Source: Candidatus Omnitrophota bacterium
GTDB taxonomy: Bacteria > Omnitrophota > Gorgyraeia > Duberdicusellales > 4484-171
Direction of reading: 5' to 3'
Assembly (NCBI GenBank): GCA_016935525.1
Contig: JAFGQU010000012.1
Location: 1,248 to 65,247 of the forward strand
DNA length: 64,000 bases
Position numbers and translations under genes: made by a program. A model generated the notes under the pieces. It was not told where the DNA came from and did no database searches. It saw nothing but the letters and a program-made list of their open reading frames with translations. Shown here piece by piece: positions 1 to 64,000 of this stretch; positions within the stretch are counted from its first letter, which is position 1; each line of letters starts with the position of its first letter.

Positions 1-80
1 TATGTTTATCGCGTCGTTTTTGGCTGAACGGTTTAGTGCCTTTACAATTATTATAAGTGTGGGTATAATAATTTTCTTTT

Positions 81-1394
81 TTGCCTGTTTCAACCCTAAG
101 AAGAACGATGATCCACGTAAAAGAACATAAAGAACCTCAACACGGCCGTCGTTGTGAAAAGTTCGTCACTCCCAAGAAATTGTATCTGCCGTTAAGCCAG
201 CATATCGGTAAACCCGCCGAGCTCAAAGTGAAATTAAAGGATCAGGTGAACGCCTTTGATGCGTTGGCCGAATATAGCGCTCTTGTGTCCAGCCGTATCC
301 ACGCTCCTTTGGGAGGAGTGGTGACTGCGATAGATAATTGCCCTCATCCGGTACTCCTGCGTAGCTTAGGTGTGACTCTTCAGTGTACGGGAGACTCCCC
401 GCAATTAACACAACGGGAACATATCGAGAACTTACATAAAGATGAACTGCTTGGCATTATCAAAGATGCCGGGATCGTAGGGATGGGCGGTGCGTGTTTT
501 CCCACTTATTTGAAGTTAAGTCCGCCTCAACCGGTCGATACGTTCCTGGTGAACGGGTGTGAATGTGAACCGTACCTTGCCTGTGATTACCGCCTGATGG
601 AAGAGGAGACCGAATCCATTTTGCGAGGAGCCGAACTCGTCGCCCGGATCATCGATCCTAAACAGATATATTTTTGTATTGAAGAAAATAAACCCGCCGC
701 GATAAAAAAATTCAATCTTGCTCTTTCTATGAAAAAATACCGGTTGCCGGAAAGCCGGCTCGTTATTTTAAAGTCCCAATACCCTCAAGGCGGGGAACGT
801 CAGTTGATCCATCAGGTCACCCGGCGGGCAGTACCGTGCGGAAAACTCCCGTTTGATGTGGGGTGTCTGGTCCAGAATGTGGCTACGTTGTGCGCGATAT
901 ATGAAGCGGTATACTTTTCTAAACCGCTGGTAGAAAGAATAGTCACGTTCGCCGGAGATTGTCTGCGTGAACCGAAAAACCTGTGGGTAAAAATCGGCAC
1001 TTCGATTAAAGAACTTTTTGACGAAAAGATCCTCGAATTTGACCGTGAACCGGAGAAAGTGATACACGGCGGTCCGATGATGGGGATCTCTATCGAGAAT
1101 CTCGATTATCCTATCCTGAAAGGTACATCCGGGGTACTGTTTTTTTCTAAAGATGAAGTGGCTCCACTTGAAGGAGTATGTATCCGCTGCGGACGCTGTG
1201 TCGATGCCTGCCCGATGAACCTTTTTCCCAGCGAGATCATCCGTAGGGTAAAACATAAACAGTTTGACCGGTTAGATGAAGTGTTTTTAAGTGATTGTAT
1301 TGAATGCGGATGCTGTACGTATGTCTGTCCGGCAAAGATACCTCTAGTGCATTATATAAAGGAAGGGAAACGGTATGCCCCTAAGAATAAGTAG
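81..1394 (+). CDS. rnfC: Rnf electron transport complex subunit C (RnfC/RsxC; NADH-binding, two 4Fe-4S ferredoxin motifs CIRCGRCVDACP and CIECGCCTYVCP)
   Basis: ORF translation aligns with RnfC/RsxC (LPLSQHIG, GGVVTAID, GMGGACFPT, two CxxCxxCxxxCP motifs); TTG start at 81, alternative ATG at 108; first gene of rnfCDGEAB. Confidence 0.85.
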   Translation: MPVSTLRRTMIHVKEHKEPQHGRRCEKFVTPKKLYLPLSQHIGKPAELKVKLKDQVNAFDALAEYSALVSSRIHAPLGGVVTAIDNCPHPVLLRSLGVTLQCTGDSPQLTQREHIENLHKDELLGIIKDAGIVGMGGACFPTYLKLSPPQPVDTFLVNGCECEPYLACDYRLMEEETESILRGAELVARIIDPKQIYFCIEENKPAAIKKFNLALSMKKYRLPESRLVILKSQYPQGGERQLIHQVTRRAVPCGKLPFDVGCLVQNVATLCAIYEAVYFSKPLVERIVTFAGDCLREPKNLWVKIGTSIKELFDEKILEFDREPEKVIHGGPMMGISIENLDYPILKGTSGVLFFSKDEVAPLEGVCIRCGRCVDACPMNLFPSEIIRRVKHKQFDRLDEVFLSDCIECGCCTYVCPAKIPLVHYIKEGKRYAPKNK

Positions 1395-2307
1395 TTCGCC
1401 TCATGTGCGCGCATCTGCCCATACTGGTTGGGTAATGCAGCAGGTCATCATCGCGTTATTGCCGGCGGTGGCCGCGGCGGTATATTTTTTCCGGCTATCC
1501 GCGGTATGGTTGATCTTTAATTGTATCATCAGTTGCGTGATGACCGAAGAGATCGTGTGCCGCTTGCGGCATAAACCTTCGACTATCCGTGACGCAAGCG
1601 CCGTTCTTACCGGTCTTTTGCTGGCGTTGATCCTTCCTCCGACAATTCCCTGGTACGCGGCAACGTTAGGCGGAATATTCGCGGTCCTGTTCGGTAAACA
1701 GATTTTCGGAGGATTAGGCCAAAACATCTTTAATCCGGCATTAATCGGCCGGGCATTTCTGATGGCGGCATACCCGGCGATGCTCACCCATTGGGTCAAT
1801 CCGGCCGGAGTGGATGCTGTCACCAGCGCTACGCCGCTGGCATTACGTAAATTTGACCAAATCATCACTCCTTTAGGCGACCTTTTTCTCGGTACGACAT
1901 CGGGAAGTCTGGGTGAGACCTCCGCACTATGTCTTTTAATCGGAGGAGTATATCTTTTTGCCCGTACTATCGCCGATTGGCGGATACCGTTTACGCTTAT
2001 GGTCACGGTCCTCGTGACATCGACAATATTCTATGTGATCGATCCGGTCTACGGGTCGCCGTTATTTCATCTTTTCAGCGGCGGATTACTTATCGGGGCG
2101 TTATTTATGGCGACTGACCCGGTGACTACTCCGGTCACGAAACTCGGACGATATATTTTCGCAATAGGATGTGCTCTCATGATTATGGTCATACGTTATT
2201 TTGGCGGGCTACCGGAAGGAGTGATGTATGCGATCCTGTTTATGAACGCGTTTGTCCCTCTGATCAACCGGTATACCGTCCCTAAACCATTAGGTTATGA
2301 AAGATAA
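1375..2307 (+). CDS. rnfD: Rnf complex subunit D (RnfD/NqrB family membrane subunit)
   Basis: N-terminus MPLRISSSPH matches RsxD MVFRIASSPY; polytopic membrane protein; GGLGQNIFNPA motif; overlaps rnfC stop. Confidence 0.85.
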   Translation: MPLRISSSPHVRASAHTGWVMQQVIIALLPAVAAAVYFFRLSAVWLIFNCIISCVMTEEIVCRLRHKPSTIRDASAVLTGLLLALILPPTIPWYAATLGGIFAVLFGKQIFGGLGQNIFNPALIGRAFLMAAYPAMLTHWVNPAGVDAVTSATPLALRKFDQIITPLGDLFLGTTSGSLGETSALCLLIGGVYLFARTIADWRIPFTLMVTVLVTSTIFYVIDPVYGSPLFHLFSGGLLIGALFMATDPVTTPVTKLGRYIFAIGCALMIMVIRYFGGLPEGVMYAILFMNAFVPLINRYTVPKPLGYER

Positions 2308-2848
2308 TTTAAAGATCATCAGCGTATTAACGATCATTACCGTTATCTGCGGGTTTATCCTGGCATTCGTCTTTACCTCAGCGCAAGGAAAGATCCAGGA
2401 GAACCAGAAACAGGCGATCTACCGGGCGATCACCACTATCGTTCCCGAAGCTGAGAATATCCAGGAGAAGACCTACGGTGAAGATCTGGTGTATGAACTT
2501 AAAGATAAAAACGGGGAGTTTTTAGGGTATGCCTATGTGACCGACGGACAGGGGTATCAGAGTACGATCAGTATCCTGTTTGCGGTCGACAAAGATATAC
2601 GGGATATCCTGGGTATAGATATTATCGAGTCGGTCGAGACTCCAGGGTTAGGTTCGCGGATCACCGAAGATGCGTTTAAAGATCAGTTTAAAAATGTCCC
2701 GTTAGCCGGTATATTTGAAGTGGTAAAAGAACTTCCGCAAAATCCTCATCAGATCCAAGCGATCACTTCCGCCACGGTATCATCGCGTGCGGTGGTAAGT
2801 ATCGTCAATGCGGGAATAGAAAAATTAAAAGCGATTTTAAAGAAATGA
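2297..2848 (+). CDS. rnfG: Rnf complex subunit G (FMN-binding, RnfG/NqrC family)
   Basis: N-terminal TM anchor, conserved TSATVSSRAV FMN-attachment motif; operon position. Confidence 0.8.
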   Translation: MKDNLKIISVLTIITVICGFILAFVFTSAQGKIQENQKQAIYRAITTIVPEAENIQEKTYGEDLVYELKDKNGEFLGYAYVTDGQGYQSTISILFAVDKDIRDILGIDIIESVETPGLGSRITEDAFKDQFKNVPLAGIFEVVKELPQNPHQIQAITSATVSSRAVVSIVNAGIEKLKAILKK

Positions 2849-3435
2849 ACAGTACACAATTGATCATAAAAGGGGTGTGGACCGATCATCCTATTTTCCG
2901 GCAGTTGTTAGGGATGTGTCCGACCCTGGCGGTAACGACATCCAGTATCAACGGTATTTCTATGGGGCTTGCGGTCCTGTTTGTCCTTTTCTTCTCCTCA
3001 TTTGTCGTCTCGCTTATCAAAAAGATCGTACCGTCTCAGGTACGGATCGCCGTGTATACCGTGATCATTGCCACGTTCGTTACGATCGTCGATATATTTT
3101 TAAAAGCGTATTTTCCCGATATCAGCCGGGCATTGGGCCCGTACATCCCCTTGATCATCGTAAACTGCATTATCTTAGGCCGGTGTGAGGTGTTTGCTTC
3201 CCGCCACTCACTGGGAGTGTCGTTGATCGATGCGTTGGCGATGGGAAGCGGGTTTACCTGGGGGCTTTTTGTATTAGGAAGTATCCGGGAACTCTTCGGC
3301 GCCGGAACGATCTTGGGATTTAAGATCATGCCGGCGTTCTATAATCCGTTGATCATCATGATCCTTCCGGCCGGGGCGTTTCTGGTGCTGGGGACGCTGG
3401 TCGGGGTGATGAACAAGATAGAACAAAAACGATGA
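2845..3435 (+). CDS. rnfE: Rnf complex subunit E (RnfE/NqrD family)
   Basis: LGMCPTLAVTTS motif, polytopic membrane protein; operon position. Confidence 0.85.
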   Translation: MNSTQLIIKGVWTDHPIFRQLLGMCPTLAVTTSSINGISMGLAVLFVLFFSSFVVSLIKKIVPSQVRIAVYTVIIATFVTIVDIFLKAYFPDISRALGPYIPLIIVNCIILGRCEVFASRHSLGVSLIDALAMGSGFTWGLFVLGSIRELFGAGTILGFKIMPAFYNPLIIMILPAGAFLVLGTLVGVMNKIEQKR

Positions 3436-4013
3436 AAGATCTATTACTGATCGTAGTCTCAACGGTACTGATTAATAATTTTGTATTAAGTTATTTTTTG
3501 GGGATCTGTCCGTTTCTGGGGGTATCGGGAAAATTATCTTCGGCAATCGGGATGGGATTAAGCGTCATTTTTGTCATGACGCTCTCTTCGAGTATCAGCT
3601 GGCTGATCTATCATCTGATCCTTATCCCCCTTGAGATCACTTTTTTATCCTATGTCGTCTTTATCCTGGTGATCGCTTCTTTGGTTCAGATCGTCGAGAT
3701 GTTTATCCGTAAATATTCTCCGCCGCTTTACCAGGCATTGGGGATCTATTTACCGTTGATCACGACTAACTGCGCTATTTTAGGATGCGCGTTATTCATG
3801 ATCGCCCGTAACTACGCGTTTTTACCGGCAGTCGTGTTTGGATTTTCCGCCGGGGTAGGGTTCACGTTAATATTGCTGGTCATGGCCGGTATCAGGGAAG
3901 AACTCCAGTTCAATGATGTCCCCGGCGTATTAAAAGGCGCTCCGATCACTCTGATCACCGCCGGGTTACTGGCGCTTTGTTTCATGGGATTTTCGGGGTT
4001 GATCAGCTCATAA
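3432..4013 (+). CDS. rnfA: Rnf complex subunit A (RnfA/NqrE family)
   Basis: LGICPFLGVSGK motif, polytopic membrane protein; translationally coupled to rnfE. Confidence 0.85.
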   Translation: MKDLLLIVVSTVLINNFVLSYFLGICPFLGVSGKLSSAIGMGLSVIFVMTLSSSISWLIYHLILIPLEITFLSYVVFILVIASLVQIVEMFIRKYSPPLYQALGIYLPLITTNCAILGCALFMIARNYAFLPAVVFGFSAGVGFTLILLVMAGIREELQFNDVPGVLKGAPITLITAGLLALCFMGFSGLISS

Positions 4014-4017
4014 AGAA

Positions 4018-4083
4018 AGTCGCTAGTCGCTAGTCTATAGTAAAAATAGACCAGAGACTAGAGACTAGAGACCAGAGACTAGG
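4018..4083. repeat. Intergenic word-repeat hairpin of the CTAGTC/CTGGTC family (agtcgctagtcgctagtct ... agaccagagactagagactagagaccagagactag)
   Basis: Imperfect inverted repeat made of degenerate 6-nt words; same word family recurs at 19734-19760, 23110-23150, 26089-26165, 35220-35260 and 39485-39565. Confidence 0.7.
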
Positions 4084-4084
4084 T

Positions 4085-4891
4085 ATGGAAATTGCCATTA
4101 AAGGTTTAATAGCATTAGGGTCGGTAGGATTTTTATTTTCCGTGTTACTCGCTTTTTTAAGTAAGAAGTTTCATGTGCGTGAAGACCCTCTTATCGAGAA
4201 GTTAAACGAAGCCTTACCGGGGATACATTGCGGTGCCTGCGGATATTCGGGATGTCATGCCTATGCCGAAGCTCTTGCCGCCGGTAAAGCCGATCCCACT
4301 ATGTGCCGGGCGGGTGGGGCCGAAAGCCAGAAGAGGATCGCCGCTCTATTAAAAGTCGAGGTGAAAAAACTTTCACCTCAGAAGATCGTCGTCCATTGCG
4401 GCGCGGATACTACTCAAAAAAAATCGTCGACACTCTATGTCGGCCCGGAATCTTGCGCGGCAGCTCACTTGTTGGGCGCGAAGATCGATTGTAAATACGG
4501 ATGCCTTTTTTTCGGTGATTGCGTAAAAATATGTCCGGTTGGTGCGCTTAAGATCAGTCAGGGAAAAGTATATGTCGACCATAAAAGATGTATCCGTTGC
4601 GGGAAATGCGTAGGCGCCTGTCCGCGTAACCTTATCGAACTCGTCACTGTTTCGCCGATTCAGCCGCTTTATTACGTGGCCTGCAGTAACCGGGAAAAAG
4701 CGTTATATGTCCGGGGAGTCTGCAGCCGGGGATGTATCGCCTGCGGTATCTGTGCCCGGATCGAGAACTCTCCATTTTATATCGAGAACAATATTTCCCG
4801 GATAAAGCGGGAAGGGGATATCGATATCCCGGCTGCCTCTTCCGCAAAAGATAAATGTCCGACGCACTGTATCGATAGCGACGATGTTTAA
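4085..4891 (+). CDS. rnfB: Rnf complex subunit B (RnfB; N-terminal membrane anchor, Cys-rich Fe-S cluster domains)
   Basis: CGACGYSGCHAYAEA N-terminal Fe-S motif plus multiple CxxCxxCxxxCP ferredoxin motifs; operon position. Confidence 0.85.
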   Translation: MEIAIKGLIALGSVGFLFSVLLAFLSKKFHVREDPLIEKLNEALPGIHCGACGYSGCHAYAEALAAGKADPTMCRAGGAESQKRIAALLKVEVKKLSPQKIVVHCGADTTQKKSSTLYVGPESCAAAHLLGAKIDCKYGCLFFGDCVKICPVGALKISQGKVYVDHKRCIRCGKCVGACPRNLIELVTVSPIQPLYYVACSNREKALYVRGVCSRGCIACGICARIENSPFYIENNISRIKREGDIDIPAASSAKDKCPTHCIDSDDV

Positions 4892-5279
4892 AGAAAAAGC
4901 AAAAGTCATAGCCAAAGACGCCGATACTCTGACGATCCGGTTTCAAAGAAAAGTCCAGTGCGGTTGTTGCCGGTTGGGTAACCTTTGCGCGCCGCGTGAG
5001 GAAAAAACGGTGCTGAAAGTCCGGCCGCATATTGATGCCAAAGAAGGAGATATGATCGAAGTCGGTATAGAAGAAGCAAAGCCCCTGCTTATCAGTGTGC
5101 TCTTGTTTTTGGTTCCGACCGTAATATTGTTGGCCACTCTTATCCTTGTGCGCCGTTGGGGTGAATTTCGTTCTTTTTTCTTAAGTATAGTGAATATTTC
5201 TGTGTATTTTGTGTTCCTTAAAATGCTTTTAAAAAGAAAACCGTTTGATTGTTCACTCATGATATTGAGGAAACTATAA
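4884..5279 (+). CDS. RseC/MucC-family protein (SoxR-reducing-system accessory; positive regulator of sigma-E family), C-terminal TM helices
   Basis: N-terminal soluble domain with CGCC...C motif followed by two TM helices, typical architecture and position directly after rnfB. Confidence 0.5.
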   Translation: MFKEKAKVIAKDADTLTIRFQRKVQCGCCRLGNLCAPREEKTVLKVRPHIDAKEGDMIEVGIEEAKPLLISVLLFLVPTVILLATLILVRRWGEFRSFFLSIVNISVYFVFLKMLLKRKPFDCSLMILRKL

Positions 5280-5930
5280 ATGAGTAGAAAACATGTAAAA
5301 CGCACGACGCACGACGCACGACGCACGACCAATATAGCGGTATTAGCTTCCGGTAACGGGAGTAATTTCGAAGCGATCGTCGGCGCGATAAAAAGAGGAT
5401 ATATCAAGAAGACCTGCGTGAAGCTGTTGATCACCGATAAAGAAAAAGCCTATGTGCGTGTTCGCGCCGAACGGTTAGGGATCACACAGCTCTATATAAA
5501 TCCGCGAGAGTATAACACCGGCGGCGCGTTCGATAAAAAACTGATCCAGGTCCTTAAGAAAGAAAAAATCGGGCTTGTAGTACTTGCCGGGTACATGAGG
5601 ATACTTACACCGGTTTTTGTGAAAAAGTTCAAGAACAAGGTCATTAATATCCATCCGGCATTGCTGCCGGCATTTAAAGGTGCCCGGGCGATCGGTGATG
5701 CGTACCGTTATGGAGTGAAAATAACCGGGGTAACCGTGCATTTTGTCGATGAATGTATCGATCACGGCCCGATTATCGCGCAGAAACCGTTACCGGTGAA
5801 GAAAGGCGAATCTTTATCCGGTCTTGAAAGACGTATTCATCGCGCGGAACATACACTGTATCCTCTGGTGATAAAAAAAATAAGTGAAGGTAAAGTAAAA
5901 GTCCGTAACCGTCATGTCCAGGTCGGTTAG
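5280..5930 (+). CDS. purN: Phosphoribosylglycinamide formyltransferase
   Basis: NIAVLASGNGSNFEAI, LVVLAGYMRIL, INIHPALLPAFKG motifs; N-terminus carries an unusual 7-nt tandem repeat. Confidence 0.85.
   Translation: MSRKHVKRTTHDARRTTNIAVLASGNGSNFEAIVGAIKRGYIKKTCVKLLITDKEKAYVRVRAERLGITQLYINPREYNTGGAFDKKLIQVLKKEKIGLVVLAGYMRILTPVFVKKFKNKVINIHPALLPAFKGARAIGDAYRYGVKITGVTVHFVDECIDHGPIIAQKPLPVKKGESLSGLERRIHRAEHTLYPLVIKKISEGKVKVRNRHVQVG
5303..5330 (+). repeat. Tandem heptanucleotide repeat (CGCACGA)x4 inside the purN 5' coding end
   Basis: acgcacgacgcacgacgcacgacgcacgacc read directly; encodes RTTHDARRTT; related ACGAC-word arrays at 24605-24640 and 35168-35185 are intergenic. Confidence 0.8.
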
Positions 5931-6354
5931 CATATTGTGCGTTCTCTTTTTGTTCCTGAACATCCAGGGGGTGTCCGCTCAGGAGACCGTCCGGGCAACC
6001 GTGAATAAGGGAGAGGCCGTAACTGGTGAGATATTTACCTATACGGTGATAGTCGAAGGCGAATTGCACTCGCCCCAGGTAACTATTCCTGAATTCGGTC
6101 CCCTGAAAGTAGCCGGGCAGAGTTCATCACGCAGTTACCGGGTGCGTAACGGAAGACGGCGGGTGCAGATGGAGTTTGTGTATCACCTGGTTGCCTATGA
6201 ACCGGGAGAATATACGTTAGATGGGGTCGAGGTGAAAGACGGACAGAAAGTTTTCCGTTCTGATAAAGTGACGGTTAAAGTGACCGGGGAACCTATTGAT
6301 ATCGATAAAGAACGTGAACTGGAAAAATTTCGCGGGGGAGCAATCAGTCTATAG
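5914..6354 (+). CDS. Secreted hypothetical protein (cleavable signal peptide, beta-rich)
   Basis: N-terminal signal peptide LCVLFLFLNIQGVSAQE; no recognisable catalytic motif. Confidence 0.5.
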   Translation: MSRSVSILCVLFLFLNIQGVSAQETVRATVNKGEAVTGEIFTYTVIVEGELHSPQVTIPEFGPLKVAGQSSSRSYRVRNGRRRVQMEFVYHLVAYEPGEYTLDGVEVKDGQKVFRSDKVTVKVTGEPIDIDKERELEKFRGGAISL

Positions 6355-6360
6355 GAAGTA

Positions 6361-6482
6361 AAAATATCCAATGACCAATTTCCAAGCACCAAATAAGATC
6401 CAAGTTCCAATGACTGAAACGGATTTATTTGATTATTGATAATTTGGTGATTGGTTATTATTTGGTTATTGGGATGTGATGT
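6361..6482. repeat. ACCAATTTCCAAG / TTGGTTATTGG word-repeat module (family G)
   Basis: ccaatgaccaatttccaagcaccaaataag...ttggtgattggttattatttggttattggg; a second copy lies at 36176-36338; both sit immediately upstream of a gene start. Confidence 0.7.
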
Positions 6483-6524
6483 TTGGTGATTATACGGGAT
6501 ATAAGTAAAAGAAAGGAAAAAGCT

Positions 6525-7808
6525 ATGGCGACGATCAAGTCAGTACATGCACGGGAAGTATTGGATTCACGCGGTAACCCTACGGTGGAAGTCGAATGCA
6601 CCTTAAATACCGGCATTCTTGCCCGGGCGATCGTACCCAGCGGCGCCTCTACCGGAGAATTCGAAGCGTTAGAATTACGCGATAAAGACACTACACGGTA
6701 TAAAGGCAAAGGTGTCCTTAAAGCCGTCGAGAATGTAAATACAAAGATCGCCCGTAAAGTAAAAGGTAAACCGGCGGATTTTCGTAAAATCGATACATTA
6801 CTTTTAGATATGGACGGGACGGAGAACAAATCTTCACTGGGAGCAAACGCGATGCTGGGAGTATCTTTAGCCGTCGCTCATGCCGCGGCAAAAGAGAAAA
6901 AAGTCTCGCTTTACAAATATTTAAATCCCAAAGCATACCTTCTTCCCGTTCCGATGATGAATATTTTGAACGGAGGAGTACATGCCGATAATAACCTGGA
7001 TATCCAGGAATTCATGATCATGCCCTGGGGATTCCCGACGTTAAGACGGGCCCTGCAGGCCGCCTGTGAGGTGTTTCATACTTTGAAATTGATCCTTCAT
7101 TCAAAAAAACTTTCTACTTCGGTCGGTGATGAAGGCGGGTTTGCTCCGAACTTAAAATCGAACGAAGAAGCGTTACAACTGATCATTCAGGCGATAAAAA
7201 AAGCGGGATACAAACCGGAAAAAGAGATCGCGTTGGCCTTAGACCCCGCCGCCAGTTCCTTTTTTCAAAAAGAAAAGTATCTGACCGGCGGACATTACCT
7301 TATCGAAGGGAAACGGGTCGATGCCTCCTATATGGTCAAGTATTACAAAAAACTTCTCGATAAATATCCGATCATTTCTCTCGAAGACGGCCTGGCCGAA
7401 GAAGACTGGGAAGGTTGGCAGCGGTTGACCGACGAGCTCGGAGGAAAAATCCAGGTGGTCGGCGATGATTTGTTTGTGACCAATACCGAACGGTTATCCC
7501 GGGGCATAAAATCAGGTGCGGCAAATTCCATCTTGATCAAAGTCAATCAGATCGGTACCTTATCAGAAACGCTGGCGGCGATCGATTTGGCATTTAAACA
7601 TAAATATACCGCCGTGATATCTCATCGTTCCGGCGAGACCGAAGATGTGACTATCGCTCATCTCGCGGTATCGACCGGCTGCGGCCAGATCAAAACCGGA
7701 AGTTGTTCCCGTACCGACCGGATCGCTAAATATAACGAGCTGTTGAGGATCGAAGAGGAGTTAGGAAGAAAAGCGCGGTATGCGGGAAAAACTGTTCGGA
7801 AAAATTGA
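6525..7808 (+). CDS. eno: Enolase (phosphopyruvate hydratase)
   Basis: [25 protein letters not shown]-terminus, SHRSGETED motif; long ORF begins at 6483 but the conserved start is the ATG at 6525. Confidence 0.95.
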
Positions 7809-8079
7809 TTCGCTCACCTTATTACGTTTTGGCGCATTGCTTTTAGCCCTGGGCCTTCTGGGAGCGATTGTCTATTTTCCGACCTATTCGCACCTTCAGA
7901 AATTACGAAAAGAGAACAAACGGATCGAGTCCGATATCGAACAATTACACGATGAGATCACTGAATACGAACAGATGCTGAAAGGTATAAGAGAAAATCC
8001 CGATTATTTCGAAAAAATCGCCCGGGAGAACTTAGGAGTTATCAAAGATAACGAAATAATCATTGACATACAGGAGTAA
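7780..8079 (+). CDS. Septum formation initiator family protein (FtsB/DivIC-like)
   Basis: Single N-terminal TM helix then coiled coil; conserved position after eno. Confidence 0.6.
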
Positions 8080-8173
8080 GTTGATACAATTGGACTAATT
8101 CAATAAATTAAATATTTTAATTAATTTATTGTATCTCTTTCCCAAAATCATCTATATTTAATGTGGTTTTGAT

Positions 8174-8250
<77 letters not shown>

Positions 8251-8484
8251 ATTCTGTGAAATCGTTTATTTTGTTTGTGAGTGTAACGGTTCTCCCGCAT
8301 CATAACATAGCTATATAGCGGGACCCCGTAATCACATGTCCCTATCCTTCCTTTAATAATATATTATATATTAATAACTCAATCTTCGCAGGCACGGGTA
8401 AGATATTATTCGTAAAACTACGAATTTATACTACAGGTAAACTAATTATAAAAAATTATTGCATTTAATGCGATATTTGTTAGA

Positions 8485-11133
8485 ATGAATTTGATGAAAA
8501 AGTTCGCTTTTTCACTGGTTATTTTTATGTATAGCCTAGGATTTTATTCGCTTTTATACAGCCAACCTCCCGGAGCCCAGGAACTCTTTAGATTAGGAAA
8601 ACAATATCTTGAGGAAGGCGATAGAGAAGAAGCGGTACGTATGTTTGAAATGAGTCTTTCCGCAGACCCTTCTTATAAAGAACCGCAGGTGTATCTTGCC
8701 CGTATCCGTCGGGATGCTATCCACCAAAACTTAAATCGTTATGATAAAGGCCAGATGCGTGAGGAGTCCTCATCTTCCGGCGCGGTGCAAAGCATGTTAC
8801 AGAAACCACCGTATTCGACCGCGAAACCTGAATCTTCTTCCGGCGGAGTTATCTTTAAAGGCCAATATCAGATGGGCGCCGGGTTCACCAGCGATGACGG
8901 ATACTGGAAACGTTCGGATTATAATCTGAACGAAACGAATTACCGGATGTTAAGCGATGACGGTTTTAATCAAAGAGAGAATACCTATGATCCGGCGATC
9001 TTTTCTTTTCTGCGTTTTGATCTAGATTATCCGGCACCCGAGGAAGGATGGGGCGTGCATTCCAAATTCGATATCAGTCCCTGGAGTTTTATCGGAGAAT
9101 CCGATCGGGTTACCGTGACCAGCCTTTGGGGTGACCGCGCTGACGTTGAATTGAAATACTGGGCAAATACCGGATATACTTTTTCTCAGACGATGAAAAC
9201 TGAGATCTTCGGTAACGCTTTTAACCTTCCCGAACTGAAAGTTGAAGATGATAAAGTCGCAGCGACTCAGGTGGCCGCAAACTGGGGCGATGTGTTTACT
9301 ATTCCCGAATTAAAAATTCACCGGGATTTCTGGCCAGTACGTGAACTCAATATGTATTATGAAGGCGACGGCCACCATATCGAAATCTTTCCGGTCGCGC
9401 TGGAAGATAAAGCGTACACTTCCGATGATCCGATCGGCCTCTCCAACCATCGCACGTACTGGGAAGAATCGCAGTGGTTGACGTCCTGGGTACCCGGAAA
9501 CAATAATACCGGAGCCGGAGATTATTCTCCGGGCGAATGGGATGATTCTCTGGCTTTTTTAGTACGTGATGCCGGAAACGTCCGGTTGACGAATTTACGG
9601 GGGATGTCGTTGGGTATGGATTGGGATGACGCTGTGTTTGATTTCGTGATCGCTTCTCCCAAGACTCTCTGGCAGGATTACGATTCGTTCGATACGCTCA
9701 ATAGTTTCAGCCGCCTGAAAATATCCGCGGCAGATAATCTTACGGTCGGCGGCCTCTACGGGATGAAGATGGGGTATAAAGAGAACGGTCTGGACGCGTT
9801 CAATCATGTCTGGGGAATAGACGCCAATTACGGAATGACTCCTGAGACGCAGCTCTTTTTTGAAGTCGCGACTTCCATTTCCGAATATGACCGTAAATCT
9901 ACTTTCGAACAGGAGAAAAAAGGCAGCTCTTACCATATTTCTCTGATACATTCTTCGGGAAACGAATTCGGTAAAAACTATTTCGAACTTAATCCTGAAA
10001 AGAATGAGCCGTTTTACCGGTCGCGGTTCTCGTTTACCCGTATGGATGGGGCATTCGAGAGCGCGCTTTCCAGTCACCGGTTTACCCGGGACGATACGTT
10101 CTGGGGGAGACATCTTACATTCCGGCAGCCTTACCGGCAGTTTTTTGCCGGGTTGTATGATTCGTCAATGGATTGGTATTATGTGGATCAGTTCCGTATC
10201 GGTGACGGTGTAGATTCGGGAAGAGATACGTTTAGTTTTCGTTATGAATCATTTAATCTTTTAGATGCTAAGTTGGACATGTTATTCGATATGCGTAACG
10301 TCCATACCACCGACGGAGCTTTTCTTGAAAACGTGAGCCGTTTGGAGACGACCTACCGGGCAACCGAGGACACTACCTTCAAAGCGTTAGGGCTGTACCA
10401 TAAATTGCCGCATACGGTTACCGGAGTGGATCCGGTCATGAAGACTTCGGATGATTTTTCTATTGCCAATAGCGAGATCGATGACGGCCAGGACCCTACC
10501 CTCAAGACGGTTTCGGTGGGAGGTGAACACTGGTTTACCGACTGGTGTGCGGCAAACGTTATCTGGGAACATACCAACGACGTGACGCTTGCGTATGATA
10601 ATTTTCCCCGCGGCCTCTTAAACGGCAGCGACACTTCATTGGTCCTGGGAAATTACCGGTATGACCGGACCTGGCTTTACAGCCAGCAAGATTTTCCCGA
10701 ACCGCCGTATCCTTATTTCGATATTTTTAAAGTCGGGTTTAAAGTGCAACCTTCGGATACGTTGAATATATATCTGGATTGGACCCGCAATGAATATGAA
10801 TGGGCTCAGATCATTGATGATAACATGAATCATGTGGGGCTGCAGGTCGAATATCTCCCGATGGATACACTGGGGATGTATTTTCGTTACGTATATTCCC
10901 GGATGAAAGATATCTCGGAACTGGTCGAAGACGGACGGATCGTCAAGCGCGACCACCATAATTTTGCCTGGGAAGCGCGGTATCGTCCCGAAAAAGACCG
11001 GGAATTTATTCTGCAGTACGGTGTGGGTAGAGGAGCGTACCTGGGGACCTCCACATCGACTCCGTTCGGAGGAGATGTGCCGGTATTGGATACGCAACAT
11101 ATTGTAAGACTGTATTATCAACAGGAGTTTTAA
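8485..11133 (+). CDS. Large outer-membrane-type protein (signal peptide, N-terminal TPR-like segment, beta-rich body, C-terminal Phe)
   Basis: Signal peptide; aromatic-rich alternating pattern and C-terminal ...YYQQEF typical of OM beta-barrels; no closer assignment possible. Confidence 0.45.
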   Translation: MNLMKKFAFSLVIFMYSLGFYSLLYSQPPGAQELFRLGKQYLEEGDREEAVRMFEMSLSADPSYKEPQVYLARIRRDAIHQNLNRYDKGQMREESSSSGAVQSMLQKPPYSTAKPESSSGGVIFKGQYQMGAGFTSDDGYWKRSDYNLNETNYRMLSDDGFNQRENTYDPAIFSFLRFDLDYPAPEEGWGVHSKFDISPWSFIGESDRVTVTSLWGDRADVELKYWANTGYTFSQTMKTEIFGNAFNLPELKVEDDKVAATQVAANWGDVFTIPELKIHRDFWPVRELNMYYEGDGHHIEIFPVALEDKAYTSDDPIGLSNHRTYWEESQWLTSWVPGNNNTGAGDYSPGEWDDSLAFLVRDAGNVRLTNLRGMSLGMDWDDAVFDFVIASPKTLWQDYDSFDTLNSFSRLKISAADNLTVGGLYGMKMGYKENGLDAFNHVWGIDANYGMTPETQLFFEVATSISEYDRKSTFEQEKKGSSYHISLIHSSGNEFGKNYFELNPEKNEPFYRSRFSFTRMDGAFESALSSHRFTRDDTFWGRHLTFRQPYRQFFAGLYDSSMDWYYVDQFRIGDGVDSGRDTFSFRYESFNLLDAKLDMLFDMRNVHTTDGAFLENVSRLETTYRATEDTTFKALGLYHKLPHTVTGVDPVMKTSDDFSIANSEIDDGQDPTLKTVSVGGEHWFTDWCAANVIWEHTNDVTLAYDNFPRGLLNGSDTSLVLGNYRYDRTWLYSQQDFPEPPYPYFDIFKVGFKVQPSDTLNIYLDWTRNEYEWAQIIDDNMNHVGLQVEYLPMDTLGMYFRYVYSRMKDISELVEDGRIVKRDHHNFAWEARYRPEKDREFILQYGVGRGAYLGTSTSTPFGGDVPVLDTQHIVRLYYQQEF

Positions 11134-11134
11134 G

Positions 11135-12112
11135 ATGAAGACGAATGAACGATACGCGATCGGGGTAGGGTTAAATCTTTTTGACGCGCAGGCCATTCTC
11201 ATGCGTGAAGACGGTAAAGAGATCACGAGTATCGAACGGCGGCGTAAATCGGTCGATGCGAATGAAACTCTTAATATCCTGCTTTCGTTATTTGACGATA
11301 TCCTCACGAAATCAGCACGGTATAAAGGAAAGATCGTGGGAGCGGGCGTAGCTCTCGGGGGGATCGTCGATCAGAAAAAAGGGGCGGTATACTGGCCGCA
11401 AAAGCAGGAAGCGTCATATGTGCGTATTTCTATCCCGTTTAAAAAATACCTTGAAGAAAAACTGAATTTGCCCATTTCCATGGTCAATGATACCAACGCC
11501 TGCGCCTGGGCGGAATATATCGTCAATTACCATAAATATAAGCATCTCCTTTATATGTTTTCCGGGTCCGGGTGCGGGTTTATCCTTAATGAGAAACTCT
11601 ATACCGGCCATGACGGAGGAGCCGGTGAGCTTCAGGTGACTCCTCACCGTGATATGGCTTCTATCCAGGGAGATTTCGGGTTTCTGGCGCCATGGGACCA
11701 GGATATGGGGATCATCCGGCGACTGAAGAATCTCATCTCTACCGGCCGGCGTACTTCGTTGATCAAAAGAATCAATGCGATAGGCGAACTTTCTCTGGAG
11801 GATGTGTTTCAGGAATCCAAAAAGGACAAACTCGCAAAGGAGGTGTTGGCCGAAGCTGCGTATGCTTTGGGAGTGAAGATATCTTTCTTGATCAATTTGC
11901 TTAACCCGGAAGTCGTGATCATCGGCGGCGGATTTGAAGAAGCCGGCGACCACTTTTTAGAAGAAGTGAATAAGACGACGAAGAAGTTTTCATTCAGTCT
12001 CCTGCGGCGCAATGTCAAGATGTATTACTCGACTTTGGGCCGGAAAGCCTCCGCAATCGGGGCGGCATACCGTGTCTTCGAAGAAAAATCTTTACACCAA
12101 GAGAATGAATGA
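11135..12112 (+). CDS. ROK family protein (sugar kinase / regulator)
   Basis: MVNDTNACAWAEY and MFSGSGCGFILNEKLYTGHDGGAGELQ match ROK signatures. Confidence 0.6.
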   Translation: MKTNERYAIGVGLNLFDAQAILMREDGKEITSIERRRKSVDANETLNILLSLFDDILTKSARYKGKIVGAGVALGGIVDQKKGAVYWPQKQEASYVRISIPFKKYLEEKLNLPISMVNDTNACAWAEYIVNYHKYKHLLYMFSGSGCGFILNEKLYTGHDGGAGELQVTPHRDMASIQGDFGFLAPWDQDMGIIRRLKNLISTGRRTSLIKRINAIGELSLEDVFQESKKDKLAKEVLAEAAYALGVKISFLINLLNPEVVIIGGGFEEAGDHFLEEVNKTTKKFSFSLLRRNVKMYYSTLGRKASAIGAAYRVFEEKSLHQENE

Positions 12113-12154
12113 TATAATTTATGTAAATAATTTATTTAACCAAGGAGGTGATTA

Positions 12155-13330
12155 ATGGGAAGGAATCTGCCGCTCATAATACTGCTTATACTTTTAATCG
12201 TAAGTGGTTTTATAGCGCTAAAATTTTATACCGATGCCCAACAACTCTACACCGAGAAACAGAACCTCGTCAATGAGAATACAGAGTTGCTCAATGAAAA
12301 TAGAAGCCTGAAAAAACATAAAGAACGTCTGGAAAAAGAAAGTAAAGAATTCGAACAACGCTGGAGAGAAGTGCTCCAGGAGTTGTCCGAAGCCGAAAGA
12401 AAATTAAAAGACGATGATGCTCGGTATCAACAGGTCAGGAAAGAGCGGGATATCCTGGAGAAGAAACTCAAGGAAGGCCCGAAAGTCGTCGTCACGGAGA
12501 AACCTCAGGCTAAACAGGAAGATAAAGCTCTCCCGGAGCATTGGGAATCAGTAGTCCGGGCCAAAGCCGAACTTGAAGCCCAACTGGAAGGGTTAAATAA
12601 AGAACTTCTTGATACCCGCGCAAAGATCGCGGAGTTAGATAAAAACAACAAAGAGCTCAGCATCAAGATCGACGAACTTACCAAAGTGAAAGAACGTCTG
12701 GAAAAAGATGCCGAGTTCAAAGAAAGAACTATGCAGATCATGAGTAAGGATCTTGTGAATGAGAGGGAAAAACGCCAGGCTTTGGATAAAGAAGTCGGGA
12801 AACTTCGTGACGATAACATCGGATTGAAACAGGAGATGATCCTTGCCAATAAGGAAAAATCACGACTTCAAAATAACCTGAAGAACGCGCTGGAGACCCG
12901 TCAAGATCTGGAACGGAAAGTCAGCGAAATAGAAAAAGTGCTGAAAGAAAAGTCGTTGTTATTCGAACAATTAAAAGATGAGCTTGTAGATACCTTGCAG
13001 GTCAGTGAGGATATCGCGGCATCTTCGTCGGTAACTCTTCCGCCGATCGTAGTAGAACAGAAGCCCCAGGTCAAGATGCAGCCTGATGTAGGCGCGGTCG
13101 CAACCGGTATCATGCAGGGGAATGTCCTTGCCGTGAACCAGAAAGAACGGTTTGTGATCATCGATCTCGGCGCCGATGCCGGAGTAAATACCGGAGATGT
13201 CTTTGAAGTGTATCGCGGTAACCGGTTTATCGGGTTGGTGGAAGTCATTGAGACCAGACGAGAAGTCTCTGCCGCCGATATCAAGAGCGGATCGGCGATT
13301 GTTGAGAACGATACGGTAATATCAAAATAA
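12155..13330 (+). CDS. Membrane-anchored coiled-coil protein with C-terminal beta domain
   Basis: N-terminal TM helix, ~280 aa of K/E-rich heptad coiled coil, C-terminal FVIIDLGADAGVNTGDVFEVYR domain. Confidence 0.4.
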   Translation: MGRNLPLIILLILLIVSGFIALKFYTDAQQLYTEKQNLVNENTELLNENRSLKKHKERLEKESKEFEQRWREVLQELSEAERKLKDDDARYQQVRKERDILEKKLKEGPKVVVTEKPQAKQEDKALPEHWESVVRAKAELEAQLEGLNKELLDTRAKIAELDKNNKELSIKIDELTKVKERLEKDAEFKERTMQIMSKDLVNEREKRQALDKEVGKLRDDNIGLKQEMILANKEKSRLQNNLKNALETRQDLERKVSEIEKVLKEKSLLFEQLKDELVDTLQVSEDIAASSSVTLPPIVVEQKPQVKMQPDVGAVATGIMQGNVLAVNQKERFVIIDLGADAGVNTGDVFEVYRGNRFIGLVEVIETRREVSAADIKSGSAIVENDTVISK

Positions 13331-13364
13331 AAAGAAATTTCTTTAACATAGAAATTAATTAGCT

Positions 13365-14360
13365 GTGGCCCCTGAGAAAATAACTATTAACGAAGTTGCC
13401 CGGGAAGCTGGAGTATCGATTGCTACAGTTTCCCGGTATCTTACCAGCCCGATCTCGATCAAAAAAGAAAACCGGTCAAGAGTTGAACAGGCGATTAAAT
13501 CATTGCACTATAAGCCTTATGTCTATGCCCGTAAACTTGCCGGCGGTAAACTGGGAGTGTTCGGGCTGGTTATCCCCGGGTATGAAGGAATATTCTACTC
13601 TTTTTATGCGTTAGAAATATTACGGGGGATGGGATTTGAATTAAAAAATATCAATAAAGATCTCTATCTGCACATCTATTGGGGAGAAGACCGGCTCAAT
13701 TCGTCGTTAGTCGACGGGATCATCTTTGCCGATGTGTTAGAGAACGAACGTCAGCTTAAACGGATCCTGAAAGAAAAAATACCTTGCGTGGTGATCAACA
13801 AAAAAACTGATGACCTTGAGGTAAGTTATGTCGCCATCGATAACTTCAAAGGAGCCTACCGGGCTACCGAACACCTGATCAAACAGGGCCACACTAAGAT
13901 TGCCCATATTGCCGGAGACCTGCGCGTTGAGTCCGCTCAGGAACGTTTGTCCGGGTACCGCAAAGCGCTCAGTGATCATAAACTCAACGTGCGCGATAAC
14001 TTTATGAAAGAAGCTCATTTTTCAAGACCGGAAGCCCGCCGGGTAGTTGAAGAGTTGTTTTCGCAAAGTGAGGTTCCTACGGCGATCTTTGCCGGAAGCG
14101 ACGATATGGCTTTAGAGGTATTCCATTTTGCTCAGAAAGAAAATATTAAGTTTCCCGAAGATCTGTCCTTGATCGGGTTTGACGATAATCCGTTGTGCAT
14201 GTATGAAAACCTGGAATTGACGACTGTCCGTCAACCGATCCGGGAGATGGTCTCTGTCGCTGTCGATATTTTGAAAAAAACAGTCGATAAAAAAGAAGGA
14301 ATAGTGAAAAAGATGCTCGAACCGGAACTGGTTATCCGCAAGAGCGTCAGCGCTGTATAG
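13365..14360 (+). CDS. LacI family transcriptional regulator
   Basis: N-terminal HTH INEVAREAGVSIATVSRYL plus periplasmic-binding-protein-like effector domain; GTG start. Confidence 0.8.
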   Translation: MAPEKITINEVAREAGVSIATVSRYLTSPISIKKENRSRVEQAIKSLHYKPYVYARKLAGGKLGVFGLVIPGYEGIFYSFYALEILRGMGFELKNINKDLYLHIYWGEDRLNSSLVDGIIFADVLENERQLKRILKEKIPCVVINKKTDDLEVSYVAIDNFKGAYRATEHLIKQGHTKIAHIAGDLRVESAQERLSGYRKALSDHKLNVRDNFMKEAHFSRPEARRVVEELFSQSEVPTAIFAGSDDMALEVFHFAQKENIKFPEDLSLIGFDDNPLCMYENLELTTVRQPIREMVSVAVDILKKTVDKKEGIVKKMLEPELVIRKSVSAV

Positions 14361-14556
14361 ATGCCTTTCACCAAAAGGGCAAGACCTGCTCTCTTGATGA
14401 ATATACTTATTCACATCGTTTGATGAATACGTTTCTTCTTCAATAGGTAAAAATGGGGAAAGAGATCCTACTGGATCAAGAGGGATTGTTTGAACAACGT
14501 AGCTATATTTTGTGGATAAGCTGTGGATGAGCACAACATATTGTATTTTCTCCTTG

Positions 14557-14585
14557 ACAGAGGAGTTTGGATTGATAAAATGAGT
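14557..14585 (+). promoter_or_regulatory. Candidate sigma-70 promoter for nrdJ (TTGACA-16-TAAAAT), giving a ~210-nt leader
   Basis: ttgacagaggagtttggattgataaaat read directly; prediction only. Confidence 0.3.
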
Positions 14586-14797
14586 TCTGCCGTATATTTC
14601 CTGTCACAATATTGTTTGATTCTGCCGCATACGTATCCTTTGGGTTTGGTAGAAAGGGGGGGAGGAAGCCAATCCATGGTGGTAATCAATGAAAGAGGCG
14701 GCTTTGGATGAACCACCACAATAGGAATAAAAACCTGTATTATTTACTCTGCGGCTTCACCGCGGAGTGTTTGTTTCAAAACTGAAGGAGCCGAATT

Positions 14798-17122
14798 ATG
14801 GATCAAAATCTTCAATTTTCCGCCAATTCTCTGACCGTCCTCAAAAAACGTTACCTTAAAAAAGATGCAAGCGGCGAAGTCTGTGAATCTCCTAAACAGA
14901 TGTTGGAAAGAGTTGCCGGAGCTATCGCCGGAATCGAACGGCGTTACGGAGCTTCCCGTAGCGTAGTACAGGAAGTGGAAGACGCTTTTTTTAATATGAT
15001 GGCAGAACTTAAGTTCATGCCTAATTCTCCTACACTGATGAATGCCGGAAAAGATCTGGGCCAGCTTTCGGCATGTTTTGTCGTTCCGGTCGAAGATTCC
15101 ATGGAATCTATTTTCGATGCGATAAAAGCTACCGCGCTTATTCATAAGACCGGCGGAGGTACGGGATTTAGTTTTTCTCAATTACGTCCTAAACGAAGTA
15201 TGGTCAAATCGACCGGAGGTGTCGCCTCAGGGCCGGTTTCGTTTATGAAAGTGTTTGACGCGGCGACTCAAGCCGTGAAACAGGGCGGGACCCGCCGGGG
15301 AGCGAACATGGGGATATTACGGGTCGATCATCCCGACATCAAAGAGTTCATTACCTGTAAAGAGAAGGAAGGAGATATTTCTAATTTTAATATTTCGGTC
15401 GCAGTCACCGATGAGTTTATGGAAAAGGTAGCCCGTAACGAATCCTATTCATTGGTCGACCCGCGTACGCACGAGGTAGTCGAAGAAATATCGGCTCAGG
15501 AAGTTTTTGATATGATCACTCAAGGCGCCTGGAAAAACGGCGAACCGGGAGTCGTCTTTATCGATAAGATAAATAGCGGGAATCCTACCTCTCATTTAGG
15601 GGCGATCGAGAGTACCAACCCTTGCGGCGAACAGCCTTTGTTACCGTTTGAATCGTGTAATTTAGGTTCGATAAACCTGGCTAAGATGCTGAAGGTCAAC
15701 GCTCAGGGGAAATATGAAGTCGATTGGGAAGAGCTGGGAAGGGTGACTCATCTGGTCACACGGTTTTTAGATAACGTCATCGATGCCAACAAATTCCCTT
15801 TACCCCAGATCAAGGAGAATACCACCCGTACCCGTAAAATAGGGTTAGGGATCATGGGCTGGGCGACGATGCTGGGATTTTTAGAGGTCCCTTACGAAAG
15901 TGAGGATGCCTTGAAACTGGCAAAAGAGTTGATGAATTTTATTCATACCCAGTCTAAAGAAGAGTCTATTTCTCTTGCCCGGGACCGGGGAGTATTTCCG
16001 TCCTGGCGGGGAAGTGTATGGGAAGAACAGGGAATAAAGATAAGGAACGCGACCCTTACGACGATCGCTCCTACCGGTTCGATAAGTATTATCGGAGGCC
16101 CGACGTCTACCGGTATCGAACCATTTTTCTCGCTGGTCTACTACCGTAATATTTTAGACGGAGAGAGGCTGTTGGAGGTCGAACCCAGTTTCGAATATGT
16201 CGCAAAAAAACGCGGTTTCTATTCGGAAGAATTAATGAAAAAAATCGCCTCCGGTGAAAGTATCCAGAAGATGCCGGAAATCCCGGATGATATCAAATTG
16301 ATGTTCAAAACGGCGCTGGAAATATCGCCGCTGATGCATGTGAAGATGCAGGCGGCTTTTCAGGAAGGGACGGATAACGCGGTATCAAAAACGATCAATC
16401 TGCCTAATAGCGCGACATTGAACGATGTAAAAGAGGCTTTGATTTATTCATATAAGCTGGGTTGTAAAGGGATGACGCTTTACCGTGACGGGTCACGCAG
16501 TGTCCAGGTGTTGACGGTAGGCAATGAAAAGAAGACTCAGCAGGAACAGGCTCTCAGTGAAGATTCTTCGCTCCGGATGGCGGTTGTCCATCCCAAACCC
16601 CGGCCGGAAATGATCATGGGGACTACGACTAAGATCACTACCGGGTGCGGTAATCTCTATATCACCGTCAATCAGGATCCTGACGGAGAGTTTTTTGAAG
16701 TGTTCACTCAGATGGGAAAAGCCGGAGGATGCGCGGCATCACAGCTGGAAGCGGTGGGGAGATTGATATCACTGGCGTTGCGCGGCGGAGTGGACCTTAA
16801 AGTCGTGGTCGAACAGTTGAAAGGTATCCGTTGTCCTTCTCCTAACTGGATGAACGGGAAAAAGATATTTTCCTGTGCCGATGCGATCGCGAGAGTCCTG
16901 GAAAAACGGGCCGCCGATCAAAAACAGCTGGTCAATATCAAGGTCTCTCAGGCCGAAGAAGAATTGGCGCTTAAGGTCACATCTGCTGCGCAGACGACCG
17001 TCAAAGTGAAAAAGGTCAGCCGGCTCAAGAATGTGGTAGGAGTATGCCCTGATTGCGGTTCGGCCTTGCGGCATCAGGAAGGCTGCCTGCTCTGTGACGC
17101 CTGCGGGTATAGTAAATGTTAA
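14798..17122 (+). CDS. nrdJ: Adenosylcobalamin-dependent (class II) ribonucleoside-diphosphate/triphosphate reductase with C-terminal Zn-ribbon
   Basis: Class II RNR motifs (NPCGEQPL, FESCNLGSINL, TIAPTGS); C-terminal CPDCG...CLLCDACG zinc ribbon. Confidence 0.9.
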   Translation: MDQNLQFSANSLTVLKKRYLKKDASGEVCESPKQMLERVAGAIAGIERRYGASRSVVQEVEDAFFNMMAELKFMPNSPTLMNAGKDLGQLSACFVVPVEDSMESIFDAIKATALIHKTGGGTGFSFSQLRPKRSMVKSTGGVASGPVSFMKVFDAATQAVKQGGTRRGANMGILRVDHPDIKEFITCKEKEGDISNFNISVAVTDEFMEKVARNESYSLVDPRTHEVVEEISAQEVFDMITQGAWKNGEPGVVFIDKINSGNPTSHLGAIESTNPCGEQPLLPFESCNLGSINLAKMLKVNAQGKYEVDWEELGRVTHLVTRFLDNVIDANKFPLPQIKENTTRTRKIGLGIMGWATMLGFLEVPYESEDALKLAKELMNFIHTQSKEESISLARDRGVFPSWRGSVWEEQGIKIRNATLTTIAPTGSISIIGGPTSTGIEPFFSLVYYRNILDGERLLEVEPSFEYVAKKRGFYSEELMKKIASGESIQKMPEIPDDIKLMFKTALEISPLMHVKMQAAFQEGTDNAVSKTINLPNSATLNDVKEALIYSYKLGCKGMTLYRDGSRSVQVLTVGNEKKTQQEQALSEDSSLRMAVVHPKPRPEMIMGTTTKITTGCGNLYITVNQDPDGEFFEVFTQMGKAGGCAASQLEAVGRLISLALRGGVDLKVVVEQLKGIRCPSPNWMNGKKIFSCADAIARVLEKRAADQKQLVNIKVSQAEEELALKVTSAAQTTVKVKKVSRLKNVVGVCPDCGSALRHQEGCLLCDACGYSKC

Positions 17123-17127
17123 TTAGG

Positions 17128-17235
17128 TTCGACCCGTTCGCGCGTGCTCGCGTTCGCCCGTTCAAATAACGTTTAGAAGATAATATTGGATATTTGATGA
17201 AGAACGGGTAAAACGGGGTAACGGGAAAACGGAGG
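17128..17235. repeat. AACGGG word-repeat hairpin module (cccgttcgcgcgtgctcgcgttcgcccgttc ... gaacgggtaaaacggggtaacgggaaaacgg)
   Basis: Inverted CCCGTT/AACGGG word arrays; related modules at 35095-35135 and 55968-56060; all follow gene 3' ends. Confidence 0.65.
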
Positions 17236-17257
17236 TCCGATCTCACCATATATATCC

Positions 17258-17641
17258 ATGCATTGCCATAAGAAGAAGATTTATTATCATGATACCGATT
17301 GCGGGGGTGTGGTGTATTACGCCAATTACCTTAAATATCTGGAGGAAGCCCGTACCGAATTTTTCGCCGCGAACAAGATAGATCTGAAAGAATTATCAAA
17401 GCAGGGAACGTTATTTGTCGTATCTTCGGTTGAAATGTCTTACCGCTCACCGGCCCGCTACGGCGATGAGATAGGGGTATATACTTCGATCGAAAAGGCC
17501 CGCAGTGCCAGCCTGATGTTTTTTCAGGAGATAAAACGCGGTGACATGATCCTGGCTGAGTGTCGTACTCTGCTGGTCTGTGTAAACGGGCAGATGTCGC
17601 CTCAAATAATCCCATCGTCTCTAAAGGAGTCTCTGGCATAA
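17258..17641 (+). CDS. Acyl-CoA thioesterase, YbgC/4HBT (hotdog) family
   Basis: YHDTDCGGVVYYANYLKYLEEAR matches 4HBT thioesterase N-terminal motif. Confidence 0.75.
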   Translation: MHCHKKKIYYHDTDCGGVVYYANYLKYLEEARTEFFAANKIDLKELSKQGTLFVVSSVEMSYRSPARYGDEIGVYTSIEKARSASLMFFQEIKRGDMILAECRTLLVCVNGQMSPQIIPSSLKESLA

Positions 17642-17789
17642 TTTTTTAACCGGGAAAGGGGAGAGGAGTTTTACCCTTTGTGTAAGAGGGTTTTTGCTGC
17701 CGGCTTCCCCCTTGACTATTTTCCATTATTATAATATACTTAAGGTAGTTAATTATTAGGATAATGAATTATTAGGGAGGTTAATCAAT

Positions 17790-18248
17790 ATGGGAAAAGA
17801 CAAGAGATTGGAACGGTTTATCGAAGAAGTGTCCCGAATCATGCCTCAGGTCCTCCAGGGGATATTCCGGCGGCAAAGAGCCGACCTTTTGGCGAAAGGC
17901 GAGATCTCTATCCCCCAGTTTCTGCTTATGTTTCTCCTGTGCCGCAAGGGGTTTATGAAGATGAAAGATATCGCGCATGAATTGAACGTGAGCCTGCCGG
18001 CGACGACCGGCCTGGTAAACCGGCTGGTAAGGGACGGACGGGTAAAACGTATTCCCGATGAAAAAGACCGCCGGGTAGTATATATAGGTATTACATCAAG
18101 AGGGAAACAGGTGGTGAATACCGTGCGAAATCAGCGTAAAAAGCTGTTTACGGAAGTATTCAGCAATATATCCGAGAAAGAACGAGTTCAGTATCTTAAG
18201 GTGTTACGTAAAGTCGCAAAATATGTTCAGGTTCATGAAGAAAAATAA
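17790..18248 (+). CDS. MarR family transcriptional regulator
   Basis: Winged-helix MarR signature (MKDIAHELNVSLPATTGLVNRLVRDGRVKRIPDEKDRR). Confidence 0.8.
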   Translation: MGKDKRLERFIEEVSRIMPQVLQGIFRRQRADLLAKGEISIPQFLLMFLLCRKGFMKMKDIAHELNVSLPATTGLVNRLVRDGRVKRIPDEKDRRVVYIGITSRGKQVVNTVRNQRKKLFTEVFSNISEKERVQYLKVLRKVAKYVQVHEEK

Positions 18249-19725
18249 TATTTTATATACTGCTTTATCGGTGGTCTTATTCTGCCTTGTGTCCTGGCAA
18301 AGGATACCGGCTTTTGCGCACACGGCTGAAGCTTCGTCGGTTTTTGAGATCGACAGCCAAAAGGTGGCGGACCTGGCTCTTTCTAACTCACTCGATATCC
18401 AGATCGCCCGGTTCGATACTTATATTAAACGGACCGAATTGAACAAGGTCCGGTCTCTTTTCGATACGTTTCTTAACGCCGGGATCGAATATGCCAGTGA
18501 TGAAAAAGCGGTGGCCAGTACATTTTTGGGTACCAAAACAAGCAGTAATGTCTATTCATTGGGGATCGAGAAAAAATTACCCAGCGGGACCGCGATCAGC
18601 GTCGAAGCAAAAGATGAACGCACTCATACCGATTCTTCGTTTGCCACGATCAATCCCGCTCATGAGGCGACTGTAGAACTTACGCTTACTCAGGAGTTAG
18701 GGAAGAACTTTTTCGGTATAGCGGACCGATCAGAAGTGAAACTGACTAAACTCGATATCGAGAATGCCGAATACACGACACTTTCCGATATCGAAGATGC
18801 GCTGTATGAGACTTTGAAAAGCTACTGGAACCTGGTATTGAAAGAAGAGGCGCTTCGGATACGCCGCCAAATGCGTACTCAGGCCGACCGGCTTTATAAG
18901 ATCTATCAGGATAAATTCGATATGGGTATGGTCGAGGATGTCGATATGGCCGAGATCCGCGCGCATCTTAAGATCCTTGATACCGGGGTGCTCAACGCCG
19001 AACTTGAGAAAGAAACGGCTAAGAACGATTTGTTGTTTCTCCTTAACCTGGACGATCCCGCGGTCGTCCTTGTCCCCCGCGATACTTTAGAAACCGAGCC
19101 GCATACCGTAGACCTTTATGAAAAAGTGACCGGAGCGATCGCTTTCCGGCGTGATTACCGGAAAATAGAAAACGAACTCAAAAAACATAATATCGAACTC
19201 GCGGTCAAAAAGAACGCGTTATGGCCCGAGATCGATCTTGAGGCTTCTTATACGAAAAACGGCCTTGATTCAAAATATCGCGAAGCCTGGTCGGAAAGCA
19301 CCAATAAAGACCATGACGAGATATTTTTAGGATTGACTATCCGTCTTTCTCTGGAAAACAATCAGGCTCGTTCGGAGCTGGATGCGGCCCGGCTTCAAAA
19401 AGAGCAGTTATTATTGTCGCTTAAACGTATCGAACGGACCGTCTTGCGTGATATCAATAATCAGGTGATGACCGTGAACACGTTGAAAAACAAGGTGGAT
19501 TTAACGGGAGAGCTTGTGGGGTTTCAGGCAACCAAGTTAGCCGAGGAGCATAAACGGTTAGGCTGGGGCCGGTCGAATGCCGATGTCATGGTACGGTATG
19601 AAGACGATCTGCTTGGCGCTCAACTTGATTATGCTATGGCGTTATACCAGTACCGGATAGGTATTCTTGAGCTCGCCCGGAGGCAGAATATACTTTTAAA
19701 TGAGTATTGGACAGGAGAGCTGTAG
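18223..19725 (+). CDS. TolC family outer membrane efflux protein
   Basis: Signal peptide, two repeats of the TolC alpha/beta architecture, length ~500 aa. Confidence 0.75.
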   Translation: MFRFMKKNNILYTALSVVLFCLVSWQRIPAFAHTAEASSVFEIDSQKVADLALSNSLDIQIARFDTYIKRTELNKVRSLFDTFLNAGIEYASDEKAVASTFLGTKTSSNVYSLGIEKKLPSGTAISVEAKDERTHTDSSFATINPAHEATVELTLTQELGKNFFGIADRSEVKLTKLDIENAEYTTLSDIEDALYETLKSYWNLVLKEEALRIRRQMRTQADRLYKIYQDKFDMGMVEDVDMAEIRAHLKILDTGVLNAELEKETAKNDLLFLLNLDDPAVVLVPRDTLETEPHTVDLYEKVTGAIAFRRDYRKIENELKKHNIELAVKKNALWPEIDLEASYTKNGLDSKYREAWSESTNKDHDEIFLGLTIRLSLENNQARSELDAARLQKEQLLLSLKRIERTVLRDINNQVMTVNTLKNKVDLTGELVGFQATKLAEEHKRLGWGRSNADVMVRYEDDLLGAQLDYAMALYQYRIGILELARRQNILLNEYWTGEL

Positions 19726-19730
19726 AAAGT

Positions 19731-19814
19731 TGATGGTCTATAGTCCATAGTCGATAGTTACGGATATTGGGTGCAGGGTATCGGGTGCCGAACGACGAAC
19801 GACTAACGACGATG
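19731..19814. repeat. Composite intergenic repeat: CTAGTC-type words + GGGTGCAGGGTATCGGGTGCCG + AACGACG words
   Basis: ggtctatagtccatagtcgatagtta / gggtgcagggtatcgggtgccg / aacgacgaacgactaacgacg read directly; modules recur elsewhere. Confidence 0.7.
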
Positions 19815-19830
19815 TAAAAAAGGAAATACA

Positions 19831-22800
19831 ATGAGTCTGCCGCGGTTCAGCGTAAATCAGTCTCTATTTGTGAATCTAGTCTCGGTGATCTTACTTATCA
19901 TCGGGATGATTACGGTATTCGGTACTAACCGGGAGATATTTCCTAATGTCGATTTCGATATTGTCAGTATTACTACCGCTTATCCCGGGGCGACGCCGGT
20001 GGATGTCGAGAAGCTGATCACGGTGCCGATTGAGAAAGAACTGAAAGAGGTCGACGGGATCGATGAGATATCGTCGTCATCGGCTTCCGGGGTATCGTTT
20101 CTTATCGTGAAAATAGACCCGGACGAAAGTAATAAACAGAAAGTGATCCGTGACATCCAGAGTGCCGTCGACCGGGTCAAGGACCTTCCCAAAGATATAG
20201 CCGCCGATCCGATCGTGACCGAAATAACCAATAAACAGTATCCGGTGATCGAGGTGTCGTTGTCCGGTAAGATGGATGAAAAGAAGATGCATTATTATGC
20301 CGACGCGCTTGAAGATCTGATTGAAGACCTGCCATCGGTCGCCCGGATCACTAAATCGGGATATCGTGACCGGGAAATACAGGTACGGGTCGATCCGGTA
20401 AAGATGCGCGATCAGTATCTATCGTTTGATGAGATAGAACAGGCCCTTTCTACCCGTAACGTCAGCCTTCCGGCCGGAGAACTTAATACCGAGGCTATTG
20501 AATATAGCGTGCGGACTACCGGAGAGTTCCAGACTGCCGATGAGGTTGCCGAAGTCATTGTCCGGGCAAACGATCTGGGGAACTGGATACGGATAAAGGA
20601 TGTGGCCGATGTGTTCGATTCGTTCAAGAAAGAAACAATCGTCTATAAGACTCTGGGGACCCGTTCGATAAACCTTGTCGTTTTGAAGAAAGAGAAAGGC
20701 GACGCCATCACGCTGGTCGACGACATAAAAGCTACCTGCAACCGGTTTTTAGAACATATAGACGATGATCTTCAGATATCCTATGTGAACGATTATTCGT
20801 TTTTTGCCCGGCGCCGGCTTAACGTGCTTAAAAATAACGGTTGGGCCAGTCTGGTCCTGGTCATCGCGTCGATGCTTTTGTTTTTACAGCCGCGGGTAGT
20901 GTTCATGACGGTATTGGGTATCCCGATTGCGTTTTTGACCACGTTCATCGCGATGGGGATGTTGGGCATTACGATCAACCTGGTCAGTATGTTCGGTTTG
21001 ATCATCGTACTCGGTATGCTCGTCGATGACGGGATCATTGTCGCCGAGAACGTGTACCGCCATCTGGAAGAAGGGATGCCGCCGCGGCGGGCCGCGGTGA
21101 TGGGTGCCGAAGAGGTGATGGGCGCGGTCACTGTCGCGATCATGACCACGATCGCCGCTTTTTCTCCACTTTTATTTATGACCGGAATATTGGGGAAATT
21201 TATCCGCAACATCCCTACCGTCATTATCATCGCGCTCGTCGCTTCGCTTGCCGAGGCGCTGATCATTCTGCCCAGCCATCTTGCCGATTTCATGAAAGCT
21301 CAGACCCATATCGTACGTGACCATGAGAATGACGAATCGCAAAGGCCGTGGCTCAGGGCGATTTTGCGGTTTTATACCCGTATCGTGACCGCGGCGGTCA
21401 ACCGTAAATATAAGGTGCTGGGCGGTTTTACCGTCGCGCTTATCGTAAGCGCCATATTGGCTAACGTCGCGTTAAAGTTTATTCTTTTTCCGGACGCGGG
21501 AATAGATTTCTTTTTTATACGGGCTGAGGCTCCTATCGGTACGCCGCTTGTCAAAACCAACGAATTGATCACGCCGATAGAAGAGATCGTTTCCGAATTA
21601 CCTGGCGATGAACTGGATACCTATGTCACCTCAGTCGGGAAGATGTCGGAAGACCGTAACGACCCGTATTCGCAAACGGCAAGTCATCTGGCCCAGATTA
21701 CGGTATATCTTTATCCCGAACATGACCGGGTACGGAAAGCCGATGAGATCATCGAAGAAGTCCGTAATAAGATCAAAGCCGCGGGTATCGGAGGGTTTAC
21801 CGATCTCCGGTTCGATAAAGCCGAGACCGGCCCGCCGGTAGGGAAAGCGGTCGAAGCCAAGATCCGCGGTGAAGACTTTAACGTGCTTGATAAGATCGCT
21901 TTTGAATTCATAGATTATTTGAAAAAACTGCCCGGTACTACCGATATTGCCTGGGATCATAAACCGGGAAAAGAAGAGATCTTGGTCAGTATCGACCATA
22001 AAAAAGCGACGTATGCCGGCGTGTCGGTAAGCCAGATCGCCAAGACCGTCCGCGCTGTCTTCGAAGGGAATATCGCGACCAAGATCAAACCGGTGAAAGC
22101 CGAAGAAGAAACCGACGTGACGGTGATGTTTCCCGAAAGTTCGGCTGACGATCTGGACGTATTTGAGAATATCCTGGTGCGTAACAATCAGGGGAACCTT
22201 GTCCCGTTGCATAAAATAGCCGAAATCAAACAGGTTCCCGGTACGACCGCGATCAGCCATTTAGACGGAAAAAGAGTCGTGACCGCTTCAGCCAATGTCG
22301 ACACCAATAAGACGACTTCGCTTGAGGTGAACCGGAAATTGCAGGAAAAATTCAAAGATATCTCACAACGTTATTTGGGATATTCGGTCGAATATCAGGG
22401 AGAACAGAAAGATACCGTTGAATCGTTACAGAGTCTGCTGAAAGCTTTCTTTTACGCGTTTCTGGTCGTCTATCTTATCCTGGCATCGTTTTTCCGTTCA
22501 TTGGTTCAGCCGTTCGTGGTGATGCTGGCGATTCCGTTCGGACTTATCGGGGTGGTGTTCGCGTTTATTGTCCACGGAATGCCGCTTTCGTTCATGGCGA
22601 TATTGGGGATCGTGGGATTAAACGGGATCGTGGTGAACGATTCTATCGTACTGGTGGATAAAATCAATAACTTGCGCCGGGAAGGCCTGCCGCGGCGCGA
22701 TTCGATCATCAAAGCCGGGCAGATGCGTATCCGGCCGGTACTTTTGACTACGATCACGACTGTCGGAGGGTTATCGACGGTCGCTTACGGGATCGGGGGG

Positions 22801-22995
22801 AAAGACCCGTTTCTGGTGCCGATGGCTCTTTCGATCTGTTGGGGTATCGCTTTTGCGACTGTATTGACGTTGATCGTGATCCCCTGTATTTATTCTATTA
22901 TAGACGATATTACCGTAAAACTTACCCGCCATTCCAGCCTGATCACTACCGATAAAGTGAATAATCACAACGGTAATCCCTGGCTGAAACCTTAA
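19831..22995 (+). CDS. Efflux RND transporter permease (AcrB/CzcA superfamily)
   Basis: 1054 aa, 12-TM RND topology with two large periplasmic loops; no adaptor (MFP) gene between tolC and this gene. Confidence 0.85.
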   Translation: MSLPRFSVNQSLFVNLVSVILLIIGMITVFGTNREIFPNVDFDIVSITTAYPGATPVDVEKLITVPIEKELKEVDGIDEISSSSASGVSFLIVKIDPDESNKQKVIRDIQSAVDRVKDLPKDIAADPIVTEITNKQYPVIEVSLSGKMDEKKMHYYADALEDLIEDLPSVARITKSGYRDREIQVRVDPVKMRDQYLSFDEIEQALSTRNVSLPAGELNTEAIEYSVRTTGEFQTADEVAEVIVRANDLGNWIRIKDVADVFDSFKKETIVYKTLGTRSINLVVLKKEKGDAITLVDDIKATCNRFLEHIDDDLQISYVNDYSFFARRRLNVLKNNGWASLVLVIASMLLFLQPRVVFMTVLGIPIAFLTTFIAMGMLGITINLVSMFGLIIVLGMLVDDGIIVAENVYRHLEEGMPPRRAAVMGAEEVMGAVTVAIMTTIAAFSPLLFMTGILGKFIRNIPTVIIIALVASLAEALIILPSHLADFMKAQTHIVRDHENDESQRPWLRAILRFYTRIVTAAVNRKYKVLGGFTVALIVSAILANVALKFILFPDAGIDFFFIRAEAPIGTPLVKTNELITPIEEIVSELPGDELDTYVTSVGKMSEDRNDPYSQTASHLAQITVYLYPEHDRVRKADEIIEEVRNKIKAAGIGGFTDLRFDKAETGPPVGKAVEAKIRGEDFNVLDKIAFEFIDYLKKLPGTTDIAWDHKPGKEEILVSIDHKKATYAGVSVSQIAKTVRAVFEGNIATKIKPVKAEEETDVTVMFPESSADDLDVFENILVRNNQGNLVPLHKIAEIKQVPGTTAISHLDGKRVVTASANVDTNKTTSLEVNRKLQEKFKDISQRYLGYSVEYQGEQKDTVESLQSLLKAFFYAFLVVYLILASFFRSLVQPFVVMLAIPFGLIGVVFAFIVHGMPLSFMAILGIVGLNGIVVNDSIVLVDKINNLRREGLPRRDSIIKAGQMRIRPVLLTTITTVGGLSTVAYGIGGKDPFLVPMALSICWGIAFATVLTLIVIPCIYSIIDDITVKLTRHSSLITTDKVNNHNGNPWLKP

Positions 22996-23040
22996 TCGGG
23001 ATACCCAAAATATTTCCATCTCAATCTCTATTCTATCGGG

Positions 23041-23150
23041 AGCCGAGTACAGGGTTACAGGGCAGGGATAGGGTGCCGGGTTTCGGGTATCGGGTGGAGG
23101 GTGAAAACTATAGACCGTAGACCGACGACTAGCGACTATTTTTATCCGCT
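23041..23150. repeat. Composite intergenic repeat (GGGTGCCGGGTTTCGGGTATCGGGTGG words followed by CTATAGACCGTAGACCGACGACTAGCGAC words)
   Basis: Direct reading; shares words with 19769-19790 and, inverted, with 33017-33060. Confidence 0.7.
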
Positions 23151-23266
23151 GGCCGCTATTTAACTGTTGCACCATTATGTAAAGGTGATACAATTATCCT
23201 CTGATATTTTAAGGGCGGAAGGGGATACGCCTGCATATTTACAGGGTTTATCACTAAACTTGCGAG

Positions 23267-23668
23267 GTGCTTCTTATGAAAAAACAAATTTATCTGATTC
23301 TCATCGGGATATTTTTACTGTCGGGTTGTTCACTGATAAAGAATAAAGGGCCCTTACTTACCCTGAAAAGTATCGGGGATAGCCAGCGTCAGATAGGTAA
23401 ATATATCGAAAAACAGAAAGGCCTGTTTACATTACTTGTTGACGATATAAAAAACGATGAATTACCCAAAAACCTTACCGAAGCACAGATAACATCCCGT
23501 TACGGGGCCCCGGTCGTCGTTACCGAGCTCGACCGTACCAAGAGGCGCCTTCTTTACCGTTATCCTAAAAAATATTATACTTCCGACCGGGTTTATTTTT
23601 ATATTGACGATGGGATTATGACCCGTTGGGAATATATCCCTTACAAAAACGAGCTGGTATCAAATTAA
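23267..23668 (+). CDS. Hypothetical lipoprotein
   Basis: Signal peptide with lipobox LLSGC. Confidence 0.5.
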   Translation: MLLMKKQIYLILIGIFLLSGCSLIKNKGPLLTLKSIGDSQRQIGKYIEKQKGLFTLLVDDIKNDELPKNLTEAQITSRYGAPVVVTELDRTKRRLLYRYPKKYYTSDRVYFYIDDGIMTRWEYIPYKNELVSN

Positions 23669-23713
23669 CCCGATTTCCCCGATACGGTATATTGACAGAA
23701 CCTTTCTCTTTGC

Positions 23714-24445
23714 ATGCACTATACAAAAAGGATAGAGGATAAACCGATAAAGAAGTATATTTTCAAAACTTTGACCGGAATCATGGTCTTGTGTATCGGT
23801 AGTACGTCTTTGAACGCGGCGCCGTCTTATGGTACAGGGATGCTCGATAAGCGACAGGCCGTAATCGGTACCGAAACCTACACCCTTTTTGACCGTGACC
23901 TGGAAGATTCTCAGGGGTGCATCCGGTCGTTACAGCATTTTTTTCTTCTTTCTTACGGGGTATTCGATTGGTTGACTATAGATCTAAAAGGCGGCGCCGG
24001 GTATATCAAACAGAACCCTGCGAATGCTGCGGAACTCGATTATCCCACTTCTTTCGCCGGCGGATACGGATTCAGGATAAAGCTATATGAAAACGAAAAC
24101 CATTCCTTACGCGCGGTATTCGGGTTCCATCATATCAGCGTACATCCCCGGTCGATTCGGGTCAACGGGACCAAAAGGCGGGCGATACTGGATGACTGGC
24201 AGACCGAGTTGCTTTTTTCAAAAGATATGTTCGGGACGACTCCTTATCTGGGCACAAAATGGTCACGAGTCGATTATATCCATTGGGAAAACGGTACCCG
24301 TAAACGCCGGATGTCCGATCTGACCAGAAGCATAGGCCTTATTGCCGGAATCGATATCCCGCTGACCCAAGAGGTTTCACTTAACCTTGAAGGCCATTTT
24401 ATGGATGAAAAAGCATTTTCAGCGGCATTTCTATATTCGTTCTGA
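23714..24445 (+). CDS. Hypothetical outer-membrane beta-barrel protein (probable start at internal Met ~23783)
   Basis: Signal peptide MVLCIGSTSLNA, alternating amphipathic strands, C-terminal ...FLYSF. Confidence 0.45.
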   Translation: MHYTKRIEDKPIKKYIFKTLTGIMVLCIGSTSLNAAPSYGTGMLDKRQAVIGTETYTLFDRDLEDSQGCIRSLQHFFLLSYGVFDWLTIDLKGGAGYIKQNPANAAELDYPTSFAGGYGFRIKLYENENHSLRAVFGFHHISVHPRSIRVNGTKRRAILDDWQTELLFSKDMFGTTPYLGTKWSRVDYIHWENGTRKRRMSDLTRSIGLIAGIDIPLTQEVSLNLEGHFMDEKAFSAAFLYSF

Positions 24446-24640
24446 CCAGTTTAATGTCACACGACACACCCGTGAGTCTCACGACAACGGGGCAAGCGCG
24501 TCATCCCGTGGAATTCGGAGAATTCCCGGGACTGAATCCCCGAAATTTATCAGTGATAAATTTCAGGGGGCATAGTCACACGTGAATAAAAACTCAAAAT
24601 CAAAAACGAACGACTCACGACGTACGACGAGCGACGGGAA
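24440..24640. repeat. Composite intergenic repeat: GTCACACG-family module plus ACGAC word array
   Basis: gtcacacgacacacccgtgagtctcacgacaacggggcaagcgcg ... catagtcacacgtg ... gaacgactcacgacgtacgacgagcgacgg. Confidence 0.65.
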
Positions 24641-24642
24641 GT

Positions 24643-26088
24643 ATGATTATAAAAAATAACAAAGAAGACTTTCTAAGTTACCTCGAAGATACCTCAAATA
24701 TCGAGGGCCATGCCGAATCGCTGTATATTCCTCACACGCAGGATGAACTTGTCACGCTGGTCGCCAGGTGTAACCAGGAAAAAATACCGCTTACCATTTC
24801 CGCGGGCCGTACCGGGACAACCGGAGGATGTGTCCCCCAAGAAGGGGTGCTGGTGAGTCTTGAAGAGTTTAACCGGATACTGTCTATCGATAAAGAACAT
24901 AAACGGGTATCGGTCCAGGCCGGTGTAGTGCTTGAAGACCTGGAACGGGAATTAAACCGTCACCGGCTTGCCTTAAGGGCGCAACCGACCGAATCGCTTG
25001 CGTGTGTGGGAGGCGCGGTATCCACAGCCGCCTCGGGAGTGCGAGGGTACCGTTGGGGAGGTATACGCAAGTACGTTGAACGGATCAAGATCTTATTCGT
25101 CGACGGCACGGTCTTTGATATCTGTCGCGGCGAGATTTTTGCTCATCAGGGAAAAATAACGGTCCCTTTAGGCGGCCGGACAAAAGAAATACGATTGCCT
25201 TCTTACCGTATGCCGCACACTAAAACTCAGGCCGGATATTTTGTCGCTCCCGACATGGACCTGATCGATCTTTTTATCGGGAGCGAAGGTACGTTGGGGA
25301 TTATTTTAGAAATAGAATTCAGCGTCCAGGAGTTAGCTGAAGAGATATTTGATTGTATCGTGTTTTTTAAAGAAGAGAAAGACGCGTTCCGGTTTGTGGA
25401 AACAATTAAAGAAAAAAAATCTAAAAAGGCTCTTAACCCGACCAGCCTTGAATTCCTCGATGCCCGGTCTTTGAGATTTTTAGGTGAAGAATACCCGCAG
25501 GCCGCCTCTTACGCTGCGGCGGTATATATCGAGCAGGAAGAATCCTCCCCGGTATCTTCGATAGCCGCCTGGATTGAGCTTATCGAATCATCCGGCGCGC
25601 TGCCGAATGAGACCTGGTTCGGCGACAGCATCCTTACCCGGAAAAAGATATTTGAGTTTCGGCATAAACTGCCGCAACGTATCAACGAATTTCTCAAAAC
25701 CCATCGTCAACGTAAGCTCTCGACCGACGTCGCGGTGCCGGAAGAAAGGTTTCTTGAGATGTACGGATTCTATGCAAAAGAAGGCGCTTCCAGCGGTATT
25801 GAATTCGTCAATTTCGGGCATATCGGCGAAAATCATCTCCATTTCAACTTTTTACCGCGTAACGATGACGAATATAGGAAAGCCAAAGAATATACTTCCA
25901 AGTTTATTAAAAAAGCCATAGAATTAGGCGGTACGGTTTCGGCGGAACACGGTATCGGGAAACTGAAAAAAGAGTCTCTCCTTTTGATGTACGGGGAAGA
26001 AGCGGTCGGCCAGATGCGGGTGTTAAAGGGGCAGTTCGATCCCAACTGGATATTGAACCGGGGCAACATCTTTGATTGCAAGGAATAG
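24643..26088 (+). CDS. FAD-binding oxidoreductase, FAD-linked oxidase (GlcD/D-lactate dehydrogenase-like) family
   Basis: PCMH-type FAD-binding domain (ISAGRTGTTGG, GSEGTLGIILEIEF) plus C-terminal oxidase domain. Confidence 0.75.
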   Translation: MIIKNNKEDFLSYLEDTSNIEGHAESLYIPHTQDELVTLVARCNQEKIPLTISAGRTGTTGGCVPQEGVLVSLEEFNRILSIDKEHKRVSVQAGVVLEDLERELNRHRLALRAQPTESLACVGGAVSTAASGVRGYRWGGIRKYVERIKILFVDGTVFDICRGEIFAHQGKITVPLGGRTKEIRLPSYRMPHTKTQAGYFVAPDMDLIDLFIGSEGTLGIILEIEFSVQELAEEIFDCIVFFKEEKDAFRFVETIKEKKSKKALNPTSLEFLDARSLRFLGEEYPQAASYAAAVYIEQEESSPVSSIAAWIELIESSGALPNETWFGDSILTRKKIFEFRHKLPQRINEFLKTHRQRKLSTDVAVPEERFLEMYGFYAKEGASSGIEFVNFGHIGENHLHFNFLPRNDDEYRKAKEYTSKFIKKAIELGGTVSAEHGIGKLKKESLLLMYGEEAVGQMRVLKGQFDPNWILNRGNIFDCKE

Positions 26089-26165
26089 TTTCTGGTCTCT
26101 AGTTTCTAGTCTCTGGTGTCTGGCCTTTTTACTGGTGACTAAAGACCAGCGACTAGCGACTAAAT
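26089..26165. repeat. CTAGTC/CTGGTC word-repeat hairpin
   Basis: tttctggtctctagtttctagtctctggtgtctgg ... aaagaccagcgactagcgactaaat. Confidence 0.7.
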
Positions 26166-26240
26166 AGGGGCTTGGAAATTTCTGCGGATATGATAATATA
26201 TACTTTAAAAGGCAAGCCATAAAAAAGAGGAGGTGTTGCT

Positions 26241-26567
26241 ATGGCTAAAAGTTCAATAGGATTAGAGGAAAATGTAGCATCATTGTTGTGTTACCTTTTA
26301 GGATGGATTTCCGGTTTAATATTTCTGTTATTAGAACGGGACAACAAAACTGTCAAATTTCATGCTATCCAATCGTTGGTAACGTTTCTCGGGTTACATG
26401 TCATTTCGATCATCCTGGCGTTTATCCCGTTTCTGGGATGGGCGGTAGCTTCGTTGATCTCGATCTTGGCGATCGTACTATGGATCTTTATGATGGTAAA
26501 AGCTTATCAGGGAGAAAAGATCAAGTTGCCGATTGCCGGCGAGATAGCCGAGAAACATTCCGCTTAA
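26241..26567 (+). CDS. DUF4870-type small membrane protein
   Basis: LLCYLLGWISGLIFLLLERDNKTVKFHAIQSL matches the DUF4870 signature; 3 TM helices. Confidence 0.6.
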   Translation: MAKSSIGLEENVASLLCYLLGWISGLIFLLLERDNKTVKFHAIQSLVTFLGLHVISIILAFIPFLGWAVASLISILAIVLWIFMMVKAYQGEKIKLPIAGEIAEKHSA

Positions 26568-26579
26568 TATATCGTATAG

Positions 26580-26975
26580 ATGAAACGGCATTTAACGGTT
26601 GTTGCCGCCTGTATCACCGACGGTGAGCAGGTGCTTATTTGTCAACGCAAGGAAGATGATGCGTTCGGATTGCTCTGGGAATTTCCCGGCGGGAAAGTAG
26701 AGGACGGAGAAGATTTAGCAAGCGCGATCATCCGGGAGATCGAAGAAGAGCTGGGAGTCACGGTAAGCGTGGGCAGAGAACTCGGTATCTTTGAGGATGA
26801 AAACGAGACTCTCAAGATCACCGTACACCTTCTGGAAAACAAGATCATCCTCGGTACACCCCAGACCCGTGACTGTAACGCTATCCGGTGGGTCGGGATA
26901 GGCAAGCTTGATTCGTTTGACCTCGCGCCGGTAGACAGAAAGATAACGAGATTTTTACAGGGGAACACAAGATGA
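26580..26975 (+). CDS. mutT: NUDIX hydrolase (MutT-like 8-oxo-dGTP diphosphatase)
   Basis: Nudix box GGKVEDGEDLASAIIREIEEELGV. Confidence 0.8.
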   Translation: MKRHLTVVAACITDGEQVLICQRKEDDAFGLLWEFPGGKVEDGEDLASAIIREIEEELGVTVSVGRELGIFEDENETLKITVHLLENKIILGTPQTRDCNAIRWVGIGKLDSFDLAPVDRKITRFLQGNTR

Positions 26976-27541
26976 ACGAAAGTACACGGTTAAAGAAGGC
27001 TGCAGTGATGAAAGCGGAGCTTCTGGCGTTACTCAAGAAAGACGCCTATTTTAAAAAGGAAATAACGTTATCTTCCGGAAAGAAGAGTAACTTTTATATC
27101 GATGTGCGCCGGGTGAGCCTTTCCAGTTACGGGCTATACCTGCTTTCCCATTGTCTCTGGGATATGATCAAAGATGAAGATATTGCCGCGATCGGCGGCC
27201 CGACATTAGGGGCGGACCCGATTGTCGGCGGCCTTTGTATGGTCGCCGCCGATGAACAACGCGCTCTTGGCGGGTTCCTTATCCGTAAAACCCCAAAAAA
27301 ACACGGCCAACAACAGCTTATTGAAGGAAAAGAACTCCCCGCCGGTACCCGGGTGGTCCTGCTCGATGATGTCGCGACCAGCGGCGGATCGTTTATCAAC
27401 GCGTTGGCAGTGATGAAAGAGAATAACATCGATGTTGTGAGATGCCTCTGTGTAGTCGACCGGCAGGAAGGGGCGTGTGAGGAGATAGAGAAAGCCGGTT
27501 CTTCACTGACGGCGTTGTTTGTAAAAAAAGACTTTCTTTAA
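26972..27541 (+). CDS. pyrE: Orotate phosphoribosyltransferase
   Basis: PRPP-binding motif VVLLDDVATSGGS; length and N-terminal hood region typical of PyrE. Confidence 0.8.
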   Translation: MNESTRLKKAAVMKAELLALLKKDAYFKKEITLSSGKKSNFYIDVRRVSLSSYGLYLLSHCLWDMIKDEDIAAIGGPTLGADPIVGGLCMVAADEQRALGGFLIRKTPKKHGQQQLIEGKELPAGTRVVLLDDVATSGGSFINALAVMKENNIDVVRCLCVVDRQEGACEEIEKAGSSLTALFVKKDFL

Positions 27542-27705
27542 TGTGCTGCACGGGAAATACGCTCAACTTCGTTTTCGCGAAATATACTTCGCTTCGCTTC
27601 GTGAAATAAATTGAAATACATGGAAAAAATGAGGTATTTCGTGAACGGAGTGAACATATTTCACGAGCGTCAGCGAATATATGTCGTCCCGTCAGGGACA
27701 TATTT
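27541..27705. repeat. GAAATAC/GTATTTC word-repeat module (family F)
   Basis: gaaatacgctcaacttcg...gaaataaattgaaatacatgg...gtatttcgtg...catatttcacgag...gggacatatttcatatg; a second copy lies at 54880-55010. Confidence 0.65.
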
Positions 27706-27708
27706 CAT

Positions 27709-28488
27709 ATGTTAATTGTTCTACTTCTCTCTATTTTTCTTTCCGCTTGTGTCTCTACCGAATATAACGTCACGACTCATCGCGAAGATATCATGTTTTA
27801 TTCTGCCGACCGGGAAGTCGCGATGGGCCAAAGCGTTGCCAAACAGGTTGCTCAATATTACAAAATATCGCAAAACCCTTTTTATGTGGGCCGGGTAAAA
27901 GAGATGGGGGCGAAAATAGCCGAAGTCTGCGATCGTCAAGAGATCTCCTATTATTTTTATGTACTGGAACGTAAAGAAGACGATACCGATACCGAACCGT
28001 TGATCAACGCGTTCGCGTTACCCGGCGGGTATGTCTACATTTTTAAAGACCTTATGGACCTTCTGGATACCGAGGATGAACTCGCTTTCATTTTAGCGCA
28101 TGAAGTCGGGCATGTCGTTGCCCGGCACAGCATTAAAAAACTTCAGGCGATCATGGGATATAACCTGGTCGCGGCCGCGGCGACTCAAGTGAAGACCGGG
28201 CCGGGATTTCAGGAAGGATTGTCGTTGGCGATGTTACAGATCTTATCGGCATATTCGCAGGAAGATGAGTTCGATGCCGATGAACTTGCCGTTCAATACC
28301 TTACCCGGTTAGGATATGACCCTCTTTCGGGGATCGCGGTGATGGAAAAATTGTATGAAGCGAACAAAAAACAGCCGCGCCGGCCGCTGATGTATTTTCG
28401 TACCCACCCTTATGCCGCTCAACGTATCGGAAATATCAAAAAACAGTTGGGGATGCCGCTGGATATTTCCGATTATATGAACAAATAA
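27709..28488 (+). CDS. M48 family zinc metallopeptidase (lipoprotein)
   Basis: Lipobox LSACVS; HEVGHVVARH zinc-binding HExxH motif with downstream E. Confidence 0.75.
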   Translation: MLIVLLLSIFLSACVSTEYNVTTHREDIMFYSADREVAMGQSVAKQVAQYYKISQNPFYVGRVKEMGAKIAEVCDRQEISYYFYVLERKEDDTDTEPLINAFALPGGYVYIFKDLMDLLDTEDELAFILAHEVGHVVARHSIKKLQAIMGYNLVAAAATQVKTGPGFQEGLSLAMLQILSAYSQEDEFDADELAVQYLTRLGYDPLSGIAVMEKLYEANKKQPRRPLMYFRTHPYAAQRIGNIKKQLGMPLDISDYMNK

Positions 28489-28494
28489 TAGGCT

Positions 28495-29454
28495 TTATAG
28501 TGAGGATGCCTGGTTTAACGCGAACAGGACAATACAGCCCATAAGATTGTGAAGGCTGTGGAAGAAAATACTGTTGACCATGTTATGGGTGCGTTCGTAA
28601 AGAAAACATAACATGAAACTGAGGATAAATAACGGCAATACTACATTGTAAGTACGGTGGATCAACGAAAAGATGAGCGATACCAGGATAGTCGTCGCGA
28701 TAAACGACATACGTTTCCTTAACCAACCGTAAAGGAACCCGCGGAAAAAAAGTTCTTCGACGATAGGCCCGAGAACGACGATCTGAAGTATCAACAGATA
28801 CCGGGCCGGGTCATCTTTAAGCATAAAGTAAAGCGGGATCGCCGGGTTAAGGCCGGATTTAAGATGAAGAGAGCTTGCGATGAAATGGTTTACGAATGCC
28901 GCGGGAAAGATCAGCCATACGGTGATCGCGTAAAGGCCGGCGGCTTTAAACGGGATAAAATGATCTTTTCTTATCCCGAGTTCGGAAAACGGAATATACC
29001 GGGCGAGGATAAAAAATACGGATATCTCTAAGAAGATATTATAGAATATGGTGATCCGCGGCCAGTTGTTGTCGGGCCCGAATACAGCGATACCCAAAAT
29101 AGCGAGAGTCGCTAAAAACGTCGTCGCGGTGATAAGAGTGATGATCTTTAAATTATATTGATGGTCATAATGAAGCGTGGTCGTCCCGGGAGCTTGCGGA
29201 AACACTTTTTGTTTACGTAACGCCTGTATTATCCAGAATGCCGCGATCCCGATCCCGCCGGTAAACAGGATGAAATAGACAAAAAATACCAGCCGGAAAT
29301 ACGGCGCGTCCATAAAATTCTCCGATATGTCCGGGAGGGTAGGTATATCTTCCTGAGGCATTCCGGCGATATGATGAGTGGCCATCTGTACGGCAAACGC
29401 GCCCAACACGAAAATGATCGACAGGAAAATGAAAAGTTTGATTTTTTTAGTCAT
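28495..29454 (-). CDS. CPBP family intramembrane metalloprotease (CAAX protease-like)
   Basis: EELFFRGFLYGWL (EExxxR) and downstream FxxxH motifs, 7-8 TM helices; start taken at internal ATG 29454 (MTKKIKLF); the long ORF extends to 29559. Confidence 0.7.
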   Translation of the reverse strand: MTKKIKLFIFLSIIFVLGAFAVQMATHHIAGMPQEDIPTLPDISENFMDAPYFRLVFFVYFILFTGGIGIAAFWIIQALRKQKVFPQAPGTTTLHYDHQYNLKIITLITATTFLATLAILGIAVFGPDNNWPRITIFYNIFLEISVFFILARYIPFSELGIRKDHFIPFKAAGLYAITVWLIFPAAFVNHFIASSLHLKSGLNPAIPLYFMLKDDPARYLLILQIVVLGPIVEELFFRGFLYGWLRKRMSFIATTILVSLIFSLIHRTYNVVLPLFILSFMLCFLYERTHNMVNSIFFHSLHNLMGCIVLFALNQASSL

Positions 29455-29532
29455 AGTCTTTATAATTTTCTCATAAGACTCTAATGAGATTGTAAGGGGA
29501 AATCGGGTAATACACAAGGGGAAAATTCTAAT

Positions 29533-29575
29533 ATACGGGTCACATAGACACAAGGTCACAGAGTCACACGTGATT
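29533..29575. repeat. GTCACACG-family repeat (gggtcacatagacacaaggtcacagagtcacacgtg)
   Basis: Direct reading; family recurs at ten or more loci. Confidence 0.7.
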
Positions 29576-29789
29576 TAATGTCCGTCTTACGAATATCGGT
29601 TATGAAGCCCGTATCGGTATTCGTCTTTCGGTCACGGTTTTTAAAAAAAGTCGTTGCCGTTAACCGGCCGACGGAACCTGCCCGCCCTCACGAATGTTCG
29701 GGAGCAGGCGGACGGGCATCGTTACCGTTTGCCGAATGACGAATGATCACGTCATGTGTCGTGTGACATGGAGCAGTAAAGGAGAGATC

Positions 29790-30467
29790 ATGAAGAAACT
29801 AGCCGTATTGATGATATTATTATCGATGAGTATCGTCGCCTGCGGCCAGGGCGCCGAAAGAATAAAATTACCCCAGCCGCGATATAAGGGTGAAGCCTCT
29901 TTTGAAGAGGCGTTATATGCCCGTCATTCAGTACGCAGTTACGGATGTAAAGGGTTGATTCTTGATGAGATCTCTCAGTTACTCTGGGCGGCGCAGGGGA
30001 AATCCCAAAGCGGAAAACGTACCGCGCCGAGCGCGCACGCGTCTTATCCTATCGATGTCTATCTTGTGGTAGGGAAAGCCGAAGGGTTAGCCGGCGGGTT
30101 ATACAAATATGATCAGCCCGGCCATCAGCTTATCAAGGTAAAAGACGGCGACTTGCGTCACGAATTCCTGGTTGCCTGCCGCGGACAAGGGCAGGTGTTG
30201 ACTGCTCCGGTATCTATTGTATTGGTATGTCCTGAACGTAAAGATGAGATGAAATTCGTGTATATGGAAGCCGGACATATTGCCGAGAACGTGTATTTAC
30301 AGTCAACGGCGCTTAACCTTGGTACGGTTGTTATCGCGGGATTTGATGAAACAAAACTGAACGAGTTTCTGGGGCTTACCGAAGGCTCCCAACCCCTCTA
30401 TGTGATGCCGGTAGGGAGCGAGAGCGGCGGATGTAAAAAATGTCAGGGTGATGAATGTCCGAAATAA
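29790..30467 (+). CDS. SagB/ThcOx-type nitroreductase-family protein with signal peptide and Cys-rich C-terminal tail (GGCKKCQGDECPK)
   Basis: Signal peptide MKKLAVLMILLSMSIVACG; nitroreductase-fold motifs (ARHSVRSY, LLWAAQG, AGHIAENVYLQSTALNLG); long ORF starts at 29694. Confidence 0.65.
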   Translation: MKKLAVLMILLSMSIVACGQGAERIKLPQPRYKGEASFEEALYARHSVRSYGCKGLILDEISQLLWAAQGKSQSGKRTAPSAHASYPIDVYLVVGKAEGLAGGLYKYDQPGHQLIKVKDGDLRHEFLVACRGQGQVLTAPVSIVLVCPERKDEMKFVYMEAGHIAENVYLQSTALNLGTVVIAGFDETKLNEFLGLTEGSQPLYVMPVGSESGGCKKCQGDECPK

Positions 30468-31159
30468 TATTTACCTCAAGCGGCGGGAAAGACAGTATGT
30501 TCGCGTTATATACTCTGCAACAGTCCGGGATGTATCATATCGACAGGTTATTGACTACTATAACCGAAGGGTATGACCGGATCAGTATGCATGGGGTAAG
30601 ACGGCAACTGATTCATCAACAGGCCCGATCGCTCAGGATCCCTCTTGATATCGTTGAAATACCGAAAGACTCCTCGAATGAGGAGTATGAACAGCGGATG
30701 GGAAAGACGTTACTGCGCTATAAAGAACGTGGTATCGGCTCGGTCGCCTTCGGTGATCTGTTTTTAGAAGATGTGCGCGCGTACCGGATAAAGAACCTTT
30801 CAAAAGTATCTATGGACGCGATATTCCCGTTATGGGGCCAGGCTACGTCTTTACTCTCTCGCGCGTTCATCAATGCCGGGTTTAAAGCGATAGTGACCTG
30901 TGTTGATTCACACGTATTAGACCGGTCGTTTGTCGGGTGCGACTATGACGGCAAGTTTCTTGATGAGCTGCCGGATAGAGTAGACCCTTGCGGAGAAAAC
31001 GGGGAATTCCATTCGTTTGTCTATGACGGGCCGAATTTTTCTTATCCGGTAAGATTCGAAAAAGGCCGGATCCTATTAAAAAATAACCGGTTCTGGTATT
31101 GTGATCTGATCGAGACGGGTCGTGTAATGAAAAAAGAAGGAGTGGAAGAAGATGGATAA
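30455..31159 (+). CDS. PP-loop superfamily ATP pyrophosphatase (MJ0570 / diphthine-ammonia-ligase-like, COG2102)
   Basis: N-terminal SGGKDS PP-loop motif; overlaps upstream gene stop. Confidence 0.6.
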   Translation: MSEIIFTSSGGKDSMFALYTLQQSGMYHIDRLLTTITEGYDRISMHGVRRQLIHQQARSLRIPLDIVEIPKDSSNEEYEQRMGKTLLRYKERGIGSVAFGDLFLEDVRAYRIKNLSKVSMDAIFPLWGQATSLLSRAFINAGFKAIVTCVDSHVLDRSFVGCDYDGKFLDELPDRVDPCGENGEFHSFVYDGPNFSYPVRFEKGRILLKNNRFWYCDLIETGRVMKKEGVEEDG

Positions 31160-31886
31160 AAAAAATGTAATATTCTTAAGTATTGTCCTGATACTCTTTT
31201 CTGCCGGATGTGTCAAAGGGCCCGATGAAGCGGGAGAAAAGTTCAAGGTAATTGCTGAAGGATGTTTTAAAGATATGATGTCTTCTCAGATAGAACCCTG
31301 GAATTTAAAAGATCATTCCGAAGAGGAAATAGCAAAAGATAAAGAACGAATACAGGCGATTGTGAAAAAAACTCAGGAAAAATTGAGGCAGTTGGTGAAA
31401 GAGTATCCGCGCAGCCGTTGGGCCGACGATTCCCAGTCTTTACTCGCGTTTCTGTTATTAGAAACCCCGCCGCAACGTATGGAAGCGTTAAAATATTTAA
31501 TTGAAACGTATCCGCACGGTAGGTTCGAGGCGTGGACTGAAGAAAAATTCGGCCCTCTTTTGATCCGGGTAGAAGGTTTTCCTATGGAAGCGTCCGCGCG
31601 GATCGATCTTGTGGCAACGTATCTTATGGCCGGAGATATCGATAAAGCGGAAGAGACGCGATTAGCGCTGATAAAAAAGTATCCGAAACTAAAAGATCAG
31701 TTCTCTCAATCTCTGTTACCGCCGGATATAAATACGCAGGCGGGTGGTTGTTCGAATTGCGTGAACTGTCAGGGACAATCAGGAACAGTACCGGAGAATG
31801 AACCGGGGCAGCCGGCGGCATCTAAATCCTGCGGGAGTTGTCAGGAGAAGGCTAAGATGAGGGAAGCAACCGGGATAAAAGAGTAG
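31152..31886 (+). CDS. Lipoprotein with helical (TPR-like) body and Cys-rich C-terminal tail (GGCSNCVNCQGQSG...CGSCQEK)
   Basis: Lipobox LFSAGC; C-terminal tail resembles the tail of the upstream nitroreductase-family protein. Confidence 0.5.
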   Translation: MDKKNVIFLSIVLILFSAGCVKGPDEAGEKFKVIAEGCFKDMMSSQIEPWNLKDHSEEEIAKDKERIQAIVKKTQEKLRQLVKEYPRSRWADDSQSLLAFLLLETPPQRMEALKYLIETYPHGRFEAWTEEKFGPLLIRVEGFPMEASARIDLVATYLMAGDIDKAEETRLALIKKYPKLKDQFSQSLLPPDINTQAGGCSNCVNCQGQSGTVPENEPGQPAASKSCGSCQEKAKMREATGIKE

Positions 31887-31990
31887 GGTCACACGACACA
31901 TCCCGCACCGATATTTACATATCTAGCGGGACCCCGCTGTATAAAAATATTACGGAGCGGGGCGTCACATAGTCACACGTAATTGCGTTT
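31885..31990. repeat. GTCACACG-family repeats flanking a TAGCGGGACCCCG hairpin
   Basis: gggtcacacgacacatcccgcac ... ctagcgggaccccgctgtataaaaatattacggagcggggcgtcacatagtcacacgt; the TAGCGGGACCCCG word also occurs at 8315-8330. Confidence 0.65.
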
Positions 31991-31995
31991 ACCCG

Positions 31996-32538
31996 TTGAG
32001 GGGAAGAAATAGAGTATATATGGAGATGGAAAGGGTACTGGAGACGCCGAAAAAGATCAATCAAGAGTTTCTCGTCGAACATCCCCGGTTTGTAACCCAA
32101 AAACTGGTAGTCCGGCCGGCCGAAATATTTCGCGGCCCGCGGTTAGTGTTAAACGGAGAAGTACAACCGGAAATAGAGGGGAAATTTACCGTCACCGACG
32201 ATATCGGGAAAGAAACCGTGGTACGGTTGCTTTATAATATCGTCGATCCGGTCCCTATTATCGAGATCGACGGTGATCAGATATCGCTGGTCAAACCATT
32301 CCTGTGGTATCAACGGGTATGGGTCGGGTTACCGTTATTATTGATCTTTGTCGGTAAACTGTTCGGCGCGTTGTTAGGTATCGTTGCCGTACTCGTGAAC
32401 ATCCGCGTGTTTCGTAGCGATAAACCGCTGATCATCAGGTACCTGCGTATCGCTTGGGTCAATATCATGATGGCGCTGGTGTATTTCGTCCTCGCCTCGA
32501 GTTTTATGATGTTTATCAATTTGCTGAGACTGAAGTGA
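31996..32538 (+). CDS. Hypothetical membrane protein (N-terminal soluble domain, two C-terminal TM helices)
   Basis: ORF with good coding periodicity; no recognisable domain. Confidence 0.4.
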   Translation: MRGRNRVYMEMERVLETPKKINQEFLVEHPRFVTQKLVVRPAEIFRGPRLVLNGEVQPEIEGKFTVTDDIGKETVVRLLYNIVDPVPIIEIDGDQISLVKPFLWYQRVWVGLPLLLIFVGKLFGALLGIVAVLVNIRVFRSDKPLIIRYLRIAWVNIMMALVYFVLASSFMMFINLLRLK

Positions 32539-32654
32539 ATCACGTCACACGACACACGTCACATAGTCACACGTCGAAAAATTCCAATATACAATAAACA
32601 AATTACAAAATAGGGTCTACTATTTAGGAGATGTGTTGACAAAATGAAGAGATT

Positions 32655-32892
32655 CCAACCACAGAGGACACCGAGGGCACGGAGTAAAAATGAGAGGTTT
32701 CAATGAGAAGATATTTGGTTTCTTCCCATCGATGTTCGATGGGGGTCTCTTTGCAAAAACGGGAGAAAACCGGCAAAATATTTTCCGGTTTTCTTCGTTT
32801 TTACAAAGAAATACGCTTTTATGGAATAAAAGCACGAAACCAAATATCTTCATCTCTTCTCTGTGGAACTCTGTGAGCTCTGTGGTTAAATC
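32655..32892. mobile_element. MITE-like element copy 1 (TIR ttCCAACCACAGAGG ... CTCTGTGGTTaaat; cargo unrelated to copies 2 and 3)
   Basis: Shares ~30-bp termini with the elements at 35851-36089 and 37287-37526; interior full of hairpins; no ORF of significance. Confidence 0.6.
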
Positions 32893-32927
32893 TTCCCGGA
32901 TGGTTAATCCCTAGTAAATTAGTAAAG

Positions 32928-33070
32928 ATTTACGTCACACGTTGCCCTTCGGGCTCGCGAAGATGAGCACAGATTGAGAAGACCACAGATGATTGCAGAT
33001 ATCCTCGTATCCCCCCACCCTGCACCCGATACCCTGTACCCGGCACCCGAGATAGTAGAAACTGGACAGG
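32928..33070. repeat. Composite repeat: GTCACACG words + conserved 80-bp module + inverted GGGTGCAGGGTATCGGGTGCCG family
   Basis: 32932-33015 is ~90% identical to 48160-48237 (gcccttcgggctcgcgaagatgagcacagattgagaagaccacagatgattgcagatatcctcgtatcccc). Confidence 0.75.
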
Positions 33071-33298
33071 GAAAAGTGGAAAGGGGACAGGGGATTTGGG
33101 TTGAAAGATAGAGAAAATGGGGGTATTATAAAAAATAAGTGAGGTATCTAGTATAGACTATATAGAATTTATATCTATGAGGTTCACCTTTATAGACATA
33201 GGTATAAAAAGTTGACAAATCCCCTCTAAATATGGTATATTTAAATTGGTCAGTTTAATTGACTGGTCTTTTAAATAGACTACAAATAGGAGATAAAA

Positions 33299-33577
33299 AT
33301 GGCACACCTAACTATTACTACAACCAGTAACGCGAAAGCAAAATTTATTTCTATGGTACGGAAGGTTCATGATTTAGGACAGGCTTACATGATCACCCAT
33401 AGGGGAGAAGATTCTGCTGTATTGTTAAGCCATGAAGATTATGAAGGCCTTTTAGAGACAATTGATATTTTAAAAAATAATAAGATTATTGCGGAAATCA
33501 TGCAATCTTTGAAAGATCTCGAAGAGGGGGTCATCCATTCCTTTGAGGAAGTTGTTGGCAGACAACAGAAAAAATGA
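33299..33577 (+). CDS. Type II antitoxin, Phd/YefM family
   Basis: YefM-like N-terminal motif (AKAKFISMVRKVHDLGQAYMITHRGEDSAVLLSHEDYEGLLET); 4-nt overlap with toxin gene. Confidence 0.8.
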   Translation: MAHLTITTTSNAKAKFISMVRKVHDLGQAYMITHRGEDSAVLLSHEDYEGLLETIDILKNNKIIAEIMQSLKDLEEGVIHSFEEVVGRQQKK

Positions 33578-33864
33578 ACCGACAGAACGTTTATAGCATT
33601 TCTTTTACCCGCACTTCTAAAAAACAATTTAATTTTCTCCCCGGCAAAATAAAGAAAGAAATTGCTAAAATCTTAGAAGAAGAGTTAGCGTATAATCCTC
33701 TTTTAGGAAAGCCGCTGCAAGGGCCATTGAAGGGATTGCGTTCTCAAAGAGTCGGAGTGCTGAGGATCATATATAAGATAGTGCAAGACGAATTGGTTAT
33801 AATAGTGATCAGTCTTGAGCATAGGAAAAGTGTATATCGTAGCCACAAATTGAAGAAGAAATAA
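33574..33864 (+). CDS. Type II toxin, RelE/ParE family
   Basis: 96 aa; RelE-fold motifs (YSISFTRTSKKQF, LRSQRVGVLRIIYKI); ATGA overlap with upstream antitoxin. Confidence 0.75.
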   Translation: MNRQNVYSISFTRTSKKQFNFLPGKIKKEIAKILEEELAYNPLLGKPLQGPLKGLRSQRVGVLRIIYKIVQDELVIIVISLEHRKSVYRSHKLKKK

Positions 33865-33971
33865 CTTCCCTTTGTGCTCTCCCGAAGTGTCGTTCCCTGA
33901 ATGGACCGTCGTTCGTCGACCGTCGCACGTGATTCGTCGTTAGTAAGCAGAAACGGGTAGAAAGAAAAAAT

Positions 33972-34688
33972 ATGGGAAATGATATTGTGAAAATCATAAT
34001 ATATTCTTTATTTTCCGGGATTACCATATTTCTCGGAGGATTACTGGCATTGCTATTTGAAAAAATGCCAAGATGGAATATGAGAGAGTACATAGTACAT
34101 ACTTCAATCGCTTTTGGCGGAGGAGTGTTGGTTGCCGCGGTTGCGTTTGTCCTTACCCCGCGTGGTATCGAACTGTTTGCGGTACAGAAATTCACGTTGA
34201 TATTTCTTGCCGGCTCGGTCACGTTTTTTCTTATCGACCGGGGTCTCGAACGAAAAGGCGGTGCCGTCGCTCAGGTATTGGCGATGATGATGGATTTCGT
34301 ACCGGAAGCGATCGCGTTAGGTGCGGTATTTGCGCACGATCATCGGACCGGATTACTGTTAGCGTTGTTTATCGGGTTACAGAATTTGCCGGAATCGTTT
34401 AACGCCTATTCAGACCTGCGAAGCAGCGGGTTCGGCCCGGTACGGATATTGTCGGCCTTTGTCCCGTTAAGTCTTACCGGTATCGCCGGCGCGTTGTTAG
34501 GGAACCGTTTCCTCATCGATAGGCCTCAACTTATTGCTGGGTTGATGTTGTTTTCTGCCGGGGGGATATTGTATCTTATCTTCCAGGATATCGCGCCGTT
34601 ATCGAAAGTGAGACGGCGCTGGGGTCCGGCTTTGGGGGCGACGATAGGATTTGTTATCGGGATGATCGGGACAAAAATGTTGGGATAA
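33972..34688 (+). CDS. ZIP family metal (Zn/Fe) transporter
   Basis: Eight-TM ZIP topology, conserved HD..H and GLQNLPE motifs (FAHDHRTG, GLQNLPESF). Confidence 0.75.
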   Translation: MGNDIVKIIIYSLFSGITIFLGGLLALLFEKMPRWNMREYIVHTSIAFGGGVLVAAVAFVLTPRGIELFAVQKFTLIFLAGSVTFFLIDRGLERKGGAVAQVLAMMMDFVPEAIALGAVFAHDHRTGLLLALFIGLQNLPESFNAYSDLRSSGFGPVRILSAFVPLSLTGIAGALLGNRFLIDRPQLIAGLMLFSAGGILYLIFQDIAPLSKVRRRWGPALGATIGFVIGMIGTKMLG

Positions 34689-34691
34689 ATA

Positions 34692-34768
34692 AGAACGTAA
34701 CGCGGGACGCGACACGCGTAACGCGTGGAAATCCCTCCGGGCAGTTAATTCCTAGTAAATTTGTAAAG
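34692..34768. repeat. ACGTAACGCGG word repeat + TAATYCCTAGTAAATTWGTAAAG module
   Basis: aacgtaacgcgggacgcgacacgcgtaacgcgtgg ... ttaattcctagtaaatttgtaaag; related copies at 43522-43560 and 32905-32930. Confidence 0.65.
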
Positions 34769-34815
34769 TTCCATAAAAACCCGTTCTCGTTGAAAAGAAC
34801 GGGCAGATTGTGTTC

Positions 34816-34911
34816 TGGCGGAGAGGGTGGGATTTGAACCCACGGTCCCACTTTAGGGCGGGACTTCCGATTTCGAATCGGACCCATTCAACCGGGCTCT
34901 GGCACCTCTCC
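34816..34911 (-). tRNA. tRNA-Ser (anticodon CGA), long variable arm
   Basis: Reverse complement reads GGAGAGGTGCCAGAGCCCGGTTGAATGGGTCCGATTCGAAATCGG...GTGGGTTCAAATCCCACCCTCTCCGCCA; encoded CCA; hairpin terminator downstream at 34775-34800. Confidence 0.85.
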
Positions 34912-35286
34912 GATACATAGCGGATAGCTGTTAGCGGATAGAACGATTTATATGAAAAAATTCTCTTCTCGTCTAATCTCTAGCCGTTTGCCGTTATACG
35001 CTGGATTTCTGATAAGTTTACCGTGAACCGATGATTCCGTCAAGGTGGCCCTTAATAACCAGATCACACCTCGTAGGTGTGATCTTTGAGGTTTTTTAAC
35101 GACGGGCTGAACGGGCAAACGGGATAACTTGATAATCCGTCAAGATTGAGGATTCGAAAGGTTTTTAGACTCACGACGTACGACTTTCTGTTTTTTCTTG
35201 CTACTTACTATCGGATAATTTCTGGTCTACGGACTATCGAATGTGGTCTCTGGTCTTTCGTCTCACCGCTATCCGCTCACCGCTAT

Positions 35287-35715
35287 TCAAAAGTCCTGCC
35301 GTATCGCGATTGCTTCGTCTTCGTCAAGCCGGCCGTCATGGTTGATATCGTACATCTGTTCGAAATGGGTCACGGCCGGGGCGGATCCCGATTTCTTTAT
35401 TTCTTTATATTTATCGTATAATAACCGTTTGGTCTCGGCCGGCATTAACCAGCCGTCTTTGTCTCGATCGTATTGTTGTTCGGCGAAGTTAGAGACCATA
35501 TATTGGTAGGTACGCCATTCCCGGCGTTTGTCTATCCATTTGTTTGATACCCGGTCCCGTTCGGTTTGGAACAGGTTGTATTGGACTTTTTCGGTACGAG
35601 TGATTTTCCCGTCACGGTTTAAATCGACCGGATGGTACCGGTGGGTATGGGCGCATCCCGGCATAAGAGAAATAGTCATCAGGCCTACCATGAGGATGTT
35701 CAGCCGTTTGTTCAT
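35287..35715 (-). CDS. EF-hand calcium-binding lipoprotein
   Basis: Lipobox LMPGC; two DxDxDG-type loops (DLNRDGKITRTE, DINHDGRLDEDE). Confidence 0.6.
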   Translation of the reverse strand: MNKRLNILMVGLMTISLMPGCAHTHRYHPVDLNRDGKITRTEKVQYNLFQTERDRVSNKWIDKRREWRTYQYMVSNFAEQQYDRDKDGWLMPAETKRLLYDKYKEIKKSGSAPAVTHFEQMYDINHDGRLDEDEAIAIRQDF

Positions 35716-35850
35716 ATAGATCTTATTTTAACAAATTACCGGCAATTTTCAATTTTTTGATATAAAAAATATCTATGCCATTCATAGATCTATTGATAAT
35801 TATAGGGTTTTTTGTATTATTCCAGAAGATGCGTCCATAGAACGGATGGC

Positions 35851-36089
35851 TTTTCAACCACGGAGGACACAGAGAGCACAGAGAGGAATTGAGGGTATCC
35901 TCAATATTTGAGAAAATCTGTAATACTCAAACGCTCATTGAGCGTTTTGGGTCAGGGAGCGCAGGGCGCGTAAATAAAAAGGATTTTTTATTTCGCTGCC
36001 TGCGCTCCCTGAATGTTCCTGCGAGAGATATCTCGCAGGGTAATTACAGATTTTTTGCTCCGTGAACTCCGTGAGCTCTGTGGTTAAAT
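35851..36089. mobile_element. MITE-like element copy 2 (TIR ttCAACCACGGAGG ... CTCTGTGGTTaaat; internal 118-bp module in orientation A)
   Basis: Near-identical termini to copy 3; interior = three hairpins bounded by 12-bp inverted repeats AAAATCTGTAAT/ATTACAGATTTT. Confidence 0.75.
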
Positions 36090-36175
36090 ATCTTTCTGTG
36101 TAAAAAGGCCTTTTCGATTATACAAAATATCATAGTTGTCAAAGGGTACCGGAAACGGTATAATTAACCTTAATA

Positions 36176-36338
36176 TATATAAATATGGATTAAAATAACC
36201 AATTTCCAAGATACAATAACCAAATAATAACCAATAATCAAATTTCAATAACCAAACGAAGACTAAATACATTATTTGGTCATTGGGGATTGGGATTTGT
36301 TTGTATCTTGTTCCTTGGTTATTGGTGATTTAAAACGT
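36176..36338. repeat. ACCAATTTCCAAG / TTGGTTATTGG word-repeat module (family G, copy 2)
   Basis: accaatttccaagatacaataaccaaataataacc...ttccttggttattggtgatt; related to 6361-6482. Confidence 0.7.
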
Positions 36339-36339
36339 T

Positions 36340-37182
36340 ATGGGACAAATAGCGAACGGACAATCGGTAAAGCTGTACTTAGACCTCTTGAAAAAGACCC
36401 TTACCTTTACGTTATGGCCGGAACCGCCTCTGCCGGTTGAAATATTCAGTTATAAATATCCGGTACCGACCAGGATATTCTTTAAGATCCTTTCGGCACT
36501 ATGCCGGGTAGGGAAAATGCGGTTAGTGAAAGACCGCAGGTTCGCGTCCGGCGAACGGGAACAGGGACGGGTCTGGCCGGGATATGCCGATACGATGATC
36601 GGTCTTGCCCGGCTTGATAATATCCAGGAATGCGCTGAAACCGTGATCAAAGAGAACGTGCCCGGCGATCTTATCGAAACCGGGGTATGGCGCGGCGGTG
36701 CCTGTATCTTTATGCGGGCAGTCCTTGCTGCCTACGGTATTGTCGGCCGGAAAGTGTATGTATGTGATTCGTTTGAAGGGTTGCCGAAACCGGATGAGGA
36801 GAAATATCCCGCCGATAAAGGCGATACGCATCATGTCCATCAGTTTATCGCGGTATCGCAGGAGGAAGTTGAACATAATTTCCGGAAATACGGGTTACTT
36901 GACGAACAGGTCGTGTTTCTTAAAGGATGGTTTAAAGATACGTTACCGGCCGCGCCGATCGAGAAGATCGCCCTTATGAGGTTAGACGGCGATATGTATT
37001 CATCGACTATCGACGCGTTACAGAACCTGTACCCGAAACTGTCGCCGGGCGGGTTCTGTATTATCGACGATTACGCGTTGAAAGGATGTAAACAGGCTGT
37101 TGACGATTATCGTCGTGACCACGGTATTGCCGCGCCGATCCGCACCGTCGATTGGACCGGAGTATACTGGCGAAAAGAATAG
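36340..37182 (+). CDS. Class I SAM-dependent O-methyltransferase, TylF/MycF (macrocin O-methyltransferase) family
   Basis: TylF-family motifs (GDLIETGVWRGGACIFMRAVLAAY, VCDSFEGLP, GWFKDTLP, MRLDGDMYSST); flanked by MITE-like copies. Confidence 0.7.
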   Translation: MGQIANGQSVKLYLDLLKKTLTFTLWPEPPLPVEIFSYKYPVPTRIFFKILSALCRVGKMRLVKDRRFASGEREQGRVWPGYADTMIGLARLDNIQECAETVIKENVPGDLIETGVWRGGACIFMRAVLAAYGIVGRKVYVCDSFEGLPKPDEEKYPADKGDTHHVHQFIAVSQEEVEHNFRKYGLLDEQVVFLKGWFKDTLPAAPIEKIALMRLDGDMYSSTIDALQNLYPKLSPGGFCIIDDYALKGCKQAVDDYRRDHGIAAPIRTVDWTGVYWRKE

Positions 37183-37286
37183 CGTAGCCGGCGTTTCCCT
37201 GCCTATTTGTCTTATCTAGAGACTATGTTATAATTGACCCATTATGAATCGTATTGTTTAGAAGATGTGTTTGCAGGGTGAAGGTA

Positions 37287-37526
37287 TTTCAACCACGGAG
37301 GACACAGAGAGCACAGAGAGGAATTGAGGGTATTCTCAATATTTGAGAAAATCTGTAATCATCCTGCGAGAAGCATCTCGCAGAAACGTTCAGGGAGCGC
37401 AGGCGGCAAAATAAAATATTCCTTTTATTTACGCGCTCTGCGCTTCCTGACCCAAAACGCTCAATGAGCGTTTGAGTATTACAGATTTTTTTTGCTCTGT
37501 GAACTCCGTGAGCTCTGTGGTTAAAT
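37287..37526. mobile_element. MITE-like element copy 3 (same termini as copy 2; internal 118-bp module inverted, orientation B)
   Basis: Reverse complement of copy-2 interior aligns at ~88% to copy-3 interior while the flanks stay co-linear. Confidence 0.75.
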
Positions 37527-37542
37527 TTCTTGAATTATACAT

Positions 37543-38490
37543 ATGGATGTAGTATTTTTCGCGATAATCAACCTTTTTTTCATTATCCTGCTCGGGTTCT
37601 ATCTGTACCGGAAAACGGTCCTTACCGAAGAATCGTTGAAATTCCTCACGTTTTTCGTGATCAACCTGTCGGTACCGTTTTTGTTTTTCTCGACGATCAT
37701 CCGTACGTTCGATCCGCGTCATAGCCCGCACGTGACGACGTTTTTAGTGTTAAGTGTTACGGTATTTCTTGTCGGTATCGCCGTCGGGTATATTTTTTCG
37801 TTGTGGTCGCCGCGCCCGGTACGCCGGGAATTCCTGAGCCTTGCCGCGTTCCAAAACGGCGGGTATTTACCGATGAACCTGGCGTTATTCCTGTTTTCGG
37901 CCGCGGATAAAGATACGTTCTTGGTCTATATATTTTTGTATCTTTTAGGGTTTAACGTATTGATGTGGTCGATCGGGAGTTTCCTGATATTCCGGAATAA
38001 AGATGCCAGGTTCGAGTTGCGGTCGTTATGTACGCCGCCGGTATTGAGTACTGCTATCGCGGTCGTGCTGGCGTATACCGGGTACGCCCGGTACGTACCG
38101 GAGGTAGTGTTGAGTCCGATGAAGATCATCGGTGACGTAAGTTTTCCGGTTTCAATGATCATCCTGGGGGCGTGGCTTGCGAAAAGCCGGATACCGCGCG
38201 GGTTTTCCGAGATCAAACCGTTACTTAATGTCGCGATAGTGAAACTGGTGATCGTACCGGCACTGTTTTTTGTCGCGGCGCTTAAACTGGATATCATGCC
38301 GTTTTTAGGTTTGTTTATCGTGATCGAAGCCAGTATGCCGTCAGCGGCGACGATGCCGATCATCGCGAACATACATAACGCCAATAGTGAGTTTACTTCT
38401 CAAGGAGTGTTTTTTACCCATCTGGTAGCGCTCGTTACGGTACCGGTATGGATCGAGTTATATTTGAAAGTAACCGGGTTTATGTTATGA
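37543..38490 (+). CDS. AEC (auxin efflux carrier) family transporter
   Basis: 10-TM protein with AEC-family N-terminal motif (AIINLFFIILLGFYLYRKTVLTEESLKFLTFFVINLSVPFLFF). Confidence 0.7.
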   Translation: MDVVFFAIINLFFIILLGFYLYRKTVLTEESLKFLTFFVINLSVPFLFFSTIIRTFDPRHSPHVTTFLVLSVTVFLVGIAVGYIFSLWSPRPVRREFLSLAAFQNGGYLPMNLALFLFSAADKDTFLVYIFLYLLGFNVLMWSIGSFLIFRNKDARFELRSLCTPPVLSTAIAVVLAYTGYARYVPEVVLSPMKIIGDVSFPVSMIILGAWLAKSRIPRGFSEIKPLLNVAIVKLVIVPALFFVAALKLDIMPFLGLFIVIEASMPSAATMPIIANIHNANSEFTSQGVFFTHLVALVTVPVWIELYLKVTGFML

Positions 38491-38948
38491 AAGTTGTTGC
38501 CACCCATCGTAAAGCACGGCATAATTACGATATCCTGGAAACCTATGAAGCCGGGATGGAACTTAAAGGGATGGAAGTGAAATCGTTACGGTTACGCGGC
38601 TGTTCCATCGACGAAAGTTTTGCCCGGGTCGAAAACGGTGAAGTATTCTTATATAACATGCATATCCCCGAATATAGTCAGGCATCGTATTTCCAGCCGG
38701 ATACCCGGCGTATCCGTAAACTTTTGTTGCATAAAAAAGAAATCAAACGGTTGATCGGCGTGACGACACAGAAAGGGTTGACCCTTATTCCGTTAAAAGT
38801 CTATTTTACCGACCGGGGGGTCGCGAAAGTACAGATCGCCGTCGGAAAAGGGCGTAAACTGTATGATAAACGGAAAAAGATGAGGGCGGAGATCACTAAA
38901 AAAGAAGCTGAACACGAAATGCGCCGCCATGCCAAACGTAAAGGTTGA
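38487..38948 (+). CDS. smpB: SsrA-binding protein
   Basis: KVVATHRKARHNYDILETYEAGMELKGMEVKSLR matches SmpB nearly residue for residue; start at ATG 38487. Confidence 0.9.
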   Translation: MKVVATHRKARHNYDILETYEAGMELKGMEVKSLRLRGCSIDESFARVENGEVFLYNMHIPEYSQASYFQPDTRRIRKLLLHKKEIKRLIGVTTQKGLTLIPLKVYFTDRGVAKVQIAVGKGRKLYDKRKKMRAEITKKEAEHEMRRHAKRKG

Positions 38949-39015
38949 TAAATATCGTAAACCCGGTATAATTTTAAATTCATATAGAGTTCTTTAAAAA
39001 TATAATAAAATGTCC

Positions 39016-39285
39016 GGGCCGTGAGCTTCCCGATGTCGCCCGACGGCTTATCGGGATCAGCCTGAAGAAGAGCATTAAGGTTGCTGACAATCGGCTCCAG
39101 GCAGCGAGGGCTTCCGAGCCCAAGGTTGCTGGTTCAACGCTCGGATGTGGTTCGTTGACATTGATTTTGTGAAGTTTCGTCCAAGAACGTGCGGAGGTAG
39201 GCTGTTCGGGAACGAGTCGTCGGATACACTGACCCCTCGGGGTGATTTCGCCTACGGCGAAAAGTGTATACAGTTCCAGCACGGC
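39016..39285 (+). ncRNA. tRNA-Lys-derived RNA-like locus (degenerate tRNA-Lys copy with ~65-nt and ~130-nt insertions at D-loop and T-loop positions), preceded by a TATAAT box
   Basis: GGGCCGTGAGC matches the 5' acceptor/D-stem of the downstream tRNA-Lys; gagcccaaggttgctggttc and ttccagcacggc match its anticodon-3'/T-stem and acceptor-3' segments; a -10 box at 39001-39006; occupies the position where ssrA is often found. Confidence 0.4.
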
Positions 39286-39319
39286 ATATATAATGTTTTT
39301 TTTAAATTGATAAATATTC

Positions 39320-39392
39320 GGGCCGTTAGCTCAATTGGCGGAGCAGGGGCCTCTTAAGCCCAAGGTTGCTGGTTCGATTCCAGCACGGCCCA
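39320..39392 (+). tRNA. tRNA-Lys (anticodon CTT)
   Basis: GGGCCGTTAGCTCAATTGGCGGAGCAGGGGCCTCTTAAGCCCAAGGTTGCTGGTTCGATTCCAGCACGGCCCA; cloverleaf verified by hand. Confidence 0.9.
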
Positions 39393-39398
39393 CGTACC

Positions 39399-39483
39399 GC
39401 GCGGGTGGCGGAACTGGCAGACGCGCTAGATTCAGGTTCTAGTGGGTAACTCCGTGGGGGTTCAAATCCCCCCTCGCGCACCA
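39399..39483 (+). tRNA. tRNA-Leu (anticodon CAG), long variable arm, encoded CCA
   Basis: GCGCGGGTGGCGGAACTGGCAGACGCGCTAGATTCAGGTTCTAGTGGGTAACTCCGTGGGGGTTCAAATCCCCCCTCGCGCACCA. Confidence 0.9.
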
Positions 39484-39484
39484 T

Positions 39485-39565
39485 TTATAGTCGATAGGAT
39501 ATAGTCTCTAGTCGCTGGTCTTTAGTCTCCAGTAAAAAAGACCAGAAACCAGAGACTGAAGACTG
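39485..39565. repeat. CTAGTC/CTGGTC word-repeat hairpin (tagtctctagtcgctggtctttagtctccagt-aaaaaa-gaccagaaaccagagactgaagactg)
   Basis: Direct reading; could also act as the terminator of the tRNA cluster. Confidence 0.7.
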
Positions 39566-39571
39566 CTTGCC

Positions 39572-39994
39572 ATGCATAAATTCGAGATCATCGAACATGC
39601 CGCGGATGTAGGATTAAGAGTATACGGCAAGGACTATAAAGAGTTGTTTTTAAACGCGGCCTGGGGAGCATGCGCGCTCCTGGTCGATGATTTGCCTTCC
39701 GAGAGAGATACCCGTCCGGTCGAACTTACCGCCTCGACAATCGAAGACCTGCTTGTCGATTGGCTGAACGAACTGGTTTCGTTATTTTACGCGGAAAAGT
39801 TTTTACCGAAAGATATCGAAATACAGATCCATCAGGAAGAGTCGAGCTGTGAACTTGTTGCCGAACTTATCGGCGGACAATATGATCCGTATACACAAAA
39901 AGTGAATATGGAGGTAAAAGCCGCAACCCACCATAAACTGCATATCGAACAAAAAGAAGAATATCTCGAAACGCAGATAATTTTTGATGTCTAA
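39572..39994 (+). CDS. Archease (RtcB activator)
   Basis: MHKFEIIEHAADVGLRVYG N-terminal archease signature; paired with rtcB. Confidence 0.8.
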   Translation: MHKFEIIEHAADVGLRVYGKDYKELFLNAAWGACALLVDDLPSERDTRPVELTASTIEDLLVDWLNELVSLFYAEKFLPKDIEIQIHQEESSCELVAELIGGQYDPYTQKVNMEVKAATHHKLHIEQKEEYLETQIIFDV

Positions 39995-39999
39995 CGTCA

Positions 40000-40135
40000 C
40001 GTCACATAGACACATAGTCACAAGGTCACACGTGTCTAAAAAAACAGAATATCAATTTGTCTGGATTCTTTCGTGTGACGTGTGTCGTGCTTGCCCCGTT
40101 GCGTAAACTCAAGGGGTGACTGTGTGACTTGGAAG
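40000..40135. repeat. GTCACACG-family composite repeat (includes gcttgccccgttgcg, the inverse of cgcaacggggcaagc at 48141-48155)
   Basis: gtcacgtcacatagacacatagtcacaaggtcacacgtg ... gtgtgacgtgtgtcgtgcttgccccgttgcg ... ggggtgactgtgtgac. Confidence 0.7.
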
Positions 40136-40140
40136 CATTT

Positions 40141-41589
40141 ATGAGTATCCCACTCGAAAAATTAACCGAGTATAAGTACCGTATCCCTAAAAGTTATAAA
40201 GCGGGGATGCGGGTCGACGGTATTGTCTATATCGATGAGAAGATGTTGCCGTCACTCGTTGATGATAACGCGTTAGATCAGGTCGCGCATGTCGCGTTCC
40301 TTCCCGGTATTGTGAAATATTCGTTGGCAATGCCCGATATCCATTGGGGATACGGGTTTTGTATCGGCGGAGTTGCCGCGACCGATATCGCCCAAGGCGG
40401 GGTGATATCACCGGGCGGGGTCGGGTTTGATATTAATTGCGGTGTAAGGCTCTTACGTACGGATCTTGATGTTTCCGACCTGAGCGGAAAAATAGAAAAA
40501 ATAGTGAACAACCTTTATCATCATGTCCCTTCCGGAGTCGGGTCAAAAGGCGAGGTAAAGGTGTCCCGGCAGGAACAGAAACGGTTGATGATCAACGGCG
40601 CTCAATGGGCCGTATCTCGCGGGTTCGGTACGCCGGACGACCTGGAATATTGCGAAGAAAACGGCGCGATGGAAGGCGCTGACCCCGATACCGTATCCGA
40701 CCGGGCGTATGAACGAGGGAAACAACAGGCCGGGACATTGGGAAGCGGGAACCATTTTCTTGAAGTACAACGGGTTGAAGAGATATTCGATATTGACGCG
40801 GCAGGAGTATTAGGGGTCTGGCCTGGACAGATAATGGTAATGGTCCATACCGGGTCACGCGGGTTCGGATATCAGATCTGTGATGAATACGTACGGCTCA
40901 TGCGGAACTGTCTTACCAAATATAAAATAGAAGTACCGGACCGGCAACTTGCCTGCGCGCCGGTAAATAGCCCGGAAGGGAAACAGTATCTTGGCGCGAT
41001 GCGCGCTGCGGCAAATTATGCCTGGGCAAATCGGCAGGTGATCACTCATCTGGTACGGGAAAGTTTTGAAAAAGTGTTTTCAAAAAGCTGGCAGACGATG
41101 GGGATGGACCTTGTGTATGATGTCGCGCATAATGTCGCGAAAATAGAGACTCATACCGTAGACGGTGAGAAAAAGAAATTATGTGTCCATCGTAAAGGCG
41201 CGACCCGTTCGTTCGGCCCGAACAACAGCGATATCCCTTCGAAATATCAGGGTATCGGTCAGCCGGTGATCATTCCCGGAGATATGGGCCGGGCGTCGTA
41301 TCTGTTGGTCGGGACCGCTCATGCGGAAGAAGAGACGTTCGGTACGACCTGTCATGGCGCCGGCCGGTTGAAATCACGGCATGAAGCGTTGAAGACTATC
41401 AGGTTCGATCAGTTGATGAAAGAGTTGAAAGAAAAAGGGATCGAAGTCCGGGCGACCGGGAAAAAGACGATCGTGGAAGAAGCGCCGCAGGCGTATAAAG
41501 ATGTGAACGATGTGGTCGATATCGTCCATCGTGCCGGCCTGTCTAAACGGGTGTGCCGGATGAAACCTCTTTGCGTGGTGAAAGGATAA
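40141..41589 (+). CDS. rtcB: RNA-splicing ligase RtcB (3'-phosphate/5'-OH RNA ligase)
   Basis: Conserved metal- and GTP-binding motifs (GGVGFDINCGVRLL, HNVAKIE, HAEEETFGTTCHGAGR). Confidence 0.9.
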   Translation: MSIPLEKLTEYKYRIPKSYKAGMRVDGIVYIDEKMLPSLVDDNALDQVAHVAFLPGIVKYSLAMPDIHWGYGFCIGGVAATDIAQGGVISPGGVGFDINCGVRLLRTDLDVSDLSGKIEKIVNNLYHHVPSGVGSKGEVKVSRQEQKRLMINGAQWAVSRGFGTPDDLEYCEENGAMEGADPDTVSDRAYERGKQQAGTLGSGNHFLEVQRVEEIFDIDAAGVLGVWPGQIMVMVHTGSRGFGYQICDEYVRLMRNCLTKYKIEVPDRQLACAPVNSPEGKQYLGAMRAAANYAWANRQVITHLVRESFEKVFSKSWQTMGMDLVYDVAHNVAKIETHTVDGEKKKLCVHRKGATRSFGPNNSDIPSKYQGIGQPVIIPGDMGRASYLLVGTAHAEEETFGTTCHGAGRLKSRHEALKTIRFDQLMKELKEKGIEVRATGKKTIVEEAPQAYKDVNDVVDIVHRAGLSKRVCRMKPLCVVKG

Positions 41590-41684
41590 TGCACGTCACA
41601 TGTCACACGACACACGTCATACGTAGGAGCGTGGAGAAATGCGGGTTTGCTATTAGGAAAATTATATAATATAATTGTTTAAAT

Positions 41685-42956
41685 ATGTTGGACGCGAAGT
41701 TTATAAGACAGAATCCGGATGTCGTGCGCGAGGCGCTTAAAAAGCGGAACGATCGTTACGATCTTGACGCGTTTTGCGAGTTAGACGAGAAACGCCGGCT
41801 GATTTTGGCGAAGGTCGAGGAGATAAATGCCGCCCAGAACCGGATCGATCAGGAAATACAATCGTTGATCAAAACAAAAAAAGATCCCAAACCGAAGATA
41901 GAGGAAGGGAAAAAGCTTAAAACCGATCTTGTCCGGATCAACGGCGAATACGCCCGCCTTAACGAACAGTTTAAAACTGAACTTTTAAAAATACCGAATA
42001 TCCCGCACGAGTCTCTCCCGGTAGGCGACGCCTCGCACAATAAGGTCGTCCGGGAAGGCGGTACGAAAAAAGAATTTAAATTCGCTCCGCGTGACCATAT
42101 CGAGTTAGCCGAGGCCCTCGATATCATCGATTTCAAACGCGCGGCAAAACTTTCCGGTTCGAATTTCGTGTTATTTAAAGGCGACGGCGCGCGGTTAGTC
42201 CGGGCGTTGATCAATTTCATGCTGGATATCCATACCGACGAACACGGGTATAAAGAGATCGTCCCCCCGGTTATCGTGAACCGCGATTCGATGACCGCGA
42301 CCGGCCAGTTGCCGAAATTGGAAGAGGATATGTATGTGACCAAAGAGGATGGCCTGTTTCTGATCCCGACCGCGGAAGTCCCGCTCACCAATATCCATCG
42401 TAACGATGTGTTGGAGTATGATGAGTTACCGATACAATATACCGCCTATACACCCTGTTTTCGCCGGGAAGCCGGTTCTTACGGGAAAGATACCCGGGGC
42501 CTTATGCGGGTACATCAGTTCGATAAAGTGGAACTGGTAAAGTTCGTCAAGCCCGATACTTCATATGACGAACTTGAAAAACTGTTGGCACATGCGATAA
42601 AGATCATTGAATTGTTGGGGATACCGTACCGGGTATTGTTGCTCGCAAGTGGTGATATCAGTTTTGCCGCGGCAAAATGTTATGATATCGAGATCTATGC
42701 GCCCGGCCTTGACCGGTGGCTGGAAGTATCGAGTTGTTCGAATTTCGAAGATTTCCAGGCCCGCCGCGGGAATATCCGGTATAAAGACCCCGATATGGGA
42801 AAGATGCAGTTTGTCCATACGTTAAACGGGTCGGGCGTGGCTCTGGCGCGGCTGATCGTCGCGATACTTGAGAATTATCAAAACGAAGACGGTTCGATAG
42901 AAATACCCGAACCGTTAAGGAGGTATATGAATGGCAAAGTACGAATCGAGAAGTAA
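41685..42956 (+). CDS. serS: Serine--tRNA ligase
   Basis: N-terminal coiled-coil tRNA-binding arm plus class II aaRS motifs (FRREAGSYGKDTRGLMRVHQF, GSGVALARL). Confidence 0.9.
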   Translation: MLDAKFIRQNPDVVREALKKRNDRYDLDAFCELDEKRRLILAKVEEINAAQNRIDQEIQSLIKTKKDPKPKIEEGKKLKTDLVRINGEYARLNEQFKTELLKIPNIPHESLPVGDASHNKVVREGGTKKEFKFAPRDHIELAEALDIIDFKRAAKLSGSNFVLFKGDGARLVRALINFMLDIHTDEHGYKEIVPPVIVNRDSMTATGQLPKLEEDMYVTKEDGLFLIPTAEVPLTNIHRNDVLEYDELPIQYTAYTPCFRREAGSYGKDTRGLMRVHQFDKVELVKFVKPDTSYDELEKLLAHAIKIIELLGIPYRVLLLASGDISFAAAKCYDIEIYAPGLDRWLEVSSCSNFEDFQARRGNIRYKDPDMGKMQFVHTLNGSGVALARLIVAILENYQNEDGSIEIPEPLRRYMNGKVRIEK

Positions 42957-43518
42957 TTATCTGATCACGCTGGCGAAATTCGTTTTCTTTCTCATCTTTT
43001 TCTGTTTTATGGTAAAACTTACCGGGAACCTGCTTTCGGATATGCAGTCGATCGCTACGTTGAGCCTGAAAGTGTTCTATGTCTCCATATTCTCGGCGCT
43101 CATGTTTTACCTGTTTATCGCCGATCTGAACACTATTTACGACCATATCCAGAACTTTTTTTTCCGTCATTCGTTCGTAAACCTTATCTTACCTTCGGTA
43201 CTGGTGCTTCTGGCGCTGGGATATTTTATTATTCCCAAGATATGGAGCTTATCGTTCGATAAAGATACGTTTGTATTTTTAGGCGGGTTTATCCTGATGA
43301 TCCATCTTATCTATATCGCGCAACAGACTCGCGAGGGGAGTTTCGTGGGATTTGTGAACTATCTGTTCATGTTCAGTACATTATATGTGGTCAGTATCTT
43401 CTTGTTCGCGGTCTATCTACGGGTCGCGTTCCCGCTTAATATCGGTGACCTTATCGTCCACAGTTTTAACGATAGTACCCGCCTGGTCGTGGATCTGTAT
43501 AAGCAGATCGTGCATTAA
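42931..43518 (+). CDS. Hypothetical integral membrane protein
   Basis: Five or six TM helices; no recognisable domain. Confidence 0.4.
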   Translation: MAKYESRSNYLITLAKFVFFLIFFCFMVKLTGNLLSDMQSIATLSLKVFYVSIFSALMFYLFIADLNTIYDHIQNFFFRHSFVNLILPSVLVLLALGYFIIPKIWSLSFDKDTFVFLGGFILMIHLIYIAQQTREGSFVGFVNYLFMFSTLYVVSIFLFAVYLRVAFPLNIGDLIVHSFNDSTRLVVDLYKQIVH

Positions 43519-43521
43519 GGA

Positions 43522-43700
43522 AGACGTAACGCGGAATGCGACACGCGTAACGCGTGAGGGGAATACCGAATGTACACTTCCGAAGTGTACAAAGGGGGTA
43601 GCGGTGAGCGGTTAGGAATAGTCGATAGTGTATAGTTTTCCCCCCTCCACCCGATACCCTATCATTATTCGCCACACGACACATAGTCTCACGTTAAAAA
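43522..43700. repeat. Composite repeat: ACGTAACGCGG words, GTACAC palindrome, CCACCCGATACCCT words, GTCACACG words
   Basis: acgtaacgcggaatgcgacacgcgtaacgcgtgagg ... gtacacttccgaagtgtac ... cccctccacccgataccctatcattattcgccacacgacacatagtctcacg. Confidence 0.65.
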
Positions 43701-43778
43701 GTACAAAAATAAAACGAAAACCTCCGGCAGCTTCGTGAGTTGCCGGAGGTCTATTATATCTGTAATAGAGATACTTTA

Positions 43779-64000: not shown

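What the first reader, a model, noticed from the sequence alone, without database searches (positions are those of the whole stretch)
39016..39285. A promoter-equipped, tRNA-Lys-derived structured locus sits exactly where tmRNA would be expected, downstream of smpB
Between smpB (stop 38948) and tRNA-Lys (39320) lies a ~270-nt segment preceded by a TATAAT box (39001-39006). It begins GGGCCGTGAGC, the 5' acceptor/D-stem of tRNA-Lys. It also contains gagcccaaggttgctggttc (39117-39138, matching the tRNA-Lys anticodon-stem 3' side and T-stem) and ttccagcacggc (39274-39285, matching the T-loop and acceptor 3' side). Relative to the intact gene there are a ~65-nt insertion at the D-loop position and a ~130-nt insertion splitting the T-loop. 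The 3' acceptor is imperfect (G2 opposite A, no CCA). It could be a decayed tRNA duplicate or integration scar, a tRNA-like scaffold carrying inserted domains, or the remnant of a replaced ssrA. No canonical tmRNA features were found by eye (G3:U70, T-arm + ACCA 3' end, tag ORF ending ...AA-stop).
Basis: partly seen in the sequence, partly recalled or inferred. Interest (0 to 1): 0.65.

Follow-up and report, generated by a model that had tools for sequence, protein, structure and literature searches.

The report
Remodelled, non-decoding copy of tRNA-Lys
The 270-base segment after smpB is not a tmRNA but a rearranged extra copy of the neighbouring tRNA-Lys gene, with two large insertions and no anticodon, that a few closely related uncultivated Omnitrophota share; it may be a young tRNA-derived small RNA, and its function is unknown.

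Summary
Window 39016-39287 is colinear with the adjacent tRNA-Lys(CTT) gene. It has a 60-nt insertion in the D-loop (39029-39088) and a 137-nt insertion in the T-loop (39137-39273). The anticodon loop is reduced to a UCCG tetraloop, the 3' acceptor strand is imperfect, and promoter-like sites lie upstream.

It is not tmRNA. ARAGORN and Rfam (E up to 10) find nothing there. G3 pairs with C70, and no ORF is conserved.

The "tmRNA position" argument fails. An outgroup (SmpB 70% identical) has smpB-promoter-tRNA-Lys-tRNA-Leu-archease with no element. The element therefore sits where this lineage keeps tRNA-Lys, and it arose by tandem duplication that included promoter sequence.

Homologues exist only in three or four close relatives, with different module make-up. 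Two contigs whose smpB genes are 99% identical already differ.

The inserted, non-tRNA domains are 83% and 69% identical between two species whose smpB four-fold sites are only 43% identical. Every stem substitution seen keeps its pair, though there are too few sequences for statistical support.

Best reading (about 0.5): a selectively retained, transcribed, non-decoding tRNA-Lys paralogue. Main rival (about 0.3): a functionless by-product of recombination. An integration scar, an intron-bearing tRNA and an ssrA remnant are all unlikely.

The parts
38448..38948 (+). smpB (the database form starts at 38487 and is 153 aa)
   Evidence: Pfam SmpB E 1.4e-53. A 100% identical protein, P0001, is annotated in a Candidatus Omnitrophica MAG.
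38945..38972 (+). P1, the conserved promoter-like site TTGATA-16-TATAAT that overlaps the smpB stop. This is the ancestral tRNA-Lys promoter.
   Evidence: Matches 11 of 12 consensus positions. The same site is found in L082 and L001. In L002, L085 and L097 the same spot, read by eye, lies directly upstream of a plain tRNA-Lys.
38979..39006 (+). P2, the promoter-like site TTCATA-16-TATAAT.
   Evidence: It is specific to the window. TTTTAAATTCATA (38972-38984) is repeated as TTTTAAATTGATA (39300-39312) in front of the real tRNA-Lys.
39016..39028 (+). Copy of the tRNA-Lys 5' acceptor strand, positions 8-9 and the 5' side of the D-stem (GGGCCGTGAGCTT)
   Evidence: 11 of 12 identical to tRNA-Lys positions 1-12; alignment A5.
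39029..39088 (+). 60-nt D-loop insertion. It holds hairpin 1 (39028-39056), helix 2 (39059-39061 with 39083-39085) and a second AAGGTTGCTG piece derived from the tRNA (39077-39086).
   Evidence: 50 of 60 identical to L001; 36 of 43 aligned positions identical to L082; 0 of 500 shuffles score as well. All 31 pair cells are paired, with one compensatory A-U to C-G change. Covariance model R1 finds it only in the window, L084, L001 and L082.
39089..39121 (+). Remainder of the D-loop (AATCGG), then a degenerate 3' side of the D-stem, then the anticodon-arm equivalent GGGCU-UCCG-AGCCC (39108-39121). There is no anticodon.
   Evidence: Alignment A5. Pair probabilities of the stem are 0.61-0.71. The L083 unit and the L082 element have different hairpins at this position.
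39122..39136 (+). Variable region, 5' side of the T-stem (GCTGG, 39128-39132) and first four T-loop bases (TTCA)
   Evidence: Part of the exact 19-nt repeat 39117-39135 = 39357-39375.
39137..39273 (+). 137-nt T-loop insertion. Domain 1 (39137-39221) has no well-conserved fold. Domain 2 is a three-way junction: closing stem 39224-39230 with 39263-39269, hairpin at 39233-39242, hairpin 39246-39252 with 39256-39262.
   Evidence: 95 of 137 identical to L001 3808-3946, 0 of 500 shuffles as good. 22 pairs are all paired in both species, with 3 compensatory changes; controls with the partners slid give 30-55% paired and none. The L001 copy folds with z -4.4, the window copy with z -0.2.
39274..39287 (+). 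T-loop 3' bases, 3' side of the T-stem and imperfect 3' acceptor strand (TTCCAGCACGGC + AT)
   Evidence: 12 of 12 identical to tRNA-Lys positions 59-70. Acceptor pair probabilities are 0.98-1.0.
39267..39303 (+). P3, a promoter-like site (TATACA-16-TATAAT, 39267-39294), followed by a run of eight T (39296-39303) between the element and tRNA-Lys
   Evidence: sequence read directly. No hairpin-plus-T terminator was called.
39320..39393 (+). Intact tRNA-Lys(CTT), the donor and paralogue of the element
   Evidence: ARAGORN; Rfam tRNA 65.8 bits.
39399..39483 (+). tRNA-Leu(CAG), in the same cluster
39572..41589 (+). Archease (39572-39994) and RtcB RNA ligase (40129-41589). They are conserved downstream neighbours of the tRNA-Lys cluster.
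   Evidence: Pfam Archease E 7.9e-35 and RtcB E 5.2e-178. The same neighbourhood is seen in L085-L091, L093 and L097.

Best explanation
The segment is a mosaic, non-decoding paralogue of the adjacent tRNA-Lys(CUU) gene.

**Origin (shown by comparison).**
- The ancestral order was smpB, promoter, tRNA-Lys, tRNA-Leu, archease, rtcB.
- In one narrow Omnitrophota lineage, tRNA-Lys was duplicated in tandem together with leader or promoter sequence.
- Unequal recombination between copies then produced chimeric units.
- The upstream copy, freed from decoding, gained a 60-nt domain in the D-loop and a 137-nt domain in the T-loop.
- It also lost its anticodon loop, which is now a UCCG-capped stem, and part of its 3' acceptor strand.
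- Its tRNA-derived flanks stay identical to the functional copy of the same genome. That points to continuing gene conversion, and the locus keeps gaining and losing units even between near-identical strains.

**How it works (inferred).**
- It is transcribed from the ancestral tRNA-Lys promoter P1, and in this genome also from P2. It is the first product of the tRNA-Lys/tRNA-Leu transcription unit.
- Its 5' and 3' ends close the molecule through a 5-bp remnant of the acceptor stem.
- The inserted domains branch out from what used to be the tRNA elbow.
- It cannot decode. It is unlikely to be aminoacylated, because it has no anticodon, a mismatched acceptor end and a disrupted T-arm.
- The inserted domains are kept by purifying selection, so the RNA probably acts as a small structured RNA built on a tRNA frame, binding a protein or another RNA.
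- Its partner and physiological role are unknown.
For: **Origin**
- The matches to tRNA-Lys are colinear.
- The outgroup L097 has the same gene order without the element.
- Promoter and leader pieces are duplicated in the window. In L082 about 35 nt upstream of the element and of the tRNA are repeated.

**One homologous family**
- The D-loop insertion is shared by the window, L001 and L082. The T-loop insertion is shared by the window and L001.
- L083 carries an insertion-free tRNA-Lys-like unit with the same GGCTCCARGCAG motif.

**Selection**
- smpB four-fold sites are only 0.43 identical (window/L001) and 0.37 (window/L082), which is near saturation.
- The non-tRNA insertions are 83% and 69% identical (window/L001); for window/L082, 36 of 43 aligned positions (84%) are identical.
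- Every substitution in the proposed stems keeps the pair, with 1 and 3 compensatory double changes.

**Expression signals**
- Three promoter-like sites were found on the + strand (four in the region) against 0.9 expected. P1 is conserved across relatives, and a T-run follows the unit.

**Fold**
- Acceptor pairs have probability about 1.
- A tRNA-compatible fold lies 4.1 kcal/mol above the minimum free energy.
- The L082 homologue folds into a clean structure closed by a 7-bp acceptor stem (z -3.2).

**Gene conversion**
- In each species, the T-stem of the element matches that species' own tRNA-Lys: U-A in the window, A-U in L001.

**Real sequence**
- An independent assembly reproduces it.
Against: - There are no expression data.
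- Only three or four genomes carry homologues, so covariation is not statistically supported. In control shuffles, 156 of 500 and 58 of 500 reach the observed values.
- The whole window element is not unusually stable (z -1.16).
- Domain 1 of its T-loop insertion folds no better than shuffled sequence (z -0.2), whereas the L001 copy gives z -4.4. This could mean decay in this genome.
- The T-stem has about zero probability in the thermodynamic ensemble.
- The architecture differs in every genome. It is fused in the window, split in L001 and has a different 3' half in L082. Units come and go between contigs whose smpB genes are 99% identical. That is also what functionless recombination products would look like.
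- The acceptor stem is imperfect here.
Confidence: 0.5

Rival explanations
1. The segment is a functionless by-product. It is a tRNA-Lys pseudogene mosaic produced by repeated unequal crossing-over in a recombination-active tRNA cluster. It stays recognisable because gene conversion from the functional copy refreshes it, and because it may be younger than the species divergence suggests, for example if it spread by recombination among close relatives.
For: - The module make-up differs in every genome and even between contigs whose smpB genes are 99% identical.
- The tRNA-derived flanks are identical to the host's own tRNA-Lys.
- The acceptor end is imperfect, and there is no anticodon.
- The window's T-loop domain 1 folds no better than shuffled sequence.
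- The sister clade shows the same locus expanding and contracting in about 131-nt units among contigs whose SmpB proteins are identical.
- Covariation is not significant.
Against: - The inserted domains have no donor copy for gene conversion. They are still 69-83% identical where four-fold sites are 43% identical, and the neighbouring spacer between smpB and the element aligns barely better than shuffled sequence.
- All stem substitutions preserve pairing.
- A non-canonical tRNA-Lys-like unit sits first after the smpB promoter in all four lineages of the clade: the window, L082, L083 and probably L081.
Confidence: 0.3
2. The segment is a scar left by a mobile element that used tRNA-Lys as its attachment site. 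The partial tRNA copies are att-site remnants, and the insertions are what remains of the element.
For: - tRNA and tmRNA genes are classic integration sites (PMC3146451; PMC11915505).
- In the sister clade the array after tRNA-Lys ends in a 12-nt copy of the tRNA-Lys 3' end. In one strain (L088) unrelated DNA follows the array.
- tRNA-Ser(TGA) in the window has a 3'-end repeat about 100 nt downstream.
Against: - The duplicated pieces here include the 5' end of the tRNA and promoter or leader sequence, and they lie upstream of the intact gene. Canonical integration leaves a 3' fragment downstream.
- There is no integrase or other cargo. No ORF in the element is conserved, and Pfam gives no recombinase match for any of the 13 larger ORFs scanned between 31 and 50 kb; three of them have no match at all.
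- The insertions have no match in viral contigs (strict patterns), phage records or plasmid records.
- They do not recur elsewhere in the 64-kb window.
Confidence: 0.07
3. The segment is a tRNA gene interrupted by introns. These would be either a degenerate group I intron in the T-loop, as in intron-form tmRNA, or archaeal-type bulge-helix-bulge introns rejoined by the neighbouring RtcB and archease. The mature product would be a tRNA.
For: - T-loops are known group I intron sites in tmRNA (PMC11915505). An Omnitrophota relative (L021) has such an intron in its tmRNA.
- RtcB and archease are encoded 180 nt downstream of the cluster.
Against: - Removing both insertions still leaves no anticodon loop and a mismatched acceptor end.
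- Rfam Intron_gpI gives no match at E up to 10.
- 137 nt is far below the smallest known intron-form size. PMC11915505 gives 545 bp as the smallest intron-form tmRNA gene and 293 bp as the mean intron.
- There is no similarity to the L021 intron.
- By inspection, no bulge-helix-bulge can be drawn that is conserved between the window and L001.
Confidence: 0.03
4. The segment is a divergent or degenerate tmRNA (ssrA), or the remnant of one.
For: The only support is position. ssrA follows smpB in several distant Omnitrophota.
Against: - ARAGORN finds no tmRNA, and Rfam gives no tmRNA-clan match at E up to 10. The same tools find ssrA easily in other Omnitrophota at 126-188 bits.
- Every recognisable piece is tRNA-Lys, not ssrA.
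- G3 pairs with C70, not U.
- The T-arm is split.
- The only ORF (39145-39357) is in a different frame and is not conserved in L001.
- Close relatives have tRNA-Lys, not ssrA, at this position.
Confidence: 0.02

Closest known systems
Pseudo-tRNAs, that is non-decoding tRNA paralogues such as Bacillus cereus tRNA-Other (PMC3399842)
   Same: Both are tRNA-derived genes that do not serve translation. Both are encoded at a recombination or island hot spot next to tRNA genes, and both may have a regulatory role.
   Different: From my own knowledge, tRNA-Other keeps a cloverleaf of tRNA size and can be aminoacylated. This RNA is about 270 nt, has 60-nt and 137-nt expansions in the D- and T-loops, has no anticodon loop and has an imperfect acceptor end. 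There is no sequence relationship. Function is untested here.
tmRNA (ssrA), in its standard, permuted and intron forms (Rfam RF00023 and relatives; PMC11915505)
   Same: Both have tRNA-like termini with a large non-tRNA body. Both sit downstream of smpB, as ssrA does in other Omnitrophota. The intron form is also interrupted in the T-loop.
   Different: The tRNA frame here is Lys, not Ala (G3-C70). The main insertions are in the D- and T-loops rather than replacing the anticodon arm. There is no tag ORF, no intact T-arm and no covariance-model match.
Arrays of tRNA or ssrA fragments left by integrative islands, such as the Dehalococcoides ssrA islands (PMC3146451)
   Same: Both show partial copies of a tRNA-type gene beside the intact gene at a variable locus.
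   Different: Those arrays are 3'-end direct repeats downstream of the gene that bound islands carrying integrases. Here the 5' end plus leader is duplicated upstream, with no cargo.
Bacterial Y RNA-like YrlA (a tRNA-mimicking module encoded near rsr and rtcB; from my own knowledge, not read here)
   Same: Both are non-coding RNAs with tRNA-like parts encoded close to an rtcB operon.
   Different: No Ro/TROVE gene was found among the ORFs scanned from 31 to 50 kb. The ends of this RNA form an acceptor stem, not a Ro-binding stem. No Rfam match was found at E up to 10.

Membership tests
tmRNA (ssrA) | Match to a tmRNA covariance model or detection by ARAGORN | tested here: not met
   There is no match at the gathering threshold or at E up to 10 over 38900-39420, and ARAGORN finds none. 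The same tools find ssrA in nine other Omnitrophota loci.
tmRNA (ssrA) | Alanine-type acceptor stem with G3:U70, plus an intact T-arm next to the 3' end | tested here: not met
   G3 pairs with C70. The T-loop is split by 137 nt. The 3' strand ACGGCAU leaves G2 opposite A.
tmRNA (ssrA) | Tag reading frame conserved among relatives | tested here: not met
   The only + strand ORF (39145-39357) runs into tRNA-Lys. The ATG in L001 is shifted by 2 nt, and the peptides are unrelated.
tRNA (RF00005) | Cloverleaf with a 7-nt anticodon loop, recognised by the tRNA covariance model | tested here: not met
   There is no RF00005 match over 39016-39287 at E up to 10. The anticodon arm is GGGCU-UCCG-AGCCC.
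tRNA or tmRNA gene with a group I intron in the T-loop | Group I catalytic core (match to RF00028), with splicing restoring a functional gene | tested here: not met
   There is no Intron_gpI match at E up to 10. The insertion is only 137 nt and has no similarity to the L021 intron. The exons would not give a functional tRNA.
Integration scar (attL/attR at a tRNA gene) | Direct repeat of the tRNA 3' end downstream of the intact gene, bounding foreign DNA, usually with an integrase | tested here: not met
   The repeats include the 5' end and leader and lie upstream. There is no cargo or recombinase. There is no match in phage or plasmid records, or for strict patterns in viral contigs.
Pseudo-tRNA or tRNA-derived small RNA (functional) | Descent from a tRNA gene | tested here: met
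   The matches to tRNA-Lys are colinear and exact, and the outgroup lacks the extra copy.
Pseudo-tRNA or tRNA-derived small RNA (functional) | Sequence or structure conserved beyond the neutral level | tested here: inconclusive
   The insertions are 69-83% identical against 43% at four-fold sites, and all stem changes keep the pair. With only two or three sequences, covariation is not significant.
Pseudo-tRNA or tRNA-derived small RNA (functional) | Stable transcript and a phenotype or binding partner | not testable with these tools
   No RNA-seq data or genetics are available. Only promoter-like sites were found.
Bacterial Y RNA (YrlA-like) | Ro-binding stem formed by the RNA termini, and a neighbouring rsr (TROVE) gene | tested here: not met
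   The termini form an acceptor stem. No TROVE domain was found in the ORFs scanned. There is no Rfam match.

The most novel reading that the evidence does not exclude
This narrow Omnitrophota lineage has evolved a family of expressed RNAs built on a tRNA-Lys frame. Conserved modules are plugged into the D-loop and the T-loop, that is, at the former tRNA elbow. Modules are shuffled, gained and lost by recombination at the smpB / tRNA-Lys / archease-rtcB locus. The RNA would work with one of its conserved neighbours. It could be a ligand or sponge for SmpB or for tRNA-processing enzymes. It could also be a substrate or regulator of the RtcB-archease RNA-repair pair. If so, it is a young and still evolving counterpart of the way tmRNA arose from a tRNA.
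Probability: 0.2. Interest if true: 0.65.

Novelty: new variant of a known kind. Interest (0 to 1): 0.38.

Why it matters
If the RNA is functional, it is a rare snapshot of a new structured RNA being born from a tRNA gene. The intermediate forms are all still present in sister genomes: an insertion-free unit, a unit with only the D-loop module, a unit with only the T-loop module, and the fused form. The example is also useful for annotation. A promoter-equipped, tRNA-ended RNA downstream of smpB is not necessarily ssrA, and tRNA clusters in metagenome-assembled genomes can hide mosaic paralogues that tRNA and tmRNA finders skip. If the RNA is not functional, it documents very fast recombinational turnover at a tRNA cluster in uncultivated bacteria.

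Tried and rejected
1. **tmRNA.** ARAGORN and Rfam (gathering threshold, and E up to 10) find nothing at the site.
2. **Any other Rfam family**, including ribozymes, Y RNA, SRP, 6S, RNase P and group I introns. No match in the window element, in L001 3440-4800 or in L082 1200-1910.
3. **Coding.** The ORFs inside the element are not conserved.
4. **Relict group I intron.** No similarity to the T-loop intron of the L021 tmRNA.
5. **Hammerhead-like three-way junction in domain 2.** The junction strands of 2, 3 and 0-1 nt do not fit the hammerhead core (inspection only).
6. **Archaeal bulge-helix-bulge intron.** No conserved motif can be drawn (inspection only).
7. **Mobile or repeated element.**
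   - No second copy in the window or in the 80 related loci held at that stage. Covariance model R1 later searched the window and 44 of the loci then held.
   - Strict patterns gave 0 hits in viral contigs and in JGI metagenome contigs.
   - No blastn match in phage or plasmid records.
8. **More homologues through neighbouring proteins.**
   - SmpB relatives gave L081-L092, L096 and L097. Archease relatives gave L093-L095.
   - Only L001, L082 and L084 (the same sequence as the window) carry the insertion modules. L083 carries an insertion-free tRNA-Lys-like unit, and L081 breaks off inside a unit that already looks non-canonical.
9. **Ro/TROVE or integrase genes nearby.** None found.
Full report
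**1. What is there**

The window comes from an uncultivated Candidatus Omnitrophota bacterium. Its SmpB is 100% identical to a protein annotated in an NCBI Omnitrophica MAG on a 117-kb contig, and the nearest genomic relatives are Omnitrophota MAGs.

The gene order, all on the + strand, is as follows:
- TylF-type methyltransferase
- membrane transporter
- smpB (ends at 38948)
- the flagged segment
- tRNA-Lys(CTT), 39320-39393
- tRNA-Leu(CAG), 39399-39483
- archease
- RtcB
- seryl-tRNA synthetase

An independent Logan assembly of run SRR13394437 (L084) reproduces the flagged segment and tRNA-Lys base for base. The arrangement is therefore not a binning or assembly artefact.

**2. Check of the observation**

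Pieces of tRNA-Lys occur in the segment in the right order:

| tRNA-Lys positions | Window coordinates | Identity |
|---|---|---|
| 1-12 | 39016-39027 | 11 of 12 |
| 43-52 | 39077-39086 | 10 of 10 |
| 38-56 | 39117-39135 | 19 of 19 (E 1.3e-5 in the window) |
| 59-70 | 39274-39285 | 12 of 12 |

A multiple alignment with tRNA-Lys and with related units from other genomes (A5) places two insertions:
- a 60-nt insertion between tRNA positions 13 and 14 (39029-39088);
- a 137-nt insertion inside the T-loop (39137-39273).

The anticodon arm is reduced to GGGCU-UCCG-AGCCC (39108-39121), so there is no anticodon. The 3' acceptor strand is ACGGCAU, which gives five Watson-Crick pairs, then G2 opposite A and G1 opposite U.

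Three promoter-like sites lie on the + strand; four were found in the region against 0.9 expected in shuffles:
- P1, TTGATA-16-TATAAT, at the smpB stop;
- P3, in front of the real tRNA-Lys.

**3. It is not tmRNA, and the position argument fails**

ARAGORN finds no tmRNA in the 64 kb. Rfam 15 gives no match to any family at 39016-39287, either at the gathering thresholds or at E up to 10.

The same tools readily find ssrA directly downstream of smpB in nine more distant Omnitrophota loci, at 126-188 bits. One of them (L021) is interrupted by a group I intron in the T-loop, which is a known gene form (PMC11915505).

None of the closer relatives (L001-L015) has ssrA within 3 kb of smpB. The closest ones place tRNA-Lys there:
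- L002 and L085-L090 (SmpB 72-73% identical) and L091 (71%) have smpB followed by tRNA-Lys.
- L097 (70%) has exactly the window's order, smpB, promoter, tRNA-Lys, tRNA-Leu, archease, without any extra element.

The element therefore occupies the ancestral tRNA-Lys slot. It is an addition made from tRNA-Lys, not a replacement of ssrA.

**4. Relatives of the element**

Homologues were found only in the window's immediate clade, where SmpB is 85-88% identical.

- **L001.** The modules are separate.
  - Unit A (3612-3690) is the tRNA 5' end plus the D-loop module, and it ends in a T-run.
  - Unit B (3751-3955) is the first 57 nt of tRNA-Lys, then the T-loop module, then a degenerate 3' end with a terminator-like hairpin.
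  - An intact tRNA-Lys follows.
- **L082.** This is a 125-nt element (1267-1391).
  - It has the same 5' end and D-loop module but a different 3' half.
  - It has a perfect 7-bp acceptor stem and folds cleanly (z -3.2).
  - About 35 nt of leader in front of it is repeated in front of the intact tRNA-Lys.
- **L083.**
  - Its smpB is 99% identical in nucleotides to L001's.
  - Directly after the smpB promoter it carries a 77-nt tRNA-Lys-like unit. That unit has an intact acceptor stem and T-arm, but a long hairpin replaces the anticodon arm.
  - It shares the motif GGCTCCARGCAG with the window element.
  - L001 lacks this unit.
- **L081.** The contig breaks off inside a first unit that already looks non-canonical.

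A covariance model of the D-loop module finds nothing else in the 45 sources searched: the window and 44 of the loci then held. Strict sequence patterns for both modules find nothing in viral or JGI metagenome contigs. blastn finds nothing in phage or plasmid records.

**5. Origin**

The data fit tandem duplication of tRNA-Lys together with upstream sequence, followed by unequal recombination among copies.
- In the window, promoter-region strings are repeated in front of the element and in front of tRNA-Lys (TATAAT...TTTAAATTSATA and TTGATAAATAT).
- The 3' part of the D-loop insertion contains a second copy of the tRNA motif AAGGTTGCTG. The element is therefore itself a chimera of at least two partial copies.
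- In each species, the tRNA-derived flanks equal that species' own tRNA-Lys. For example, one T-stem pair is U-A in the window and A-U in L001, in both the element and the gene. This indicates continuing gene conversion.
- The locus is unstable over very short timescales, as L001 against L083 shows.
- A sister clade shows the same instability in another form. Behind its tRNA-Lys lies an array of about 131-nt units that varies from one to at least five copies among contigs encoding an identical SmpB protein.

**6. Functional or not?**

*For function*
- smpB four-fold degenerate sites are only 43% identical (window/L001) and 37% (window/L082), so neutral sites are close to saturation.
- The inserted domains cannot be refreshed by gene conversion from the tRNA. 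They are nevertheless 50 of 60 identical (D-loop module, window/L001), 36 of 43 aligned positions identical (window/L082) and 95 of 137 identical (T-loop module, window/L001). In each case 0 of 500 shuffles align as well.
- The spacer between smpB and the element aligns barely better than shuffled sequence for window/L001.
- Every substitution in the proposed stems keeps the pair. There is one compensatory change in helix 2 of the D-loop module, and three in the T-stem and domain 2 of the T-loop module. Controls with the partners slid give 17-55% pairing and at most one double change.
- A non-canonical tRNA-Lys-like unit is first in line after the conserved promoter in all lineages of the clade.

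*Against function*
- With two or three sequences the covariation is not significant. In control shuffles, 156 of 500 and 58 of 500 reach the observed values.
- The whole window element is not unusually stable (z -1.16).
- Domain 1 of the window's T-loop module has lost the strong fold seen in L001 (z -0.2 against -4.4).
- The T-stem is not populated in the predicted ensemble, although the acceptor pairs are. A tRNA-compatible fold costs 4.1 kcal/mol more than the minimum free energy.
- The architecture is different in every genome.
- There are no expression data.

**7. Mechanism I commit to (about 0.5)**
- The element is a retained, transcribed, non-decoding paralogue of tRNA-Lys.
- It is made as the first product of the tRNA-Lys/tRNA-Leu unit, from the ancestral promoter P1 and in this genome also from P2.
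- A remnant of the acceptor stem closes the molecule.
- Two conserved inserted domains project from the former elbow.
- It cannot decode and is unlikely to be charged.
- Its role is most likely to bind a protein or another RNA. No partner can be named from sequence alone.

Shown: the descent, the insertions, the conservation above the neutral level and the promoter-like sites. Inferred: transcription, the fold and function.

**8. Rivals**
- **Functionless recombination by-product (about 0.3).** The turnover and the partial decay favour it. The conservation of the inserts argues against it.
- **Integration scar (about 0.07).** The duplicated parts are the wrong end of the gene and lie on the wrong side. 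There is no cargo, no recombinase and no match in mobile-element collections.
- **Intron-bearing tRNA (about 0.03).** The exons would not make a tRNA. There is no group I core and no conserved bulge-helix-bulge.
- **tmRNA or its remnant (about 0.02).** See section 3.

**9. Comparison with known kinds**
- **Pseudo-tRNAs.** The element works like, and is best filed beside, pseudo-tRNAs and other tRNA-derived small RNAs such as B. cereus tRNA-Other (PMC3399842). It differs from them in size and in having expansions in both the D- and T-loops.
- **tmRNA.** It resembles tmRNA only in the general idea of a tRNA frame with a large added body.
- **Y RNA.** The neighbouring archease-rtcB pair invites comparison with the Y RNA (YrlA) found in rtcB operons. 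That comparison is from my own knowledge. There is no Ro gene, no Ro-binding stem and no model match.

**10. Verdict**
- This is a real and correctly described sequence feature.
- The tmRNA angle is refuted.
- The most likely identity is a lineage-restricted, mosaic tRNA-Lys paralogue that may be a young structured RNA.
- Interest is moderate. The evolutionary series of forms is attractive, but distribution is very narrow, function is unproven and a neutral explanation remains viable.

Noticed in passing
L085-L090 and L002 (for example L088 3191-3769; L086 3077-3256): In the sister clade (SmpB 73% identical), the intact tRNA-Lys is followed by an array of about 131-nt units. Each unit holds a 9-bp stem (GGACCCAAC / GTTGGGTTC) around an A-rich bulge and a UUCG-capped 7-bp hairpin. 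Copy number runs from 1 to at least 5 among contigs with an identical SmpB protein. In L085-L087, read directly, the last unit ends in TCCTGCACGGCC, a 12-nt copy of the tRNA-Lys 3' end; L089 and L090 have the same 305-nt spacing as L086. In L088 unrelated DNA follows instead of archease. This may be an att-type hot spot or a second family of tRNA-like repeats.
   Followed up: partly
L001 4230-4690 and L082 1510-1807: Between tRNA-Lys and tRNA-Leu, these relatives carry 300-520 nt that the window lacks. In L001 this includes two partial copies of the tRNA-Leu 5' end (GCGCGGATGGCGG..., GCGCGGGTGGCGGAAAC...). One of them can close with CCCGCAU, which has the same "...GCAU" acceptor defect as the window element. 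Both genomes share small hairpin motifs such as GGGGCAGCGCCCC and GTCCGAAGGAC. No Rfam match was found.
   Followed up: partly
L021 2932-3600: The tmRNA gene of another Omnitrophota MAG is interrupted in its T-loop by a group I intron (Rfam Intron_gpI, 61.6 bits). This is a known gene form (PMC11915505).
   Followed up: partly
window 48432-48690: tRNA-Ser(TGA) (48432-48520) and its terminator are followed, about 100 nt downstream, by a copy of the tRNA 3' end (exact 13-nt repeat CCTCCCTCTCCGT at 48620-48632; a looser match from about 48609) and a second terminator-like hairpin. It looks like a small att-type remnant or a local duplication.
   Followed up: no
window 39503-39557: A 21-nt inverted repeat (86% complementary, 13-nt loop) lies between tRNA-Leu and the archease start codon, with no T-run after it. 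L001 has a related hairpin after its tRNA-Lys. It may be a processing or regulatory hairpin that links the tRNA unit to archease-rtcB.
   Followed up: no
window 39262-39275: The 3' strand of the closing stem of domain 2 contains the perfect 8-bp DNA palindrome TGTATACA, which is conserved in L001. In the window it overlaps the -35-like hexamer of P3. It could also be a protein-binding site at the DNA level.
   Followed up: no
window 33972-35715 compared with L082 1914-3561: The ZIP transporter, tRNA-Ser(CGA) and EF-hand protein lie upstream of smpB in the window but downstream of tRNA-Leu in L082. L082 also lacks archease-rtcB at that site. Genome rearrangements in this clade therefore have breakpoints at the tRNA cluster.
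   Followed up: no
L001 4046-4145: A run of 100 N sits inside the T-loop of the intact tRNA-Lys in the L001 record. This is probably a scaffold gap caused by the repeated tRNA-Lys copies, so the exact unit order in L001 should be treated with some caution.
   Followed up: no
window 43779-47813 (- strand): A 1344-aa ORF has no Pfam match at E up to 0.001. The ORFs at 42931-43518 and 31996-32538 also have no Pfam match.
   Followed up: no

What the first reader, a model, noticed from the sequence alone, without database searches (positions are those of the whole stretch)
39485..39565. Intergenic DNA throughout the window is built from a small vocabulary of 6-8-nt words arranged as imperfect hairpins
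Almost every gap between convergent or co-directional genes carries an array of one word and its complement around a short A- or T-rich loop. The CTAGTC/CTGGTC (GACTAG/GACCAG) family occurs at 4018-4083, 19734-19760, 23110-23150, 26089-26165, 35220-35260 and 39485-39565. The GTCACACG family occurs at 24440-24475, 24562-24580, 29533-29575, 31885-31990, 32541-32580, 32928-32945, 40000-40135, 41590-41625, 43672-43700 and 48075-48160. The arms are degenerate at the single-base level but keep the word identity, for example tagtctctagtcgctggtctttagtctccagt-aaaaaa-gaccagaaaccagagactgaagactg. This resembles neither REP/BIME elements nor CRISPR. It looks like a lineage-specific system of modular intergenic palindromes, possibly acting as terminators, insulators or recombination scars. 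Different word families are concatenated in different orders at different loci, which gives a combinatorial structure.
Basis: seen in the sequence. Interest (0 to 1): 0.7.

Follow-up and report, generated by a model that had tools for sequence, protein, structure and literature searches.

The report
Seven-base repeat arrays fill intergenic spacers
The gaps between genes in this uncultured Omnitrophota bacterium are largely built from short tandem arrays of 7-base units, often paired with their mirror image to form imperfect hairpins; this kind of repeat is known from cyanobacteria and a few other bacteria, but here it is unusually modular and a few copies are frozen by selection.

Summary
All 16 listed loci carry the stated words. 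The words are 4-9 times commoner in spacers than in shuffles. Spacer self-match at lag 7 is 0.325, against 0.263±0.004 in shuffles. Of 25 period-7 segments, 21 lie in the 12.8% of the window that is non-ORF DNA. Only about nine loci are true foldbacks (an array, a loop, then the inverse array). Family B is mostly a single array, always with the same strand up.

The window comes from a Candidatus Omnitrophica MAG. A relative at about 75-81% protein identity has the same word families, but usually a different family in the orthologous spacer, so turnover is fast. Two B copies are nevertheless 100% and 97% identical where four-fold sites are 49% identical. Multi-unit composites recur at non-orthologous sites. 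Tiny hairpin elements are nested inside arrays. Foldback polarity is fixed within each family. No foldback looks like an intrinsic terminator.

Best reading: STRR-like heptanucleotide arrays that behave as modular, partly mobile mini-repeats, mostly selfish or neutral, a few co-opted. This is a new variant of a known kind, of moderate interest.

The parts
39487..39565 (.). Focal family-A foldback between tRNA-Leu and archease. Left arm 39487-39533 is seven units of the type ATAGTCN/CTAGTCN/CTGGTCN. The loop is AAAAAA. Right arm 39540-39565 is GACCAGA/AACCAGA/GACTGAA.
   Evidence: Sequence. TRF period 7 at 39502-39533. MFE -27.9 kcal/mol, z = -3.7. In the relative L082 the left-arm family is present but diverged, and the right arm is replaced by a family-C array.
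4018..4083 (.). Family-A foldback inside the rnf operon, between rnfA and rnfB. Left arm (AGTCGCT)x2 plus AGTCTAT, loop AAAAA, right arm a 14-nt super-unit AGACTAGAGACCAG x2.5.
   Evidence: MFE -23.4 kcal/mol, z = -4.7. Helices of 3, 6 and 7 bp are separated by 1x1 mismatches every 7 nt.
26086..26165 (.). Family-A foldback that starts on the TAG stop codon of the FAD-oxidase gene and lies upstream of the next promoter.
   Evidence: periods 7 and 14. MFE -30.0 kcal/mol, z = -3.4, with periodic 1x1 mismatches. The orthologous spacer of L142 holds a 260-nt family-B foldback instead.
19734..19812 (+). Concatenation of three single arrays upstream of acrB: A (19734-19758), D (19769-19789) and C (19789-19812).
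   Evidence: The orthologous spacer of L142 carries a family-F foldback.
23050..23139 (+). Array D (23050-23103, GGGTNNC units) followed by the complement of family A (23110-23139), downstream of acrB.
24456..24636 (+). Family-B array (24456-24469 and 24572-24584) split by an insertion of about 100 nt that includes the 27-nt mini-element (24469-24497). An A-rich linker and a family-C array (24606-24636) follow.
   Evidence: L142 has the uninterrupted order B, A-rich linker, C in the orthologous spacer.
29538..29572 (+). Family-B four-unit composite GGTCACATAGACACAAGGTCACAGAGTCACACGTG in the divergent Rce1/nitroreductase spacer.
   Evidence: 88% identical to 40001-40034. L082 has a family-A foldback in this spacer.
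31887..31980 (+). Family-B array (31887-31901 and 31963-31980) carrying a nested 63-nt twin-hairpin element (31901-31963).
   Evidence: The same composite lies at a non-orthologous site in the relative (L142 16119-16240), with 95 of 109 positions identical.
32541..32576 (+). Family-B array directly after a stop codon. This is a 'frozen' copy.
   Evidence: 31 of 32 positions are identical to the orthologous array in L082. Four-fold degenerate sites are 49% identical, giving P about 4e-9.
39995..40128 (.). Family-B foldback between archease and rtcB. Left arm 39995-40036; right arm 40070-40089 plus 40117-40128, interrupted by the 27-nt mini-element (40090-40116, reverse orientation).
   Evidence: The arms are 100% identical to L082 (40/40, 20/20 and 15/15), whereas the loop has diverged and the flanking genes are 71-73% identical at nucleotide level. 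P about 4e-24. MFE -43.0 kcal/mol, z = -2.3.
41592..41624 (+). Single family-B array after the rtcB stop codon and upstream of the serS promoter.
   Evidence: L082 has a complement-of-C array at this position.
43524..43694 (+). Mosaic of a 33-nt composite (43524-43556), I (43597-43616), A (43617-43636), complement of D (43647-43663) and B (43672-43694), ahead of a canonical terminator at 43720-43750.
   Evidence: The 33-nt composite recurs at 34695-34727 (94% identity); both copies start 6 nt after a stop codon.
48075..48276 (+). Family-B arrays with the 27-nt mini-element (48130-48155) inserted at GTCAC^ACG, followed by an 83-nt dispersed repeat (48156-48238), the complement of D, and a B end.
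6364..6476 (.). Family-E foldback (units such as ATGACCA/ATTTCCA and their complement TTGGTNA) upstream of enolase.
   Evidence: MFE -32.0 kcal/mol, z = -2.7.
36194..36330 (.). Family-E foldback inserted between the promoter and the start codon of the TylF-like gene.
   Evidence: z = -4.3. Absent from the orthologous 123-nt spacer of L082; a mini-ORF ATGGATTAA is left behind.
17126..17235 (.). Family-F foldback (8-nt units GTTCGCCC on one arm, AACGGGNA on the other) after the ribonucleotide reductase gene.
   Evidence: z = -2.0. The 30-nt left-arm composite is 28/30 identical to a non-orthologous site in L082.
55967..56058 (.). Family-F foldback.
   Evidence: MFE -43.4 kcal/mol, z = -4.5.
54913..55007 (.). 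Family-G foldback with an 11-nt unit (GAAATACGATN); the purine-rich arm comes first.
   Evidence: MFE -43.2 kcal/mol, z = -8.7.
33016..33100 (.). Complement-of-D array (CACCCNN units) followed by G-rich units (GGACAGG/GGAAAGG), giving a weak foldback.
   Evidence: Fold z = -1.8 against mononucleotide shuffles.
35219..35286 (+). Family-A units (35219-35263) and the complement of I (35264-35286), downstream of the minus-strand EF-hand gene.
5300..5329 (+). Perfect (ACGCACG)x4.3 array, the only uninterrupted one, lying inside the 5' end of the purN ORF.

Best explanation
What the elements are (shown). They are families of short tandem arrays whose unit is 7 nt (some families use 8, 9 or 11 nt). 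Each unit has a conserved 3-5-nt core and variable remaining positions. That is the design of heptanucleotide simple-sequence repeats and cyanobacterial STRR. [quoted passage not shown]

How they most likely behave (inferred).
1. Arrays lengthen, shorten and are locally homogenised by replication slippage. Signs of this are a perfect 4-unit array, 14-nt super-units, and the two arms of one foldback homogenised separately.
2. Multi-unit composites and whole foldbacks are copied or recombined between spacers. They serve as landing sites for even smaller nested hairpin elements.
3. The spacer content therefore turns over quickly and differs between relatives.
4. Where an array lies next to its inverse, the DNA strand or the operon transcript folds into an imperfect stem-loop with a 1x1 mismatch every 7 nt.

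Likely consequence (inferred). Most copies are selfish or neutral passengers, tolerated only at gene boundaries. A minority of family-B copies are under strong purifying selection on sequence. These have probably been co-opted as RNA-level elements, either structure or processing barriers or binding sites, in operon transcripts. They are not classical intrinsic terminators.
For: Period 7 and spacer restriction. Lag-7/14/21 self-match, TRF, and 25 period-7 segments against 2-6 for periods 5, 6, 8, 10 and 11 (12 for period 9), of which 21 of 25 lie in non-ORF DNA.

Replication in other genomes.
- The relative's contig (loci L082 and L142, overlapping stretches of one 33-kb contig) has 4-10 period-7 segments per 10 kb.
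- Twelve contigs of the Ga0272441/Ga0272442 metagenomes (one duplicates part of another), probably a distant Omnitrophota lineage, have 47 period-7 segments against 4-6 at other periods.
- In the eleven Ga0272442 contigs, 42 of 45 segments lie outside ORFs. The lineage assignment rests.

Slippage. A perfect (ACGCACG)x4.3 array and 14-nt super-units. The arms of the 4018 foldback use different unit variants.

Dispersal of composites.
- The 30-nt family-F composite is 28/30 identical at a non-orthologous site.
- The B-plus-twin-hairpin composite is 95/109 identical at a non-orthologous site.
- Within the window, copies are 88-94% identical.

Nested insertion. The 27-nt element occurs in three copies, two of them at GTCAC^ACG, and is absent from the orthologous arm in L082.

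Gain and loss.
- The family differs in most orthologous spacers.
- The E foldback and the H element are inserted between promoter and start codon relative to L082.
- L106 has a 172-nt rnfE-rnfA spacer with a B foldback where relatives at 80-82% identity have 15 or 0 nt and no arrays at all.

Other points.
- Polarity is fixed per family: B 16:1, A 5:0, K 0:3.
- Selection on some copies: 75/75 and 31/32 identical positions against 49% at four-fold sites.
- The foldbacks are real structures, z from -2.0 to -8.7, but none is terminator-like.
- Known precedent: PMC4679880, PMC4692102 and PMC2700814.
Against: - No unit-number polymorphism could be observed. Every additional contig of the same organisms was 100% identical, so slippage is inferred from array anatomy only.
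- No transposase or RAYT gene is in the window, so no copying mechanism is identified.
- Sense and antisense fold energies show no consistent bias, so RNA-level and DNA-level action are not resolved.
- Unpaired positions in the frozen B copies are conserved too. That is not explained by a need for a hairpin alone and fits a sequence-specific binder better.
- The metagenome contigs were selected by a family-B 18-mer, so B presence there is by construction. Only the other families and the period-7 excess are independent.
- The gene model is ORF-based.
Confidence: 0.6

Rival explanations
1. Binding-site arrays. Each family is a multivalent site for an oligomeric RNA- or single-strand-DNA-binding protein that reads one core per 7 nt. 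The arrays would then form a post-transcriptional regulatory code.
For: - The units have a conserved core and variable remaining positions, with strict 7-nt spacing.
- Frozen B copies are conserved even at unpaired positions.
- Family-B dimer motifs are strand-biased, 14 on the + strand against 2 on the - strand, and both of the latter lie in the foldback's right arm. All single B arrays have the C-rich strand up. In L082 the orientation flips downstream of a minus-strand gene.
- The same GTCACAC-GACACAC-GTCACAC composite occurs in a distant Omnitrophota lineage.
- Family A has UAG-N4 spacing, which as I recall is the spacing of HutP sites (my own recollection, not tested).
- MacGregor proposed S1, Csp or CsrA binding for TAACTGA repeats.
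Against: - At least ten families would need many binders in a small genome.
- Orthologous spacers swap family freely.
- Near relatives lack arrays altogether, so no conserved regulon exists.
- No candidate protein is in the window.
Confidence: 0.17
2. Pure slippage debris: neutral microsatellite-like DNA with no mobility and no function.
For: Heptanucleotide units are the most over-represented long simple-sequence repeats in many bacteria and are attributed to polymerase slippage. The window has a perfect array and super-units. Turnover between relatives is fast.
Against: - Degenerate multi-unit composites are 87-93% identical at non-orthologous sites in two genomes whose four-fold sites are 49% identical.
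- Some orthologous copies are 100% conserved.
- Polarity is family-specific.
- Nested elements insert at specific sites.
Confidence: 0.1
3. REP/BIME- or REPIN-like miniature transposons mobilised in trans by a tyrosine (RAYT-type) or other transposase encoded elsewhere in the genome.
For: - The elements are extragenic, mostly downstream of genes, often in inverted doublets that form hairpins, in mosaic clusters, and patchy among relatives. All of these hold for REP/BIME and REPINs.
- Composites are dispersed and polarity is fixed.
- Family-B and complement-of-C units contain CGTC.
Against: - The repeating unit is a 7-nt direct repeat, not a 20-40-nt palindrome with an 8-9-bp stem and a 4-5-nt loop plus a terminal tag.
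- No RAYT or transposase is among the roughly 60 ORFs of the window.
- No target-site duplication is seen for the 27-nt insertion.
Confidence: 0.08
4. Transcription terminators or attenuators. Either the foldbacks act as intrinsic terminators without a U-tract, or the C-rich single B arrays act as Rho loading sites.
For: - Many arrays begin 0-10 nt after a stop codon and precede the next promoter.
- Some gene ends, such as FAD oxidase and rtcB, have no canonical terminator.
- B arrays are C-rich and G-poor on the sense strand.
Against: - No foldback meets the stem-plus-T-tract rule.
- Foldbacks sit inside operons (rnfA-rnfB, archease-rtcB) and in 5' leaders.
- The organism has ordinary terminators elsewhere.
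- Families other than B are not C-rich.
Confidence: 0.05

Closest known systems
Heptanucleotide long simple-sequence repeats, including cyanobacterial STRR (short tandemly repeated repetitive sequences). Sources: Mrazek 2007 as summarised in PMC4679880 and PMC4692102; Mazel 1990 from my own knowledge.
   Same: - Tandem 7-nt units, several unit families per genome, and strong intergenic bias.
- Over-representation of period 7 over other periods.
- Sporadic phylogenetic distribution.
- Spacers that are highly variable but structured between close relatives.
   Different: - Arrays here are short (3-7 units) and degenerate (72-92% matches) rather than long and near-perfect.
- The foldback arrangement is common.
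- Specific degenerate composites are dispersed.
- The host phylum (Omnitrophota) is not among those described in the papers I could search.
GGGAATC / GGGGA(T/C)T heptamer repeats of Xanthomonas and Nostoc (PMC4692102)
   Same: - Intergenic heptamer arrays, some as inverted pairs able to form stem-loops.
- Located between the same genes in related species, but with extensive length and sequence variation.
   Different: - Those are G-rich and proposed to form G-quadruplexes. The families here are not G4-prone.
- Many word families coexist here.
TAACTGA direct repeats of marine Beggiatoaceae, cyanobacteria and Bacteroidetes (PMC4679880)
   Same: - One heptamer shared by distant lineages with a patchy distribution.
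- Strand-specific orientation relative to genes.
- Some loci fetched here from other phyla (L037, L059, L072) carry TAACTGA-type arrays.
   Different: - TAACTGA arrays sit just upstream of start codons in place of a Shine-Dalgarno sequence. Only one indirect repeat was reported among 170 sets.
- Here the arrays mostly follow stop codons and often form foldbacks.
Small dispersed repeats (SDR) of Nostoc punctiforme (Elhai et al. 2008; cited in PMC3116915). The paper is not held, so the details are from my own knowledge.
   Same: Hairpin elements of 21-27 nt embedded within tandem heptamer arrays, nested, and present or absent between relatives. The 27-nt element (three copies, two at GTCAC^ACG) and the 63-nt twin hairpin behave this way.
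   Different: No sequence relationship was tested. The host phylum differs.
REP / BIME / REPIN elements (PMC3733652, PMC3116915)
   Same: - Extragenic and mostly 3' of genes.
- Inverted doublets folding into larger hairpins, and mosaic clusters.
- Probably transcribed and acting as RNA elements.
- Persistence within lineages.
   Different: - The REP unit is itself a 20-40-nt palindrome with a GTAG or CGTC tag and is linked to RAYT transposases.
- Here the unit is a 7-nt direct repeat, and no RAYT was seen.
Heptanucleotide elements of Geobacter metallireducens (PMC2700814)
   Same: Dozens of dispersed copies of elements made of four or five tandem heptanucleotides (GGACCGG; MTYCTGA), annotated as putative regulatory elements.
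   Different: Those are fixed-length elements, some inside genes. No foldback architecture was described for them.
Eukaryotic Foldback (FB) transposable elements (my own knowledge)
   Same: Long inverted arms that are themselves built from short tandem repeats, with a variable or absent central region. The H elements and the B foldbacks with cargo loops look like this.
   Different: They belong to a different domain of life and are far larger. No transposase link is shown here. This is an analogy only.

Membership tests
Heptanucleotide SSR / STRR-type repeats | Head-to-tail tandem copies of a 7-nt unit | tested here: met
   TRF lists about 20 period-7 arrays. Spacer self-match peaks at lags 7, 14 and 21.
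Heptanucleotide SSR / STRR-type repeats | Period 7 over-represented relative to other unit lengths | tested here: met
   25 segments at period 7 against 2-6 at periods 5, 6, 8, 10 and 11 in the window (12 at period 9). 47 against 4-6 in the Ga0272441/Ga0272442 contigs.
Heptanucleotide SSR / STRR-type repeats | Predominantly intergenic | tested here: met
   21 of 25 segments lie in the 12.8% non-ORF DNA of the window. The figure is 11 of 13 in L082 and 42 of 45 in the Ga0272442 contigs.
Heptanucleotide SSR / STRR-type repeats | Arrays longer than statistically expected and near-perfect ('long SSR' in the sense of Mrazek) | tested here: inconclusive
   Most arrays have 3-7 units with 72-92% matches. 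Only 5300-5329 is perfect. Longer arrays (11-13 units) occur in the Ga0272442 contigs.
Heptanucleotide SSR / STRR-type repeats | Unit-number polymorphism between strains (slippage) | not testable with these tools
   All other contigs of the same organisms are 100% identical. No strain-level relatives were found.
REP / BIME / REPIN | Repeat unit is itself a 20-40-nt imperfect palindrome (stem of 8-9 bp, loop of 4-5 nt) | tested here: not met
   Units are 7-nt direct repeats. Pairing arises only between an array and a separate inverse array. The definition is from PMC3733652.
REP / BIME / REPIN | Unpaired GTAG or CGTC tag at one end | tested here: inconclusive
   CGTC recurs inside every B and complement-of-C unit, not as a single terminal tag.
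REP / BIME / REPIN | Associated RAYT (Y1 transposase) gene | tested here: inconclusive
   None among about 60 ORFs of the window scanned against Pfam. The rest of the genome is not available.
Intrinsic (Rho-independent) terminators | G+C-rich stem, loop of 3-8 nt, followed by a T-tract | tested here: not met
   None of the nine foldbacks is called on the + strand. Canonical sites are found elsewhere.
CRISPR arrays | 24-48-nt repeats regularly interspaced by unique spacers | tested here: not met
   Units are contiguous 7-nt copies without spacers.
Nostoc-type small dispersed repeats (SDR) | Hairpin elements of 21-27 nt nested in heptamer arrays and variably present between relatives | tested here: met
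   The 27-nt element occurs three times, twice at GTCAC^ACG, and is absent from the orthologous arm of L082. Sequence homology to the Nostoc SDRs was not tested.
MITE (applies to the H elements only) | Terminal inverted repeats, size 100-400 nt, non-coding, target-site duplication | tested here: inconclusive
   Terminal inverted repeats and size are met, and the elements are absent from orthologous sites. No clear target-site duplication was identified.
Known RNA families (Rfam 15) | Match to a curated covariance model | tested here: not met
   Only tRNAs reach the gathering score. No array or dispersed element matches at E <= 1 in 23-49 kb.

The most novel reading that the evidence does not exclude
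The arrays may be more than slippage debris. They could be a horizontally spreading class of bacterial 'foldback' mini-elements. Their arms are tandem heptads. Polarity is fixed per family, and element ends are defined (often CACGTG followed by an A-run).

Family B (the GTCACAC-GACACAC-GTCACAC composite) is shared by distant Omnitrophota lineages whose nearer relatives lack arrays. Some B copies have been domesticated as sequence-specific binding arrays for an oligomeric nucleic-acid-binding protein. If this is right, a dedicated and still unidentified enzyme or binder explains both the magic number 7 and the patchy distribution.
Probability: 0.17. Interest if true: 0.75.

Novelty: new variant of a known kind. 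Interest (0 to 1): 0.5.

Why it matters
Heptanucleotide repeats have been known since 1990 and were shown in 2007 to be the most over-represented long tandem repeat in many bacteria. Neither the reason for the number 7 nor any function is established.

This locus adds three things.
- A new, uncultured phylum in which the repeats make up about 44% of the larger spacers.
- Features that a pure slippage model does not predict: dispersed degenerate composites, family-specific foldback polarity, site-specific nested mini-elements, and copies conserved at 100% across species whose silent sites are saturated.
- A natural comparative design. Array-rich genomes have close relatives without arrays, which could be used to find the responsible factor by phylogenetic profiling.

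Practically, these sequences break short-read assemblies. They also displace start codons and leave mini-ORFs, which matters for MAG annotation.

Tried and rejected
- Terminator reading: rejected by the stem-plus-T-tract scan.
- RNA versus DNA level from G·U asymmetry: sense and antisense energies show no consistent bias, with 8 loci favouring sense and 4 antisense. Inconclusive.
- Rfam at gathering score and at E <= 1: no family other than tRNA.
- Strain-level polymorphism: every extra contig of the same organisms (L081, L143, L144, L145) is 100% identical, so slippage could not be seen directly.
- Transposase or RAYT search: Pfam on about 60 ORFs found none.
- Viral vector: the B 18-mer is absent from IMG/VR. 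The A 17-mer hits 13 viral contigs, which are unrelated short arrays or coding matches. Uninformative.
- L087 and L115, which have B arrays in inverted orientation 640 nt apart, looked like a possible autonomous element. They are low-complexity, eukaryote-like DNA without a credible ORF.
- My first array detector (86% identity threshold) was too strict and was replaced by a local-score scan.
- Elhai et al. 2008 on SDRs is not held in the library, so that comparison rests on memory.
- CRP-type site (TGTGA-N6-TCACA): considered for family B and rejected, because the half-sites are in the wrong order.
Full report
**Provenance and setting.**
The window is an ordinary bacterial chromosome segment. 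It carries the rnf operon, purN, enolase, ribonucleotide reductase, an RND efflux pump, smpB, archease-rtcB, serS, met and thi genes and five tRNAs. Almost all genes are on the + strand, and GC skew is positive throughout. The AcrB-like protein is identical to an NCBI entry named 'MAG: Candidatus Omnitrophica bacterium' on a 117,433-nt contig. Independent Logan contigs from run SRR13394437 are 100% identical to parts of the window, so the sequence is not an assembly artefact. No transposase is among the roughly 60 ORFs.

**Check of the observation.**
All 16 listed loci carry the stated words, and the quoted example is exact.
- In spacer DNA (7.5 kb) the family-A hexamers occur 18 times against 4.2±2.2 in dinucleotide shuffles.
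- GTCACA/TGTGAC occur 21 times against 2.4±1.6.

- Spacer self-match is 0.325 at lag 7, 0.305 at lag 14 and 0.295 at lag 21, against 0.263±0.005 in shuffles. In ORFs the lag-7 value is 0.248.
- TRF reports about 20 period-7 arrays.
- A local-score scan finds 25 period-7 segments against 2-6 for periods 5, 6, 8, 10 and 11 (12 for period 9). Of the 25, 21 lie in the 12.8% of the window outside long ORFs.
- Of 32 spacers of at least 40 nt, 23 carry an element, and the elements cover 44% of those bases. That is 'most', not 'almost every'.

**Anatomy.**
Units have a conserved core and variable remaining positions.
- A: CT(A/G)GTCN
- B: GTCACAC / GACACAC
- C: ACGACGA
- D: GGGTNNC
- E: (A/T)NNACCA
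- F: AACGGGN / GTTCGCCC (8 nt)
- G: GAAATACGATN (11 nt)
- H: CACAGAGAG (9 nt)
- I: ATAGCGG
- A 33-nt composite that occurs twice, each time starting 6 nt after a stop codon

Nine loci are foldbacks, meaning an array, a loop and the inverse array. They are at 4018, 6364, 17126, 26086, 36194, 39487, 39995, 54913 and 55967. All fold better than dinucleotide shuffles, with z from -2.0 to -8.7. The focal one has an MFE of -27.9 kcal/mol and z = -3.7. Their stems are 5-7-bp helices separated by a 1x1 mismatch every 7 nt, because the variable unit position is not complementary between arms. The two arms of a foldback are not simple mirror copies. At 4018 the left arm is (CTAGTCG)n and the right arm is a 14-nt super-unit repeated 2.5 times, so each arm has been homogenised locally.

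The other loci are single arrays or mosaics of several families, for example the 33-nt composite, I, A, complement of D and B at 43524-43694. Family-B dimer motifs occur 14 times on the + strand and twice on the - strand. Both - strand motifs lie in the right arm of the one B foldback, so every single B array has the C-rich strand up. In the relative L082, a B array downstream of minus-strand genes is flipped. That favours orientation with transcription, though the evidence is thin.

Arrays begin 0-10 nt after stop codons. One begins on the TAG stop codon itself, at 26086. [quoted passage not shown]

**Not terminators.**
No foldback is called terminator-like on the + strand. Ordinary terminators are found at 14745, 34804(-), 43720 and 48530. 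Foldbacks sit inside the rnf operon and between archease and rtcB. Sense and antisense fold energies show no consistent bias, so RNA-level and DNA-level action cannot be separated from the sequence alone. Rfam has no match for any element.

**Comparison with the nearest relative.**
The best relative is contig CAZABB010000020.1 of GCA_964483625.1. RtcB is 75% and AcrB 81% identical, and the contig is syntenic over about 32 kb of the window. Coding DNA is 63-78% identical, and four-fold degenerate sites are 49% identical (n = 546), which is close to saturation.

The relative has the same word families A, B, C, E and F, at 4-10 period-7 segments per 10 kb. In most orthologous spacers, however, the family differs.

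| Spacer | Window | Relative |
|---|---|---|
| RNR to 4HBT | F foldback | B array |
| OEP to AcrB | A/D/C arrays | F foldback |
| FAD oxidase to DUF4870 | A foldback | 260-nt B foldback |
| rtcB to serS | B array | complement of C |
| Rce1 / nitroreductase | B array | A foldback |
| PRT to M48 | G-type | E array |

The E foldback and an H element lie between promoter and start codon of two window genes, where the relative has short leaders. Mini-ORFs are left behind. This is fast turnover by gain, loss or replacement.

**Evidence beyond slippage.**
- Degenerate multi-unit composites recur at non-orthologous sites in both genomes. The 30-nt F left arm is 28/30 identical. A B array with a nested 63-nt twin hairpin is 95/109 identical. 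Within the window, copies are 88-94% identical.
- A 27-nt hairpin element occurs three times. Two copies are inserted at exactly GTCAC^ACG within B units. It interrupts the right arm of the archease-rtcB foldback in the window but not in the relative.
- Foldback polarity is fixed per family. For B the C-rich arm comes first in 16 distinct loci against 1. For A the pyrimidine arm comes first 5:0. For family K of another lineage the purine arm comes first 3:0. An array-loop-inverse structure reads the same on both strands, so polarity is intrinsic. Fixed polarity implies either inheritance of whole foldbacks or a polar generating process.
- Two B copies are frozen. The arms of the archease-rtcB foldback are identical at 75 of 75 positions while the loop has diverged. 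The B array at 32543-32574 is 31/32 identical. At 49% neutral identity these outcomes have P of about 4e-24 and 4e-9. Unpaired positions are conserved too, which suggests selection on sequence and not only on pairing.
- Other Omnitrophota have no spacer between archease and rtcB. The foldback was therefore gained in the common ancestor of the window organism and its relative and has been kept since.

**Wider distribution.**
An exact 18-mer of family B finds 56 metagenome contigs. Twelve come from the metagenomes Ga0272441 and Ga0272442 (one duplicates part of another).
- The RnfC protein on these contigs is closest to proteins named Candidatus Omnitrophota (60-64% identity) and only 35% identical to the window's. 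This is a distant lineage.
- In the 124 kb of these twelve contigs there are 47 period-7 segments against 4-6 at other periods. In the eleven Ga0272442 contigs, 42 of 45 segments lie outside ORFs.
- Families B, K (GTTTAAG) and M (CTTTGAC) are mostly arranged as foldbacks. One lies between rnfE and rnfA.
- Relatives of that organism at 80-82% RnfC identity have 15-nt and 0-nt rnfE-rnfA spacers and no period-7 segments in 27 kb.
- Twenty-six other Omnitrophota-labelled loci average 0.8 period-7 segments per 10 kb, against 3.9 in the window.

The load is therefore patchy, heavy in some lineages and absent from near relatives. Heptad arrays with other words, some of them foldbacks, occur in Planctomycetota and deltaproteobacterial MAG loci. 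Caveat: the metagenome contigs were selected by the B 18-mer, and some hits are clearly unrelated (eukaryote-like L087).

**What is known.**
- Heptanucleotide units are the most abundant class of long simple-sequence repeats in many bacteria. They have a sporadic distribution, and polymerase slippage is the proposed cause (Mrazek 2007, as summarised in PMC4679880 and PMC4692102).
- Cyanobacterial STRR, the GGGAATC repeats of Xanthomonas and Nostoc (including inverted pairs, and variable between sister species), TAACTGA repeats shared by Beggiatoaceae, cyanobacteria and Bacteroidetes, and Geobacter heptanucleotide elements are described cases.
- Nostoc also has 21-27-nt mobile hairpin elements nested in heptamer arrays (Elhai 2008; reference seen, content from my own knowledge).
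- REP/BIME/REPIN elements share the location, the doublet hairpins and the mosaicism, but their unit is a tagged palindrome linked to RAYT transposases. That definition is not met here.
- I found no paper linking heptamer repeats with Omnitrophota or Planctomycetes in the searchable library.

**Conclusion.**
The finding is a genuine repeat system and more than chance. It belongs to a known kind, heptanucleotide tandem repeats. The 'terminator' idea and the 'resembles nothing known' statement are not.

The most likely mechanism has four steps, of which the later ones are inferred.
1. Arrays grow and are homogenised by slippage.
2. Modules are copied or recombined between spacers.
3. Tiny hairpin elements insert into the arrays.
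4. Insertions survive only at gene boundaries.

Most copies evolve as neutral or selfish DNA. A few B copies are under strong sequence constraint and have probably been co-opted in operon transcripts. Three things remain unexplained: why the period is 7, why polarity is fixed, and what reads the frozen copies.

Noticed in passing
window 5300-5329: A perfect (ACGCACG)x4.3 array lies inside the purN ORF (5280-5930), in a 17-residue N-terminal extension ahead of the Formyl_trans_N match. No alternative start codon lies downstream. Gain or loss of one 7-nt unit would therefore frameshift purN.
   Followed up: partly
window 32650-32896, 35845-36094, 37280-37531: Three nested inverted-repeat 'H' elements of about 250 nt, whose termini are 9-nt tandem units. 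Copies 2 and 3 flank the TylF-like methyltransferase gene. Their inner 138 nt, bounded by AATCTGTAAT/ATTACAGATT, is inverted between the two copies (123/138 identical as reverse complement). Copy 1 shares only the termini. All are absent from the orthologous spacers of the relative L082.
   Followed up: partly
window 32932-33014 and 48156-48238; L082 4716-4784: An 83-nt dispersed repeat (93% identical within the window, about 87% to the relative) containing CACAGAT motifs. It has no Rfam match and its function is unknown.
   Followed up: partly
window 24469-24497, 48130-48155, 40090-40116 (reverse): A 27-nt mini hairpin element (CCCGTGAG...CAACGGGGCAAGC). Two copies are inserted at exactly GTCAC^ACG inside family-B units. 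One copy is a clean insertion relative to the orthologous foldback arm in L082, with no target duplication.
   Followed up: yes
window 31901-31963 (partial copy 8293-8328); L142 16138-16205 and about 18079 (minus strand): A 63-nt twin-hairpin element (TCCCGCA...AGCGGGA followed by CCCCGC...GCGGGG) nested inside arrays of two different families. The composite with its family-B flanks is 87% identical at non-orthologous sites of the two genomes.
   Followed up: partly
window 14511-14532: A pair of DnaA-box-like sequences (TGTGGATAAGCTGTGGATGA) upstream of the ribonucleotide reductase gene, conserved in the relative L142. The window spacer also has about 170 extra nt of unknown nature ending in a terminator-like hairpin at 14745-14769.
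   Followed up: no
window 39015-39094 (within 38949-39319, between smpB and tRNA-Lys): A non-coding block 86% identical to L082 that begins like the 5' half of tRNA-Lys. It overlaps a 100-aa minus-strand ORF with no Pfam match. No tmRNA is called next to smpB by ARAGORN or Rfam. L082 has three copies of the tRNA-Lys 5' half here and a run of N.
   Followed up: no
window 37243-37260 and 36185-36193: Mini-ORFs (ATGAATCGTATTGTTTAG and ATGGATTAA) sit just after the conserved promoters of the Mem_trans and TylF genes. They look like the original start codons, displaced when the H element and the E foldback were inserted.
   Followed up: partly
L081, L145 (Logan contigs of the same organism): The unitig assemblies end inside the repeats. 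L081 ends at window 48153, in the 27-nt element. L145 ends near 4077, in the right arm of the A foldback. This is expected if these sequences recur elsewhere in the genome, and it is a practical hazard for MAG assembly.
   Followed up: partly
L094, L102, L105, L108, L109, L114, L123, L128, L135 (metagenome contigs, GC about 0.59): A conserved foldback of GTGGCGA/GTGACGA units paired with CGTCACAC units ends a few bases before the ATG of an orthologous gene (MKAIKEFFKGDQFA...) in nine peat or soil contigs of an unidentified higher-GC organism.
   Followed up: no
window 43779-47813 (minus strand) and 8485-11133: Two large ORFs (1344 aa and 882 aa) have no Pfam match. The 882-aa one is conserved in the relative (885 aa).
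   Followed up: no
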